A stretch of DNA of 62,059 nt, the filler included. It is 4 parts of 4 records of this genome, joined end to end, with 100 filler letters (N's around TTAATTAATTAA, not from the genome) between each part and the next. Parts side by side here need not be neighbours in the genome. Positions count along the whole stretch, not along the records: positions 56,892 to 62,059 come from SRR20825019_1369; 3 more parts are not named here. One strand, written 5' to 3'. This document shows positions 1-62,059 of this stretch, piece by piece. Under the pieces are notes generated by a model. The model was not told where the DNA came from. It did not search any database and saw only the letters and a list, made by a program, of their open reading frames with translations. The position numbers were made by a program, and so were the translations under genes. Each line of letters starts with the position of its first letter. The first letter of the stretch is position 1.

Positions 1-387
1 ATGCCGGAATGGGGCATGCTGCCGATCCCGAAGAAGCTGTTACAGGAAGGGGTGCGCGACATGGTGCGGATCTCGGACGCACGCATGAGCGGCACCAGCT
101 ACGGCACCTGTGTTCTGCATGTGGCTCCTGAGAGCTTCGTCGGCGGGCCGCTGGCCCTGGTTCGGGACGGGGATATGATTGCTCTCGATATTCCGGGGCG
201 CACGCTGGAATTGCAGGTTGACGAGGCTGAGCTCGAAAGCCGGAAAGCCGCATGGACGCCGCCCGCGGCGAAGTTCCAGCGTGGTTTCGGTGCCATCTAC
301 GCGGCGCATATCACCCAGGCGGACAAGGGGTGTGATTTTGATGTTCTGGAAGGAACGGCACCGACTCCGGAGCCGGAAATTCACTAG
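1..387 (+). CDS. IlvD/Edd-family dihydroxy-acid/sugar-acid dehydratase, C-terminal part (begins before the window)
   Basis: MPEWG..LPIP, 'ISDARMSGTSYG', 'HVAPES..GGPLALVRDGDMI' and terminal 'QADKGCDFD' are typical of IlvD/Edd (AraD-like) C-termini. Confidence 0.9.
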   Translation: MPEWGMLPIPKKLLQEGVRDMVRISDARMSGTSYGTCVLHVAPESFVGGPLALVRDGDMIALDIPGRTLELQVDEAELESRKAAWTPPAAKFQRGFGAIYAAHITQADKGCDFDVLEGTAPTPEPEIH

Positions 388-462
388 GGAATTTCTGCTT
401 CGATTGCGGCATTTATTCGTAAATCACGCACGGTTCTTTCCAACAGAGAGATAATCCCATGG

Positions 463-490
463 CCCGGCGGCCTTGCGCCGGGTTCAATTG
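463..490 (+). terminator. Possible intrinsic terminator after the dehydratase
   Basis: CCCGGCG-gccttg-CGCCGGG hairpin followed by a weak T tract. Confidence 0.4.
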
Positions 491-592
491 TTCGGAAGTA
501 TGTGCGCCGAGATTGTGCTGCATTCAAAAGGCACCGTCGTTTCACAATCGTTCAACAAAAGAACGAATTAATCATCATTAGGAGGAAACACA

Positions 593-1537
593 ATGTCATC
601 ACCCGTAATCCGTTCTCTTGCCGTCGGCGTCCTCGCCATCGGCTTCGCCGCCTCGGCGCAGGCCGAGAACATCAAGCTGATGACCGGTCCGCAGGGCGGT
701 TCCTGGTATCCGCTTGGCGGCGCCATCAAGAACATTGTCGAGAACAATGTTTCCGGCACCAGCGTGCAGGTTCTCCCGGGCGCCGGTATCGCCAACGTGA
801 AGGCCGTTGAATCCGGCAAGGCCGACATCGGTTTCGCCAACTCGGTATCCACCGTGGACGCGATCAACGGCAAGCCGCCGTTCGACAGCAAGGCCACCAA
901 TGTCTGCAATGTTGCGACCCTGTATCCGCAGTATTTCCAGATCATCGCGCTGCAGAGCACCAGCATCAAGACGCCGGCGGATCTGAAGGGCACCGCCCTG
1001 ACCACCCAGAAAAAGGGCAACACGGGCGAGGCCATCACCCGGCATCTGCTGCAGGCCTATGGCATGAGCTATGACGATCTGAAGCAGGTCAGCTACGGCT
1101 CCTACACCGATTCCGTGAACCAGCTCAAAGACGGCAATTCCGATTGGTTCACCCTTGGCTCGACCGTGCCTGCCGGCTCCGTCATGGATCTCTCTTCCGC
1201 CCGCGATATCACCGTTGTTCCGGTTCCGGACGATGGTCTGGCGAAGATGAAAGAGATCAACCCGGGCTATCAGCGCATTGTTGTTCCGGCCAACAGCTAT
1301 CCGGGTCAGACCGAAGCGGTTGGTACGATCGGCTACTCCACGCATGTCATCGCGCGTTGCGATCTGGACGAGCAGCTGGTCTATGACGTGCTGAAGAATC
1401 TGCTGGCCAGCGTGCCGGATCTCGCCAATGTCGCCAAGGCAGTTGGTGCGGCCGATGCCAAGAGCATGGCTGTCGAGACTGGCGTTCCGCTGCACAAGGG
1501 CGCCATGAAGTTCTTCAAGGAACAGGGCGTCCTCTAA
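593..1537 (+). CDS. TAXI-family TRAP transporter solute-binding protein
   Basis: Signal peptide (..ASAQA), 'TGPQGGSWYPLG', 'GAGIANV', C-terminal 'PLHKGAMKFFKE'; AGGAGG RBS; upstream of a fused TRAP permease. Confidence 0.92.
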   Translation: MSSPVIRSLAVGVLAIGFAASAQAENIKLMTGPQGGSWYPLGGAIKNIVENNVSGTSVQVLPGAGIANVKAVESGKADIGFANSVSTVDAINGKPPFDSKATNVCNVATLYPQYFQIIALQSTSIKTPADLKGTALTTQKKGNTGEAITRHLLQAYGMSYDDLKQVSYGSYTDSVNQLKDGNSDWFTLGSTVPAGSVMDLSSARDITVVPVPDDGLAKMKEINPGYQRIVVPANSYPGQTEAVGTIGYSTHVIARCDLDEQLVYDVLKNLLASVPDLANVAKAVGAADAKSMAVETGVPLHKGAMKFFKEQGVL

Positions 1538-1555
1538 CCCGGAAGCTCGTTTCCG

Positions 1556-1589
1556 GAACGAGGGCGGCCATGGCCGCCCTCGTTCTTTT
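1556..1589 (+). terminator. Intercistronic stem-loop/terminator between solute-binding protein and permease
   Basis: Perfect 30-bp palindrome GAACGAGGGCGGCCATGGCCGCCCTCGTTC followed by TTTT. Confidence 0.75.
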
Positions 1590-1624
1590 CCCAACCGGCA
1601 GATTTCCGGCCCCGGAGGCCCACC

Positions 1625-3493
1625 ATGTTGTATTGGTTGCGCGGCGCCAAGTTCGTGATCTCGATCGTTGCCCTGTCAATGGTCTCTTATCACATCTACA
1701 CGGCCCTGTTCGGCGCACCCGACGCACTCACATTTCGTGCAGTGCATGTCGCTTTCGCTCTCGTTCTTGCTTTTCTCATCTTTCCTTCCCGGGGTCTCGA
1801 ACTCGATAAACCGGATGTGTCCGGTGTGTTGCTTGCGGCTCTCAGCGTTGTTGCCTGCGGCTATATCCTCTGGGCCCAGGAATATATCGACAACCGCATG
1901 ATGATGGTCGACGACCTGCGCGGCGAGGATTGGGTGCTCGGCTCCCTGATGGTTCTGCTTCTGCTGGAAGCGACGCGACGTGCCGTCGGTCTGGCTTTGC
2001 CGATCACGGCTGGCGCTTTCCTGCTCTACGCCGTCACCATCGGCAATGCCGATACGGCGCAGCTGATGGAGCAGCTCTATCTCGGCACGGAAGGCATCTT
2101 CGGCATCCCGGTCAGCGTTTCGGCCACCTATGTCATGCTGTTCATTCTGTTCGGCGCGATGGTTGAGCGTACGGGCACCGGCCGTCTGTTCATGGATTTC
2201 GCCATGGCCATCGCCGGTCACACTGCCGGTGGTCCGGCCAAGGTGGCCTGCATCACCAGCGGTATGTTCGGTACCATTTCAGGCAGTGCCGTCGCCAATG
2301 TGATGACCACCGGTACTTTCACCATTCCGCTGATGAAGCGTATCGGGTATCCGCCGGCTTTCGCGGGCGCGGTCGAAGCTGTCGCTTCCACCGGTGGCCA
2401 GATCATGCCGCCGATCATGGGCGCGGTTGCCTTCGTCATGGCCGACTTCCTCGGCATCAGCTACATGACCGTGATCGGTTATGCCCTGATCCCGGCTGTG
2501 CTGTATTTCCTCGCTGTCTTCATGTGCGTGCATTTCGAGGCACGCCGCCTCGGCATGCGCGGTCTGCCGAAGGCGGATCTGCCGCGCCTGCTGGACGTGC
2601 TGAAAGAGCGCGGCCACATGTTCCTGCCGCTGGTGGTGATCTGTGCGTTCCTGTTCATGGGCTACAGCGCGCCTTATTCGGCGTTGGCCGGTATCGCGTC
2701 GGTGCTGATTTCGGCGGCATTGCGCAAGAATACCCGGGTCGAGCTGACACCGAAGAATGTCGTTGAGGGTTTCATCGCTGGTGCCCGTAACACCGTTACG
2801 GTGGCGCTCGCCTGTGGTTGTGCGGGTATTGTCATCGGCGTGATTTCTCTCACGGGGCTTGGCATCGATTTTACCAGCCTGGTGCTGAAGGTCTCGCAGG
2901 ACACCCTGATCATGGCTCTGGTGCTGACCATGTGCGCCGGTATCATTCTCGGCATGGGTCTGCCGACAACACCGGCTTACGTGGTGCAGGTTTCCCTGCT
3001 GGTGCCTGCGCTGGCGAAGCTCGGCGTGGCGCTGGAAGCGGCGCATATGTTCGCGCTCTACTTCGCCATCCTGTCGGCCATTACCCCGCCGGTCGCGCTT
3101 GCGGTCTATGCCGCGAACGGGATCTCCGGGGCGAAACTCTGGGAAACCGGTGTGGCCGCGGTGAAACTCGGTGCGACCGGTTATATCGTCCCGTTCATGT
3201 TCGTCTTCGGCCCGTCCCTGTTGCTGATCGGGACACCGATGACAATTGCGACGACGGCTGTAACGGCGATCATCGGGGTGGTTTGCCTCTCCTCGGGGCT
3301 GGCCGGTTTCCTCGTGGCACCATTGCAATGGTGGCAGAGGATCTCGCTGGTTGGGGCCGCACTCGTGCTGATCAAGCCTGGCCTGACCACGGACCTGATC
3401 GGTATCGCGATCGTGGCTTTCGTCTTTGCCACTAATTTCGCGCTGAAGAAGCGGGAGGATGCCGCCGCCAGCGCGGGGCTGAGCAATACCTGA
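1625..3493 (+). CDS. TRAP transporter 4TM/12TM fused permease
   Basis: Highly hydrophobic; 'GGPAKVA', 'GTISGSAVANV', 'ASTGGQIMPPIMG', 'GMGLPTT', 'ITPPVA' motifs. Confidence 0.93.
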   Translation: MLYWLRGAKFVISIVALSMVSYHIYTALFGAPDALTFRAVHVAFALVLAFLIFPSRGLELDKPDVSGVLLAALSVVACGYILWAQEYIDNRMMMVDDLRGEDWVLGSLMVLLLLEATRRAVGLALPITAGAFLLYAVTIGNADTAQLMEQLYLGTEGIFGIPVSVSATYVMLFILFGAMVERTGTGRLFMDFAMAIAGHTAGGPAKVACITSGMFGTISGSAVANVMTTGTFTIPLMKRIGYPPAFAGAVEAVASTGGQIMPPIMGAVAFVMADFLGISYMTVIGYALIPAVLYFLAVFMCVHFEARRLGMRGLPKADLPRLLDVLKERGHMFLPLVVICAFLFMGYSAPYSALAGIASVLISAALRKNTRVELTPKNVVEGFIAGARNTVTVALACGCAGIVIGVISLTGLGIDFTSLVLKVSQDTLIMALVLTMCAGIILGMGLPTTPAYVVQVSLLVPALAKLGVALEAAHMFALYFAILSAITPPVALAVYAANGISGAKLWETGVAAVKLGATGYIVPFMFVFGPSLLLIGTPMTIATTAVTAIIGVVCLSSGLAGFLVAPLQWWQRISLVGAALVLIKPGLTTDLIGIAIVAFVFATNFALKKREDAAASAGLSNT

Positions 3494-3522
3494 CAATCCC
3501 GGTAACCGGGTTTTACGATACG

Positions 3523-3560
3523 CGAGCCGATCAGACTTCAATCTGGTCGGCTCGTTCTTT
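3523..3560 (+). terminator. Rho-independent terminator of the TRAP operon
   Basis: CGAGCCGATCAGA-cttcaa-TCTGGTCGGCTCG followed by TTCTTT. Confidence 0.75.
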
Positions 3561-3621
3561 ATGTAGACTTCGCAGCGTTGGAGCGCGTTGCGATACGCTG
3601 TTTTTGTTTCAGGGATGAGAA

Positions 3622-4080
3622 ATGACCGAGAGTGCCGCATTCGACGAACGTGACGCCGCAAGCTATGGCTACTGGATCGAGGAGAAGATTCGTTTCGCGG
3701 ATCTCGACCCGGTTGGCCATGTGAACAACAACGCGATCGGCGTTTATCTCGAATCCGCCCGCGTCTCGCTTTTTGCCGATGCCGCCGGCGAGATGTATGG
3801 CGGGAATCGGGGTGGGTTTTCCTGGGTGGTGGCCCGGATCGAGGTCGATTACCTGAAGGAAATGCATTATCCGGGGGAGGTCCGTGTCGGCACCCGGATC
3901 GAAAAGCTGGGCAACAGCTCCCTCACCATGCGGCAGGTTATTCTGTTCAACGGTGAAGTCACCGGGCTGGCCCGCGTGGTCGGTGTCTGTTTCGATATGC
4001 AGGCCCGGAAATCAATGCCGATCCCTGACGATGTCAGAGCCGGCTTGATGAAGCTCGCCGGGCCGACCGTCGCGGGCTGA
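3622..4080 (+). CDS. Acyl-CoA thioesterase (hot-dog fold, YbgC/4HBT family)
   Basis: 'IRFADLDPVGHVNN', 'YLESAR', 'VDYLKEMHYP', 'LGNSS'. Confidence 0.88.
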   Translation: MTESAAFDERDAASYGYWIEEKIRFADLDPVGHVNNNAIGVYLESARVSLFADAAGEMYGGNRGGFSWVVARIEVDYLKEMHYPGEVRVGTRIEKLGNSSLTMRQVILFNGEVTGLARVVGVCFDMQARKSMPIPDDVRAGLMKLAGPTVAG

Positions 4081-4084
4081 AGCC

Positions 4085-5104
4085 TTACATGACCATGTCG
4101 AAGGCCCATCCCGCGGCGAGTGAGCCGGTGAGGGCGGTGAACAGATAGAGCAGGAACGGCTTCAGCTTCAGCACGGGCAGGATCGCCATCGCCCCGTAGA
4201 TGCTGACGACACCGCCCGAGACCAGAAACCCCATGGCAGCGCCGGGCGACATGCCGTGGTCCAAAAGAGAGCGCGTCAACGGCAGGGCGGCGAAGCCATC
4301 GAGATAGAGCGGCCCGCCGATCAGCACGGCCAGCGGTATCGACCACCAGTTTTCCGAGCCGACATAGGCGGACAAGGCTTCCGGCGTCAGCATGTAGCTG
4401 AGCAGATGCTCCATGGCAAAAGCCGGGATCAGGCAGATCAGAATGAGGCGTGTCGTCGCCTTGATCTCACGGTAGAATCCCGCTCTTTTGTCCGCATCCT
4501 TCCAGATCGCGGGTGTGAAGCCGTCCGGCTGGCAAACCTGACCGAGACTGCCGACGATTGAATTTTCCCGTAATGCCGCAACAGCCCAGGGCTTGTGCGC
4601 CATCATCGCCGTCAGACTTCCCCCGGCCAGCCCGATGCAGAAAGCAGCAAGCGTTTTACCGACGGCGAACTCCATGCCGAGTGTGGCGGCGGTCGTGGCC
4701 AGCATGGCCGGGTCGGTGACCGGCGAGGAAAGCCAGAATGCCATGACGGGAGCGAGCGGGACACCTCCGGCAAGGAGCCCGACCATCAAGGGCAGGACGG
4801 AGACACCGCAAACCGGTGTGACCGCGCCAATCGCCGATGCGGCCAGGATAGTGCGGTGCATGTTGCCCCTGAATATCTCGGATATCCGCCCGCTGGCGCC
4901 ACTGGCCCGGACCCAAGCCGAAAGCAGCACGCCGGGAATGACGAGGGGAGAAACTTCCAGAAGGCTCCAGCCAACGAAATGGAGCGTGGCGACGCTGCGG
5001 GCCGGAAAGATCAGCGCGAGAGCCAGAAATATGGCCAGCACGGCAGCAAACATCCAAATGGTTCGGCGCCTCATAACCGGCGCGGCGGATGCGCAATCGC
5101 TCAT
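4085..5104 (-). CDS. Predicted permease (DUF318/ArsP-like)
   Basis: Two hydrophobic halves, 'GAVTPVCG', 'MAFWLSSP', 'GGPLYL', 'GAAMGFLVSG'; divergent from a LysR gene. Confidence 0.75.
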   Translation of the reverse strand: MSDCASAAPVMRRRTIWMFAAVLAIFLALALIFPARSVATLHFVGWSLLEVSPLVIPGVLLSAWVRASGASGRISEIFRGNMHRTILAASAIGAVTPVCGVSVLPLMVGLLAGGVPLAPVMAFWLSSPVTDPAMLATTAATLGMEFAVGKTLAAFCIGLAGGSLTAMMAHKPWAVAALRENSIVGSLGQVCQPDGFTPAIWKDADKRAGFYREIKATTRLILICLIPAFAMEHLLSYMLTPEALSAYVGSENWWSIPLAVLIGGPLYLDGFAALPLTRSLLDHGMSPGAAMGFLVSGGVVSIYGAMAILPVLKLKPFLLYLFTALTGSLAAGWAFDMVM

Positions 5105-5205
5105 CTTCTCGGCTCCTGTCTATTGGGTAGACAGATTGCTGCTTGAAGAGGGTTTTGAAAAACGAATAATATAGAAGGTAGGTATTCAATTTATCGATGG
5201 TTTGA

Positions 5206-6060
5206 ATGTCCCATCTTGAGAGCGATCTGCTGCGTACGTTCCTTGCGATCAGTGACGCGGGAAGTTTTGTCGGCGGGGCAGAGCGGATCTACCGCTCCCA
5301 GTCTGCCGCCAGCACGCAAATTGCCAAACTTGAAGCTCTGCTCGGGGCATCTGTATTTGATCGCCATGGCCGTGGCGTTCGCCTGACGGCTGTGGGGGAG
5401 AAGCTGGAGCCAGTGGCGCGCGGCGTGGTGCGGCAGCTTGATGAAACCCTGGCCGAGCTGACGGGGAATGCACTTTCCGGGAAGCTGAGAGTCGGTATTC
5501 CCGATGATGATCGCGAAGGCAGACTGTCCCGCGTGGTGGCTGATTTTGCCCGGACCTATCCCGGGGTTGAACTTAGTGTGCATTGCACCTTCAGCGCGGG
5601 CTTTCCAAAGGCTCTGGCCGAGGGGCGTCTGGATCTTGCGGTGCATGAGGTCGGTAGCGTCGGCCCCGGGATGGAGCTGCTCTGGGCCGAGCCAATCGCC
5701 TGGGCGGGGTCACGGGCGCATTCGGTGCAACGGGACGACCCGATGCCGGTCGCGCTGTTCGACAGGGCCTGCTGGTGGCGGGATGTCGCGATCTCGTCAT
5801 TGCGGGACAGCGGACGCCGTTATCGCATCGCCTATTCCAGTGAAACGTCTACCGGTGTGGCGGCGGCCATCCGTGCCGGGATTGCAGTAGGCGTCCTGAA
5901 TAGCTCTGCAATCCAGGACGATCTGGTCACGCTTTCGCCCGCGGAGGGATTTCCGGATCTGCCGCCGTCTTTTCTTGTTATCGAGCGAAGAGAAGGCGCT
6001 GATCCGGTGCTCTGTACCGCCATGAGCCACAGTTTGCGCCGCGCCTTCTCCCGCGCTTGA
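5206..6060 (+). CDS. LysR-family transcriptional regulator
   Basis: N-terminal HTH 'LLRTFLAI..GSF..AERIYRSQSAASTQIAKLE..LG..VFDR', 'LRVGIPDD'. Confidence 0.92.
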   Translation: MSHLESDLLRTFLAISDAGSFVGGAERIYRSQSAASTQIAKLEALLGASVFDRHGRGVRLTAVGEKLEPVARGVVRQLDETLAELTGNALSGKLRVGIPDDDREGRLSRVVADFARTYPGVELSVHCTFSAGFPKALAEGRLDLAVHEVGSVGPGMELLWAEPIAWAGSRAHSVQRDDPMPVALFDRACWWRDVAISSLRDSGRRYRIAYSSETSTGVAAAIRAGIAVGVLNSSAIQDDLVTLSPAEGFPDLPPSFLVIERREGADPVLCTAMSHSLRRAFSRA

Positions 6061-6068
6061 GGGGGCGG

Positions 6069-7010
6069 TCAGTTGACCGGCGTAATCAGGTCTTCGCCCG
6101 CGAAGAAGGCCTTGATGTTGTCATAGACCAGCATGCCCATGGCCATGCGCGTGTCGTGCGTGGCGCTGGCGATGTGCGGTGTCAGGACCACGTTCGTCAT
6201 ATCGAACAACTCTTCCGGGGCGTTCGGCTCGTCCGGATAGACGTCGAGACCGGCGGCGCCGAGGCGGCCATCCTTCAGGCAGGCGATCAGGGCATCCATG
6301 TCCACTACGGAGCCTCGAGCGACGTTCACCAGCAGGCCCTGCGGGCCGAGGGCTTCCAGTACGGCTTTATCCACCAGATTGTTGGTGGCGGCACCGCCCG
6401 GCGTGATCACCACCATGATTTCCACATCCCGGGCCATCTCCACCAGATCGGGGTAATAGCGATAGGGCACGTCCGGCTTCATGGAGCGGTTGTGATAGGA
6501 GATGTCCATCTTGAAGGCGGCGCAGCGATCGGCGATCTCAATGCCGATACGGCCGAGGCCAACGATACCGACCTTGGAATGATGCACCTTGTTGACGAAG
6601 GGGTAGAGCTTCTTCACCGGCCACTGACCGGCGCGCACGAAGCGATCCGCATCGACGATATGGCGGCGGGTGGAGATCAGCAGGCCAAGGGCAAGATCGG
6701 CGACGCAATCATTCAGCACGTCGGGTGTGTTGGTCACCTTGACGCCCCGGCGGTTAGCATCCTCTATATCAATGGCATCGTAGCCGACACCGAAATTGGC
6801 GATCAGCTTGGCATTAGGTACCAGGTCCAGTAGCGGCGGATCGCATTTCATGAAAGTGGCGAAAGCGACGCATTTCTCCCCCACCTCGGCTAGCATCTTC
6901 TGCGGGTCCGGCGCGCTGTAGAGATGATGCGTGGTGGCTATCTCGTCCAGCCGATCCATTGCGGGTTTGTAATAGGGGGCGGGGATCAGGACGTGAGGTT
7001 TGTCTGCCAC
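6069..7010 (-). CDS. D-isomer-specific 2-hydroxyacid dehydrogenase (glyoxylate/hydroxypyruvate reductase-like)
   Basis: 'GVGYDAID', 'GIVGLGRIG', 'NVARGSVVD', 'GLDVYPDEP', 'LTPHIASAT'. Confidence 0.92.
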   Translation of the reverse strand: MADKPHVLIPAPYYKPAMDRLDEIATTHHLYSAPDPQKMLAEVGEKCVAFATFMKCDPPLLDLVPNAKLIANFGVGYDAIDIEDANRRGVKVTNTPDVLNDCVADLALGLLISTRRHIVDADRFVRAGQWPVKKLYPFVNKVHHSKVGIVGLGRIGIEIADRCAAFKMDISYHNRSMKPDVPYRYYPDLVEMARDVEIMVVITPGGAATNNLVDKAVLEALGPQGLLVNVARGSVVDMDALIACLKDGRLGAAGLDVYPDEPNAPEELFDMTNVVLTPHIASATHDTRMAMGMLVYDNIKAFFAGEDLITPVN

Positions 7011-7063
7011 GATATGTTTCCTTTGTTTGCGGCCTTATCCCGGCCTGTCAGTACCGATTGGAA

Positions 7064-7606
7064 TCAGAAAGAAGAACCCGGTTGCTTGAGGAATTCCTGC
7101 TCAGCGTCGGTGCTTTCGCGTCCGAGAACGTCATTACGATGGGGAAAGCGTCCGAACCGGGCGATGATGTCCCGGTGGCGCACGGCGTAATCAGTCAATT
7201 GATCGTTACCGATCGCTTCGAACAGGGCAACACAGCGCTCCTGGTCTTCAAGTTCTTCGCTATGCTCGAACGGCAGATAGAGGAAGGTTTTCTCCCTGTC
7301 GGGGATCTTCTGGTCATAACCATCCACGAGAGCCTTGATTGCTGCGGCACGGGCCTTCGCGTCGGCGGCAAAGGCCTTGCCCGATCCGCGGTGAATGTTC
7401 CGGGTGAACTGATCGAGCAGCAGGATATAGGCAAGGGCGCCACGCGGCGTGTCCAGCCAGTCTTCCAGCTTGCCTTGCGATGCAGCTTCGACGAGCGCTC
7501 CGAAGCGCTCCCGGATCTGCCGGTCGAATTCCGGATCCTTGCCAAACCACTGCTTTTCCGAGGATTCCTCGAACCAGAAGCTGTGTACCTGATCGATGTC
7601 ATGCAT
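7064..7606 (-). CDS. DUF924 family protein
   Basis: 'FWFEE', 'ILLLDQFTRNIHRG', 'FLYLPFEHSE', 'FGRFPHRN..LGREST'; start reset to MHDIDQ. Confidence 0.88.
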   Translation of the reverse strand: MHDIDQVHSFWFEESSEKQWFGKDPEFDRQIRERFGALVEAASQGKLEDWLDTPRGALAYILLLDQFTRNIHRGSGKAFAADAKARAAAIKALVDGYDQKIPDREKTFLYLPFEHSEELEDQERCVALFEAIGNDQLTDYAVRHRDIIARFGRFPHRNDVLGRESTDAEQEFLKQPGSSF

Positions 7607-7763
7607 ATTGAAACCCTGACCACGCTTAGTGCACCGGAACGATAAACCGGCCTTGCTCGTTTGGTAAATGCGCTGGACTTCCGCCTTGCGGATATCCAAG
7701 TGGTGATAATGTAAAACCTGCCGTGGGTCGATCGTGCACCACCGGCCCAATCCTGGAGTGGAC

Positions 7764-8381
7764 ATGATTGGTCCCTTGAGAAAGTGTTTCGCCTCAATGG
7801 CCGTGCTGTTGCTCGTTGCCGGATGCGGTACGTCCGTTGTGCAGTCTCCGACAGGGGTTAGCGGAGGAGCCAAGAAGCGCGTGCTGGCCTTTGCCGGGAA
7901 GGAGGGGCCGATGCTGCTTCAGGTCTCGGGTGAGCCGTTCCGTGAAGGCAAGGGCGAAACGGCGGCGGCGTCCGCGAAAATTCTTTCCGGTGTTTACCCC
8001 GAGGTTCCTGACGGTTTCACGCTAAACCCGGCCGTGGCCGGAGCGCCCCAGTACCGTTTCCGGATCGCCTTCGATCCGCCCGTCTCGACCAGTGCTGAAG
8101 GAGTTTGCTCCGCGAATGCACAGAAACCGCTGGGCTATGACCGGCGCGGAGACCGGCAGAGCCTTTACGTGGTGTTTTGCCGGCAGGATGTTGCCATTGC
8201 GGGTGTGGTTGCCCGTTCCGACCGGATGACCACGCTGGCGGACCCGAACTATCGCAACTTGTTGCTTCAAGCGGCACATGAAATGTTCCAGGCCGATTCA
8301 AACGACAATGGCAGCCTTGGCATTCTCGAGTTCGATCCGGCCCCCCGGATAAAGCTGAATCCGCTTGAAGGAATTTTCTGA
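7764..8381 (+). CDS. Hypothetical lipoprotein (paralog 1)
   Basis: GGAG RBS before ATG 7764, lipobox LVAG-C; similar to the downstream ORF. Confidence 0.7.
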   Translation: MIGPLRKCFASMAVLLLVAGCGTSVVQSPTGVSGGAKKRVLAFAGKEGPMLLQVSGEPFREGKGETAAASAKILSGVYPEVPDGFTLNPAVAGAPQYRFRIAFDPPVSTSAEGVCSANAQKPLGYDRRGDRQSLYVVFCRQDVAIAGVVARSDRMTTLADPNYRNLLLQAAHEMFQADSNDNGSLGILEFDPAPRIKLNPLEGIF

Positions 8382-8461
8382 TTTGTGTGGGCTGTGATGC
8401 GCTTGGCTGATAGCCCATATTCTTGAAAGGCACTTTCGGATGTGCCGCACGGGAGAGTGAC

Positions 8462-9043
8462 GTGGAACATAACCGCAGGACAGGGAAAGCCGTTGCAGCC
8501 GGAGCATTTTTCTCCACCATGCTGCTGACTGGCTGCGTGACCTCGATGCAGGGATATTCCGGGGTCGATAATGAGGGTAAGCGCGAATATCTGACCTATG
8601 CGGCCTCCGAAACGCCGGTCTGCCTGACCCTGTCCGGCGCACCATTCGTGGGTGACGACCAGGCTGCCGCTGTTGTGGCCGGTTATGCCTCCGGTGCGAT
8701 CCTCGGCTCTCCCGCGCGGTTCACCGCCGATTGCGAGAGCACCGCCCATCCGGATTACCGGATCGTCATTTTCGCGAATGCTTCAATCGTGGGTTCTCCC
8801 GATCAGTTATGCGAGGAAGCCCCGATCCCGACGCATCAGGTTGCCGGTAAATTGCGCCTTGATGCGGCCTTTTGCGCAAAGACCGAGCCGCTCAGTACGG
8901 CTTGGTCCGAAGCGCCTGCTCCAGCGGGAGTTGGCGATCCTGTTTTCCGACGCATGATCCGCACCACGATGAACGAGCTGTTCCCGGCCGAGAAAGAGCG
9001 GAAGAATGATCGGGAAGGGTTTCGGATATCGGCGCTTCAGTGA
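8462..9043 (+). CDS. Hypothetical lipoprotein (paralog 2)
   Basis: GGAGAG upstream of GTG 8462 (start uncertain), lipobox LLTG-C; similar to the upstream ORF. Confidence 0.68.
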   Translation: MEHNRRTGKAVAAGAFFSTMLLTGCVTSMQGYSGVDNEGKREYLTYAASETPVCLTLSGAPFVGDDQAAAVVAGYASGAILGSPARFTADCESTAHPDYRIVIFANASIVGSPDQLCEEAPIPTHQVAGKLRLDAAFCAKTEPLSTAWSEAPAPAGVGDPVFRRMIRTTMNELFPAEKERKNDREGFRISALQ

Positions 9044-9077
9044 GCCGATGCCCGGTCCAGCCGGGATGGGTGGCTCC

Positions 9078-9308
9078 TTAGCCGTCTTCGTACCAAGAGA
9101 CGCGGGCGGCCGCGTCCCGGTCTGCATTACGGGCGGAGTTGAAGCGGAGATCGCTGAAACCGCCCACGGCATACCAGCCTGAAGCATCCTCCGGATCGCG
9201 GCGAAATTCCTCAAAGCCGAAGCTGCCATCCGTTCTCTGAAACACATCGACGCACAAAAGCCCGTCGGCGCTGTTTCTGGAGGTGATGACGAGAGGCTTC
9301 GTCACCAC
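9078..9308 (-). CDS. Small hypothetical protein (~76 aa)
   Basis: Fills the gap directly downstream of the acyl-CoA dehydrogenase stop; protein-like sequence 'CVDVFQRTDGSFGFEEFRRDPED..GW'; GTG start inferred. Confidence 0.6.
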   Translation of the reverse strand: MVTKPLVITSRNSADGLLCVDVFQRTDGSFGFEEFRRDPEDASGWYAVGGFSDLRFNSARNADRDAAARVSWYEDG

Positions 9309-9313
9309 GCGGT

Positions 9314-11104
9314 CTAGAACTGATCCAGCGCCATGGCCATCACACTGTCGCCCGCATCGGTGATTTGCGGCAGCAGGGCCGGGGCCTGGCTCAGGTGATA
9401 ATCGGCGAAGAACCGGGCGCTGATCAGTTTGCTTTCCAGAAAGGCCGCATCGCCGTTGGCGCTTTGCTTCTGCTCCGTGGCTGCTTTCACGCCGCGCGCC
9501 AGCAACCAGCCGGCGCAGAGCAGCCCCATCAGGTTTTGAAAGGAAACACCACCAGAGGCAGCTTTCCCGGTATCGATCGGGAAGGTCGTGACCAGCCATT
9601 GCACGGCGCTTTCCGCCGCTTCCAGAGCCGTATCCATATTCCGGACAATGGCACGGGCGGACAGCTCGTCACTCGTGCGCAGCGGCTCCAGATCGGCGCG
9701 GATATCGGCGAACAATTCTTTCGCTGCTTCGCCGCCGTCACGGGCCACCTTGCGGCCGATCAGATCCATCGCCTGCACGCCGTTGGTGCCTTCATAGATC
9801 GTGGTAATCCGGGCATCGCGGTAATGCTGGGCGGCGCCTGTTTCCTCGATGAAGCCCATGCCGCCATGGATCTGGATGTTGGTGGAGGTGATGGCGAGGC
9901 CGGTATCGGTGCACCAGGACTTCACCACCGGGATCATCAGGTCGACCCGGCGCTGGGCACGTGCTCTTTTCTCCGGGTCTTCCTCCCGGTTGGCCCGGTC
10001 AATCTCGGCGGCGGTGTAATAGCAAAGACCGCGCATGCCTTCGATCTGGCTCTTCATGCCGAGCAGCATACGGCGGACGTCGGGATGCTGGATGATCGCA
10101 ACCGGCCCGTCGCTGCCCTGAATGGCGCGGCTCTGTACCCGATCGCGGGAAAAGGCGACGGCCTGCTGGTAGGCGCGCTCGGCAATGGCGAGGCCCTGCA
10201 GGCCAACCCCAAGACGGGCGTTGTTCATCATCACGAACATATATTCGATGCCGCGATTTTCCTCGCCGATCAGATAGGCGGTGGCGCCTTCATTATCGCC
10301 ATAGGACATGACGCAGGTCGGACTGGCATGGATGCCGAGCTTTTCTTCCAACGAAACCGGCCGGACATCGTTCCGGGCACCGAGGGAGCCGTCGTCATTC
10401 ACCATGAATTTCGGCACGATGAAAAGGGAGAGGCCTTTGCTGCCGGGCGGCCCGTCAGGAGAGCGGGCGAGGACGAGATGGACGATATTGTCCGTCATGT
10501 CGTGGTCGCCCCAGGTGATGAAGATCTTCTGGCCTTTCAGGAGATAGTGATCGCCCTTGCGCTCGGAGCGGGTACGGATGGCGCCGAGATCGGTGCCGGA
10601 TTGCGGCTCGGTCAGGTTCATGGTTCCGGTCCATTCGCCGGAAACCAGCTTGTGCAGGTATTTTTCCTTCTGCTCCGCGCTCGCATGCTTGGTCATGGCC
10701 TCGATGCCGGCCTGCGTGAGCAGCGGGCAGAGGGCGAAAGCGAGGTTGGCGCTGTTCCACATTTCCCAGACCGCCATGGTCAGGGAGATCGGCAGGTTCT
10801 GACCGCCGAACTCTTCCTCGAACGGCATGGCATTCCAGCCGCCTTGCCAGAACTGGCTGTAGGCCTCGGAAAACCCCGGAACCGGCCGGACAACGCCGTT
10901 TTCCAGCCGCGCTTTTTCCTTGTCTCCGACTTCGTTCAGCGGCGCCAGAACATCGCGGGAGAATTTGCCCGCTTCTTCCAGGATCTGGTCAGTGAGTTCC
11001 TGATCGGTGCCGTCGAAACCCGGCAGTGCTGCAATCTTGTCGAAGCCGACAATTTCGCGCAGCGTGAAACGCATATCGTCAAGCGGGGCGGAATAAACAG
11101 ACAT
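9314..11104 (-). CDS. Acyl-CoA dehydrogenase (~596 aa, long DmdC/AidB-like subgroup)
   Basis: Start MSVYSAPLDDMRF after GAGG; 'WTGTMNLTEPQSGTDL', 'GQKIFITWG', 'EEKLGIHASPTC', 'QIHGGMGFIEETG', 'IYEGTNG'. Confidence 0.92.
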   Translation of the reverse strand: MSVYSAPLDDMRFTLREIVGFDKIAALPGFDGTDQELTDQILEEAGKFSRDVLAPLNEVGDKEKARLENGVVRPVPGFSEAYSQFWQGGWNAMPFEEEFGGQNLPISLTMAVWEMWNSANLAFALCPLLTQAGIEAMTKHASAEQKEKYLHKLVSGEWTGTMNLTEPQSGTDLGAIRTRSERKGDHYLLKGQKIFITWGDHDMTDNIVHLVLARSPDGPPGSKGLSLFIVPKFMVNDDGSLGARNDVRPVSLEEKLGIHASPTCVMSYGDNEGATAYLIGEENRGIEYMFVMMNNARLGVGLQGLAIAERAYQQAVAFSRDRVQSRAIQGSDGPVAIIQHPDVRRMLLGMKSQIEGMRGLCYYTAAEIDRANREEDPEKRARAQRRVDLMIPVVKSWCTDTGLAITSTNIQIHGGMGFIEETGAAQHYRDARITTIYEGTNGVQAMDLIGRKVARDGGEAAKELFADIRADLEPLRTSDELSARAIVRNMDTALEAAESAVQWLVTTFPIDTGKAASGGVSFQNLMGLLCAGWLLARGVKAATEQKQSANGDAAFLESKLISARFFADYHLSQAPALLPQITDAGDSVMAMALDQF

Positions 11105-11265
11105 CGGTTTCCTCACACTTCGTCGGACCGGGCTGTGATGCCCGGCTCCCAATTGTTTGCCGCAGTCTAGTGCCTGCGGCACGTGTTGCAATCCAAATAG
11201 GACGGAACACAAGTCGGGGAAGTGATGAGTAATGTCCGGCTCCGGAATGGAGCCGGACAAGGCGT

Positions 11266-11754
11266 TCAGGCACCTATCTTGATCCGGCGCTCCGCATGCG
11301 TGCCGTCTTTGCTCTTCGGCATCGAAATGGTGAGAACACCTTTATCGAAGGAGGCTTTGATTTTTGCCTCATCGATGTTTTCCGGGACCTTGAAGGAGCG
11401 CTGGAACTGGCCATAGCGGCGTTCCGTCAGGTGGTAATTGTCCTTTTCGTCCTTCTTTTCCTCGGTCTTCTCGCCTTTCACAGTAATCGTGCCGTTCTTC
11501 ACCGTAACCTCGACATCCTCTTCCCCCATGCCGGGGAGTTCGGTGGAGATGGAGATCTCGGTGCCGCTTTCCTTCATGTCCGTGGTGGGAACAACGAGGC
11601 CGCTATGCGTACCGGCGAAAGGCAGCGGCATGGAAAATGCGGGGGATTGCAGAAAACTGTGGAACATACGGTCCATTTCGGCGCGAAAGGCCGAAAACGG
11701 GTCGGCGTATGTTTTGGCGGGTTCCGAACTCTTACTCTCTGTGATGTTGCCCAT
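11266..11754 (-). CDS. Small heat-shock protein Hsp20/alpha-crystallin
   Basis: 'ELPGM', 'ERRYGQFQRSF', 'ASFDKGVLTI..PK'; AAGGAG RBS. Confidence 0.93.
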   Translation of the reverse strand: MGNITESKSSEPAKTYADPFSAFRAEMDRMFHSFLQSPAFSMPLPFAGTHSGLVVPTTDMKESGTEISISTELPGMGEEDVEVTVKNGTITVKGEKTEEKKDEKDNYHLTERRYGQFQRSFKVPENIDEAKIKASFDKGVLTISMPKSKDGTHAERRIKIGA

Positions 11755-11799
11755 GGCCTTTCTCCTTCGCTCTGGAACATTCGTTAATGCTCAGGCAGG

Positions 11800-11841
11800 A
11801 GAATAGGCAGTCACCGCCGGACGCTCATTGAGCTAGGTCAA
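11800..11841 (-). promoter_or_regulatory. Putative FNR/FixK-type class II promoter of hsp20
   Basis: TTGAC-CTAG-CTCAA (11828-11841, minus strand) centred about 41.5 nt upstream of the +1 implied by a TATTCT -10 at 11800-11805. Confidence 0.5.
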
Positions 11842-11865
11842 TAAGCGTCCGGGGCAGGAAAGATA

Positions 11866-13332
11866 TCAGATCACCTTGCCGGGATTCATGATCCCGTTCG
11901 GGTCGATGGCGGCCTTCAGCGTCCGCATCAGATCGAGGGAGACCGGGTCCTTGTAGTGGGCCAGCTCATCGCGCTTCAGGCGGCCGATGCCGTGTTCCGC
12001 GCTGATCGAGCCGCCGAAGGACACGACAACATCGTGAACCGCCCGGTTGTACTCGTCCCATCGATTGACGAATGCTTTTGAATCGCCGCCTTCCGGCTCC
12101 GCCACATTGTAATGCAGGTTACCATCGCCGGCATGCCCGAAGGCAACGATCCTCGCGTTCTCGTCAACCTTGCTGATTGCTTCAGCGGCGGCCTTGTAGA
12201 AAGCGGGCAGGCTGGCAACCGGAACGGAGACGTCGTGCTTGATGGAGGCGCCTTCGATCTTCTGGGATTCGGAGGCATTCTCGCGCAGCTTCCAGAATTC
12301 CTGACGCTGCTGCTCGTTCTGGGCGAGGGCGGCGTCCAGGATCAGGCCGTCTTCCATGGCGGCGGCCAGAATGGCCTCGAACTTTTCCTCGATGCCGGTG
12401 TCATTGTCCGACGTGGTGACCAGTTCGATCAGCGTATACATCTCGTACCGCTCGCCAAGCGGGTCCTGGCAGTCCGGCATGTGCTTCAGTACGAGGTCGA
12501 TGACTAGCCGGGGGATCAGCTCGAATGTCTCGACACTGTCGCCGCTTTCCGCCCGGGCCCGTTGCAGCAGTTCAATGGCAGCGTCCACGTCACGGATGGC
12601 ACAGAAGGCGGTGCGGATATCGCGCGGCTTCGGGAACAGTTTCACGACCGCAGCGGTGATGATGCCGAGGGTGCCTTCGGCGCCGACGAAAAGATGCTTC
12701 AGGTCGTAGCCGGTATTGTCTTTCCTGAGGCTGCCGAGACCGTTCCAGATCCGGCCGTCCGGTAGGACAACCTCAAGGCCGAGCGTCAGATCCCGGGTGT
12801 TGCCATAGCGCAGAACGTTCGTGCCGCCTGCATTGGTGCTGAGATTGCCGCCGATCATGCAGCTGCCTTCGGCGGCGAGGCTGAGCGGGAAATAACGGTC
12901 GGCCTTGGCTGCTTCCTCCTGCAGGAATTGCAGTACGCAACCGGCTTCCACGGTCATTGTGTAATTCAGTGGGTCGATCGAGCGGACCTTGTTCATCCGT
13001 GCCAGCGACAGGACGATCTCGTTGCCGGTCTCGAACGGCACGGAGCCGCCGCACAGGCTGGTGTTGCCGCCCTGGGGGACGACAGGGATACCCGCTTCGT
13101 TACAAAGCTTCAGGACACCGGAGACTTCGGCGGCGCTGATGGGTTTGACCACCATCTGCGCGCGGCCATGGAAAAGCCCGCGATCCTCGACAAGATTGGG
13201 CTCCATGGCGGCGGGATCGGAGGTCCAGCCCTTCGGGCCGACGATTTCCTTGATTTTTTCGAGCGCGGCGGCCTCTTCGGCGGTCGGCGAATAGGGGGTG
13301 TCTGAAAGGGCCATGGTGCGCGGGGCGGACAT
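11866..13332 (-). CDS. FAD-binding oxidoreductase (D-2-hydroxyacid dehydrogenase/GlcD-like)
   Basis: 'PQGGNTSLCGG', 'IGGNLSTNAGG', 'LRKDNTGYDL', 'GHAGDGNLH', 'SAEHGIG', 'NPGK'. Confidence 0.9.
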   Translation of the reverse strand: MSAPRTMALSDTPYSPTAEEAAALEKIKEIVGPKGWTSDPAAMEPNLVEDRGLFHGRAQMVVKPISAAEVSGVLKLCNEAGIPVVPQGGNTSLCGGSVPFETGNEIVLSLARMNKVRSIDPLNYTMTVEAGCVLQFLQEEAAKADRYFPLSLAAEGSCMIGGNLSTNAGGTNVLRYGNTRDLTLGLEVVLPDGRIWNGLGSLRKDNTGYDLKHLFVGAEGTLGIITAAVVKLFPKPRDIRTAFCAIRDVDAAIELLQRARAESGDSVETFELIPRLVIDLVLKHMPDCQDPLGERYEMYTLIELVTTSDNDTGIEEKFEAILAAAMEDGLILDAALAQNEQQRQEFWKLRENASESQKIEGASIKHDVSVPVASLPAFYKAAAEAISKVDENARIVAFGHAGDGNLHYNVAEPEGGDSKAFVNRWDEYNRAVHDVVVSFGGSISAEHGIGRLKRDELAHYKDPVSLDLMRTLKAAIDPNGIMNPGKVI

Positions 13333-13416
13333 AAAAGGGTCTCCGGTGCGAATGCAAGTCGGCAGCAATATTAGGCAGCGGCGCTGGAACGACAACCCGC
13401 CTCTGCGCGAAGGCAC

Positions 13417-14370
13417 CTATGCGCGGGGTGCAGCGGCGCGGCGGAGCCTGTCGTTGATGGCAGTGCCAAGCCCTGTTTCAGGGATCGGAGCGACTGCGAT
13501 GCCAGACGCCCCGGGCTTGTCGAGTACGCGCAGCAGGCCGAAGAGATTGGCGGCAGCCTCGGTCAGATCTCCCGATGCACTGAGGGTCTCCGAGCCTGCC
13601 GGGCCAGTGATGGTGCCAAAACCGAGAAAGACTTCCCCATCATCAGCGGATGCTGCATTGAGGCGAACGGGAAGGGCTGGGGCGTAATGGCTTTCCAGCA
13701 TGCCCGGGGCGGCGATTTTTGCGCCCGCACCGGCAATGGAAACAGCTCCCAGCAGCGGTTCGAGCATTTCCGCCGTCACGGCGCCGGGCCGGAGAATGGC
13801 AGGCCGGTCTCCAGAGAGATCCAGAACGGTGGATTCAAGGCCGACGGAGCAGGGGCCGCCATCCAGAATGATCGAGACCTTGCCCGCCAGCCCGGTAAAG
13901 ACATGTTCCGCCGTGGTTGGGCTGACCCGGCCTGAGGGATTGGCGCTCGGTGCCGCGATGGGACGATCAACGGCGCGCAGCAGCTCGGCGGCGAGCGGGT
14001 GTGCGGGCACCCGGATGGCGATGGTATCGAGCCCGGCGCTGGCGAGCAGGGAGATCGGGCACTTGTCCCGCCTCTGCACCACGAGGGTCATCGGCCCCGG
14101 CCAGAAGGCTTCGGCGACATCGCGGGCGCGCGCGTCAAAATCACCGAGAGCGAAAGCGGCCTCCAGGTCCGGTACATGAGAGATCAGCGGATTGAAGCTC
14201 GGACGGGCCTTTGCCTCGAATATCCGGGCGACGGCCGTATCGTCGGTCGCGTCGCCGCCGAGCCCATAGACGGTCTCGGTCGGGAATGCCACAAGCGCGC
14301 CGGCCGCGAGTGTAGCGGCGGCTTCGTAGAGCGCTGCGTCGGTTGGTTTAAGGATCCGCGTTTCTATCAT
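13417..14370 (-). CDS. tsaC: L-threonylcarbamoyladenylate synthase (Sua5/TsaC)
   Basis: 'FPTETVYGLG', 'KARPSFNPLI', 'AAPSANPSG', 'PGMLESHYAP' Sua5 domain. Confidence 0.93.
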   Translation of the reverse strand: MIETRILKPTDAALYEAAATLAAGALVAFPTETVYGLGGDATDDTAVARIFEAKARPSFNPLISHVPDLEAAFALGDFDARARDVAEAFWPGPMTLVVQRRDKCPISLLASAGLDTIAIRVPAHPLAAELLRAVDRPIAAPSANPSGRVSPTTAEHVFTGLAGKVSIILDGGPCSVGLESTVLDLSGDRPAILRPGAVTAEMLEPLLGAVSIAGAGAKIAAPGMLESHYAPALPVRLNAASADDGEVFLGFGTITGPAGSETLSASGDLTEAAANLFGLLRVLDKPGASGIAVAPIPETGLGTAINDRLRRAAAPRA

Positions 14371-14492
14371 GACCGCCGCTTATCCGCCGGTCCGGCGGGT
14401 ACGGTCAAGAGATGGTCTTATGTTGCGATGCACAAAAATGGTGTTAACGTGCGCTGTGAGCTACAGTCGTGATGCAGCCTGGGAGTGCGGCC

Positions 14493-15143
14493 ATGACGGG
14501 AACCATCATCACTATTGCGCAACAGAAGGGCGGAGCGGGCAAGACCACGCTGGCGGCCCAGCTTGCCGTTGCGCTGGCACATAGCGGCATGCGCGTCGCG
14601 GCCATCGATATCGATCCGCAGATGAGCCTTTCCACCTGGTTCGCCATGCGGGCCGAAATGCATGGCGACCTTGTCTACAAGGGCAAGGGGGCGCTGGCGA
14701 TCCTGCAGGTCACCGGCTGGCGCGCGGCGTCGGAGATCGAGCGTCAGGCGAAGGAAAACGATGTGGTTATCGTCGATTCCCCGCCGCATGCCGAAACCGA
14801 GGCGCGGATCGCGGTGCGCAATGCCCATCTGGCCGTCATTCCGGTACAGCCGAGCCCGATGGATGTCTGGGCGACGAAACCGACACTGGATATGGCGGCC
14901 AAGGAAAAAACCCCGGTGCTTCTGGTGCTCAACCGGGTGCCACCACGGGCAAAACTGACGGAACGCATGGTCGCGGCGCTGGCTGAACTTAAGGTGCCGG
15001 TGGCTAAAACGCAGATTGGCAACCGCGTGGCTCTGGCCAGCAGCATGGCGGACGGGCTTGGCGTCGTTGAATTCGCAAAAAGCAGCGTCGCGGCGAAAGA
15101 GATCACCGCACTGGCAAAGTTGGTGCTGAAGGCCGCCGGTTAA
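14493..15143 (+). CDS. ParA-family ATPase (orphan)
   Basis: Deviant Walker A 'QKGGAGKTT', 'IDIDPQ', 'VIVDSPP'; no adjacent parB. Confidence 0.88.
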   Translation: MTGTIITIAQQKGGAGKTTLAAQLAVALAHSGMRVAAIDIDPQMSLSTWFAMRAEMHGDLVYKGKGALAILQVTGWRAASEIERQAKENDVVIVDSPPHAETEARIAVRNAHLAVIPVQPSPMDVWATKPTLDMAAKEKTPVLLVLNRVPPRAKLTERMVAALAELKVPVAKTQIGNRVALASSMADGLGVVEFAKSSVAAKEITALAKLVLKAAG

Positions 15144-15913
15144 AAGTTGCGGCCCTTGGCGATGAACATCCCATTGAGGAACTTTTCCCCGGACTTGCCG
15201 TAACGGAACGGCGTGCCGTCGAACGCGGTCATGGTGCCGCCGGCGGAATTCAGGACGGCGTGGCCAGCGGCGGTATCCCATTCGCAGGTCGGGCCGGTGC
15301 GCGGATAAACGTCCGCTTCGCCACGGGCGACCAGGCAAAATTTCAGCGCCGAGCCGCGCGACACGGAATGAGCCGGTTTCAGGGTCTCGATATATTCCTC
15401 AAGCTCCGGCGAGCGGTGGGAGCGGCTGGCAACGACCGTCAGCGTTTCCGGCGTGGCCTCGCGCACGGAAATCGGCGTGCGGGTACCGTCGGCTTCTTCC
15501 TCGAACGCGCCGCCACCGACGAAACCGGCGGAGGCCCGGCCGTCAACAGGTGTCAGCACCACACCCAAAGTGGGCTCGAAATTCTCCACCAGACCGATAT
15601 TCACCGTGAAGTCACCGTTCCGGCGGATATATTCCTTGGTGCCGTCCAGCGGGTCGACCAGCCAGAAGGTGCCGCCGGAGACATCCGGATTGTGGCCGTC
15701 GGCGAAGCTCTCTTCCGAGATGATCGGGATTTCCGGTGTCAGCTTTTCAAGCGCCGGGAAGATCAGCGCATCGGCTGCCCGGTCCGCGGCGGTAACCGGC
15801 GAGCCGTCCGTCTTCTCGTCGACCGCGATCTCGCCCTCGTAATATTTCAGGATCAGAGCCGAGGCGTCCCGGGCAATCAGAATGACTTCGTTCAGCAGGG
15901 CCTGTTTGTCCAT
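15140..15913 (-). CDS. cysQ: 3'(2'),5'-bisphosphate nucleotidase
   Basis: 'SPVTAAD', 'ISEES', 'WLVDPLDGTKEY', 'SRSH', 'EWDTAAG'. Confidence 0.92.
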   Translation of the reverse strand: MDKQALLNEVILIARDASALILKYYEGEIAVDEKTDGSPVTAADRAADALIFPALEKLTPEIPIISEESFADGHNPDVSGGTFWLVDPLDGTKEYIRRNGDFTVNIGLVENFEPTLGVVLTPVDGRASAGFVGGGAFEEEADGTRTPISVREATPETLTVVASRSHRSPELEEYIETLKPAHSVSRGSALKFCLVARGEADVYPRTGPTCEWDTAAGHAVLNSAGGTMTAFDGTPFRYGKSGEKFLNGMFIAKGRNF

Positions 15914-15998
15914 GATCTGTCCGGCAGAGTGTTGATAGGGGGCGGTGTCGGTCGTAGTTTCGATCTGCAATACTGGAATTGGACGGGTTTGAACAGGC

Positions 15999-16715
15999 AT
16001 GTGCGGTCGTTACAGCATCAAAACGCCCCCGGAAGATCTGTTCCGGCTCTTCGCGGTGACGGACATGCTCAATCTGGAGTCGCGTTACAATATGGCGCCG
16101 ATGCAGACCGCGCCGGTGGTCCGGGACCGTGACGGCAAACGGCATATGGACCGGCTCCGCTGGGGGCTTGTGCCAAGCTGGGCGCCGGATGAAAGCCGCG
16201 CCGCATCCCTGATCAACGGGCGATCGGAAACGGCCGCTGAGAAGCCGTCTTTCCGGGACGCCTATGCGAAGCGGCGCTGTCTGGTGCCAGCCGATGGCTT
16301 TTATGAGTGGCGCAAGGTCGCTGGCGGTAAACAGCCTTACAGGGTCTCGCTTGAGGGAGAGCGCCCGTTTGCGTTCGCGGGGCTTTGGGAGCGCTGGGAA
16401 AAAGGCGCCGAGCCGGTAGAGACTTTCACCCTGCTGACCGTGGATGCCGATCCCAGGATCGAGCACATCCACCACCGGATGCCGGTCATGCTGTCGGAGC
16501 CGGAGGAATTTGCCCGCTGGCTGGACGGCGATGCGGAGGACCGGGCGGCGCTGTTGCGCCCTTATGGCAAGGAAGACCTCGTTTTCACGTCAGTCTCGAC
16601 GCGCGTCGGGAATGTCCGGAACGACGATCCGGCGCTGATGGAGCCCGTCGTTGAGGGAGAGGCGGGAAGTGTGGACGCGCCCAGGGCCGCTCCCCGGCAA
16701 GGCTCCCTGTTCTGA
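15999..16715 (+). CDS. SOS response-associated peptidase (SRAP/YedK-HMCES, abasic-site sensor)
   Basis: N-terminal MCGRY (catalytic Cys2), 'RWGLVPSW', 'RRCLVPADGFYEW', 'IHHRMPV'. Confidence 0.92.
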   Translation: MCGRYSIKTPPEDLFRLFAVTDMLNLESRYNMAPMQTAPVVRDRDGKRHMDRLRWGLVPSWAPDESRAASLINGRSETAAEKPSFRDAYAKRRCLVPADGFYEWRKVAGGKQPYRVSLEGERPFAFAGLWERWEKGAEPVETFTLLTVDADPRIEHIHHRMPVMLSEPEEFARWLDGDAEDRAALLRPYGKEDLVFTSVSTRVGNVRNDDPALMEPVVEGEAGSVDAPRAAPRQGSLF

Positions 16716-16727
16716 CAGAGGCTTGCT

Positions 16728-17765
16728 CTATTCCCGGGGGCAGCGATTCAGGATCTGGATTGTGTTGCCGCTTGCCATGAAGCCGCCTGTGCCGGTCGAT
16801 CCCGCCATCTGGATATCGTTCGGCCCGAGCTTCTGCAGATGCTCAACAAGCGTGGGGGAGCGTCGCAGGTAGAACTGGAAATCGTCTTCCATGGTCTCGG
16901 TGATATTGACGGTTTCCGCAGAGGTCTTTCCTTCGCGGGTCACGGTGTAGCCGGAACCGGTGAAGATCACGTAATTCTCCGCGCAATTGTCCGGTGACCA
17001 GCGGCCGACCAGCGTCGGCGCAATGCCGCTATAGCGGATGACATTGCCCGTGGTCAGGGGCATCACCACAGGCTCATCCGCCGTATGGCTCCCCATTTCC
17101 GGCTCGTCATGGGCCATTGAGGCATGCGGGAACATGCGAGCGTAGCTGCCAAGACCGACCTTGTCGGCGAGAGAAAGCATCGCAGGATGCTGCAGGTACA
17201 GCATGACCGAGATCGCGCCGCCGCCAAGGAGCAGCAGGACCAGCAGCAGCAGGATGATGGTTTTCAGGGCGGAGCGTTTTTTCCGGGGCGCGGGTTTCCG
17301 GAAGATGGGTGGGAGGTCATCGTAGGCTTGACGCTCGGAGGCACCGCCCCGGTCTACGGGCCAGGTCTCTTCGGCTTCTGCCGGCTCCGGCTCGTAAGTC
17401 ATCGAGACACTTTCGTCCCGGCGCGGAGCTTCGGTCCGCTCCTCGTCATATTCTTCCGGCCCGGACTCCGCTCCGAAACCGTCCACCGCGTCATCATCAA
17501 ACCCGGCTTCCGGCTCTTCCTCAACCATCGGCAGATCGATGCTGGACTGGTCGATATAGAACAGCTGGGCATATTGCCAGTCGCCGGATGCGTCGTCGTG
17601 GTAAGCGCCGACGAGCCGGATTTCCGCGCCGCGATCATGCGCGATTTCCCGCGCCAATCCGGATTTCAGAACGGAATAGGCCCGGGCCTGCTCGACGGTC
17701 TCCCAAGGGCCGCCACGATCGGTGGCGGGGCGGGACTGGAGGTAATAATGCGCATATCGCTTCAT
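16728..17765 (-). CDS. Hypothetical single-pass membrane protein
   Basis: 345-aa ORF with good coding pattern: N domain, acidic linker, basic patch, one TM helix, C domain with two Cys. Confidence 0.7.
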   Translation of the reverse strand: MKRYAHYYLQSRPATDRGGPWETVEQARAYSVLKSGLAREIAHDRGAEIRLVGAYHDDASGDWQYAQLFYIDQSSIDLPMVEEEPEAGFDDDAVDGFGAESGPEEYDEERTEAPRRDESVSMTYEPEPAEAEETWPVDRGGASERQAYDDLPPIFRKPAPRKKRSALKTIILLLLVLLLLGGGAISVMLYLQHPAMLSLADKVGLGSYARMFPHASMAHDEPEMGSHTADEPVVMPLTTGNVIRYSGIAPTLVGRWSPDNCAENYVIFTGSGYTVTREGKTSAETVNITETMEDDFQFYLRRSPTLVEHLQKLGPNDIQMAGSTGTGGFMASGNTIQILNRCPRE

Positions 17766-17787
17766 GACGGACCCGATGATAACCGTG

Positions 17788-20280
17788 CTACCAACTCTTG
17801 TCTTCCGTTAGAAACGCCGTGGCATTTTCGGCGTTCATGGGTCTGGAGAACAGAAAACCCTGAGCGTAATGACAATCGAGCGCGCGCAATTGGGCAAGCT
17901 GCTCTGTTGTCTCGACGCCTTCCGCGATCACATCCAGACGTAAATTCTGTCCCAGCATCGTGATGGTGCGCACGATCTCCAGATTCTGGAAGTTGCTGGT
18001 CATGTCCTCGATAAAGGATTTGTCGATCTTCAGGGTGTCGATCGGGAAGGTATGCAGATAGGAGAGGGACGAGTAACCGGTGCCGAAATCGTCCACGCAA
18101 ATCCTGATATTCGCTGCCTTCAGCCGATCCAGCATCTCGGTCGACAGTGCGACATCCTGCATCAATGTGCTTTCGGTGATCTCGATCTTGAGCTGGGTTG
18201 TGGGCAGGCCAACGCCTTCCAGGCAATCGATGATCCCGGAAACAACTTCGGGGCGGGCGAACTGCCGGCCCGACAGGTTGACGCTGATTTCCAATTGCTC
18301 ATTTGCCGGACGCCCTGCGTTCCATATCGCCATCTGAACCCCGGCGGTGTGCAGCGCCCACTGGCTGAGGGAGAAAATCGTCCCGGTTTCTTCCGCGACG
18401 GGAATGAATTCCACGGGCGATATTTCCCCGCGCTCGGCATGGAACCAGCGGAGCAGGGCCTCGAAGCCGGCGATCTTTCCGCGCCGCATATCGATGATCG
18501 GTTGATAATAGAGCTGCATCTCGTTGCGTTCGAGGGCGCGGCGGAGATCCGAATCGAGATCGAGCGGAGTGACGGGCCAGACCCGCATATCATTCTGGAA
18601 AGCGATACTCTGGGCTTTACCGCGTTCCTTGGCCTGATACATCGCGAGTTCGGCATCGCGCAGGATGTCTTCCGGCCGCTCATAGCCTTGATCGGAATGG
18701 GCTATGCCAAGCGAGGCAGAGACGAAAATCTCTTTCCCGCCGAGACGGAACGGCGTGTCCAGCGCCTGATGCAGACCCTCGGTCAGCCGGGTGGCCTCTT
18801 CCGGGGTCTTGATATCTTCCAGCAGGATGGCGAACTCGTCTCCGCCAAGACGGGCGACGGTGTCGCTGTCGCGCAGGGTGCTCTCGAACCGCCGGGCGGT
18901 GGCAAAGATCAGATCGTCGCCATGAACATGCCCGAGACTCTCGTTGACGATCTTGAACCGGTCGAGATCGAGGAAGGCGACGGCAAAGCGGGCATTGGGA
19001 TCCTTGCGCAGACGTGCGAGTGCCCTGCGCACGAGGTCGAGGAACAGGGTTCGGTTGGCGAGTCCGGTCAGTGCATCGTGCAGGGCGTCATGCACAAGCT
19101 GCTGTTCGGCTTGTTTGCGCCCGGTGATGTCGGTCTGGCTTCCGGCTATACGGTGTGCCGAGTCATCCGGACCGCGTACAGCGAGGCCTCGGGTCAGCAT
19201 CCAGAGAAAGGTGCCATCTGCATGGCGAACCCGGAATTCGCATTCGAAATGAGGAACTTTTCCGGCCAGATGAGCATCAATCTGTGTGGTGACGCGGGCA
19301 ACATCGTCCGGATGAATACGGCTGAACCACTCTACGGGATTGTCGGAGACCTCCTCGTCGGCCAGTCCAAGCATTTCCTTCCAGCGCGGCGATAGATAAA
19401 TCCTCTCCCGCCGAAGGTCCCAGTCCCACAATCCGTCGTTGGAACCGGCCGCGGAAAGGGCATAGCGCTCTTCGCTTTCGGCCAGCCCCTGACGGGCTGT
19501 TTCGGTCAGGGTCACGTCCGTGCTGGCCATGATCACATCGCCATTGGCCATAGGCGTAAAGGAATGCTCGAGAATGCGGCCGGAGGCCAGACGGTGGTTG
19601 CTGGTCAGGGAGCGCTCCAGGCGCAGATAACCAACGACCTCTTCCAGAACAGCTTCCCGGCCGGTTTCCAGAAAATCACCCCGCGCAATCATGAAATCGA
19701 CCAACTCGGAGACCGGCGTGCCGATGCGCATCAGATGCTTGGGGAACTCGAACATTTCGACCAGTTTGGCGTTCCAGACCCTGAGCATCAGTGCCGAATC
19801 GAAAACGGCGATGGACTGATCGATGCTGTCCAGGGTGGCGCGCAGCAGCATGGTCTGGTCTTCGGCGTGCTTGCGGGCGGCCTTTTCTTCGGTGATATCC
19901 CGATGGAAACTGAGCAAGCCACCGCTGGCGGTGCGGAGCTCCGCGATTTCAATCCAGCGGTTTTTACGGTCGTGCAGCAGCACGCGGCCCCCCGGTTCCC
20001 GGTGGGCCTGCAATCGTCTCTCGCGCCATTTCTCGGGAAATTCCGAGGGCGTGTCGGTCGTCCAGCGCTGGATGATTTCCGGCTCGTTCAGCAGGCTTTC
20101 GAGCGTTCGCCCGGCAAGCGTCATGCCGCCAAGTTCAGGATAGAGCTCTAGAAACTGAGTATTCCAGGAAGTGATGCGGCCATTTTGGTCGAAATGGCAA
20201 AGGCCGACCTGAATCTCTTCCAGGGCACCGAGCAGTTCGGTCGGGTGGTTTTCCAGAGCTGCCGGCTTGGTTATGCCCAT
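17788..20280 (-). CDS. PAS-PAS-PAS/PAC-GGDEF-EAL diguanylate cyclase/phosphodiesterase
   Basis: 'HDALTGLANR', 'DLDRFK', RDSD I-site + 'GGDEF', 'EALLRW', 'DDFGTGYSS', 'AEGVET'. Confidence 0.95.
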   Translation of the reverse strand: MGITKPAALENHPTELLGALEEIQVGLCHFDQNGRITSWNTQFLELYPELGGMTLAGRTLESLLNEPEIIQRWTTDTPSEFPEKWRERRLQAHREPGGRVLLHDRKNRWIEIAELRTASGGLLSFHRDITEEKAARKHAEDQTMLLRATLDSIDQSIAVFDSALMLRVWNAKLVEMFEFPKHLMRIGTPVSELVDFMIARGDFLETGREAVLEEVVGYLRLERSLTSNHRLASGRILEHSFTPMANGDVIMASTDVTLTETARQGLAESEERYALSAAGSNDGLWDWDLRRERIYLSPRWKEMLGLADEEVSDNPVEWFSRIHPDDVARVTTQIDAHLAGKVPHFECEFRVRHADGTFLWMLTRGLAVRGPDDSAHRIAGSQTDITGRKQAEQQLVHDALHDALTGLANRTLFLDLVRRALARLRKDPNARFAVAFLDLDRFKIVNESLGHVHGDDLIFATARRFESTLRDSDTVARLGGDEFAILLEDIKTPEEATRLTEGLHQALDTPFRLGGKEIFVSASLGIAHSDQGYERPEDILRDAELAMYQAKERGKAQSIAFQNDMRVWPVTPLDLDSDLRRALERNEMQLYYQPIIDMRRGKIAGFEALLRWFHAERGEISPVEFIPVAEETGTIFSLSQWALHTAGVQMAIWNAGRPANEQLEISVNLSGRQFARPEVVSGIIDCLEGVGLPTTQLKIEITESTLMQDVALSTEMLDRLKAANIRICVDDFGTGYSSLSYLHTFPIDTLKIDKSFIEDMTSNFQNLEIVRTITMLGQNLRLDVIAEGVETTEQLAQLRALDCHYAQGFLFSRPMNAENATAFLTEDKSW

Positions 20281-20466
20281 TGCGTCACTTTACGTCCCAT
20301 GCCGCGCAATTCCGGTTACCGCTGGATATCAGAAGCATGGTGGATTGTGTCATTCTGACTCTCCATTCCGCAGTTTCGAGATGCCCGCCTGACCGGTGTA
20401 AGCGGAAGGGAGATCGGTTTTTCGAGCTTTGCGAGCCCTAGTTTCATATCAATTTCCCGAAAGATA

Positions 20467-21144
20467 TCAGGGTGATGCCTCGTCTGTCACGGGAAACACT
20501 CCAATTCCGGAGGTTTTACCGCCAAATTTCAGCATCCGATAGTACTGCCAGAGCAATTGTGCCGCCGCACCGCGATATGGCCGCCAGGGCTCGGCTATAG
20601 GATGTGTGTCTTTTTCCCGTGGCCGGGCGTCCAGTTTTTTCAGGGCACGCACAGCCTCCTGAATGGCGAGGTCGCCGCCGGGCCAGACATCCAGCCTGCC
20701 AAGACAGAACAGAAGATAGATGTCCGAGGTCCAGCGCCCGATGCCCGGGACCTGTGTCAGAGCCTTGAAAACGGCGTCGTCATCCAGATTTTGGAGGCTT
20801 TCAAGATCGAGCCGTCCGTCCAGCACGTATTCGGCAAGGGCGCGGGCATAGCGGACCTTCGGGCGGCTGAAACCGGCCTGCTTGAAATCCTCGTCTGTCG
20901 CGGTGGCAATGGCGGCGGGGGTGACGTCGAGCTGCTGGTTGAGCCGTGTCCATATGGCGCTTGCGGAAGCCAGAGAGACCTGCTGGGCCGTGAGGATACG
21001 GATCAGGGAGGCGAATCCGGGCGGCTCGCGCCTTGACTGTGGCGGTCCGAGCTTTTCGTAAAGCGCCCCGATATCGGGGTCGCGCCGGGTCAATTCGATC
21101 ACGGCCTCGTGGAGAGCGCTGTTCTGGCTGCTTGTGCCTGTCAT
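20467..21144 (-). CDS. DNA-3-methyladenine glycosylase II (AlkA family)
   Basis: 'QQVSLASA', HhH 'LTQVPGIGRWT', 'DVWPGGD', 'WRPYR'. Confidence 0.88.
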   Translation of the reverse strand: MTGTSSQNSALHEAVIELTRRDPDIGALYEKLGPPQSRREPPGFASLIRILTAQQVSLASASAIWTRLNQQLDVTPAAIATATDEDFKQAGFSRPKVRYARALAEYVLDGRLDLESLQNLDDDAVFKALTQVPGIGRWTSDIYLLFCLGRLDVWPGGDLAIQEAVRALKKLDARPREKDTHPIAEPWRPYRGAAAQLLWQYYRMLKFGGKTSGIGVFPVTDEASP

Positions 21145-21219
21145 GGCCGCCCTTTGTTGTGCCATTGCAATGTCGTGAGCATAGTTCCGGCTTGATGGTT
21201 TGATAAGGGAGCTACGGCC

Positions 21220-21651
21220 ATGTTGCATGTGGATCGGCAGGCACAGGAAATTCTGACGGTTCGTACGGCGGGACACGGCTTCTATGATCTGACGCGGGAT
21301 GCTTCCTCCTGGGTGAACGGGACGGGCATATCCACGGGATTGCTGACTTTCTTCGTCCGTCACACTTCGGCTTCCCTGACGATCCAGGAAAATGCTGACC
21401 CGGATGTTCGCGCCGATCTGGCGGATTATCTTGCCGGGATCGCACCGGAAGACCCGGGCCGTTACCGGCACGGGATCGAGGGGGCGGACGATATGCCCGC
21501 ACATATCCGCACCATGCTGACCCAGACATCGATACCGGTCCCGGTGGCGGATGGCCGGATGCTGCTCGGCACCTGGCAGGCGGTCTATCTTCTGGAACAT
21601 CGCCGTGCGCCCCATCGCCGGGAGGTGGTTCTGCATCTGCTGGGAAGCTGA
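21220..21651 (+). CDS. yjbQ: YjbQ/UPF0047 family (secondary thiamine-phosphate synthase)
   Basis: 'HTSASLTIQENADPDV', 'EGADDMPAH', 'LGTWQAVYL.EHR'. Confidence 0.9.
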   Translation: MLHVDRQAQEILTVRTAGHGFYDLTRDASSWVNGTGISTGLLTFFVRHTSASLTIQENADPDVRADLADYLAGIAPEDPGRYRHGIEGADDMPAHIRTMLTQTSIPVPVADGRMLLGTWQAVYLLEHRRAPHRREVVLHLLGS

Positions 21652-21672
21652 GCAGGCCGTATCAGTTCATGC

Positions 21673-21703
21673 TTGACCTTCCAGCGACTAGAACCTTTAT
21701 GCA
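21673..21703 (+). promoter_or_regulatory. CueR (MerR-type) promoter/operator of copA
   Basis: -35 TTGACC, 19-bp spacer, -10 TATGCA; dyad ACCTTCC-N7-AGAACCT resembling the CueR box ACCTTCC-N7-GGAAGGT. Confidence 0.82.
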
Positions 21704-21753
21704 GAGATATCAGCCCGGATATCCCGGCTGAAGAAGCATCCGACGGAGCTATC

Positions 21754-24021
21754 ATGTCCTGCCACGCACCAGAAAAAACCGAGGCGCCGAAATCCTGCTG
21801 TCACAGCGCGGTAGAGAAACCCGCGAGCGCATGTTGCGGGCATGGTCACGGTGACGGCGGTGGCGCCAGCTCGGGCAAGGCTGTGATGACGGGGAAACCC
21901 GAAGGCGCCGGTCCGGGATATATCTGTCCGATGTGTCCGAGCGTCTGGAGCCCGGAGCCGGATAATTGCCCGATGTGCGGTATGGCGCTCGAGCCAGAGA
22001 TGATCACCCGCGATACGCCGCCCAACCCGGAATATCTCGACATGCGGCGCCGGTTCTGGATCGGAGCCGTTCTGACATTGCCGGTTTTCGTGCTGTCCAT
22101 GGGGGAAATGCTGCCGGGGCTGGCGGATCTGGTCTCCGGCCCGTGGAATGCCTGGGTGCAGGCCGTTCTGGCAACGCCGGTGGTGCTTTGGGCCGGTTTT
22201 CCGTTTTTCCAGCGTGGCTGGACATCGCTGCGCACCGGCCATTTCAACATGTTCACATTGATCGCGATCGGCACCGGGGCGGCGTATCTCTACAGTCTCG
22301 CCGGGTTATTGCTGCCGGACCTGTTTCCTGAAGGCTTCCGGGGGGCAGATGGCCGCGTCGGCCTGTATTTCGAATCCGCGGCCGTCATCATTTGTCTGGT
22401 CGCGCTCGGTCAGGTTCTGGAACTCGGCGCGCGCGAGAAGACATCGGATGCCCTGAAGGCGCTGCTCAGTCTGGCGCCGGAGACGGCCCGCCGTTTGACG
22501 GAGGGCGGTGACGACGAGGAAGTTGCCGTCGACGATATTCGCGCGGGCGACCGTATCCGCATTCGCGCGGGAGAGCGCATCCCGGTCGATGGCCGTCTGG
22601 TTGAAGGCAGCGGCGCTGTCGATGAATCCATGCTGACGGGTGAGCCTCTGCCGGTGGACAAGAGTGCGGGCGACAGTTTGGTCGGCGGAACGCTGAATGG
22701 GCGGTCGACGCTGGTCATGGAAGTTGAAAAGGTCGGCCAGGACACGGTGCTGTCCCGTGTTGTCGCCATGGTCGCGGATGCGCAGCGCAGCCGGGCGCCG
22801 GTCCAGAAAATCGCCGATGCCGTTGCCGGATATTTCGTGCCCGCGGTTCTGGTCTCCGCCGTCGCAGCTTTTGCAATCTGGGCCTTTTTCGGCCCGGAGC
22901 CGGCTCTGGCACATGGTGTCGTTGCCGCCGTCTCCGTGCTGATCATTGCCTGCCCCTGTGCTCTGGGGCTGGCAACGCCGATGTCGATCATGGTCGGTGC
23001 CGGGCGCGGTGCATCGGCCGGAATTCTGATCCGGGACGCCGAAGCCATCGAAGGGTTTGAGAAGATCGACACGCTGGTGGTCGACAAGACCGGCACCCTG
23101 ACCGAAGGGCATCCGGAAGTCACGGATATCTCCGTTGCCGGGGGGCAGGAGGAGAGCCGTGTTCTCGGGCTTGCCGCCGCTCTGGAGCGCAGCAGCGAAC
23201 ATCCGCTGGCTGCCGCCGTTCTGCGCGCGGCGAGGGAGCGTGAGCTTTCCGTACAGCATGCGAGCGATGTCGAAACGGAAGCCGGACTTGGCTTACGCGG
23301 ACAGGTCGACGGCAAGCAGATCGCCGCCGGGTCCGCGCGGTTCATGGAGACGTTGAAGGTCGACATATCCGCACTGACGGATGTTGCGGCGTCCTATTCC
23401 GAAGGTGGGGCGACGTTGCTGTATGTCGCCCATGACGGTGCGGCCATCGGCCTGCTGGCCGTGCGGGACCGGATCAAGGACGGTGCGGCCGAGGCCGTGG
23501 CCGATCTTGCCCGGGACGGTATTCGCGTCGTCATGGCGTCGGGCGATAACCCGAAGGCCGCCGCCGCCATCGGCGCGGAGCTGGGGATCACCGAAGTGCA
23601 TGGCGGGCTGATGCCTGCCGACAAGGCCGATCTGGTCCGCGACTTGAAAGCGGAAGGGCGGATTGTTGCGATGGCCGGAGACGGTATCAACGATGCGCCG
23701 GCACTGGCGCTGGCCGATATCGGTATCGCCATGGGCAATGGCACGGATATCGCTAAGGAAAGCGCTGCCGTGACACTGGTAAAAGGGGACGTGCGCGGAT
23801 TGGTGAAGGCCCGGCGCCTGAGCCGGGCGACCATGCGCAATATCCGCCAGAACCTGTTCTTCGCCTTTGTCTATAATGCGCTTGGCGTGCCCGTGGCGGC
23901 GGGGCTGCTCTATCCGCTGTTCGGACTGACCTTGAGTCCGATGCTGGCGGCGGCGGCGATGAGCCTCAGCTCCGTCTCCGTGATCAGCAATGCCCTGCGG
24001 CTCCGGTCGGCGAAACTCTGA
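21754..24021 (+). CDS. copA: Copper-translocating P1B-type ATPase
   Basis: Cys/His-rich N-terminus, '[16 protein letters not shown]', TGE, CPC, DKTGT, HP, GDGIND, YN and MxxSS motifs; GGAG RBS before ATG 21754. Confidence 0.95.
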
Positions 24022-24032
24022 GGAGGCAGATC

Positions 24033-24431
24033 ATGCAGATCAGGGAAGTTGAACAGAGCGCGGGGCTTCCGGCCAAGACCATCCGCTATTACGAGGAGAT
24101 CGGTCTGGTCCGGCCGAACCGGCAGGATAATGGCTACCGGATCTATTCCACGGAAGATGTGCATCGGCTCCGCTTTCTGCAGCGGGCGCGGGGGCTTGGC
24201 TTCTCCATCGAGGACTGCCGGGCGCTGCTTTCGCTTTATGACGAGACGGGCCGGGAGAGTGCGGATGTCCGGGCCATTGCCGAAGCGCATCTGGACGAGA
24301 TCGATCGCAAGATCCGGGAGCTGAAAGGCATGCGCCAGACTTTGGCGCACCTGGTCCATGCCTGTCATGGGGACGAGCGGCCCGATTGCCCGATTCTCGA
24401 CGATCTCGCTGGCATCGGGGATGGCCCGTGA
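24033..24431 (+). CDS. cueR: Cu(I)-responsive MerR-family regulator
   Basis: 'IRYYEEIGL', 'NGYRIY', 'ARGLGFSIE', metal loop 'CHGDERPDCPIL'. Confidence 0.93.
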   Translation: MQIREVEQSAGLPAKTIRYYEEIGLVRPNRQDNGYRIYSTEDVHRLRFLQRARGLGFSIEDCRALLSLYDETGRESADVRAIAEAHLDEIDRKIRELKGMRQTLAHLVHACHGDERPDCPILDDLAGIGDGP

Positions 24432-24946
24432 ACTGGCGCTTTCTGGTCTCCGGCGTCGCGGTCCTGATCCTGCTTGGCCTGGCAGGGTATTCAAGGATGC
24501 TGGACCCGGAGCGCCCGTCGGTGATCGCCAAGATCGTTCCGGGCGCGGCTGAAGCCGGTAAGAGCTCTACGATCAGGCTGCGGCCCGGAGATACCGGATT
24601 GGTCGCGGACGGACGCGAAATCTATGCAACGGCCTGCGCGACCTGTCACGGCGCGAACCTCGAAGGGCAGGCGAACTGGAAACAGCGCAAGCCCGATGGC
24701 CGTCTGCCTGCCCCGCCGCATGACCCATCGGGCCATACCTGGCATCACCCCGATGGCCAGCTTTTCGCCCTGACGAAACTGGGCCCGGCCCGGATTGTCG
24801 GTGACGGTTACGAAAGCGACATGCCCGGTTACGAGGGAGTGCTCAGCGACCGGGAAATCATCGCCGTACTGTCCTTCATCAAGAGTACATGGCCTGCCGA
24901 TATCCGGGCGAGGCATGATGGCATCAACCGTCAGGCCAGCCAGTAG
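24428..24946 (+). CDS. Membrane-anchored/periplasmic c-type cytochrome
   Basis: GTGA overlap with cueR, N-terminal hydrophobic helix, CATCH heme motif, 'PAPPHDPSGHTWHHPD', distal 'MPGY'. Confidence 0.88.
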   Translation: MNWRFLVSGVAVLILLGLAGYSRMLDPERPSVIAKIVPGAAEAGKSSTIRLRPGDTGLVADGREIYATACATCHGANLEGQANWKQRKPDGRLPAPPHDPSGHTWHHPDGQLFALTKLGPARIVGDGYESDMPGYEGVLSDREIIAVLSFIKSTWPADIRARHDGINRQASQ

Positions 24947-24975
24947 TGGGCCCAGCGGCAGTAAAAGGAATTGCT

Positions 24976-25001
24976 AAATGTAAAACGATCGTTTTACATT
25001 T
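24976..25001. promoter_or_regulatory. TetR operator (perfect 26-bp palindrome)
   Basis: AAATGTAAAACGATCGTTTTACATTT, ending 6 nt before the TetR ATG. Confidence 0.82.
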
Positions 25002-25007
25002 GGTGAC

Positions 25008-25550
25008 ATGGACAAACACGACATCATTCTCTCCACTGCCGAGCAGTTGTTCGCCCGGGAAGGGTTTCGGGCAACCGGGGTCGACCGTTTGCTGGAACCC
25101 GCCGGAGCCTCGACCCGCACCCTCTACAAGCATTTCGGCTCCAAGAACGGTCTAGCCCTGGCCATTCTGAAACGTCGGGATAACCGCTTCTTTGCCGCAA
25201 TGAATGCCGGTGTTGACGGAGCTGATCCGGTCACGGGCATTTTTGATGTCTTGCTGGACTGGGTGCGCGACGAGGAGGGCACGGGATGCCCGTTCCTGCG
25301 CGCGCTCGGTGAATACCTCTCCGAAGATCCGGAAATTGCAGCCTTTGCTCAGATCCACAAACAGCGTATGCGCGTGCTGATCGCCGAACGGGTCGCGATG
25401 GCCGTTGGAGCTCCCGATCCGCGCCTGGCGGACCAGATTTGGCTGCTCTTCGAAGGGGCAACAGCGGCTGTGGCCGTCGCGGGCAGTACAATGGTCGAGG
25501 CGGCTCGGGATGCGGCAAGGATATTGGTCTCGGCGACCCCGAAGGGATGA
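25008..25550 (+). CDS. TetR/AcrR-family regulator
   Basis: 'AEQLFAREGFRATGVD', 'TLYKHFGSK', 'GCPF'. Confidence 0.92.
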   Translation: MDKHDIILSTAEQLFAREGFRATGVDRLLEPAGASTRTLYKHFGSKNGLALAILKRRDNRFFAAMNAGVDGADPVTGIFDVLLDWVRDEEGTGCPFLRALGEYLSEDPEIAAFAQIHKQRMRVLIAERVAMAVGAPDPRLADQIWLLFEGATAAVAVAGSTMVEAARDAARILVSATPKG

Positions 25551-26695
25551 AACCCTCTGGAACGATATCCTTCATTGCTGCCGGGTTTGCCCTGATTGCT
25601 GTGTCCTATGGTCTGGCACGTTTTGCTTACGGATTGTTTCTTACCGCTATCACAGCCGATCTCGGTCTGAGCCGGGCCGGGGCGGGACTGATCAGCTCTG
25701 CTGCCTTCGCTGCCTATTGCCTGGCAATTGCCTTCGCGGCTCTGGTGAGCAGCAGGTTGGGTCCACGCCGGACCGTGCTGATTGCAGGCCTTGTTGCCAT
25801 GACAGGCATGGCGGGGATTGCATGGTCCGATGGGGCAGGGCAGTTGGCTGCTTCTGTTTTCCTCGCCGGGGTGAGCACGGGGTTGGCCTCGCCGCCGTTG
25901 GCTCTGGCTGTATCGCAAAGCATTTCCTTGGCCCGGCAGGGAGCGGCAAACACTCTGATCAACAGCGGCACCAGTGCGGGCGTGATCCTTTCCGGGCCGG
26001 TGGCACTCGGGTTCGCCGAGGCCTGGCGCGAGGCTTACGCGGTGTTTGCGCTGATTGCGCTCGGAGTGACGGTCTGGCTTGGCTATGCGATGCGTAATAT
26101 GGCCGGTGGAGCGAATGCGGTGTGTGACACAGATAGAGCCACTTCTCTTGTCCGGTTTCCCGCCGCTTTGCGAGCGGTTCTTCTGGCTGCCTTCATCATG
26201 GGGGTGAGCAGCACGGCATTCTGGACCTTTGGGGGAGTGTTGTTACATGAGCTTGCCGGATTGAACGAAGGGATGATTGCCAGGTCCTGGATCGTGATTG
26301 GCGTGGCGGGATTCGCCGGTGCGGCTGCGGGGCCTCTGATCAAGCGGTTCGGCCTCAACCCTGTGCACAGGGTTTCACTTGCCGCACTGGCGCTTGCATT
26401 GCTTCTGCTACTCTTTTCCGGCGTCTCCGATGGTCTGCCCTTTGCTGCCGCCGCCTTGTTCGGTGCGGCCTATATCATGCTCACCGGTGTCATTCTGGTC
26501 TGGGGGGTGGAAGTAGTTCCGGACCGGCCCGCATTCGGTCTGGGGGCCGGGTTCCTGGCGATTGCGGCTGGTCAGGTTGCCGGAGCGCCTCTCTTCGGGG
26601 CGCTCTATGACTGGAGGGGTGGGGAATTCGCCTTGCTCTCTTTTGCCGGTCTGGTCTGCTTGGCCATGTGCGTGCAGGCGAAATCCCCGCCCTGA
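25547..26695 (+). CDS. MFS transporter (YbfB/YjiJ-like)
   Basis: ATGA overlap with TetR; 'YGLARFAYG', about 12 TM helices, 'RLGPR' loop. Confidence 0.85.
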   Translation: MKPSGTISFIAAGFALIAVSYGLARFAYGLFLTAITADLGLSRAGAGLISSAAFAAYCLAIAFAALVSSRLGPRRTVLIAGLVAMTGMAGIAWSDGAGQLAASVFLAGVSTGLASPPLALAVSQSISLARQGAANTLINSGTSAGVILSGPVALGFAEAWREAYAVFALIALGVTVWLGYAMRNMAGGANAVCDTDRATSLVRFPAALRAVLLAAFIMGVSSTAFWTFGGVLLHELAGLNEGMIARSWIVIGVAGFAGAAAGPLIKRFGLNPVHRVSLAALALALLLLLFSGVSDGLPFAAAALFGAAYIMLTGVILVWGVEVVPDRPAFGLGAGFLAIAAGQVAGAPLFGALYDWRGGEFALLSFAGLVCLAMCVQAKSPP

Positions 26696-26697
26696 TA

Positions 26698-27846
26698 TCA
26701 GGATGAAGCCTGAGCCCGTTGACCCTGGGCTCGTTTGTCCAGCCACCATGCATATTGCGGTGGCCAGGTTTTGAAATCGGGATTCAGTCCGAAGGTATCC
26801 GCGGCATGGCGTGGCCAGAACGGGTCGTAGAGTGCTTCGCGGCCAATCGCGATCAGGTCCGCGTCTCCGGCTTGCAGGATGCTCTCGGCATGGTGCGGAT
26901 CGGTGATCAGGCCGACAGCCTGGGTCATCATATCCACCTCACGCCGGATCTCGGCGGCGTAGGGCACCTGATAGCCCGGCTCCCGGACCAGTTTGAAGTT
27001 GGTTGCGCCTTTCGGGGACTGGCCGCCGGAAGAGCAGTCGATCACATCCACACCGCGCGCCTTGAGTTCGCGGGCGAAAGTCAGACTGTCCTCCATCTCC
27101 CAGCCACCTTCGATGGCATCGACGGCGGAGATGCGGACAAAGAGCGGCAGATTGTCCGGCAGTGCGGCCCGGACATCCTCGGCGATCTCCAGCGACAGCC
27201 GCATCCGGCCTTCAAGATCGCCGCCATAGGAATCATTTCGAAAATTGCCGAGCGGGGAGAGGAAGGTCTGCAGCAGGTAGCCATGCGCGCAGTGGATCTC
27301 GACAGACTCGAAACCGGCATCGACCGAACGTTTGGTTGCATCCGAGAAAGCACCGCGCAGGCGTTTCATATCATCGAGATCAAGCTCGCGAGGTGTCAGC
27401 CAGCCGTCGGCCAGTGGTACCGCACTCGGTGCTTCTGGCTGCCATGGTATATCGCCTCCCGCGATATCCTCGGGGGTGAGGCGGCCATTGCCCTTCCAGG
27501 GACGCTGCATGCTGCCCTTGCGGCCGGAATGGCCGATCTGGATCGCCGGGACACTGCCTTCCGATTTCAGGAAAGCGGCGATCGGCGCCAGCTTTTTCGC
27601 CTGCTCGTCGGTCCAGATGCCGAGATCGCCGTGGGTGATACGGCCGTCGCGGCTCACCGCGGTGACTTCCAGGATGACCATGCCGGCACCGCCGATGGCG
27701 AACTTGCCAAGATGGGCCATGTGGAAATCCGTGGCGAAACCCTCTTCGGCGGAATACATGCACATGGGCGGGATCACAATGCGGTTCGGCAGGGTGATGC
27801 CCCGGAGCTGGATCGGCTGGAATAGCAACGGTGTGGGTGAAGTCAT
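26698..27846 (-). CDS. NADH:flavin oxidoreductase (Old Yellow Enzyme, YqjM/NamA-like)
   Basis: 'NRIVIPPMCMYS', 'IQIGHSGRK', 'EIHCAHGYLL', 'GYQVPYA', 'P.QY'. Confidence 0.92.
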   Translation of the reverse strand: MTSPTPLLFQPIQLRGITLPNRIVIPPMCMYSAEEGFATDFHMAHLGKFAIGGAGMVILEVTAVSRDGRITHGDLGIWTDEQAKKLAPIAAFLKSEGSVPAIQIGHSGRKGSMQRPWKGNGRLTPEDIAGGDIPWQPEAPSAVPLADGWLTPRELDLDDMKRLRGAFSDATKRSVDAGFESVEIHCAHGYLLQTFLSPLGNFRNDSYGGDLEGRMRLSLEIAEDVRAALPDNLPLFVRISAVDAIEGGWEMEDSLTFARELKARGVDVIDCSSGGQSPKGATNFKLVREPGYQVPYAAEIRREVDMMTQAVGLITDPHHAESILQAGDADLIAIGREALYDPFWPRHAADTFGLNPDFKTWPPQYAWWLDKRAQGQRAQASS

Positions 27847-28023
27847 TCGGTCCTCCCTTTTCGGAAAAGGATAACCGAAACGGACCTTAATCGCGCAAGA
27901 CTGGTAGGTTCTCCGGAGGTAAGTCTTAAGCGCCTGTTCGGCACTTGACAGCGGCGCCGGGCGCGCCATCGTGTGAGCTGTTCCATTTCCAGAGATTTCT
28001 TCCCGCCCGCAAGGAGCCACTTC

Positions 28024-28265
28024 ATGCCTATCGTCAATCGTATCGCCGATTTTCACGCCGAACTGACCGGCTGGCGACGCCATATTCACGCCAATCCGGA
28101 GCTTGGTTTCGAGGAGTTCGAGACTTCCGATTTCGTGGCGGAGCGGCTGACGGAGATGGGGCTTGAGGTACATCGGGGGCTCGGCGGTACCGGTGTGGTG
28201 GCATCCATCAAGGGCAATGGCGGCGATGGTCCGGCCATCGGCCTGCGCGCCGATATGGATGCGCT
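28024..28265 (+). CDS. M20 amidohydrolase (hippurate hydrolase-like), N-terminal fragment truncated by contig end
   Basis: 'WRRHIHANPELGFEE', 'TGVV', 'LRADMDAL'. Confidence 0.88.
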
Positions 28266-28365
28266 NNNNNNNNNNNNNNNNNNNNNNNNNNNNNNNNNNN
28301 NNNNNNNNNTTAATTAATTAANNNNNNNNNNNNNNNNNNNNNNNNNNNNNNNNNNNNNNNNNNNN
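28266..28365. other. Artificial contig linker
   Basis: N44-TTAATTAATTAA-N44 (stops in all frames), identical to the other two linkers. Confidence 0.97.
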
Positions 28366-28680
28366 GCCGTCATGACCGCAGGCATGCATCTTGCCGGGGT
28401 TTTCCGAAGCGTACTCGACGCCGGTCTGCTCCGTGATATCGAGCGCATCGATATCGGAACGCAGGCCAATGGCACCGCCCTCGCCGTTACCCTTCAATGT
28501 GCCGATCACACCGGTTCCGGCCAGCCCCCGATGCACCTCGATACCGAAGCTCTCCAGCTTCTCGGCGATGAAGGCGGCGGTCCAATGTTCCTCGAACGCT
28601 GTTTCGGGATGCCGGTGCAGCTCACGCCGCCATGCGGTCATTTCCTCGTGGAACTCGGCGATCCGGTTATTGATGGGCAT
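28366..28680 (-). CDS. M20 amidohydrolase, N-terminal fragment truncated by contig end (different paralog)
   Basis: 'WRRELHRHPETAFEE', 'LRSDIDAL', 'MHACGHDG'. Confidence 0.88.
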
Positions 28681-28706
28681 TGGATAATCCGCTCCGTTAA
28701 TTGAAC

Positions 28707-29981
28707 TCAAAAGGCCGCGTTTGCAGCTGAAGCAAAGCGGAGCACATTGTCCGCCGGGCTGCGCGTTTCATGCTCGGCATCATCCGTGCGGATCCGGGCC
28801 GGAACGCCATTCTTCACCACCATACGATGGTTCGCCCGATCCGCAACCCGGTCGATATCGGCCAGCGGATCGCCATCGACGATCAGCAGATCGGCGTGAT
28901 TGCCTTCAGCGACGGTGCCACGTTCTTCCAGCCCCATCAGGTCGATGCCATTGCGGGTGGAGAAGATGATCGCGTCCATCGGCGCAATGCCGATATCGAC
29001 CATGTAGCGCAGCTCCAGCGCGTTCTTGCCATGCTTGTTGAACGGCGTGCCCGCGTCGGTGCCCATGGCGATCTTGCCGCCTGCGTCATAGAACATCTTG
29101 ATCGACTGGATATGACGTTCCTCGACCCGCATGGCCTTCTCCACCGCCTGCATCGGAACGCCATTATCCTTGTTGGAAACGATGTTCTTCACCGCCGCCA
29201 GGGTTGGCACCAGATAGGTTCCGGCCTCCAGCATTTCCTTCAGGCATTGATCGTCCATGAAGATGCCGTGCTCGATCGAGGCAACACCGGCGCGGACGGC
29301 GTTCAGGATACCGAGACCGCCCTGGGCATGGCTGGCGGCGCGCTTGTGGAAGCGTTTGCCCTCGGCCACACCCGCCGCCATTTCCTCTGCCGTGAAATGC
29401 GCGTCCTCGGGGCTCACTCCCGGCGTCATCACGCCGCCGGTCGCCATCAGCTTGATCAGGTCGGAGCCGGCATAGATCTGCTCACGCACGGCCTTGATCA
29501 CCTCGTCAACGCCATCGGCAATGCGGCCATTGCGGTTGCCGTGCCCGCCGGTCATGCAGATGATCTTGCCGGAACAGAGGATGCTCGGCCCGATCTGGGC
29601 ACCGCTGTTACAGGCATCGCGCACGGCGAGCTCCAGATAGTCCTTGCCGCCGCAATCCCGGAGCGCGGTGATGCCGCCCATCAGGGAAGTCTGCGCGTGC
29701 TTGTAGGCCGCCATGGTGATCTGGCCCGGCGTCATCATCGCCTGGACTGAGGCCGGATTGCCCTCCCCGCCCATGCAGAGATGGACATGGCAATCGACCA
29801 GCCCCGGTAGCAGCGTGCCGCCGGTGAAATCGACCCGGAAGCCGGTGAAACCCTGGAAACGGTCACGGGGGGCAACCTCGGCGATCCTGCCGTCGCGCAC
29901 CATCACACCGTGGTTTTCGAGGCTGGCGCCAGCTCCGTCGAGAATGGTGCCGCCCTCATAAAGGGTTTCAGTCGTCATCAT
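28707..29981 (-). CDS. Metal-dependent amidohydrolase (Xaa-Pro dipeptidase/imidazolonepropionase-like)
   Basis: 'PGLVDCHVH', 'IKLMATGGV', 'SHAQG', 'SIEHG', 'MGTDAG', 'ADLLIVDGDP'. Confidence 0.88.
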   Translation of the reverse strand: MMTTETLYEGGTILDGAGASLENHGVMVRDGRIAEVAPRDRFQGFTGFRVDFTGGTLLPGLVDCHVHLCMGGEGNPASVQAMMTPGQITMAAYKHAQTSLMGGITALRDCGGKDYLELAVRDACNSGAQIGPSILCSGKIICMTGGHGNRNGRIADGVDEVIKAVREQIYAGSDLIKLMATGGVMTPGVSPEDAHFTAEEMAAGVAEGKRFHKRAASHAQGGLGILNAVRAGVASIEHGIFMDDQCLKEMLEAGTYLVPTLAAVKNIVSNKDNGVPMQAVEKAMRVEERHIQSIKMFYDAGGKIAMGTDAGTPFNKHGKNALELRYMVDIGIAPMDAIIFSTRNGIDLMGLEERGTVAEGNHADLLIVDGDPLADIDRVADRANHRMVVKNGVPARIRTDDAEHETRSPADNVLRFASAANAAF

Positions 29982-30030
29982 GTGTCCTCACCGGGCCGTT
30001 CAGGCCCGTTCTTTGTTTTGCTGTCGTCAG

Positions 30031-30945
30031 TCAGATATGTGTCACGGAAGGCAGGTCGGCCAAAGCCGCGTTGATCCGTCCCTCATTCAACTCCGGAGAC
30101 TGGGCTCCTGGCAAGGTGCAGATCACTCCGCTGGCGGCAACAGCCCGGCGAACGGCATCGACCATGTCCTCGCCACGATCCAGCGCCGCGCTCAGAACAC
30201 CGCAAAACGTATCCCCCGCGCCAACCGTATCAACTGGCGTAATCGGCAATGCCGGGACCTTGAAACAGTCCCCGGCATGCGCGGCCACGACACCCGCGGC
30301 ACCGATGGTGACAATCCCCGTGCCCCGGCACAGCCGGGCGAGACCGCGCGCGAGATCCGCTTTCTCCAGATCCGGGCCACCGCCAAGCAACCCCATAGCC
30401 TCTTCCTCGTTGGCGATGAGAATATCGACATCGGCGAGCACCTCGCGGGAAAGCGGACGGAAGGGCGCATCATTGAGAATCACCCGGCAGCCCTTCGCCC
30501 GCGCCCTCCGGATAGCCGCCTCGGTCTCCGCTTGCGGCAATTCCATTTGCAGGAGCAGGCTTGTCTGCGGGTTCAGAAGATCATCCGGCAGCCACTCCGC
30601 GGAGACTTTCGTGTTCGCGCCGCTGGCGACGAGGATCTGATTCTCGCCACTGGCCTCTACGGCGATCACAGCCGTGCCGGTCACACCGTCAATGACATGA
30701 ACGCTGGCGGTGTCAATCCCGGCCTGCTCCAGCGCCGCCATACAGGTGGAGGCATTCGGATCGCGTCCAACGGCTCCGACGAAACGGACATCCGCCCCGT
30801 CCCGCGCCGCCGAAACCGCCTGATTAGCTCCCTTGCCGCCGGGACGGAGACTGTACCCGTCGGTCAGAACCGTTTCCCCCGGCCGGGGCAATTTTTCGAA
30901 GGAAAAAAAGATGTCTGCATTAATCGATCCGAGCACGACAATCAT
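30031..30945 (-). CDS. rbsK: Ribokinase (PfkB family)
   Basis: Start MIVVLGSINAD; 'PGGKGANQA', 'DTVGAGDTF', 'GAQ'. Confidence 0.85.
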   Translation of the reverse strand: MIVVLGSINADIFFSFEKLPRPGETVLTDGYSLRPGGKGANQAVSAARDGADVRFVGAVGRDPNASTCMAALEQAGIDTASVHVIDGVTGTAVIAVEASGENQILVASGANTKVSAEWLPDDLLNPQTSLLLQMELPQAETEAAIRRARAKGCRVILNDAPFRPLSREVLADVDILIANEEEAMGLLGGGPDLEKADLARGLARLCRGTGIVTIGAAGVVAAHAGDCFKVPALPITPVDTVGAGDTFCGVLSAALDRGEDMVDAVRRAVAASGVICTLPGAQSPELNEGRINAALADLPSVTHI

Positions 30946-31011
30946 GATCTGCTTCCGTCCGGTGCTGAATGTTAGTAAGCCTCTTTGATACATAAAATGC
31001 GCGGTTAGCAC

Positions 31012-32439
31012 ATGATCTATCCTGTCATCCTCTCCGGAGGCTCCGGCACGCGGCTCTGGCCGGTTTCCCGGGCGCTCTACCCGAAGCAACTGCTTCCGAT
31101 ACTGAGTGATCGGACCATGCTGCAGGAAACGGCGCTGCGATTCCCGGCCTCCGAAGGCTTTGGCCCGGCCTCCGTGATCTGCAATGCGGAGCACAGATTC
31201 GCCGTTGCGGAGCAGCTTCAAAGCGCCGGCGTCGAAACCTCCGCCATCCTGCTCGAGCCGGTCGGACGCAATTCCGCCCCGGCGGCGGCGGTTGCCGCCC
31301 TGCATGTGCGGAGTATCGATCCGGACGGACTTGTTCTGCTGCTGGCTTCCGATCACCGGATCGAGCGCCCGGACGCCTTTCGTGCGGCCGTCGCGACCGG
31401 TGCCGTGGCCGCGAAAGCGGGGCGGCTGGTTACTTTCGGCATCACGCCGACTCTCCCGGAGACCGGGTATGGCTATATCCGCCGCGACGGCACACTCGAC
31501 GGTATGGACGGCTGCTACGCGATCGAGGGGTTTGTCGAGAAACCCGATCTCGAAACCGCTCAAAGCTATCTCGAAGCGGGCGACTATTACTGGAACAGCG
31601 GAACCTTCCTCTTCCGGGCAGCCGCTTTCCTGGCCGAGCTTGAACGGCTGGCGCCGGACATTTTGACCGCAGCAGAAGCGGCGCTGGAAAAGGGCGTCTC
31701 GGACCTCGACTTCAAGCGCCTCGACGGCGAAGCCTTTGCCGCCGCGCCCTCAATATCCATCGACTATGCCGTGATGGAAAAAACCCATCTCGGCGCCGTC
31801 GTGCCGCTGGATGCCGGCTGGTCCGATGTCGGCTCCTGGAGCGCTCTCTGGGCCGTGCAGGACAAGGATGCGAACGGTAACGCGACGCATGGCGATGTCT
31901 GGCTGCACAACGTGAAGGATACCCTGGTACGCGCCGAATCCCGGCTGGTCACCGTCATCGGTACGGAAAAGCTGATCGTGGTCGAATCCCCCGACGCAAT
32001 TCTGGTCGCGTCGATGGCCTCCGATCAGGACGTGAAACTCGCCGTCGAGGCGCTGAAACAGAACGGCCGGCCGGAAGCGATCAGCCACGCAACCACCTAC
32101 CGGCCCTGGGGCAGCTACCGCAACATCGACAGCGGAGGCGGCTATCAGGTCAAGCGCATCACCGTGACACCTGGCGGGCGGCTCTCCCTGCAAAGCCACA
32201 AGCACCGGGCTGAGCATTGGACCGTGATATCAGGAAAAGCCCTGGTCACGCGCGGACCGGACATGGATCGGCTGGACGTCATCCATCTGGATGCCGATCA
32301 GTCCGTCGACATCCCGCTTGGCTGGATTCACCGGCTGGAAAACCCGACGGACGAACCGCTGATCATCGTCGAGGTCCAATCCGGCTCCTATCTCGGTGAG
32401 GACGATATCGAGCGTTTCGACGATCAGTACGGGCGATGA
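31012..32439 (+). CDS. manC: Mannose-1-phosphate guanylyltransferase / mannose-6-phosphate isomerase
   Basis: 'GGSGTRLWPVSR..PKQ', 'EPVGRNSA', 'FVEKP', 'SIDYAVME', C-terminal cupin 'RPWG..LSLQSH.HRAEHW'. Confidence 0.95.
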   Translation: MIYPVILSGGSGTRLWPVSRALYPKQLLPILSDRTMLQETALRFPASEGFGPASVICNAEHRFAVAEQLQSAGVETSAILLEPVGRNSAPAAAVAALHVRSIDPDGLVLLLASDHRIERPDAFRAAVATGAVAAKAGRLVTFGITPTLPETGYGYIRRDGTLDGMDGCYAIEGFVEKPDLETAQSYLEAGDYYWNSGTFLFRAAAFLAELERLAPDILTAAEAALEKGVSDLDFKRLDGEAFAAAPSISIDYAVMEKTHLGAVVPLDAGWSDVGSWSALWAVQDKDANGNATHGDVWLHNVKDTLVRAESRLVTVIGTEKLIVVESPDAILVASMASDQDVKLAVEALKQNGRPEAISHATTYRPWGSYRNIDSGGGYQVKRITVTPGGRLSLQSHKHRAEHWTVISGKALVTRGPDMDRLDVIHLDADQSVDIPLGWIHRLENPTDEPLIIVEVQSGSYLGEDDIERFDDQYGR

Positions 32440-33086
32440 CAGAGGACGAGCCAGCACCAGAGTTCGATGAGGCGTTCAGGGCGCGGTTTGAACAACTGCT
32501 GCGCTGGCGCCGGGACGTCAGGGCCTTCCGGCCCGATCCGCTTCCCGAAGGGGCTCTGCAGCGCCTTGTAGAGGTCGCATCGCTCGCCCCTTCCGTCGGC
32601 TACAGCCAGCCCTGGCGCTTCGTTACTGTTTCCGATCCGGAGCGCCGGAAGACCGTCCGGGCCGCGTTCGAGGACGCGAACAGGGACGCGCTTGAAGGCT
32701 ATGACGGCGAGCGAAAGCAGCTCTATGCCCGCCTGAAACTGGCCGGGCTGGATCAGGCGCCGGAGCAGGTCGCCATCTTCACCGATCACGGAACACCGCG
32801 CGGCCATGGCCTTGGCCGGCAGACCATGCCGGAAATGCTGGATTACTCCACCGTGAATGCCATCCACACATTCTGGCTCGCCGCCCGCGCGGAAGGCATC
32901 GGCGCGGGCTGGCTCTCAATCCTCGACCCGATCCGCGTTACCGAGGCGCTGAATGTGCCGGAAAGCTGGTCCCTCACCGCCTACCTCTGTGTCGGCTATC
33001 CGGCGGAAGAGTCGGAACGCCCGAAACTGGAGCAAGTCGGCTGGGAAGAGAAAGCGGCCGAGAGCAGTACGATCCTGCGCCGCTAA
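32436..33086 (+). CDS. bluB: 5,6-dimethylbenzimidazole synthase
   Basis: 'WRRDVRAF', 'APSVGYSQPWRF', 'LKLAGL', 'LGRQTMPEMLDYS', 'WLAARAEGIG.GW.SI'. Confidence 0.9.
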   Translation: MTEDEPAPEFDEAFRARFEQLLRWRRDVRAFRPDPLPEGALQRLVEVASLAPSVGYSQPWRFVTVSDPERRKTVRAAFEDANRDALEGYDGERKQLYARLKLAGLDQAPEQVAIFTDHGTPRGHGLGRQTMPEMLDYSTVNAIHTFWLAARAEGIGAGWLSILDPIRVTEALNVPESWSLTAYLCVGYPAEESERPKLEQVGWEEKAAESSTILRR

Positions 33087-33110
33087 CCACGAGCCTGCCG
33101 GAAGCCAAAC

Positions 33111-34742
33111 CTAGCGCGGTGTTCTGAGCCGCGTGGGCTGGATCACCGCCACCACGATCAGGGGAAGTGCGATGGTCAGCACCGCGACGGTGATCAGCAA
33201 CATCCCAAGCTCGCTATAGTCGGCTGGAACCTGTATTTCTCCCGTCGTCCGGTCCCGCACTTCCCGCGTGACCAGGAATATCTGGTTCAGATATTTTGTG
33301 CCGAGGGCTCCGGCGGAAAGGCCAAGATTGATGAAGGACGCCATGACCGCAAAGAAGGTCGCCTTCAGATGCACCGGCGCGGTCTTGGCAATCCAGGCGA
33401 GCACGGGGATCAGCGAGACCTGACCGAGCGGCGATTCAATTGCCGTATCGATCAGGGCGATGAACCGGGCATCCACTACCCCGCCGGTCAACGGCGCCGT
33501 CCATTCATGGATGCCGTAATAGAGCGCGATATCCGGCAGCGAGAGAATTCCGGCGAACAAAGACAGCAGGACCACGATATAGGCGATTGACCGTGTTGCC
33601 ATAAGCGGCCGCAAGACCACCATCCCGACCATCGCCAGGCCCGCGCTGATCAGTGTCAGAACGGAGAAAAACTGCTGGTCGAAGCCAAGCTCGTCGATGT
33701 TGAACCAGGCCGACCCGGCACCCGGAGAAGGTATCGCCCGGAACACGAAGACGATAATCGAGGTCCCGATAAGCGCGAGCCTCTGGGCCGGCTCCAGCTC
33801 AGGTAACAGGCGGGAAATCAGGAAGCAGACAATTGCCATCGATCCGGCAAAGACAACCTCTTCCGAATAGCCGAAACCGCTCAGACCGACGCTGATCGTG
33901 AAGGCGGCGAACACCAGACTGCCGCCGAGAATCCACCAGTTCGGGTGTGCCTCCCCGTCCGGCCGGAACAGCATTGCGTCGACTTCGGCGGGCGGCAGAC
34001 CGGTCGCGCGCAGCTTGCGCGCCCGGTGACGCAGCATGATCCCGCCCAGAATGACACCGACAACGGACACCAGCGGAACGGCAAGCGCGAGCAGATAGAT
34101 ATCGGCATAGATGCCGACTTTCTCCGCCTCGCTCATATCCGCCACGCCGTTGAACATCGTGATATTGACGACAGCCACAAGCGCGATCCCGCCGATCAGC
34201 GCAAAACGGCCAAGCATCTGCATGGTGGTGTGCATGGCCTTGACGTCGTCTTCCGCGAACGGCTCGCCATTTTCATCAAGGACCGGTACTGCTTCGACGG
34301 TCATGGCATCGGCGACCGCGTCCTGCAGGATGTAGCCCGTCGGCGAAAGCAGAGCGCTCAGAACGAACCAGGCCGCAGCCGGCATCATCGCCGTCATGGC
34401 GTCCGTGTGCGCGATAAGCCCGTACATGATCAGAAGGCTTGCAGAGACCAGCAGCGCGCCGAGATAGACGAGGACCGCTTTCCACTTCCAGATGATATCG
34501 ATCAGATGCCCCACAGGCATTTTCAATGCCCAGGGGATGCCCGCCCAAAATCCAAGCGCAGCCAGGAATTCGGCAGACAGGTCCAGATATTCTTTCACGA
34601 AGAAGGTGCCGACAATCGATGTCAGCCCGGAGATGCCGTAGGCAAGATAGACCATCAGGGGCGGCAGATAGGACCAGCGCATCTGTTCGAAGAGTCCGAT
34701 GATAATCTCGTGCGCCCAAGTCTTTCTCATTGCCACAGCCAT
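33111..34742 (-). CDS. MFS-type membrane protein, BT1/folate-biopterin transporter-like
   Basis: About 12 TM helices; 'IPWALKMPVGHLID', 'QDAVADAMTVE', 'ATFFAVMASFINL'; start uncertain. Confidence 0.65.
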   Translation of the reverse strand: MAVAMRKTWAHEIIIGLFEQMRWSYLPPLMVYLAYGISGLTSIVGTFFVKEYLDLSAEFLAALGFWAGIPWALKMPVGHLIDIIWKWKAVLVYLGALLVSASLLIMYGLIAHTDAMTAMMPAAAWFVLSALLSPTGYILQDAVADAMTVEAVPVLDENGEPFAEDDVKAMHTTMQMLGRFALIGGIALVAVVNITMFNGVADMSEAEKVGIYADIYLLALAVPLVSVVGVILGGIMLRHRARKLRATGLPPAEVDAMLFRPDGEAHPNWWILGGSLVFAAFTISVGLSGFGYSEEVVFAGSMAIVCFLISRLLPELEPAQRLALIGTSIIVFVFRAIPSPGAGSAWFNIDELGFDQQFFSVLTLISAGLAMVGMVVLRPLMATRSIAYIVVLLSLFAGILSLPDIALYYGIHEWTAPLTGGVVDARFIALIDTAIESPLGQVSLIPVLAWIAKTAPVHLKATFFAVMASFINLGLSAGALGTKYLNQIFLVTREVRDRTTGEIQVPADYSELGMLLITVAVLTIALPLIVVAVIQPTRLRTPR

Positions 34743-34891
34743 GCTTGTCTCAGTTGATCCAATCACACTGCCTGATCGCGAGCAGCGTGCCTAACCCTTT
34801 ATGATTTTGTGACTTCTGCGGACTTCATTGCGGCCAACTCTCTCGTATAGACTGGGCGTTGCGCTTCACCTTAGGACCATCAAGAATATCA

Positions 34892-35398
34892 ATGGATCAT
34901 GCAGCCCAAAGCCTAGCAAAACTGAAGAGTATCTGCCCGACGATCCAAAATCCCAAAATCAGGGAATTCGCCGAATACTGGATCTCGATACATCCCGGAG
35001 ACCGGTTGCCGTCGCGCGCCGATTTCGACCCGATCGATATTCCAAGCCTCTTGCCGCATCTGGTGCTTGTCGATGTAACGCCCGCCCCCATCCGCTTCAT
35101 GGTCAGACTTCAGGGCACGGATGTTACGCGTGCCATGCAGCGCGAACTCAAGGGGTGCTATCTCGACGAAGCCTTTCCGGATTTCGAACAGAGCCTCCCT
35201 CACCTGGACCGGGTTCATGTCGTGGAAACGGCTCTGCCTATCCACAGAATAGGCAGAGCGAGTATTCAGTTCGCTCTTGATTATGCTCCGGTCGAACGCC
35301 TGCACCTGCCCCTTTCCAGCGACGGGGCGACAGTTGATAAGGTGATTTCAATCTTGCTCTACGAACAGAAACCCCACCCGGCGGGCTCATTGCTCTGA
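34892..35398 (+). CDS. Stand-alone PAS-like domain protein (PAS_5/DUF1457)
   Basis: 'YW...LPSRADFDP.DIP.LLPHL.LVDV', 'RLQGT', 'ERLHLPLSSDG..VD'. Confidence 0.8.
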   Translation: MDHAAQSLAKLKSICPTIQNPKIREFAEYWISIHPGDRLPSRADFDPIDIPSLLPHLVLVDVTPAPIRFMVRLQGTDVTRAMQRELKGCYLDEAFPDFEQSLPHLDRVHVVETALPIHRIGRASIQFALDYAPVERLHLPLSSDGATVDKVISILLYEQKPHPAGSLL

Positions 35399-35424
35399 CC
35401 CTGGCGGCATCCTTCAGGTTTCAG

Positions 35425-36600
35425 TCAACCGAACGGAAGACCCACGTAATTTTCCGCGATGGTCTTCCGCCCCGCTTCCGAGCCGGTGAAGTAATCAAGG
35501 TCCGCGATCTGCATTTCAGCGTCGAACGGCTCGCCGTCCGGGAACTTGTGCAGCAGGCGGGTCATGAACCAGGAGAACCGTTGCGCCGCCCAGACGCGCT
35601 TCAGTGCTGTTGCCTCATAGGCATCCAACAAATCGGCTGAGCCGCCCTTGAAGAAGGCCACCAGCGCATCATTCAGCACCTTCACGTCACCGGCAGCGAG
35701 GTTCAGGCCCTTGGCGCCGGTCGGCGGCACGATATGCGCGGCGTCGCCTGCCAGGAAAAGGCGCCCGTGGCGCATGGTTTCGCACACGAAACTGCGCATC
35801 GGTGTCACGTCCTTGCGCAGGACCGTGCCTTCATTCACCCGGAAGCCGTCTCCGGATTCCAGTCGCGTGTGAAGTTCGCTCCAGACCCGTTCATCGGGCC
35901 ATTCATCGAGATTTTCTTCCGGATCGCATTGCAGATAGAGCCGCGTGACTTCCGGCGAGCGCATGCTGAACAGGGCAAAGCCGTTCTCGTGATAGGAATA
36001 GATCAGCTCATCCTGGGCCGGCGGCGCTTCCGCCAGAATGCCAAGCCAGGCAAAGGGATAGATTTTCTCGAACATCCGCAGCCGGCCGGCCGGGATGGAC
36101 GGGCGCGACACTCCGTGGAAACCATCACATCCGGCGATGAAATCGCAGGACAGCACCACATCCTCACCCTGCCGGGAGAAGCTTACCGACGGGCTGTCAC
36201 TTTCAATGTCATGCAGCTGGACATTCTCGGCCTCGAACAGGATCTGCCCGTCGAAATCCTTCTTTAGCGCGATCAGGTCCTTCACGACCTCCTGCTGGCC
36301 ATAGACCGTGACCTTCTTGCCGCCGGTCAATGCAGGGAAATCTATGCGTCGCTTCTCCCCGCGAAAGATCATGTCCACCCCGTCATGGGGCATGCCCTCC
36401 CGGCCAAGCCGTTCACCGGCACCAATGGAGTGCAACAGCTCGACCGTCGGATGCTCCAGCACGCCCGCGCGGATCCGGCTGAGCACATACTCCTCCGACC
36501 GCGCTTCAAGAATAACGGACTCCACGCCACTCTGGCGCAATAGCTGAGCAAGCAGCAGACCGGCGGGCCCGGCACCGATGATCGCGACCTGGGTTTTCAT
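35425..36600 (-). CDS. pobA: 4-hydroxybenzoate 3-monooxygenase
   Basis: 'MKTQVAIIGAGPAG', 'RIRAGVLE', 'VYGQ', 'CDGFHG', 'GDAAHIVPPTGAKGLN', 'AENYVGLP'. Confidence 0.95.
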   Translation of the reverse strand: MKTQVAIIGAGPAGLLLAQLLRQSGVESVILEARSEEYVLSRIRAGVLEHPTVELLHSIGAGERLGREGMPHDGVDMIFRGEKRRIDFPALTGGKKVTVYGQQEVVKDLIALKKDFDGQILFEAENVQLHDIESDSPSVSFSRQGEDVVLSCDFIAGCDGFHGVSRPSIPAGRLRMFEKIYPFAWLGILAEAPPAQDELIYSYHENGFALFSMRSPEVTRLYLQCDPEENLDEWPDERVWSELHTRLESGDGFRVNEGTVLRKDVTPMRSFVCETMRHGRLFLAGDAAHIVPPTGAKGLNLAAGDVKVLNDALVAFFKGGSADLLDAYEATALKRVWAAQRFSWFMTRLLHKFPDGEPFDAEMQIADLDYFTGSEAGRKTIAENYVGLPFG

Positions 36601-36722
36601 TTTCAATCCTCCCGAACATCTCGAATTTTATCCGGGAAAGCGGGAACCGCTAAGAGAGGTTCAGGACAAAGAATTGCATTTTCCGGCCAAATTGATCTTT
36701 ATTAGAAATCTGCGCACCGATA

Positions 36723-37670
36723 ATGCGCGCCCCAGAAATCGGCAAATTCCTTATGAACTCCATCCCTTCCTTCAATCTTTATCTGGATGGTGATGGCATT
36801 GTGGAGCCGCGTTTCCTGCATATTGAAACGATCCCGATGCGCAGTCGGGAGAATGATTGGACAATCCGGCCACACCGGCACCCGGAACTTTTCCAGTTCC
36901 TGCTGCTCACCGCAGGCGCCGCCGAGATGCAGCTTGAGGGTTCGACAGCCCGCCTCGTCGCGCCCGCCCTGACAGCCGTCACGCCGAACGCCATTCATGG
37001 CTATGTTTTCAGGCCGGACACGCAAGGCTATGTCCTGACAATCGCGGAAGCCTATCTGAGCGAACTGGTCGGGCATGCGGGTGACGCGGCGGCACGGGAT
37101 GCCATCCGGACATCAGCCATTGTGCCGCTTGCCGAAGATCTGGGAACGGTTGAAGAAATACGGCTGGCCTGCGAGCGGGTGTTTCTTGAAAGCAGGCGGG
37201 AGCAAGCCGGCAAACACGCCCTTGTGGCAGCGGACCTGCTCCGCATCCTCGGCCTGTTCATCCGGCTCACCGAAAGCGTGCGAGGGTCCAGGAACGACGC
37301 CACCGTGCCGGACAATCTGTTCGAACGGTTCCGGACACTGGTGGAAGAGTGCTTCCGGGATCAGCTCACGATTACGGATTATGCGGAACGTCTGGCAACA
37401 TCCGAGCGCACCTTGCGCCGGGCGACACAGGCGCGCTCCGGACGCACGCCGCTCGAGATACTAAAGCAGCGCACCCTGCTCGAAGCGCAACGAGACCTGC
37501 TCTACACGGCCCGGTCCGTCGCGGAAGTCGCCTACGGCCTCGGCTTTGAAGACCAGGCCTATTTCAGCCGCTTCTTCGCCACCGGAACCGGCCTGACGCC
37601 AACCCAGTTCAGAAAACAGCATAAATCCTATCTGACGGGCACTCCGGAAATCGATACAACAGATGTCTGA
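36723..37670 (+). CDS. AraC-family regulator of pobA (PobR-like)
   Basis: Cupin 'WTIRPHRH', 'HGYVF'; C-terminal AraC HTH 'EVAYGLGFEDQAYFSRFF'; divergent from pobA; alternative start 36753. Confidence 0.88.
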   Translation: MRAPEIGKFLMNSIPSFNLYLDGDGIVEPRFLHIETIPMRSRENDWTIRPHRHPELFQFLLLTAGAAEMQLEGSTARLVAPALTAVTPNAIHGYVFRPDTQGYVLTIAEAYLSELVGHAGDAAARDAIRTSAIVPLAEDLGTVEEIRLACERVFLESRREQAGKHALVAADLLRILGLFIRLTESVRGSRNDATVPDNLFERFRTLVEECFRDQLTITDYAERLATSERTLRRATQARSGRTPLEILKQRTLLEAQRDLLYTARSVAEVAYGLGFEDQAYFSRFFATGTGLTPTQFRKQHKSYLTGTPEIDTTDV

Positions 37671-37696
37671 GCCGGGAACAAAATTGCAAGGCGCGC

Positions 37697-38200
37697 ATGC
37701 ACACACTGGTCTCTTTCGCCGGCCTGCCCGGGGTCGGTAAAACGACCATTGCGCGGCAGCTCGCCCGGCAACAGGGCATTCCCTATCTTCGCGTTGACGA
37801 GATTGAAGCCGTCCTGATGGCGGACGCTCCCGGACAGGATATCGGCCCTCAGGGCTATCATATCGCCGCAGCTCTCGCCGTCTCAAACCTCACCCTTGGG
37901 CTCAGCGCCATCGTCGATTGCGTGAACCCGTGGCAGCTGACCAGAGACACCTTCACCAAAGCCGCACGCACAGCCGGGAGCAGTTTTTTCGGTGTGGAAC
38001 TTTATTGTTCCGATGAAGCGGAACACCGGCGGCGCGTCGAGACCCGGCATGCCGATATTCCCGGCAAGGCCCTGCCCGACTGGCAGAAAGTGATGGCCCG
38101 GGATTATCACCCCTGGGCCGGAGCCGATCTCCGGATCGATACGGCGACATGCACCGCCGAACAGGCGGCCGATGAAATCATCCGCGCTCTCAGCCTCTAG
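37697..38200 (+). CDS. P-loop kinase / AAA_33-like ATPase
   Basis: 'GLPGVGKTT', 'LRVDEIE', 'VDCVNP', 'HRRRVE.R'. Confidence 0.82.
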   Translation: MHTLVSFAGLPGVGKTTIARQLARQQGIPYLRVDEIEAVLMADAPGQDIGPQGYHIAAALAVSNLTLGLSAIVDCVNPWQLTRDTFTKAARTAGSSFFGVELYCSDEAEHRRRVETRHADIPGKALPDWQKVMARDYHPWAGADLRIDTATCTAEQAADEIIRALSL

Positions 38201-40158
38201 GCCGGACGCTCGACTGCACGCGCTTCGGGAGCATGTTTTTCCGGCTGCCCTGCCGCCGAACCCGTCTGCCCGCTGAATTCCGGCACAAGCCGGGCCAACA
38301 GTCCCAGCACCTGATCGCCATTGCGCTGACGCCCGCTCGCTTCGATCTCGTCAAGCACGCGGGATAGCACCGCCAGATCGGCAGTGCGCGGCGAGGCCCG
38401 GTGGATGCCCTCGATCTCTGTTGCGATCAAGGCCTCGGCATCGTGGAACAGTTCCTCGAAAAGCTTTTCTCCCGGGCGCGGGCCGGTATAGGAAATCTCT
38501 ATATCGATACCGGGCGTAAGACCGGACAGGCGGATCATCTGCGCGGCCAGATCGGCGATCTTCACCGGCTCGCCCATATCGAGCACGCAGATGGCGCCGC
38601 TCTCCCGCGTATCGGCACTCGCGCTCGCATCCATGGCGGCCGCCTGCAGCACCAGCTCCACCGCCTCGCGCACGGTCATGAAATAGCGGGTCATGTCCGG
38701 ATGGGTCACGGTCAGAGGGCCGCCCCGGGCCAGCTGACGTTTGAACAATGGAATGACCGAGCCGGTCGAGCCAAGCACGTTACCAAACCGGACGGTGACA
38801 TAGCGCGGCCCACCCCGGCGGGCCTCTTCCCGGTCCTTGGCCTGGCAATAGGCCTCGGCCGTCCGCTTGGTGGCGCCCATGACATTGGTCGGGTTCACCG
38901 CCTTGTCAGTGGAGATCAGCACCATCTCGCCCACGCCATGCCGCGCGACGGCATCCGCCACATTGCGGGTGCCGATGACATTGGTCATCACCCCGTCGGT
39001 CGGATTTGCCTCGACCAGCGGCACATGCTTCAGCGCCGCCGCGTGAAAGACGATATCCGGCGCGAAGCCGGAGATCCGCTCATCAACTGACTGTGCATCG
39101 CGGACATCGGCAAGCAGTGCCTTGCGTGGCAGGTCCGGGAATTTTTCGGAGATTTCCAGATCGATCTGATAGAGCTGGAACTCGCCCGCATCGAGCAAGG
39201 CGATCTCGGACGGAGCAAGGGCTGCGATCTGGCGCGAAAGCTCCCCGCCGATCGTTCCCCCGGCCCCGGTGATCATCACCTTGCGGCCGCCGATCAGGTC
39301 CGAAACCCCTTTGCGGTCGAGAACCTTCTGGGGGCGTCCAAGCAGGTCTTCCACGCTGACGGAACGCACTGTTTCGGATGGCTCGTCAGCGCCTTCCAGC
39401 GACGCCATCTTCGGCATCCGGCCAACCGCAAGGCCAAGAGAATTCGCCCTGTCCAGCAGATCCCGGATGACAACACCCTCGATGGATTGCCGGGTAATGA
39501 CGAGCCGTTGCGGTGCCGTGTCCCGCTTGCGCAGATCAGCCACGACCTTTTCCAGCTCATCCAGCGTACCCAGTACCTGTATGCCCCGGATCATACGGCC
39601 AACTCGGCCACCAAGATCGTCGACGATGCCGACAACCCGGTACGGCGCGTCCTTCTCCCGGCCCATCTCGCGGATAAAGGCGTCCGAGCCGTCCCCGGCG
39701 CCGATCAGCAGCACCGGCACCCGGCCTGCCGCATTGCGTTCGAACAGGCTGGAGAAGGCACCATCCTTGACCAGCCTGTAGGCGAAGCGCGGGCCGGCCA
39801 GCAGCAATGTCAGGACGAAGAACTCGATGATCAGGAAAGAGCGCGGAAAATCGTCCAGCCGGGTCGCCAGAAACTGCACGACAAGGAACAGCGCAATACA
39901 GACAACCACCGCCCGGACAATCCGGCTGAGGTCGCTCATCGACGCATAGCGCCAGACCGTCCGGTCAAGGCGCATGGAGAAGAACACCAGGGCGGCAACG
40001 GCGGTGAAGGCCACCAGGCCGAATCCGACCACCTCACGCGGCCAGACAAGGATGTCCTGACCGAGCCGTAAGGTCAGCGAGATCAGGAAAGACAGCGCCG
40101 CCATCCCGACATCATGCAGGAAGGTCAGAAAACTGCGCTTAGACCCGAACATTGTCAT
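38197..40158 (-). CDS. Polysaccharide biosynthesis nucleoside-diphosphate sugar dehydratase (CapD/WbpM/PglF family)
   Basis: 4 N-terminal TMs, 'EDLLGR', 'TGAGGTIG', 'HAAALKHVP', 'STDKAVNP', 'RFGNVLGS', 'RPGEKLFEEL'. Confidence 0.93.
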   Translation of the reverse strand: MTMFGSKRSFLTFLHDVGMAALSFLISLTLRLGQDILVWPREVVGFGLVAFTAVAALVFFSMRLDRTVWRYASMSDLSRIVRAVVVCIALFLVVQFLATRLDDFPRSFLIIEFFVLTLLLAGPRFAYRLVKDGAFSSLFERNAAGRVPVLLIGAGDGSDAFIREMGREKDAPYRVVGIVDDLGGRVGRMIRGIQVLGTLDELEKVVADLRKRDTAPQRLVITRQSIEGVVIRDLLDRANSLGLAVGRMPKMASLEGADEPSETVRSVSVEDLLGRPQKVLDRKGVSDLIGGRKVMITGAGGTIGGELSRQIAALAPSEIALLDAGEFQLYQIDLEISEKFPDLPRKALLADVRDAQSVDERISGFAPDIVFHAAALKHVPLVEANPTDGVMTNVIGTRNVADAVARHGVGEMVLISTDKAVNPTNVMGATKRTAEAYCQAKDREEARRGGPRYVTVRFGNVLGSTGSVIPLFKRQLARGGPLTVTHPDMTRYFMTVREAVELVLQAAAMDASASADTRESGAICVLDMGEPVKIADLAAQMIRLSGLTPGIDIEISYTGPRPGEKLFEELFHDAEALIATEIEGIHRASPRTADLAVLSRVLDEIEASGRQRNGDQVLGLLARLVPEFSGQTGSAAGQPEKHAPEARAVERPA

Positions 40159-40252
40159 CGCTCATCACTTCCCCGCCCCAAACGGACCCGAAACGCCAAC
40201 GACCTTAAACCAGATGCCTGGGGGCGTCTGCCCCGGCACGCCGAAAACCATG

Positions 40253-41278
40253 TCAGACCGCCGCCTCCGCCTTCACTCTGCCCTTGTGAAAAAGCAGACA
40301 GAGCAGGATGACGGCACCGAGGCCAATGGCCACGGAAGACAGTGGATAAACCGGCGCCACGAACAAGGCCAACGCAATCAGACCGATATTCAGCGCCAGT
40401 ATGGCAAGACAGGCACCGGCATGACTGAAGCCCCGCTGTGTCGCCTGCTGGTAGAAATGCTGGCGGTGCGCCTCGAAAACATTTTCCCGCCGGAGCACGC
40501 GCCTGACCAGCGTGAAGGTCGCATCGAACAGGTAATATCCCGGTAACAACAAGACCGCCGCCCACCCCGAAAGCCCGCCGGAGGCCGCGCCCGTCTCCAG
40601 CAGCATCCAGCCCGCCAGAAAACCGAGCGGGATTGAGGCGACATCGCCGATGAAAATCTTCGAGGGCTGCCAGTTCCAGACCAGGAAACCGGCAATCGCC
40701 GCAACCATCGCCAGCGCCGGAAGCTGGATAGAAGCGCCGATGCCGCCGATCACAGTCAATCCGATCAGGCCGCTGCCTATACTGATCGTCTCGACCCCGG
40801 TGATCCCGTCAATGCCATCCATGAAGTTGAAAAGATTGACGAACCAGAGCCAGGCAAAGCCCGCAACCGGAAGCTCGACCCAGACCGGGATCAGACCGCC
40901 GGTGAAACCCGTGTCCGGGACCGTCACCATCAATCCGGCGGCAACAGCCAGCGCCTGCACCAGCAGCCGTAGCCGCGCCGGCAGGTTCTTCATATCGTCA
41001 ATGAAGGAGAGCATGGCGAGGCCGGCGGTCAATCCGGCAATCAACAGAAACTTGCCATCAAGAGCGCCTTGCAGGGCCAACCAGCCGATCCAGCCGGCGA
41101 GCATCACCGTGACAACGGCAATCCCGCCGCCGCGCGGCTTCGGCACAACGTGGCTGCTGCGCTCGTTCGGAACATCGATCACGGCACGGCGCGTCAGCAC
41201 AGTGATCAGCGCGCGCGTGCCAGCCAGAGACGCGACGAACAGAACACCGAAAAAAACAAGGGCTGTAAGCAGTTGCAT
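40253..41278 (-). CDS. Undecaprenyl-phosphate sugar-1-phosphate transferase (MraY/WecA/WbpL family)
   Basis: 'PNERSSH..P.PRGGG', 'DD', 'NLFNFMDGIDG', 'IFIGD', 'AHRQHFYQ'. Confidence 0.92.
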   Translation of the reverse strand: MQLLTALVFFGVLFVASLAGTRALITVLTRRAVIDVPNERSSHVVPKPRGGGIAVVTVMLAGWIGWLALQGALDGKFLLIAGLTAGLAMLSFIDDMKNLPARLRLLVQALAVAAGLMVTVPDTGFTGGLIPVWVELPVAGFAWLWFVNLFNFMDGIDGITGVETISIGSGLIGLTVIGGIGASIQLPALAMVAAIAGFLVWNWQPSKIFIGDVASIPLGFLAGWMLLETGAASGGLSGWAAVLLLPGYYLFDATFTLVRRVLRRENVFEAHRQHFYQQATQRGFSHAGACLAILALNIGLIALALFVAPVYPLSSVAIGLGAVILLCLLFHKGRVKAEAAV

Positions 41279-41323
41279 GGGCGCTCTTATAGCGTTCCGC
41301 GGGCCAAAAGGGCCAGCCGATTG

Positions 41324-42946
41324 TCATCCGGCCGTCTTGGCGTCCTCGCGTTGCAGGGCCCAGCGGATCGTAACCTCTCCGGTCGCCCTGATATTGTCCA
41401 GCGGCTCACGGATAACCAACTGCTCGCAACGCTGGAACTGGCCGCCCCGCCCGAAATAGACACTCTCGTTCAGGGCAAGCCCGCGATCGCAGCGCAGGCG
41501 CCAGCCGGAGCCGCTGCCAAGCCGGATCAAAGCGGCCGATCCGCTCTGGATGATGGAGGTGCGGACTTTCGGATGCAGGTGCAGGCGGATACAGGCTTCC
41601 TTCGGCAGGTCGCCGGGATCGCCTGTATAGACAAGCCGGTCCTCAACCCTGAGATCGTCCCCCGCATGGGACAGATAGACCCGGCGGAAATGCTTCAGGC
41701 CATGGGTCGGCAGATAACCGTCATGCTCCGCCTCGATCAGCATGTCACCATCGTTTTCAGAACGCTCAGACCGGACATGCGCCGGGCGGGTGCCGGTCAG
41801 GCCATCCACCTCGATCTCGGCCGCGTTACGATCATCAACCACGAGGGTGGAATGCGCCGCCGTGGCCCGGAGCGCGCCATCCCATTTCGGATCTGCCGGG
41901 CTGGCGCCGCAATTCACGATCATCCGCTGCTTGCCGATGCTGAGCTCGAAAGACAACAGACCGGCATGCGCCGCGTGATCCGCCGAGGACGGCTTGCCGG
42001 TATCCATGATCAGACAGGTCCGCCCGGCAACCAGTCTCTCGAATCCGCTATCCGGGGCCGAGGCCAGTGATTTCCGCTTGGTTTCCGCCTGCGCGATCAG
42101 GCTGTCGATGAACCAGACCTCGCCTTCTGTCGCATGATTGAACAAAGCCAGGCCGCCATCGCCATGGCGCAACAGCCGGAGCATCGCCGTCATCATGGAA
42201 ATGCGCTCGTCCAGAGCCTCGTCGGCATGTCCGGCCAGACGCAGCGCTTTCCTGATCTCGACCAGATCGGCGAGTACGGAGACCTGCATGGCGGGCGAAC
42301 GGGAAACATGGCCGCCATCGGCAGCGACCTGACGGTCGAGCTCACGATGCAGCCATTGCAGGGCCTGATCGAACTTGCCGGAGCCTTCGCCGATCACTGC
42401 CATGGCCGCGAACAGGCCCTTGGCCGCCAGCAGGCGCCGGGCGCCCGGCGCCGAGGCCTCGATATCGCCGACCAGATGTCTGTATTGGCGGCCAATGGAC
42501 TGGAAGAAATCGGCACGGAACTCGTCGTCCGCCGAACCGCCGAAAAAGTCGTAATTTCCGATCCAGGAAGACAGCCGCGCGCCGAGAATATCAGGGCGCC
42601 ACAACAGTGCATCCCATTCGTCATGCCGGGCCAGCCAGCCATCGACCAGATCGCGGGCGCGCAGCCGGGCCGCCTCGCCGCCAAGATCGCGCAAATCGCG
42701 CAGCCAGCAAAAGCCGTGCAGATGTTCCAGCGCGCCGGGCTCTCCCGGCTCCTTGATCCACGGGTCCGCTTCAAGGGTAAAGCTGCCGTTCGCATAAGAC
42801 ATGCGCCCGTCCAGGATCGCACGCCCTATCGAGGTGTCCCCCGGCAGATCGTCCGATAGCCGGTCATTGAGTCCGAGCAATGGCTTCGCCGCAAGGCGCC
42901 AGCGATAAACCGGCGAGGCGAAATAGAGCTCCTTTAATGTCCGCAT
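41324..42946 (-). CDS. Heparinase II/III-family protein
   Basis: 'HLHGFCWLRDL', 'DGGHVSRSP', 'RHGDGGLALFN', 'HAGLLSFELS', 'RATAAHSTL', 'HDGY'; downstream of rpe. Confidence 0.85.
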   Translation of the reverse strand: MRTLKELYFASPVYRWRLAAKPLLGLNDRLSDDLPGDTSIGRAILDGRMSYANGSFTLEADPWIKEPGEPGALEHLHGFCWLRDLRDLGGEAARLRARDLVDGWLARHDEWDALLWRPDILGARLSSWIGNYDFFGGSADDEFRADFFQSIGRQYRHLVGDIEASAPGARRLLAAKGLFAAMAVIGEGSGKFDQALQWLHRELDRQVAADGGHVSRSPAMQVSVLADLVEIRKALRLAGHADEALDERISMMTAMLRLLRHGDGGLALFNHATEGEVWFIDSLIAQAETKRKSLASAPDSGFERLVAGRTCLIMDTGKPSSADHAAHAGLLSFELSIGKQRMIVNCGASPADPKWDGALRATAAHSTLVVDDRNAAEIEVDGLTGTRPAHVRSERSENDGDMLIEAEHDGYLPTHGLKHFRRVYLSHAGDDLRVEDRLVYTGDPGDLPKEACIRLHLHPKVRTSIIQSGSAALIRLGSGSGWRLRCDRGLALNESVYFGRGGQFQRCEQLVIREPLDNIRATGEVTIRWALQREDAKTAG

Positions 42947-42973
42947 GCCCGCCCCCAAAGGCTCAGCAGAAAC

Positions 42974-43639
42974 TCACTTTTCACCGCGAATGGCCGCTAT
43001 ATTCGCGGCATAGGAATCCGGCCCGCCCCTGAAGACAGCGGTCCCGGCAACCAGCACGTCGGCACCGGCGGAAATACAGCCCGGCGCCGTCTCGATCGTC
43101 ACCCCGCCATCGACCTCGAGGTCGATGGTCCGGCCCGTGGCGTCGATCTTTTTCCGCACCGCCTCGATTTTGCGCAACTGGCTGTCGATGAATTTCTGCC
43201 CGCCAAAGCCGGGATTCACCGACATGATCAGGATCAGGTCGCAGAGATCGATCAGGTTATCCACCACCTCGACCGGTGTGCCCGGGTTCAGCGAGATCCC
43301 CGCCTTCTTGCCGAAGGATTTGATCAGTTGCAGCGTGCGATGGGTATGGGCGCCCGCCTCCGGATGCACGGTAATGATATCCGCACCGGCATCGACAAAG
43401 GCTTCGATGAAGGGATCGACAGGCGAGATCATCAGATGCACGTCGAATGTCTTCGCCGTGCTGCCGCGCACGGCCTTGGTCACGGCCGGCCCAAAGGAGA
43501 TGTTCGGGACGAAATGGCCGTCCATCACGTCGACATGGATATAATCGGCGCCAGCCTTGTCGATGGCTTCGATTTCCGCTCCTAACCGGGCGAAATCCGC
43601 CGCCAGGATGGAGGGTGCGATTCGTGTGTTCTGCTGCAT
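42974..43639 (-). CDS. rpe: Ribulose-phosphate 3-epimerase
   Basis: '[10 protein letters not shown]', '[12 protein letters not shown]', '[10 protein letters not shown]', 'EVDGG'. Confidence 0.96.
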
Positions 43640-43763
43640 GGCCTTCACCTAACAGGTTGCCCGGCGGGGAACAAGAAGTCTGGCGCTCAAGTCTGATAGC
43701 ATTTGCGATCTGACGCACAGGCTTCCAGTTTAAACTTTGCGCACGCCCTGAAAAGACCGGTTA

Positions 43764-44528
43764 ATGATCAATCTTTCTGCATACGAACATGACGGTTTTG
43801 CCATCTCGGACCCGATCTTCGATGAGGACGATCTCGCCGTGATGCGGGGAGCCGTCGATAGCCTGCATCAGCGCGCCCTCAGCGGGAATGAGCCGGATCT
43901 GTCTGACGCATGCGTCTTCGAAAGGGCGCAGCCAGCACGCAAACGCAACGGCCGGGAACTGGCGGTGGATCAGGACGCGGTTTTCATCCTCGGCGACCCC
44001 ACACGGTTCGATCCGGGATTGCTGAAGTTTATCATCGACACACGGCTGACAGGCATCGTCGCGCAGGCGCTCGGCACAGCGGATATCGTGCTGCATTTCG
44101 CGAACATCACGTCGAAAGCCCCGGAAATCGGCAGCGGCATCAGCTGGCACCGGGATTTCCCGAACAAGTATATCTGCCCGTCAGAGCCGAAAATGGCCCG
44201 GATCATGATCTGCCTCGACGGTATGCGGACCGGCAATGGTGCAACGGCTTTCCTCGCCGGATCGCACAAGGACACCGTCACAGCCGGTGAAATCAACACA
44301 AACGATCCCCGCATCGTTGCGGCTGCATGCGCGCCCGGTGCCATTGTCGCGATCCATCCACTCGTCCTGCATGGAGGCGCCCCAAATGCATCGGCACTTC
44401 AGCGGCGCAATCTCGTTCTGCAATGGGGCGTTGCGGGGTGCCCTCTTCTGACCGAGGACAGGGAATCCGTAACCGGCATGACACCAGCGGAAATGACGGC
44501 GCTGCTTTCGTCTCATCGGACTGCATGA
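43764..44528 (+). CDS. Phytanoyl-CoA dioxygenase-family Fe(II)/2OG oxygenase
   Basis: HxD in 'WHRD', 'NGAT..GSH', distal His in 'LHGGAPN', Arg in 'RRNL'. Confidence 0.85.
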   Translation: MINLSAYEHDGFAISDPIFDEDDLAVMRGAVDSLHQRALSGNEPDLSDACVFERAQPARKRNGRELAVDQDAVFILGDPTRFDPGLLKFIIDTRLTGIVAQALGTADIVLHFANITSKAPEIGSGISWHRDFPNKYICPSEPKMARIMICLDGMRTGNGATAFLAGSHKDTVTAGEINTNDPRIVAAACAPGAIVAIHPLVLHGGAPNASALQRRNLVLQWGVAGCPLLTEDRESVTGMTPAEMTALLSSHRTA

Positions 44529-44567
44529 CGGAAACAACCGGTCAGATCGCCCGTTGAAACGGCGCCA

Positions 44568-44615
44568 TTGACACGCGCGGAATTTCGTCATAATTTAAAA
44601 GAACAAAACATGAAC
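44568..44615 (+). promoter_or_regulatory. Sigma70 promoter with an alphaproteobacterial LexA (SOS) box
   Basis: TTGACA-17-TAATTT, then GAAC-AAAACAT-GAAC (44601-44615). Confidence 0.65.
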
Positions 44616-44641
44616 ATTGAATTATTCATACGGAGCAAGCC

Positions 44642-45283
44642 ATGCAGGATCTCGCTTTTTATTTCCCCGGTATTTTGCTCGCCTACTCCACCTTCCTTTT
44701 GGCAATAGCCAGTCCCGGACCCAACATCCTTGCCGTGATCGGCACATCGATGGGCGTGGGCAGACCGTCTGGAATTGCCCTGGCGCTGGGGGTGGCAAGC
44801 GGTTCGTTCACATGGGCCTTGCTCACCCTCTTCGGTCTCTCTGCAGTTTTGACCGCCTATGCGTCACTGCTTCTGTTGATAAAAGTCTTTGGCGGCATCT
44901 ACTTGCTCTGGCTTGCCTTCAAATTTTTCAAATCCGCCGCATCCTTGCACGATATTGAGGCGAAAGAGCTGAGCGGCGCACGGCTTCGCCCGGCCGGCTA
45001 TTTCAAACGCGGATACATCATCCAGATGACCAATCCGAAAGCCGCGCTGGCCTGGATCGCGATAATCTCTCTTGGGTTACAGGACGGCGCGCCGTTTTCC
45101 GTCGGCATCGCGATTGTCGTCGGCACCTTCATCATGTCGATCGCCATCCATGTTCTCTATGCCGTAATGTTTTCCACACCGGTCATGGTCGGGCTGTACA
45201 GCAAATCGCGCCGTGTGATTGAGGGCGTACTCGGCACCTTCTTCGCCCTCGCAGGTCTGCGCCTGCTGGCAAGCCGGAGCTGA
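44642..45283 (+). CDS. LysE/RhtB-family exporter
   Basis: 'ASPGPN', 'GGIYLLWLA', 'TNPKA', about 6 TM helices. Confidence 0.9.
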   Translation: MQDLAFYFPGILLAYSTFLLAIASPGPNILAVIGTSMGVGRPSGIALALGVASGSFTWALLTLFGLSAVLTAYASLLLLIKVFGGIYLLWLAFKFFKSAASLHDIEAKELSGARLRPAGYFKRGYIIQMTNPKAALAWIAIISLGLQDGAPFSVGIAIVVGTFIMSIAIHVLYAVMFSTPVMVGLYSKSRRVIEGVLGTFFALAGLRLLASRS

Positions 45284-45288
45284 GCCTG

Positions 45289-45609
45289 ATGGCTTACACC
45301 GATTCCGCAGCCGCAAATCTTAATGAGGGATTTGTTGTCGCCATCAACATCGTGGCCAAAGAGGGAAAGGGCGATGCTGTTGCCAATATTTTGCAAGGGC
45401 TGATCGAGCCGACGATGGCGGAAGAAGGCGTGAAATTTTTCATGCCCTACCGCTCGCCGACCGACCCACTGTCATTTTTTGTCTATGAGCTTTACGTAGA
45501 TGAAGCCGGCTGGGAAGCGCACAACAACGCGCCGCATTTTCTCAGCGTCGTGGACGAATTGGTTGCGCTGGCGGCGCACCGTCAGCGCGTGCCGTTCGTT
45601 CCCATGTAA
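45289..45609 (+). CDS. Antibiotic biosynthesis monooxygenase (ABM) family protein
   Basis: 'PTMAEEG', 'FFVYELY', 'HNNAPHF'. Confidence 0.82.
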   Translation: MAYTDSAAANLNEGFVVAINIVAKEGKGDAVANILQGLIEPTMAEEGVKFFMPYRSPTDPLSFFVYELYVDEAGWEAHNNAPHFLSVVDELVALAAHRQRVPFVPM

Positions 45610-45633
45610 AATTACCCACCGGCTTGTTGTTCT

Positions 45634-46932
45634 CTAGACCCGCCGGAAACGCGCGACGAAGAACCCGTCGAAACCGCCCAGCTCCGGATAAAGGTGCGGC
45701 CCGGTCCGGACGTCGCCATCCGGGGTCAGCAATTTATCCAACCCGCCCAGCTCTTCAACCGTCACCGGATCGCGTTCCAGCGGCAGCTCGGCCAGTGCGC
45801 GGGCGACCTGTGCTTCGCCCTCTTCCGATTGCTGGGAGCAGGTACAGTAAACCAGACGGCCGCCCGGCTGCAGCATACCGGCCGCCTTGGCCAGCAGCTT
45901 CGCCTGCAGGGTCGTCAGCTTGTTGAGGTCACCAATACCCTTGGCATGCAGGATATCGGGGTGGCGGCGAATGGTGCCGGTCGCCGTGCAGGGCGGGTCG
46001 AGCAGGATGGCGTCAGGTCTGTCGGGCGCTGTCCAGCCGGTGATATCGGCGACGGCGACACCAGCACGGAGCCCCATGCGGTCCAGGTTACGTTCCAGCC
46101 GCTTCAGGCGCTTGGAGGAGCGATCGACCGCCAGCACATTGGCGCCCATCGCAGCAAGCTGCAGCGTCTTGCCGCCGGGTGCCGCACACAGATCGAAGAC
46201 CCGTTTGTCTTTGACATCGCCCAGCAGTTTGGCCGGCAGTGCGGCGGCAGCGTCCTGCACCCACCACCCGCCTGCGTCAAACCCCGGCAGGCCGGTGATC
46301 GCGCCATCGAACTCACGGCGGAGCGTTCCCGTCGGCAGCAATGTGGCTTCCAGCTTTTCCGCCCATGCTTCCGGATTGCTTCTGACGGAAATATCAAGCG
46401 GCGGCTGGGTCAGGGAATATTCGGCAATGGCATGCGCGACCTCGACACCGAAGGAAGCCTGCCAGCTTTCAATCATCCAGGGCTGGTAGTTTATCTCGAC
46501 CGGGAATTCCTTCAGGCGCTCCGCGCCTTCGCGAGATACCCGGCGCAGGACAGCATTGACGAGTCCCTTGAACTTCGGGTGCCCCCGGCTTTCCACCAGC
46601 GTCACCGCGCTGTCGACGGCCGCGTGCGGCGCGACATCGAGGAACAGCAGCTCCGCCACGGCAAGCCGGAGAACGTCATGCACAACCGCCGCCTGACGCG
46701 GCAAAGGCTTCTCGATCAGGGTTTCGATCAACGCATCGATCTGGCCAAGCCGGCGCAATGTCATACCGACAATTGTCCGGGTGAACCCCCGGTCCCGGCG
46801 CGGCAGCATGTTGAGGCCGTCATGCACGGCCAGCGCATCGTCCAGCGGCGTGCCCTTGGTCAGCACCGCACGGAGAATATCAAAGGCGACGCTCCGGGCT
46901 GCGGAGACGTCCTGTTTTCGCTCTGTTTCCAT
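45634..46932 (-). CDS. rsmB: RsmB/Sun-family RNA m5C methyltransferase
   Basis: NusB-like N-terminus, 'WVQD', 'DLCAAPGGKT', 'LDPPCTATG', 'YCTCS'. Confidence 0.9.
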   Translation of the reverse strand: METERKQDVSAARSVAFDILRAVLTKGTPLDDALAVHDGLNMLPRRDRGFTRTIVGMTLRRLGQIDALIETLIEKPLPRQAAVVHDVLRLAVAELLFLDVAPHAAVDSAVTLVESRGHPKFKGLVNAVLRRVSREGAERLKEFPVEINYQPWMIESWQASFGVEVAHAIAEYSLTQPPLDISVRSNPEAWAEKLEATLLPTGTLRREFDGAITGLPGFDAGGWWVQDAAAALPAKLLGDVKDKRVFDLCAAPGGKTLQLAAMGANVLAVDRSSKRLKRLERNLDRMGLRAGVAVADITGWTAPDRPDAILLDPPCTATGTIRRHPDILHAKGIGDLNKLTTLQAKLLAKAAGMLQPGGRLVYCTCSQQSEEGEAQVARALAELPLERDPVTVEELGGLDKLLTPDGDVRTGPHLYPELGGFDGFFVARFRRV

Positions 46933-47087
46933 GACCGTCGCTTACCCCAGCCCCCGTTTTCTGACCAGCATTTTCGCAGCAGAGCCGCCATGCATCCGTA
47001 AAGTAACCGTCCGCATGCTCACCAACGGGTAAGGTCCGGATACGTTTGATATTTCTTAACCAAAATTGGTGATGCTGGTGCCGGACT

Positions 47088-47705
47088 GTGAAATGCGGAA
47101 AGGACGAGGCTTTGACCGAAACCATTGTATCCGACGACATCGGGCTCTTGCCGGACTCCTTTATCGACGCCCTGCTGACCCGCAACGCGAATTTGCTTGA
47201 GCCCTATCTTGGCGACCGCACGCCTGAAGTCCTCGCCTCATTCCAGAACCACACGCAAGATGCCGAAGGGCAGCTCAAGCAATGGGTCGAGATGTCGGTG
47301 ACCGCGAATGACAGCGTGCGCCAGGTTGCCGAAATGACCCGCTCCGTCCGGGAGGTCGACTCCCGCACCCAGTCCATCGCTTCCGCCGTCGAAGAGCTTT
47401 CGGCCACCGTGAGCAGCATCACGGCAACCTCCGAATCCGCCGCTGCTGAAGCGCAGGAAGCTGTCGCGGTCTCCGATACGGGGAAACAGGCAGCATCGAA
47501 CGCGGTTTCCGCCATGGGCGCGGTTTTCGAGGTCGTGCATTCCGCCGTCGACAAGGTCGGCGCGCTGGCCGAAGCCTCGAACCGGATCGGCCAGATCGTC
47601 TCCACCATCGAAGCGATCGCCAAACAAACCAACCTGCTTGCCCTGAATGCCACGATTGAGGCCGCCCGGGCCGGAGAAGCCGGCAAGGGATTTGCCGTCG
47701 TCGCG
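47088..47705 (+). CDS. Methyl-accepting chemotaxis protein, soluble type, truncated by contig end
   Basis: '[30 protein letters not shown]' signalling tip; no TM helix; start may be TTG 47112. Confidence 0.88.
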
Positions 47706-47805
47706 NNNNNNNNNNNNNNNNNNNNNNNNNNNNNNNNNNNNNNNNNNNNTTAATTAATTAANNNNNNNNNNNNNNNNNNNNNNNNNNNNNNNNNNNNNNN
47801 NNNNN
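47706..47805. other. Artificial contig linker
   Basis: N44-TTAATTAATTAA-N44. Confidence 0.97.
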
Positions 47806-47833
47806 GATGGGCACAGGGACGTGCCCATCCACC
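47806..47833 (-). repeat. REP-like hairpin at contig end
   Basis: GATGGGCAC-AGGGAC-GTGCCCATC (9-bp stem) led by GGTGG on the minus strand; only one copy visible. Confidence 0.4.
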
Positions 47834-47863
47834 TTATTCAACCCCCTAAACGTAACGTTCATT

Positions 47864-48496
47864 TTAACCATGAGACGACTCCCGGAAGGATTTGCGCCAT
47901 TCGTAATGCCCTCCGATCGCCAACACCAGAAAAAGCGCGTATAACATCGCAAACCAATACAACCCCATCTGCCAATAGACCACGATGGCGGCCATATTAA
48001 CGGCGACCCAGACAATCCAATTTTCCAGTTTTTTGCGCACCTGCAGCAACTGCGCCAAAATACTAAACGTGGCGATAAACGAATCACGATACGGCATCGC
48101 ATTATCCGTATAAGTCTGTTGATACCAGCCCCACCATAACGTGCCCGCAACACCCGCCACGATACATGCGATCCGGGCCTCCCAGCTCATCTGGGTAACC
48201 GGTAACACGGCGCGATTATCGCCCGGTCGCGACCAATGCCACCACCCGTAGGCCAGGACAATGAAGTAGAAACCCTGCAGCTTCATATCCGCATAAAGGG
48301 TCGCATTGTAGAACACGATTCCCGAAAGCACCACTTGAACCAACCCGATCGGGAATGTCCAAATGCTCTGCCGGATCATCAGCCCCACCCCAAGCAATCC
48401 GAGAATGGTCGCCAATTGTTCATACCAAGAGGCGCCAATGATCCCGCCCCAGATCATGAGCAAGATATCGAGCAGCGGTCGCAGCAACTCCATCAT
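47864..48496 (-). CDS. pnuC: Nicotinamide riboside transporter PnuC family
   Basis: 'LYADMKLQ', 'YGWWHW', 'PYRDSF', 'RKKLENW..W..VN'. Confidence 0.88.
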   Translation of the reverse strand: MMELLRPLLDILLMIWGGIIGASWYEQLATILGLLGVGLMIRQSIWTFPIGLVQVVLSGIVFYNATLYADMKLQGFYFIVLAYGWWHWSRPGDNRAVLPVTQMSWEARIACIVAGVAGTLWWGWYQQTYTDNAMPYRDSFIATFSILAQLLQVRKKLENWIVWVAVNMAAIVVYWQMGLYWFAMLYALFLVLAIGGHYEWRKSFRESSHG

Positions 48497-49296
48497 GCGT
48501 TGGCCTCCGCGTAGGCTTCCATCGCCTCGCGTGTCACCACGTGCCGGCCGGCACAACGTGGACACCGAATTTCAATCTTCGCGTCGTCGGCAAATAATCC
48601 ATCGGCGTCCTGCTTCATCGAGGGTAACAGCACTTGCATCATGCGTTCCTGGTTGCAGCCACAATGCCAGCGCTCCACCCGCGTTTCCATCAAGGTAAGC
48701 GTTTCGGTTTCATCGAGCTTGGTCACCTCCTCCGCCGTCAAACCGCGCAACCATTCCAAATCACAATCCGGGTGTTCCGTGAGCATCGCGTAGCTTTCCT
48801 CACCTGTTTCAAAATAACGCGCGCCACGCTGTTCGCTTTGAGCATAAAATGTTTCCACCGCCGCGAACGGATCACCTCCCGTGATATTCACCGCACTGCG
48901 TCTCGTTTCACCGCGGCCGCGAACCACATCGGCCGACAACAAGCCTTCGGGCATCTGCCGGACGTTTTCGGTAAAAATACGTCCCGTCACCGAGCCAAAC
49001 TCATTGTCACCCGTCAGAAAGAAATTCACCAGCGGCTGCTGAAAGTTTATCGTCCACGCCGTCATCACATTACGGGGCTGCGAGGCGCAATGCAGCGTAA
49101 ACGCAGCCAGGGCGCGCTTGAACATCCCGGCGTGTTCCGGTTCGGGTTTCAGCTTCTGATCCGACAAGTGCAGGTAGTAATCCACGAAGAGATCGCTGAA
49201 ATTCGCCCGCGCGAGCAGCGCATTGCGATTGCGCACGAAGTAGGTTTTCACTTCGAGGCCGGACTCGGCAGGATTCACTGGTGTCGATGCAGACAT
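48493..49296 (-). CDS. hslO: Hsp33-family redox-regulated chaperone
   Basis: C-terminal zinc motif 'HCGC..RCPRC', 'FYAQSEQ'; start reset to MSASTP. Confidence 0.8.
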   Translation of the reverse strand: MSASTPVNPAESGLEVKTYFVRNRNALLARANFSDLFVDYYLHLSDQKLKPEPEHAGMFKRALAAFTLHCASQPRNVMTAWTINFQQPLVNFFLTGDNEFGSVTGRIFTENVRQMPEGLLSADVVRGRGETRRSAVNITGGDPFAAVETFYAQSEQRGARYFETGEESYAMLTEHPDCDLEWLRGLTAEEVTKLDETETLTLMETRVERWHCGCNQERMMQVLLPSMKQDADGLFADDAKIEIRCPRCAGRHVVTREAMEAYAEANA

Positions 49297-49369
49297 AGCG
49301 AATAAGGAGACATACCTTGCCGGAATCTCAAGTGCGCATCGTATCTCCCTGGATCCGCCGACTGCCAGG

Positions 49370-50194
49370 GTGGTCGACAATGGCACTTGCCTCGTCCCCC
49401 TTCGTTCTCAGGATCCGGGTCGGTTACCCTTCCACGATTTGTCCTCTTCCTCGCACTTGCCCCGGAGACTCTTTGATGCGGTATTCGAAATGAATGCGGC
49501 TCCCACGCATGCCGATTTCATCTCGGCTGTCATGGCAGGACTGCGGCGGCTCATCTCCTGCGACTATTGCGGCATTCACCTGCTCGACCGACAGAGGGAA
49601 AAGATCATGTATCGGGCGCTTCCCGAGATCCCCTACAATGAAGAGGAAATCGCATATTACGCCGCCCACCCTCAGGAAAATGCCGTTGTCGCCTATTACG
49701 AGAAAACCGGAGATCAGCGGGCTCGCCGTCGTTCCGATGTCATCAGCATGCGCCAATTCCTCTTGAGCGACCATTACCGGCACTGCCTCTCCCGCCTTGG
49801 TTTAAAATACTCTCTGGCCCTCCCCGTCACGATTGATCGAGATGTCGTCGGGGGCATCGTCATTGACCGCCGCAACAAGGATTTTACCAAAAGGGACTGC
49901 GCATTACTGGACGATTTCGCCCCCCATTTTCTGCTCGCTTGGAAGCGGCAAAAAAACCCCTGGCGGGTCAGCCCACGCCAATCGAAACCGAGAGACAGCG
50001 CAATTCTCACCCCACGCGAATCCGATGTGCTTTATTGGATTACCGAGGGAAAACAGAATCGCGAAATCGCGATGATTCTCGGGATCAGCCTTTACACAGT
50101 GCAGAAACACGTGGCCAACATCCTGCGCAAACTAGACGCCGAAAACCGCCACGCGCTGACCGTTCTGACCCTGAACCAAGCAGCCGGACGCTGA
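49370..50194 (+). CDS. GAF-like sensor + LuxR/NarL-type HTH transcriptional regulator
   Basis: C-terminal 'LTPRESDVLYWITEGKQNREIA.ILGIS..TVQKHVANI..KL'; N-terminal GAF-like region without a REC Asp; start uncertain. Confidence 0.85.
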   Translation: MVDNGTCLVPLRSQDPGRLPFHDLSSSSHLPRRLFDAVFEMNAAPTHADFISAVMAGLRRLISCDYCGIHLLDRQREKIMYRALPEIPYNEEEIAYYAAHPQENAVVAYYEKTGDQRARRRSDVISMRQFLLSDHYRHCLSRLGLKYSLALPVTIDRDVVGGIVIDRRNKDFTKRDCALLDDFAPHFLLAWKRQKNPWRVSPRQSKPRDSAILTPRESDVLYWITEGKQNREIAMILGISLYTVQKHVANILRKLDAENRHALTVLTLNQAAGR

Positions 50195-50235
50195 GAAGAG
50201 AACTGTGGCCCAGTCAGCTCGGCGGCGCTGCCAAA

Positions 50236-50255
50236 AATACTCACGTGTGGGTATT
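50236..50255. promoter_or_regulatory. Candidate LuxR/NarL-type operator upstream of the PEP-CTERM gene
   Basis: Inverted repeat AATACTCAC-GT-GTGGGTATT (one mismatch; 7-2-7 TAC...GTA geometry). Confidence 0.55.
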
Positions 50256-50329
50256 ACCAGTGCAATGCCCTGCAGTTAAACTCATGTGCTGCAATCAGGC
50301 CACCAATACGCCTCGGCAAACTTAGCCTC

Positions 50330-52402
50330 ATGATCATCCCACGCTCCTTCTTCATCAAACTCCACTTGTTGCTGAGCCTCACCTTTGGTCTGGGCATCCT
50401 GACTGAAACCAACGCCCAGACCAACTATTACTGGGACCAGAACAGTAACGGCGTTGGCTTGGGTTCCTCCGTCAAGGGAGGCACTTGGAGCACATCCGAC
50501 GCATTTTGGAATCCATCGGCCTCCGACTCCAACACCAACAACCCCATTGCCTGGGTGGACGGCAGCAGCGCCACCTTGAGCAGCGGATCATACAGCCTGA
50601 CGATCTCCGGCACCGTCACCGCCACCAATGTGACCATTGCGCCCAGTCCCTTCACCAGTAGCTCGATCAATGGCGGCACACTCAACCTCGTCGACGGTGG
50701 CCAACTCCACTTCAGTGGCATGTCCGACACCAGCCTCACCATCGGATCCGCGGTCACCAGCACTGGTTCCGTGACCACCAGTGGCAATGGCTATCTGGCG
50801 GTCACTTTCACCGGCGGCGCATCCTTCGCCGGCGGATTCAATCATAACGTGACCAACGTCTCCTTCTCCGGTGCCGGCGCCAGCCTCAGCACCGGGAGCG
50901 CCAACATCGATATCGGCGGGACCTATGGCTCCGCCCTCAGCTTTGCCAATGGAGCCGATCTCAGCTCCGCCTACCGTGTCACCGTGGGCACCCCCTCCGG
51001 CACCGGCACCCTCTCATTCTCCGGTGCCGGCACCACCGCCAACATCACTCAATACATCTGGCTCGGCATCCAAAGCGGCCAGTCTGGCACCATGAACATC
51101 ACCGATGGTGCCAGTATATCCACCGGCACGACCGTCAGCGTTGGCGATGTCGCCGGTTCCTCTGGTTATCTCACCGTCTCAAACGCGACCCTCGCCGCCA
51201 CCGGCAACCTCTACGTCAGCTATGATTCGTATGGCAGCGCCACCTTCAATTCCGGCGCCACCGTTTCCACCAACTCGAATTTTTATGTGGCCGCCAACCC
51301 TACCGGCGATGCAGATGTCACCGTCGATGGCACGGGCACGACGCTGACAATCGCAGAAGACCTGATCACCGCCACCAATCACGGTTCCGCCACCACGACC
51401 AGCACAAGCACAAGTAACTTCACCGTGTCCAACAACGCCACGGTCACCGTGAATGGCACCGTGCTCCTCGCCGATCTCTCCGGCGCGGCCGACAACATGA
51501 CGCTCAGTTCAAGCGGAACTTTGGTCGTGGCCGACAAGTCCGGGGAGGATGGCCTGCGAATCGGTTCCGGCAACGCCACGTTCAATCTCGCCGGAGGCAC
51601 CTTAAAAGTCCGCGATGCTAATGGCGACACCGGCCTCAATTCCGACGTAGCCATGAACCTTACCAACGCTTCCATCATCAACACCAATGGCAGCACAGCC
51701 ACGTTGTCCGGCATTCTCTCGGGAAACGGTAGTCTCACCAAATCCGGGGCCGGCACCCTCACCCTCAATGGGGCCAATACCTACACCGACACGACAGTGA
51801 TTTCAACCGGCACCCTTGCCCTTGGCGCGTCGGGCTCACTCGATTCCGGCACCATCATGATCGGCTCGGGTGCGACGTTCGATGTTTCCGCCGTAACCGG
51901 TGGATTCGCCCTGGAGTCCAGCCAGACCCTCGGTGGTAGCGGGACAATCTCCGGTCTCGCCACCATTTCCAACGGCGCTATCCTCGCACCCGGAAACTCC
52001 CCCGGCACGCTCACTTTCACCGACGGCCTCACGCTTGTGGACGGGGCCATCCTCAACTTCGAACTCGGCACCATCAGCGATCTGATCGCCGTCACCGGCG
52101 GCATCCTCTCCGGCCCTGCCTCGGGCACCGTGACACTCAACCTGACCGACTCCGGCGATTTTTCTGCCGGCACCTACACGCTTTTCGATTACACAAGTGC
52201 CACCCTAGACAATTTCGATATTTCAGACTTTTCCTTCAGTTCCACGATTTCAGGCTACACCTACGATCTCGCTTTCAATGGGAGCACCTTGCAACTGACC
52301 GCCCTTTCCACCGTCCCTGAGCCCGCGATCTACGCGGCCATCTTTGGCGCCTTCGCCCTGGGCTTGGCCGTGTGGTGCCAACGCCGTCGAATCAGAGTTT
52401 GA
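50330..52402 (+). CDS. PEP-CTERM-sorted surface protein with autotransporter-associated beta-strand repeats
   Basis: Signal peptide, Gly/Ser/Thr-rich beta repeats, 'LTKSGAGTLTLNGANTY', 'LAPGNSPGTL', C-terminal 'VPEP'-TM-RRR. Confidence 0.92.
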   Translation: MIIPRSFFIKLHLLLSLTFGLGILTETNAQTNYYWDQNSNGVGLGSSVKGGTWSTSDAFWNPSASDSNTNNPIAWVDGSSATLSSGSYSLTISGTVTATNVTIAPSPFTSSSINGGTLNLVDGGQLHFSGMSDTSLTIGSAVTSTGSVTTSGNGYLAVTFTGGASFAGGFNHNVTNVSFSGAGASLSTGSANIDIGGTYGSALSFANGADLSSAYRVTVGTPSGTGTLSFSGAGTTANITQYIWLGIQSGQSGTMNITDGASISTGTTVSVGDVAGSSGYLTVSNATLAATGNLYVSYDSYGSATFNSGATVSTNSNFYVAANPTGDADVTVDGTGTTLTIAEDLITATNHGSATTTSTSTSNFTVSNNATVTVNGTVLLADLSGAADNMTLSSSGTLVVADKSGEDGLRIGSGNATFNLAGGTLKVRDANGDTGLNSDVAMNLTNASIINTNGSTATLSGILSGNGSLTKSGAGTLTLNGANTYTDTTVISTGTLALGASGSLDSGTIMIGSGATFDVSAVTGGFALESSQTLGGSGTISGLATISNGAILAPGNSPGTLTFTDGLTLVDGAILNFELGTISDLIAVTGGILSGPASGTVTLNLTDSGDFSAGTYTLFDYTSATLDNFDISDFSFSSTISGYTYDLAFNGSTLQLTALSTVPEPAIYAAIFGAFALGLAVWCQRRRIRV

Positions 52403-54632
52403 TCACCTCGCACTTGAATGCCTGGCGATAGCGGCGGGAAAAATATGTCGGCGAAAGGCCGACGGCACTGGCCACCTCGGCAACCGTGCCGTAACGGCGT
52501 TCCCCAATCAACTCATGCGCTCTCGTCAAACGATGGTTCAATAACATCGTGGTCGGGGTCATCCCGTGGGTTTCCAGGATACGGCGACGCAGTTGCCGGC
52601 TGCTGTATCCCAGTTCCTTGGCCAATTGCTCGACATCGAAACTCGATTCTGCGCAATGCGCCTTGAGACAGACGTCCAATCGTTCCAGCCAGGCCTGCTC
52701 ACCGGTGGCCGGTGGCAGTTTCGGTGCCGGCAATTTCACCCGTAACCGTTCCAGCAATTCGGACACTGAAAAAGGCTTGGCCATGTAATCATCCGCCCCC
52801 GCCTTCAGTCCCTCCACCCGATGATCAACCGCTGCTTTCGCCGAAAGCATGATAATGGGAATGGCCTTCCAGCGTTTATCGCCGCGAATACGCTGGCACA
52901 GCTCCAGTCCGTTCATCTGAGGCATCATCACATCCGAGAGTATGATATTCGGCACTGCTACGGACAACGCTTCCAAAGCCATCACCCCATTCTCTGCCTC
53001 GCTCACCTCGTAATGAAGATCGAGATGCATCCGCAGATAGGCGCGCATATCGAGATTGTCTTCAACGAGCAGCAGCGAGGGGCGCGGCCCTGCTTTCGCA
53101 TCGTCTGTTGATTCGCCCGCCTCCGTAAAAGACGGCGTCGCACCGATCGTAAACGGACGAGCTTCCGGTGTCTCCGCCGTATCGATGTCATCCGGATCGA
53201 GATGCTCGCATCCCAATGGCAAAGTAAAAGTAAAGGTGGTTCCCGCACCCGGCTCACTTTCGACGGTCAAGGCTCCGCCGTGCAACTCCACCATTTCCCG
53301 CGCGATCGCCATGCCGATGCCCATCCCCTCGTGGCCACGGGCCAGTCCCGCGTCGCCTTGATAAAATCGCTCGAATACCCGCGCTCTTGTCGCCTCATCC
53401 ATCCCCGGTCCCTGATCGGAAACCGCCACCTCGACTTGTCCTTCCCCGGCCGCGCCCGCCCGCACATAAATACTCACCCGCACCATGGTGCCCGCCGGGG
53501 AAAATTTGAGCGCGTTGCCGATCAGGTTTGCCATCACTTTGTCCAGCTTGGTCGCATCAAAAAACACCCCGCATTCATCCGGCGCTTCCAATTTCAATTG
53601 GATCCCCTTTTGCGCGGCCACCTCCTCAAAGTGCTCCACCTGTCGTCGCACAAACAGACACAGGTCACGCTGATTCGTTCGCAATGCAAATGCCCCGGCT
53701 TCCAGCCGTGCCAGATCGATCAACTCGGTTAACAACGCATCCAGCCGGTCAATGTTACGAAAGATCAGCGGCAGGGTCTTTTTTCCCGCCTCCGTATCAC
53801 CCGCCTCCGCCGCCAAAGTTTCCAACGGCCCGCGAATCAAAGTCAGTGGCGTTTTAAACTCGTGCGATAAGTTCGTCAGAAAATGCTGTTGCAATCGCTG
53901 CGCCTCCTCCGCGGCACTCTTCGCCCGGCGCAGTTCACGCTCCGCTTCCAGCCGCCCCGTCACCTCCCGAAAATTGTTCACCATCGCGTTGAGCCGCGGA
54001 TCGTCGGTCGCGTTGAGGACCGTGCCCTCAAGATAAATGTAGTGTCCCTGCTTGTGCCGGAAGCGCACGATTTCCGTCTCCACGACCCCGGGAGCTTCAG
54101 CCAAATGTTGGAACCGCATCCCGATCCGGGCCGCATCATCGGGATGGCAAAAGTCGATCAATGTTTGCCCCTCCATCTCATACGCTTCGTAGCCGTGAAT
54201 GCGTTTATTGTAAGGGCTCTCGTAGAGAATTTTCGAAGTCTTGTCGAAAAGCGAAATCCCTTCCGAGGAACGCTCGATCAATGCATGAAAATGCTCGGAC
54301 TCAAGTCGTGCCCGTTCGTGCGCCTCACGTTCTGCCGTCACATCCTCGGTGTTCAGCAACACCTCACCATCCGCGTAGAAGTGCGCCCGCAGCCTCAACC
54401 ACCGTCCCGTATTCTTGGTCTGCCCGTAATACACCGCCTGATCCGTTGCCGTTTCGAGCCACTTCACGGCAGCGACCTTCTCAGAAAGATTCAAAGCTTC
54501 AGTCCAGGCTTGTCCGACCACTTCTAAACTGTCTCTCCCCAGCAACTTTTCAAATTCCTGGTTCGCTTCCTTCACCACCCCTCCCTGCAGGGTCAAAAGG
54601 CATAATCCGGGTATACTCTCAGGAATCGGCAC
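52392..54632 (-). CDS. Soluble hybrid sensor-regulator: PAS-PAS-HisKA-HATPase-REC-AraC HTH
   Basis: 'HPDD' PAS, 'SHEFKTPL', 'NLIGNALKF', 'DQGPG', 'GMGIG', 'LVEDN', 'SDVMMP', 'AEVASAVGLSPTYFSRRY'; no TM. Confidence 0.9.
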   Translation of the reverse strand: MPIPESIPGLCLLTLQGGVVKEANQEFEKLLGRDSLEVVGQAWTEALNLSEKVAAVKWLETATDQAVYYGQTKNTGRWLRLRAHFYADGEVLLNTEDVTAEREAHERARLESEHFHALIERSSEGISLFDKTSKILYESPYNKRIHGYEAYEMEGQTLIDFCHPDDAARIGMRFQHLAEAPGVVETEIVRFRHKQGHYIYLEGTVLNATDDPRLNAMVNNFREVTGRLEAERELRRAKSAAEEAQRLQQHFLTNLSHEFKTPLTLIRGPLETLAAEAGDTEAGKKTLPLIFRNIDRLDALLTELIDLARLEAGAFALRTNQRDLCLFVRRQVEHFEEVAAQKGIQLKLEAPDECGVFFDATKLDKVMANLIGNALKFSPAGTMVRVSIYVRAGAAGEGQVEVAVSDQGPGMDEATRARVFERFYQGDAGLARGHEGMGIGMAIAREMVELHGGALTVESEPGAGTTFTFTLPLGCEHLDPDDIDTAETPEARPFTIGATPSFTEAGESTDDAKAGPRPSLLLVEDNLDMRAYLRMHLDLHYEVSEAENGVMALEALSVAVPNIILSDVMMPQMNGLELCQRIRGDKRWKAIPIIMLSAKAAVDHRVEGLKAGADDYMAKPFSVSELLERLRVKLPAPKLPPATGEQAWLERLDVCLKAHCAESSFDVEQLAKELGYSSRQLRRRILETHGMTPTTMLLNHRLTRAHELIGERRYGTVAEVASAVGLSPTYFSRRYRQAFKCEVIKL

Positions 54633-54689
54633 GCCGCCAAGATGGAGGGGCTAACGACTTTGTAAACGATGATTTCCATGCTGATTAAC

Positions 54690-54725
54690 TGACCTATTCG
54701 GACAAAATTACATCCTAATCGGTCA
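54690..54725. promoter_or_regulatory. Candidate AraC-type tandem operator in the divergent promoter region
   Basis: Direct repeats CCTATTCGGACA (54693) and CCTAATCGGTCA (54714), 21 bp apart, bracketed by TGACC/GGTCA. Confidence 0.5.
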
Positions 54726-54849
54726 TCTCGCTGAATGGAATTGAGCGTGCCCTGTTGGATGGGCTGATCTTCGTGCCAGCGAACTGCATTTTTGGCGCTG
54801 CCATGGCACCTGCCCCTGACTTCAAAGACAGATACCGTTCATATTTTTC

Positions 54850-56791
54850 ATGAGATTCATCTCCACTCTCTACGTTCTTGCCTCCTTGTTTCTGACCTTA
54901 TCGGTCCAAGCCCAATACCTCTACTGGGATACCAATGGATTCGATGCCGGTTCCGGCCCCGGGGACACTGCCTCCGGCACTTGGGATACCACCACGACCA
55001 ATTGGTCCCCATTCGATGGCGGCAATGGTTCCACCCAGGCATGGATTCAGAACCGTATCGCGGTATTCGCGGCGGGCAGCAGTGCCACCGGTAACAGCAC
55101 CATCACCTTGGCCAGCTCCCTTGATGTCGCAGGAATAACCATCGAAGAAGGACACTTCACCTTCACCGGCGGCAGCTTCACCCCTCGGGATGCCGACTTC
55201 AACGTCTACTCGGGTGCCTCCGCGACCATCAATGCCACGGCCGTGGGAGTCGCTCTCACCAGCGGCACCGGCGACGTCTACGCCACCGGTGCCCAAACCT
55301 ATTATGAGGGCGGCTTTAGAGTTTCAACAGAAGGAACGCTCCATGTGAATCTTGGCACCACCGACCAAGTGAGTATCAATTTGCTTGGCACTGACGATGG
55401 TGGCACCCTGTTCATAGGTTCCGGCACTCAGCTGCTGGTGCGGAGTTACGCCTTTATCGGCGGCAGCTCCAATGAATCCGGCACCTTGACCGTCGATGGC
55501 AACGGCACCGTGGTAGAAACGACCAGCTCCACTTCCGTCGGTAACGCCACCAACGACACGGGCATACTCAACATCACCAATGGCGGCATCTATACTTCAC
55601 AGGGATATCTCACCCTTGGAAACAACGCCACCACTAGCTCCGGCACAATCAACATCACCGGCGCGGGATCCAGCCTTATCGCCAACAACAACCCGATCCG
55701 AATCGGCATGCAGGGCACCGGCACGATCACCGTGGCGTCCGGCGGCACCATCACCGCCAACGCAGGACTGCTCTTCGGTGGCTCCGGCGGCACCGGCACC
55801 CTGCATCTCAATTCCGGCGGCACTCTCGAGGTGGGAGGAACCGATGGTATTTCTGTCGGCGAAACAGGCACCGCAAATTTCGATGCCGCCGGGGGCACGC
55901 TCAAAGTAATCGGTTCCGATCTCACCACCTCCTTGGATATGGTTTTAGCCGACTCCACTGATACCCAAGTCGACACCAACAGTCTCAACGCCACTCTCTC
56001 CGGCGTCCTCTCCGGCACAGGCGCCCTTACCAAGTCCGGCACGGGCAACCTTACTCTCTCCGGCTCCAACACTTACTCCGGTGGCTCCACCGTTTCCGCC
56101 GGCTCTCTCACCGGCGACACCGGCTCCCTTCAAGGAGACATCACCAACAACGCCGCCGTGGTCTTCGGCCAAGCCTCCACCGGCACCTACGCCGGTGCCA
56201 TGTCCGGCTCCGGCTCATTGACCAAGACCGGCGCGGGCAATCTCACCCTCTCAGGCACCAACACCTACTCCGGCGGCACCACCGTCTCCTATGGCACGCT
56301 CACCGTCTCTTCCGACGCCAATCTGGGAGCTACCTCCGGAGCTCTCGCTGTGTCCGGTGGCGCCACCCTCAACACCGGTGGCTACTTCGGCACCAACCGA
56401 TCCATCACGCTCGATGGATCGGGCACGAATCTCACCAACAACGGAGAACTCATCATCGGCAATAGCGGCACCGGTTCGCTCACCCTCGCCAACGGCGCAA
56501 CCGTCTCAGCTTATAACCTCGACTTGGGCTTTCCCAGCGGCACTGGCACCGTGAACATCTCTTCTGGCAGTTCGATCACCGCTACCGGTAATAATGGGGT
56601 CGTCTTCTACAGCCCCACGAGCACCATTAACCTCAACGAGACCGGCACCCTCACGACTACCGGACTCTCCGGCACGGGTAATTTCAATCTCGCCGGCGGC
56701 ACCCTGCGTTCCGGTGCCGCGTATTCTTCCAGCACCGCGGCCACGCTCACCAATGCCTCCTCCGTCGATACCAACGGCTTCAACACCACCC
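54850..56791 (+). CDS. Autotransporter-repeat surface protein (probably PEP-CTERM), truncated by contig end
   Basis: Signal peptide (..SVQA), 'YWD..GTW..NW' N domain as in 50330, two 'LTK(S/T)G.GNLTLSG.NTYSGG.TVS' repeats; C-terminus missing. Confidence 0.88.
56029..56289 (+). repeat. Intragenic autotransporter-associated beta-strand repeats
   Basis: Similar ~69-nt units beginning at 56029 (accaagtccggc..) and 56221 (accaagaccggc..), 192 nt apart. Confidence 0.8.
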
Positions 56792-56891
56792 NNNNNNNNN
56801 NNNNNNNNNNNNNNNNNNNNNNNNNNNNNNNNNNNTTAATTAATTAANNNNNNNNNNNNNNNNNNNNNNNNNNNNNNNNNNNNNNNNNNNN
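56792..56891. other. Artificial contig linker
   Basis: N44-TTAATTAATTAA-N44. Confidence 0.97.
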
Positions 56892-57370
<479 letters not shown>

Positions 57371-57424
57371 TTCCCACCTCGTGGCGTTGCTATGGAGAGA
57401 CCCTAGATCGGCTAGATGACAGCG

Positions 57425-58610
57425 TTAACTCATTCGAATGACATGCTCGTGACGCCTGCCAACCCCGGAGACGTCAAGTGTGCCATCGGCATGCACGATG
57501 TGGCCGCGCGAGAAGGTGGCATGCACCTGACCCACACCGGTGCGGGAGGCGATAGCCAAGTCAGCGCGGAGGCCGACGCAGATTTCGCCGCGATCTTCCA
57601 GGCCAAGGGCGTGGGCGGGATTGCGCGAGGTGAGGCGGGCGGCGCCAGCCAGACCATCGGGATCGGTTTCGGCCAGCACCAGCACTGCGGGCAGCATGGC
57701 CGAGGGGTGGTAGTCAGCGGCGAGCAGATCGAGCACGCCGGCAGCATGCGCATCACGGGCCGAGAGATTGCCCGAATAGGATTGGCCGCGAAGGGCATTG
57801 GGTGCGCCCATGGCATTGAGCATGCCGCGGCGATGTGATTCCTCGGCGGCTTCCAGGGTTACCGGAAACTCGGAAATATTGGCGCCGAGCTGATCCATCA
57901 GCGTGACCTTTTCGACCGTGTCATCGTCATGGCTGGCCACTGGCACGCCGTGCATGGCGCAATATTGGGTGATGGCGCGCAGCGTTTCGGTCATGTCGCC
58001 GGCAGTTTCCTGGCGGTCACGAATACGCTGCTGGAGCTGTTCCATGGCCGCTTCGGGCGAAATGCCTTTGTTCCTGGAGATATTGGCTGCCTGCAGGTCG
58101 AGGTCACGATACTGACCCTGGCCGGGTGTGTGGTCGCACAGCGAAACCAGGTCCACCGAGCCTTCGCCGACCAGTTCCTTGACCACCGAAAGGGCCGCCG
58201 GGAAGGTCACCTCGAACCGGGCATGGACCCGGTGGTCGATCAGCAGATTGGGACGTGCGGCGACAACAGCGCGGATCAGGGCGCTGGTGAAGTCGTAGCT
58301 TCGCATATGCCCATAGGTGGAGCCGGGGGCGAAGGAGAGCGAGGCATAGGCGGTGGTGATGCCGGCTGTGGCCAGCTTCATGTCGAGGTCGCGCAGACCC
58401 ATGTCCATGGGCATGCGCACGCCCGGGCGCGGCTCGATTTCGCGCTCGATCATGTCACCGTGCATGTCGATCATGCCGGGCAGCAGGAGAAGGCCGTCGC
58501 CGACGATGTCTGCATCGGCAACCGGGGTTTCGCTGATTTCGGCAATCAGCCCGTCCTCGATGCGCAGGGCGCCACGGTCGATGACGCGATCGGACAGAAC
58601 GATTTGAAAG

Positions 58611-58624
<14 letters not shown>
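57425..58624 (-). CDS. phnM: Alpha-D-ribose 1-methylphosphonate 5-triphosphate diphosphatase
   Basis: 'PGMIDMHGD', 'PRPGV', 'AGITT', 'DHTPGQGQY', 'ASHDD', 'SEFP', 'MGAPN', 'DY.P'. Confidence 0.9.
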
Positions 58625-59342
<718 letters not shown>

Positions 59343-59351
59343 GGGGTCACC

Positions 59352-60173
59352 TCAGAGCTTGGCGTGGACGAGTTGCTGGGTATAGGGGTGCTGGGGGTCC
59401 TGAAAGACCTGATCGGCCAAGCCCTGTTCCACCACTTCACCATGGCGCATGACCATGACCCGGTCGGCCATGGTGCGAATTACACCCAGATCGTGGCTGA
59501 CCAAAACCATAGTGATCTTGCGATCGCGCTGAAGCCTTTTCAGCGTATCGAGCACCAGCGCCTGGACGGAAACGTCAAGGCCGGTGGTCGGTTCATCGAG
59601 CAGCAGAAGGGCTGGTTCAAGAGCGATGGCCTTGGCCAGTTGTACGCGCTGCTGCATGCCGCCGGACAACTCGATAGGCCGCGCATCCATGCGGTCGAGC
59701 GGGAATTCGGAGGCGTCGAGCGCTTCGCGGGCCTTGTCGCGTAACACCTCGAAACTGCGCTCGCCGGCGATGAGCAGGCGCTCGGCAACATTGCCGCTGG
59801 AGGAGTGCTTCATCAGTAGCCCCAGATGGGGGTTTTGATAGACGATGCCGATATTGCGCGCGCAGAGCATGCGGCGCTCATATCGTGTGAGATCGAACAG
59901 GTTCTCGTTTTCGCGGCCGGGCAGGCGCAGCGTGTAGTCGCCGCTGTCCGGGGTGTCCTCAAGGTTCATCATGCGCAACAGGGTCGACTTGCCCGAGCCG
60001 CTTTCACCGACAATGCCCATGACTTCGCCGGGATAGACGGCCGCATCGACATGGCGCAGGGCGCGCACATTGCCATAGGCCTTGGAAATGTCGCGCATGT
60101 TCAGGATAGGATCGGTCCGCATCAGGCGGGGTGCAGCGCGCTCCAGCGCCGGAAGGCCAAGGTCGAGGCTCAT
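59352..60173 (-). CDS. phnK: C-P lyase ABC-type ATPase PhnK
   Basis: 'GIVGESGSGKSTLL', 'GNVAERL', 'SGGMQQR', 'DEPTTGLDVSVQA', 'DPQHPYTQ.LV'. Confidence 0.9.
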   Translation of the reverse strand: MSLDLGLPALERAAPRLMRTDPILNMRDISKAYGNVRALRHVDAAVYPGEVMGIVGESGSGKSTLLRMMNLEDTPDSGDYTLRLPGRENENLFDLTRYERRMLCARNIGIVYQNPHLGLLMKHSSSGNVAERLLIAGERSFEVLRDKAREALDASEFPLDRMDARPIELSGGMQQRVQLAKAIALEPALLLLDEPTTGLDVSVQALVLDTLKRLQRDRKITMVLVSHDLGVIRTMADRVMVMRHGEVVEQGLADQVFQDPQHPYTQQLVHAKL

Positions 60174-61084
60174 GCCGAATACTCCCCATTGCGATACCAG
60201 GTCTGGCCGATCTCGATTGCGGTGCCGTCGGCCTTGTCGATGGCCTTGATCCCCAGATTACTGTCAGACACTTCGAAGACCGAGCCGCCGCCATCCTGGG
60301 GCAACTCGTTCATGAAGAAGCCCCGGACATCCGAGCGTCGGCAGGTCAGGTCCGCGTGGTCTTCCACCTGGTAGGGACGATCGGAAAAGACCAAAGGTTC
60401 GACGCGCGTATAGGGTGGCACGGCATGGAGACGCTTTTCGCGGCCGGCCGAGAGGAAGGTCAGGTGCCTGGCCATATTGAGCTTGGGTACATCCCAGCGC
60501 GGGATCGGCGAGGGGGTCATCACGTGACGGCCGTTGACCATTGCGGGGTAGGAGGCGCCTTGCATGATGCGGCCCTTGCGCACGATCTGCTCGTAAAGCG
60601 TCAGCCAGAGTTTGCCGTAGTCGGCATCGGCATGCATCTGCCGGGCGATGGAGATGTTGGGCTCGACGCCGCGGAGTGGCTCAGGATTGGGCACTTGCAG
60701 CACCAGCACCTGATCGTCGCGCATGATTTCTTCGGGGATGCGGTGGCGGGATTGCACGATGGTTGCATCCAGCGTGTCCCAGGTTTCCGAGGCGCCGGAA
60801 ACGCGGGAAATGAAGCGGCGGATCGAGGCGGCGTTAACGCCGTCGTCAGCGCCCTGATCGATGACCTTCACGACCGAAGCAGAATTGACCAGGGTCAGCG
60901 TCACCTGCAGGCCACCGGTGCCCCAGCCGCGCGCCATGGGCACTTCGCGGCTGGCATAGGGCATCTGGCAGCCCGGCACGGCGATGGCTTTGAGCATCTT
61001 GCGCCGGAGTTCGCGCTTGGCCGAGGCATCGAGGAAACCGTAGCTGGTGGCGGCCCAATCTTTGGTCAGACTTGCAAGGCTCAT
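60170..61084 (-). CDS. phnJ: PhnJ homolog (C-P lyase subunit) lacking the radical-SAM cysteine motif
   Basis: 'KAIAVPG', 'GWGTGG', 'KVIDQGADD', 'Q.RHRIPE', 'PSPIP..D', 'AGREKR..AVPP'; only two Cys in the protein. Confidence 0.92.
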   Translation of the reverse strand: MSLASLTKDWAATSYGFLDASAKRELRRKMLKAIAVPGCQMPYASREVPMARGWGTGGLQVTLTLVNSASVVKVIDQGADDGVNAASIRRFISRVSGASETWDTLDATIVQSRHRIPEEIMRDDQVLVLQVPNPEPLRGVEPNISIARQMHADADYGKLWLTLYEQIVRKGRIMQGASYPAMVNGRHVMTPSPIPRWDVPKLNMARHLTFLSAGREKRLHAVPPYTRVEPLVFSDRPYQVEDHADLTCRRSDVRGFFMNELPQDGGGSVFEVSDSNLGIKAIDKADGTAIEIGQTWYRNGEYSA

Positions 61085-62059
61085 AGGACGGGTTCCTCTT
61101 CAGGTTCGGCGACGTAGACTTCGCCCTGGGCTTCGGCCGCAGCCTTTTTCGCCTTGGCGTCACGCATGGCATCCAGGATCGACTGGAAGGTCACGTAATG
61201 GGGCAGCTTGAAGTGAATGCAGAAGCCCGAGGCTTCGACACTTTCGGTGTGATAGAGGTAGAATTCCTCATGCACCGGCGAGCCGACGGGGGCTTCATCG
61301 GAGTTGAGGTCGAGGGTGGCGGCGGCAATCACCTTGACCTCGTTCCAGCCGAAAGTGGCGGCAAAGCCCAGTTCGAGATAGCCGCCCTTTTCCTTGGAGG
61401 TCACTTCGGCCTGGCTGACGCGCACGCGTCCGGCCGAGAATTCCGTGCCGCGCGGATGCCGGACCACCACATTGGCTTCGCCCAGGCGCAATTCGTTGAC
61501 CGTGGGGTGGGCATTGCCATAGCCGCGCATGGCGGCATAGCCGAGCGCCAATACGCCGCCGGTTTCGGCGCGGGCAAGGCTTTGCAGGCGATGGGCGCGC
61601 GAGGCCGGAAAGAGCAGGGGTTCACGCGTCAGGTCCGGAATGTCCTCCGGCGAAACCGCGGACGGATTGGCCGGAGCGACCAGCCCCTGCTGACGCTGCC
61701 AATCGGCCAGCGAGGGCTGCTTTGCCGGAGCCGGGCTCGGGGCCTTGTCGACGGCGGGCGACGCGAAAGGCTTGCCTTCGAGCACGTCGGTCGCCAGCAC
61801 ACGGTGGGAATAATCGAGCGTTGGCCCGAGGATCTGTCCACCTGGAATATCCTTGAAGGCGGCCGAGATGCGGCGCTGGGTCAGGACTTCGTCCTGCTTG
61901 ACCGGACGGGCGATGGCGAGACGTGGCTGGGTCGTGCGCCAGGCGCGCAGCACCAGCACGGCCTCGGAGAGTTCCCCGCCAGTCTGCGCCAGCGCCAATG
62001 CGGCCAGTTCCTCGTCATAGAGCGACGCTTCGCCCATCACCCGGTCGATCAGATAGGGC
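61081..62059 (-). CDS. phnI: C-P lyase subunit PhnI (N-terminus beyond window end)
   Basis: 'DRVMGEASLYD..LAALA', 'LRAWRTT', 'RRISAAFKDIPGGQILGPT.DY.HR', 'RGYG.HP', 'VEASGF..H.KLPHYV.FQ'. Confidence 0.92.
   Translation of the reverse strand, partial: PYLIDRVMGEASLYDEELAALALAQTGGELSEAVLVLRAWRTTQPRLAIARPVKQDEVLTQRRISAAFKDIPGGQILGPTLDYSHRVLATDVLEGKPFASPAVDKAPSPAPAKQPSLADWQRQQGLVAPANPSAVSPEDIPDLTREPLLFPASRAHRLQSLARAETGGVLALGYAAMRGYGNAHPTVNELRLGEANVVVRHPRGTEFSAGRVRVSQAEVTSKEKGGYLELGFAATFGWNEVKVIAAATLDLNSDEAPVGSPVHEEFYLYHTESVEASGFCIHFKLPHYVTFQSILDAMRDAKAKKAAAEAQGEVYVAEPEEEPVL

Follow-up and report, generated by a model that had tools for sequence, protein, structure and literature searches.

The Devosia phnJ gene at positions 60170..61084 (minus strand) of the window, i.e. 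the whole 62,059-nucleotide stretch of DNA analyzed here, belongs on the evidence of sequence comparison to an old lineage of complete C-P lyase systems that is separate from the E. coli-type one; we refer to it as class II. Of the E. coli cysteines, class II PhnJ is without two of the three cluster ligands (C244, C266) and without the thiyl-radical residue (C272). Class II probably functions as a phosphonate C-P lyase and releases an alkane while being unable to hold the known PhnJ [4Fe-4S] cluster, as suggested by the alkane release cited for a Synechococcus strain that seemingly has a class II PhnJ alone.

C-P lyase is the main bacterial route by which phosphate is freed from phosphonates, glyphosate included, and the accepted origin of the methane formed in oxygenated waters. 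In E. coli, PhnJ converts PRPn into PRcP and an alkane, and its four cysteines are considered essential. Kamat et al. reportedly described a radical-SAM-type mechanism for the E. coli enzyme, with a cluster bound by C241, C244 and C266, a thiyl radical on C272 and a glycyl radical on Gly32. For this model, a [4Fe-4S] cluster on PhnJ and strictly anaerobic conditions are required, yet aerobes operate the pathway; furthermore, the cluster site lies 30 Å from Gly32 and holds Zn in the solved structures. How C-P lyase works continues to be described as “an unresolved conundrum” (PMC9947105). Our full-text literature search returned no described Cys-less PhnJ or second C-P lyase class; the primary papers and their supplements (Seweryn 2015, Amstrup 2023 with its supplementary alignments, Kamat 2013, Adams 2008, Gomez-Garcia 2011) may already mention some such sequences.

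Gene organization of the phn contig

The window is composed of four contigs with linkers between the parts reading N44-TTAATTAATTAA-N44, and the linker at 56792-56891 precedes the 5.2-kb phn contig (SRR20825019_1369, positions 56892-62059), both ends of which lie inside genes, phnC and phnI. All phn genes are encoded on the minus strand. phnI (61081..62059; Pfam PhnI E 2.8e-98) is partial at the contig and window end and is followed by phnJ, encoding 304 aa plus a stop and identified by Pfam, HMMER and an AF2 model. The phnI stop and phnJ start share an ATGA overlap (CCTATGAGC), as do the phnJ stop and phnK start (GGCATGAGC); the intact open reading frame, both overlaps and the presence of only two cysteines were confirmed as originally predicted. 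The phnK product, an ABC ATPase of the C-P lyase complex (59352..60173; Pfam ABC_tran), had its best match in TIGR02323 with 228.8 bits, below the equivalog cut-off of 302.85, and that of phnL (58611..59342) in TIGR02324 with 222.6 bits, likewise below the cut-off of 256.3. The product of phnM (57425..58651, start codon approximate), annotated as ribose 1-methylphosphonate 5-triphosphate diphosphatase, scored 522.9 bits against NF011988 (cut-off 369), and phnC (56892..57370), encoding a phosphonate ABC transporter ATPase and missing its 3' part at the contig join, matched TIGR02315 with E 5.6e-57 over the part present. No model matching the window PhnJ or PhnI was returned by the NCBIfam search. 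The earlier impression of an otherwise intact operon holds here for phnJ, phnK, phnL, phnM and the partial phnI and phnC; phnF, phnG, phnH, phnD and phnE are known only from related Devosia loci, where phnG and phnH lie upstream of phnI (L001-L003).

Cysteine content and predicted fold of PhnJ

The window PhnJ matched Pfam family PF06007 with E 3.3e-112 and 374.4 bits (cut-off 25), the match spanning residues 13-277 and profile positions 3-268 of 275. It is 48% identical to E. coli PhnJ of the PhnGHIJ(K/L) core complex (PDB 4XB6, 7Z15-7Z19; EC 4.7.1.1), with the same Pfam family and predicted fold, and its HMMER alignment with the E. coli structure 4xb6_D (E 1.6e-80; residues 7-270 against 13-276) contained one 1-residue gap. 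The two cysteines present are C39 and C248. In the segment equivalent to E. coli C241..C272 (C248..G278; 60251..60343), the HMMER alignment placed C248 (codon 60341-60343), S251 (60332-60334) and V272 (60269-60271) at the positions of C241, C244 and C266, respectively, and a MAFFT alignment of 95 PhnJ sequences placed G278 (60251-60253) at that of C272. These are the pairings that had been proposed from a manual alignment; translation reproduced the C-terminal text quoted for the window PhnJ, and the E. coli segment given for comparison agrees with the letters of 4xb6_D. Since the reading frame is unbroken through the C-terminal segment, the cysteine changes are substitutions and not the outcome of a frameshift, as had been argued. 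Of the CX2CX21C ligand set (C241, C244, C266) of the [4Fe-4S] cluster, C241 alone is kept, and G278 stands in place of the thiyl-radical cysteine C272. The alignments support the original prediction that canonical radical cleavage is closed to this protein: it would be unable to bind the cluster via these known ligands, and the thiyl site C272 is missing. The glycyl-radical site Gly32 is present as G38 (60971-60973).

The AF2 model of the window PhnJ reached a pLDDT of 83.6 (88-92 over residues 240-300) and superimposed on E. coli PhnJ 7z19_H with TM 0.83/0.92 and an rmsd of 1.7 Å over 267 columns; the protein is predicted to adopt the E. coli PhnJ fold, C-terminal domain included. Compared to the E. 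coli enzyme, class II PhnJ bears a C-terminal extension of ~25 residues with a T-[WY]-Y motif. In the window this class-specific extension comprises residues 279-304 (60173..60250), with a conserved G-x-T-[WY]-Y motif that includes Y297 (60194-60196), and was modelled as a helix (275-285) and short strands (pLDDT 88-90).

Conservation and phylogeny of Cys-less PhnJ

The CX2C...C...C motif was missing in all 120 best database relatives of the window PhnJ and in 119/119 best relatives of the Synechococcus homologue, and the Cys-less state is common to more than 260 PhnJ relatives altogether. A search of 50%-identity representatives gave mostly fragments and was of no use for mapping the clade. 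Among the 95 aligned PhnJ sequences from species genomes, 30 were Cys-less and 65 had all four cysteines, and the two groups were separated by a single branch of the tree with an SH-aLRT support of 99 (92 in a tree built without the C-terminal columns), which points to one origin of the Cys-less form. When the window phnJ was compared to its Devosia orthologues, dN/dS was 0.06-0.12 for the whole gene and 0.12-0.25 for codons 240-304, and by this measure the clade is under purifying selection. The conserved clade that the original prediction had called for was thus recovered by tree and cysteine mapping, and neither motif-retaining close homologs (239/239 best relatives were Cys-less) nor relaxed selection was found. 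A decaying allele, an assembly error or a frameshift in the window phnJ is ruled out by the continuous frame, the conserved relatives and the dN/dS values.

In the 30 class II rows of the alignment, C244 is replaced by S or T, C266 by V, L, I or M, and C272 by G, A, V, M or L (30/30 rows, as compared to Cys in 65/65 canonical rows). The Gly32 equivalent is kept in 29/30 class II rows and in 239/239 best database relatives, with Ala found at this position in one Synechococcus species; H108 is kept in 30/30 rows, and C248, the equivalent of C241, in 30/30 rows and 231/239 best database relatives. Identity reaches 95% or more in both classes at 67 columns of the alignment. Class-specific changes were seen in the same 95 sequences at F37Y, T141A, F191W, G206S and L251M/D252N. 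The PhnJ of the Synechococcus/Thermus subclade is ~57% identical to the window PhnJ and lacks the C-terminal T-[WY]-Y motif.

Partner subunits and genomic context

Class II was found in Alphaproteobacteria, Deinococcota, Chloroflexota and thermophilic Synechococcus, with the cluster order phnF-GHIJKLM-CDEE in Alphaproteobacteria and a compact phnCDE-GHIJKLM order in Chloroflexota, Deinococcus and thermophilic Synechococcus. All of G, H, I, J, K, L and M were found in class II clusters (G, H, I, D, E and F being checked with Pfam), and the transport proteins fall into phosphonate families (PhnC, TIGR02315; PhnD, Pfam Phosphonate-bd E 2e-63). PhnI identity ranged from 51 to 89% within class II and from 35 to 43% to canonical clusters, and PhnK, PhnL and PhnM followed a similar pattern; the whole phnGHIJKLM cluster co-diverges, which argues for a second C-P lyase lineage.

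Class II shares with the E. coli system Gly32, His108, the PhnI His328/His333 site and the partners G, H, I, K, L and M. The two-His metal site of PhnI lies at the interface with PhnJ; its motif HxKLPHYV is invariant in both classes (29/29 class II, 47/47 canonical) and reads HFKLPHYV in the window, with the His codons at 61213-61215 and 61198-61200. Two residues ahead of this motif, a Cys was found in 28/29 class II sequences and in 0/47 canonical ones (window codon 61219-61221); this class-specific residue is missing in Synechococcus PhnI. Class II PhnG, PhnH, PhnI, PhnK, PhnL and PhnM contain no compensating conserved Cys triad. Lone conserved cysteines occur in PhnI (28/29), PhnH (21/28) and PhnM (19/25).

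A scan of 20 flanking ORFs at loci of Devosia, Deinococcus, Anaerolineae, Synechococcus and Brachytrichaceae revealed no gene for a radical-SAM protein, a ferredoxin or a flavodoxin. These ORFs encode GntR/UTRA, DHDPS-like, GDPD, L,D-transpeptidase, hexapeptide transferase, HAD, DAO oxidase, PfkB kinase and fasciclin proteins, or are without a match. In the full E. coli-type pathway (phnC-P), PhnP or PhnPP (DUF1045) together with PhnN recycle PRcP to PRPP. PhnN, PhnP and DUF1045 were not found in the class II clusters examined, and neither was phnO, in which respect class II differs from the E. coli cluster; three class-II-only genomes furthermore contained no PhnN, PhnP or DUF1045 above the curated cut-offs. 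DUF1045 and PhnN adjoin canonical clusters (G001, G406) and not class II. The neighbourhood check proposed earlier thus turned up phnG, phnH and PhnD, but no radical-SAM/ferredoxin gene, phnN or phnP.

Distribution and relation to canonical systems

A canonical four-Cys phnJ is also present in 16/18 alphaproteobacterial genomes with class II, a count that comprises related genomes, in part classed by profile score. Devosia sp. FKR38 carries a canonical phnJ beside class II, and the two clusters are adjacent in one genome (L009). In contrast, class II is the sole PhnJ in 30/30 class II Deinococcota and 8/8 class II Chloroflexota genomes, both classed by profile score and not by reading of the cysteines, and in 4/4 PhnJ-bearing genomes of the Synechococcus group; a single PhnJ was likewise found in genomes G008, G009 and G010. 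Among the sampled PhnJ-bearing genomes, class II was assigned by profile score in 30/33 Deinococcota and 8/28 Chloroflexota. PhnJ forms scoring 391-437 bits also occur in these two phyla.

The canonical alphaproteobacterial clusters occur in the same genomes as class II and share with it the pathway genes and a PhnF regulator of the GntR/UTRA type, but differ in their four-Cys PhnJ, split organization, and DUF1045 and PhnN genes. In Devosia and other Alphaproteobacteria, class II is a second system beside the canonical one; since it has its own regulator and transporter, it probably serves another substrate range or condition (oxygen, iron or zinc supply). White and Metcalf (2004) are said to have described two C-P lyase operons, phn and htx, in Pseudomonas stutzeri, a precedent for one cell harbouring two such systems that differ in substrate range. 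Two C-P lyase activities also feature in older work cited elsewhere (PMC3266647), and the canonical organization in Agrobacterium tumefaciens CHLDO is given as phnF | phnGHIJKLO, phnCDE and duf1045-phnMN (PMC11494704).

The physiology of the phn cluster of the thermophilic Synechococcus strain JA-2-3B'a(2-13) was reportedly addressed by Adams (2008) and Gomez-Garcia (2011). ABD01166.1 (P0397), which we take to be the PhnJ of this strain (also OS-B'), belongs to the same Cys-less class as the window PhnJ, with two cysteines, no four-Cys motif, G32 kept and ~57% identity. It differs in being shorter (288 aa), in lacking the T-[WY]-Y tail and in being the sole PhnJ of its genome group, as opposed to the canonical copy also present in Devosia sp. 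FKR38. A close relative of the strain (L028) has the compact CDE-GHIJKLM cluster. JA-2-3B'a(2-13) is cited as possessing a complete phn cluster, using phosphonates for growth and giving off methane, with the relative OS-A lacking the operon (PMC5955973, PMC9600594, PMC6962044), and its phn cluster as being without phnF (PMC5955973). The phosphonate-using, methane-releasing strain thus appears to have a class II PhnJ only, the link between phenotype and cluster being one of co-occurrence between the cited growth and methane release and the class II genes.

Proposed function and alternative explanations

If class II is, as we consider probable, an alkane-yielding C-P lyase, Gly38 would remain the radical store, and C248, the sole surviving cysteine, may assume the thiyl role, a function that we infer solely from its conservation; the E. 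coli residue at its position belongs to the knuckle that also contains C272. The radical would then start from something other than a PhnJ-bound cluster. Several observations weigh against this reading. Sufficiency of class II in Devosia is confounded by the canonical PhnJ found in 16/18 alphaproteobacterial genomes, PhnK and PhnL fall below the NCBIfam equivalog cut-offs, and PhnN, PhnP and DUF1045 are not found above cut-off in the three class-II-only genomes. Furthermore, the Synechococcus/Thermus PhnJ is distant (~57%) and without T-[WY]-Y, Synechococcus PhnI is without the class-specific Cys, and all four cysteines are considered necessary in E. coli. A stronger version, which we put forward only tentatively, would have class II split unactivated C-P bonds to alkanes in an oxygen-tolerant manner with neither a PhnJ Fe-S cluster nor SAM cleavage, C248 and perhaps the class-specific PhnI Cys being the working thiols.

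A mechanistic variant with the same function was raised in the original prediction, namely that the radical is supplied in trans. Glycyl-radical enzymes with separate activases, such as PFL-activase for pyruvate formate-lyase, have a Gly radical site without an in-cis cluster, and by analogy a radical-SAM activase encoded elsewhere might install the glycyl radical on G38. The conservation of G32 (29/30 rows, 239/239 best relatives) would fit this arrangement, as would the finding that nothing in the cluster (PhnG, H, I, K, L, M) replaces the Cys triad. It is nevertheless rather unlikely in view of the compact CDE-GHIJKLM clusters, the 20 flanking ORFs scanned without a radical-SAM, ferredoxin or flavodoxin gene, and the Ala at the G32 position in one Synechococcus species.

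We hold it to be no more probable that the Cys4 site serves structurally as a metal knuckle, present in class II in its metal-free form, with initiation or the whole of C-P cleavage taking place elsewhere, e.g. at the His site between PhnI and PhnJ. A Cys4 knuckle has been lost, with retention of the fold, in the Cys-less paralogues of zinc-ribbon ribosomal proteins; these, like the glycyl-radical enzymes, have no homology to class II PhnJ and offer a mechanistic analogy alone. Zn occupies the Cys4 site in the solved E. coli structures, the substitutions (S/T, aliphatic, G/A) are typical fillers of a lost metal site in a domain modelled at pLDDT 88-92, and the His site, at which the product PRcP has been modelled, is invariant in both classes and adjoined by the PhnI Cys of 28/29 class II and 0/47 canonical sequences. 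On the other hand, in-vitro activity of E. coli PhnJ is described as using a reconstituted Fe-S cluster, SAM and C272, the retention of all four cysteines in 65/65 canonical sequences indicates more than a structural role there, and the experimentally linked Synechococcus has a PhnI without the extra Cys.

It is quite improbable that class II serves a non-phosphonate or non-radical pathway, as had been offered as one option, in which PhnI, PhnL and PhnM would ribosylate another P compound and PhnJ would form the cyclic phosphate by polar chemistry. Such a pathway would accommodate the three class-II-only genomes without PhnN, PhnP or DUF1045 above cut-off and the sub-equivalog scores of PhnK and PhnL, and the canonical system alongside in 16/18 alphaproteobacterial genomes leaves room for a new role. 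It is disfavoured by the phosphonate-type PhnC (TIGR02315), PhnD (Phosphonate-bd E 2e-63) and PhnE, by a PhnM score above the equivalog cut-off, and by the methane release and phosphonate growth cited for a strain that is seemingly class-II-only. It is scarcely credible that class II PhnJ is an inactive scaffold for a canonical PhnJ, a decaying allele or an assembly error: four-Cys PhnJ does co-occur in 16/18 alphaproteobacterial genomes, with adjacent clusters in L009, but the scaffold option is refuted by the complete phnGHIJKLM set of class II and by 42 genomes from three further phyla in which no other PhnJ was found. Against these readings also stand dN/dS of 0.06-0.25, more than 260 relatives in the same state, and identical DNA in three sequencing runs of one study, among which the source sample may be included; none of the 19 runs listed was of RNA.

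Significance

The four PhnJ cysteines are treated as conserved in published work, and phnJ surveys have validated their matches by “the four conserved cysteines” (e.g. PMC11978286); surveys requiring them would drop class II. A natural, widespread and selected lineage without these cysteines, including a strain cited for methane release, offers a direct experimental handle on the mechanism. The metal-knuckle explanation, if true, would bear on the class I mechanism too. If class II runs without PhnJ-bound Fe-S and SAM, the Cys4 site would not drive C-P lyase in every case, and the mechanism debated for the E. coli enzyme would have to be reconsidered.

A PhnJ without the known radical-SAM cysteines

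The phnJ gene (60170-61084, minus strand) encodes a protein of 304 residues with a full Pfam PhnJ domain (374 bits) and 48% sequence identity to the E. coli PhnJ of the solved structure. The phnI stop overlaps the phnJ start, and the phnJ stop the phnK start, each as ATGA. The protein contains only two cysteines, C39 and C248. Residues were mapped by a HMMER alignment to chain 4xb6_D and a MAFFT alignment of 95 PhnJ sequences, both in a single continuous frame: C241 of E. coli corresponds to C248, C244 to S251, C266 to V272, C272 to G278 and G32 to G38. The original prediction was thus correct on all its factual points concerning PhnJ, i.e. the length, the two cysteines, the ATGA overlaps, the mapping of the four cysteines and the in-frame nature of the substitutions.

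The gene is found on a 5.2-kb contig (56892-62059) that also carries phnC (cut), phnM, phnL, phnK and phnI (cut). The top NCBIfam matches of PhnK (59352-60173) and PhnL (58611-59342) were C-P lyase models, with scores below the equivalog cut-offs (228.8 vs 302.85 and 222.6 vs 256.3, respectively), which fits a separate lineage for the entire system. The window consists of four contigs strung together (GC 0.61, 0.61, 0.58 and 0.64) by identical joints (28266-28365, 47706-47805 and 56792-56891; N44-TTAATTAATTAA-N44), and the genes flanking these are possibly non-adjacent in the genome. The lower-GC contig encodes two large Ser/Thr/Gly-rich repeat proteins on the plus strand (50330-52402 and 54850-56791), with a minus-strand gene for a hybrid sensor kinase (AraC-type end) located in the interval. 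The 50330-52402 protein has a hydrophobic-basic tail after VPEP at its C-terminal end, which we take to resemble a PEP-CTERM sorting signal.

Cys-less PhnJ defines a separate lineage

Cys-less PhnJ forms a real class, both conserved and widely distributed. The CX2C...C...C motif was absent in all of the best 120 database relatives of the window PhnJ, which share 85–98% identity and a near-identical C-terminal sequence and whose named members are Devosia. It was likewise absent in the best 119 relatives of the Synechococcus PhnJ (119/119), including those of Thermus thermophilus (plasmid), Meiothermus, Deinococcus and many Chloroflexota. Among the 80 loci retained from a scan with one genome per species, 29 (L001-L029) encoded a Cys-less PhnJ and the others (L030-L080) a PhnJ with all four cysteines. 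The alphaproteobacterial Cys-less loci came from Devosia, Maritalea, Hoeflea, several Rhodobacterales, Cohaesibacter, Sinorhizobium, Rhizobium and Mesorhizobium, the remaining ones from Chloroflexota, one thermophilic Synechococcus and one Deinococcus. Pairwise dN/dS between the window phnJ and three Devosia orthologues was 0.06–0.12 gene-wide and 0.12–0.25 over codons 240-304, arguing against relaxed selection; together with the absence of the motif across relatives, these purifying-type values refute a decaying allele.

We constructed quick maximum-likelihood trees (LG+G4) from 95 PhnJ sequences, comprising the window PhnJ, those of the 80 loci and, for genomes with a Cys-less copy, 14 second copies; the root was not inferred, and the trees do not tell whether the Cys-less or the four-Cys state is ancestral. 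A single branch divided the 30 Cys-less from the 65 four-Cys sequences (SH-aLRT 99), and the division was identical with the C-terminal domain columns removed (SH-aLRT 92). The accompanying PhnG, H, I, K, L and M were far closer to one another than to their canonical counterparts (PhnI identity 51–89% within the group, 35–43% to canonical clusters). The entire phn system beside Cys-less PhnJ is thus a separate lineage, which we name class II. Most alphaproteobacterial loci are arranged as phnF-GHIJKLM-CDEE, the transporter genes being absent from three loci; in other phyla, the arrangement is phnCDE-GHIJKLM.

Class II PhnJ was assigned to the PhnJ family, and differs from the E. coli-type radical-SAM enzyme in both defining features, the cysteine ligands of the cluster and C272. 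Position 241 is Cys in all 30 class II and all 65 canonical rows, as is His at position 108. The other three cysteines, invariant in canonical PhnJ (65 each), are replaced in class II by Ser (25) or Thr (5) at 244, V/L/I/M at 266 and G/A/V/M/L at 272. Gly32 is kept in 29 of 30 class II and 64 of 65 canonical sequences; in the 239 database relatives, its equivalent is Gly throughout and that of C241 is Cys in 231. Judged from these columns, class II PhnJ is unable to ligate a [4Fe-4S] cluster via the three known cysteines and lacks C272, as first proposed for the window protein. Class II-specific changes comprise F37Y, T141A, F191W, G206S and L251M/D252N, and a C-terminal extension carries a conserved G-x-T-[WY]-Y motif. 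The AlphaFold model of the window PhnJ (pLDDT 83.6; 88–92 over residues 240-300) superposed on E. coli PhnJ with TM 0.83/0.92, which predicts a folded C-terminal domain even in the absence of the metal knuckle.

A replacement cysteine triad was sought in the other class II core subunits, and none was found. Both classes invariably retain the two-His site of PhnI (E. coli His328/His333), and a Cys two residues before its first His is present in 28/29 class II vs 0/47 canonical PhnI (61219-61221 in the window); the exception is the thermophilic Synechococcus, with Ala. Regarding the gene neighbourhood, class II loci have their own phnG/H and most also the phnCDE-type transporter genes. The suggested radical-SAM protein or ferredoxin was not found among the 20 flanking ORFs scanned. 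Some clusters hold a hexapeptide transferase, a HAD hydrolase or a DAO-type oxidase. In Deinococcus, a hexapeptide-repeat transferase gene is located between phnK and phnL (L029:11752-12393), and in Anaerolineae one directly follows phnM (L027:12926-13585), succeeded by genes for a HAD hydrolase and a DAO-type FAD oxidase.

Class II and C-P bond cleavage

The Synechococcus protein ABD01166.1, found in the sequence cluster of the Synechococcus Cys-less PhnJ, has two cysteines in total, lacks the motif and keeps G32. We take it to belong to strain JA-2-3B'a(2-13) (OS-B'). A Synechococcus-group genome (G017) encodes an identical protein as its single PhnJ match. According to published work, JA-2-3B'a(2-13) possesses a complete phn cluster and can grow with phosphonates as its only source of P, with methane released from methylphosphonate by these cyanobacteria (PMC5955973); its relative OS-A is described as being without a C-P lyase operon (PMC9600594), and cyanobacterial methane formation from methylphosphonate is treated as established, with reference to the JA-2-3B'a(2-13) work (PMC6962044). 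Mainly because of this cited growth and methane release, class II is indirectly indicated to be a real alkane-forming C-P lyase, the strain representing the subclade most distant from Devosia. To our knowledge, no knock-out links the phenotype to the phn cluster. PhnN, PhnP and DUF1045 genes adjoin the canonical cluster in two genomes (G001 and G406), and none was found above curated cut-offs in three class-II-only genomes (G017, G010 and G008). A non-phosphonate substrate, offered initially as one explanation for the lost cysteines, is unlikely given the phosphonate growth and methane cited for a strain apparently encoding class II only.

Co-occurrence with canonical PhnJ

Whether the host also has a canonical phnJ was addressed in related genomes. 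The first 12 alphaproteobacterial genomes all encoded a four-Cys PhnJ besides the Cys-less copy (cysteines read directly). In the later surveys, class was instead assigned from the bit score to a class II profile (490–573 bits over the full model for class II matches, ≤437 for every other match). By this measure, 59 of 400 evenly sampled species genomes of Alphaproteobacteria, to which G001 was added as sample centre, contained PhnJ, only one of them with class II, alongside a canonical copy. Five further genomes held both classes in three cases and class II only in two, both metagenome-assembled, giving a canonical PhnJ in 16/18 alphaproteobacterial class II genomes in total. One alphaproteobacterial MAG locus (L009, about 1-20900) has a canonical phnIJKLM block that is immediately followed, on the same strand, by an entire class II phnF-GHIJKLM-CDEE cluster. 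Rhizobium miluonense (G004; L081, L086, L091) has four canonical-type PhnJ matches and one class II copy, and G005 (L092) an intact class II phnJ and a short class II-like remnant reading as a broken copy.

Only class II was present in the initially tested genomes of Chloroflexota, Synechococcus and Deinococcus. PhnJ was present as a single copy in 4/12 Synechococcus-group genomes. By profile score, PhnJ occurred in 33/301 Deinococcota, 30 of these with class II, in every case without a canonical copy, and in 28/401 Chloroflexota, eight with class II and each of these without a second PhnJ. Matches at 391–437 bits in these two phyla (e.g. G586, G617, G657, G1090, G898 and G998) were classed by score alone, and several of those from Chloroflexota contain in-frame TGA. 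With class II as the only PhnJ in genomes of all three groups, its proposed role as a catalytically dead scaffold for canonical PhnJ is refuted. In Devosia, class II is most likely a second system maintained beside the canonical one.

Mechanistic implications

Overall, class II is probably a working C-P lyase that generates or carries the radical differently, and a second system in Devosia. The chemistry would still be radical, as G32 is kept and an alkane product is cited for one strain. C248, the sole cysteine under class-wide constraint and part of the same four-Cys site, is the best candidate thiol for the role of E. coli C272. The radical might be initiated by an activase encoded elsewhere, by a different cofactor, or by chemistry centred on the PhnI/PhnJ His site, which has gained a Cys in class II.

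In previous studies, the four PhnJ cysteines are described as conserved and used to validate PhnJ (PMC9947105, PMC11978286), and the structural paper places the cluster site 30 Å from Gly32 and regards the C-P lyase mechanism as unresolved (PMC9947105). Searches of openly available main texts found neither a Cys-less PhnJ nor a second C-P lyase lineage described; an earlier mention may exist elsewhere, e.g. in the supplementary alignments of the structural papers. With class II and canonical PhnJ, a mechanistic debate of long standing can be approached by directly comparing two natural enzyme classes.
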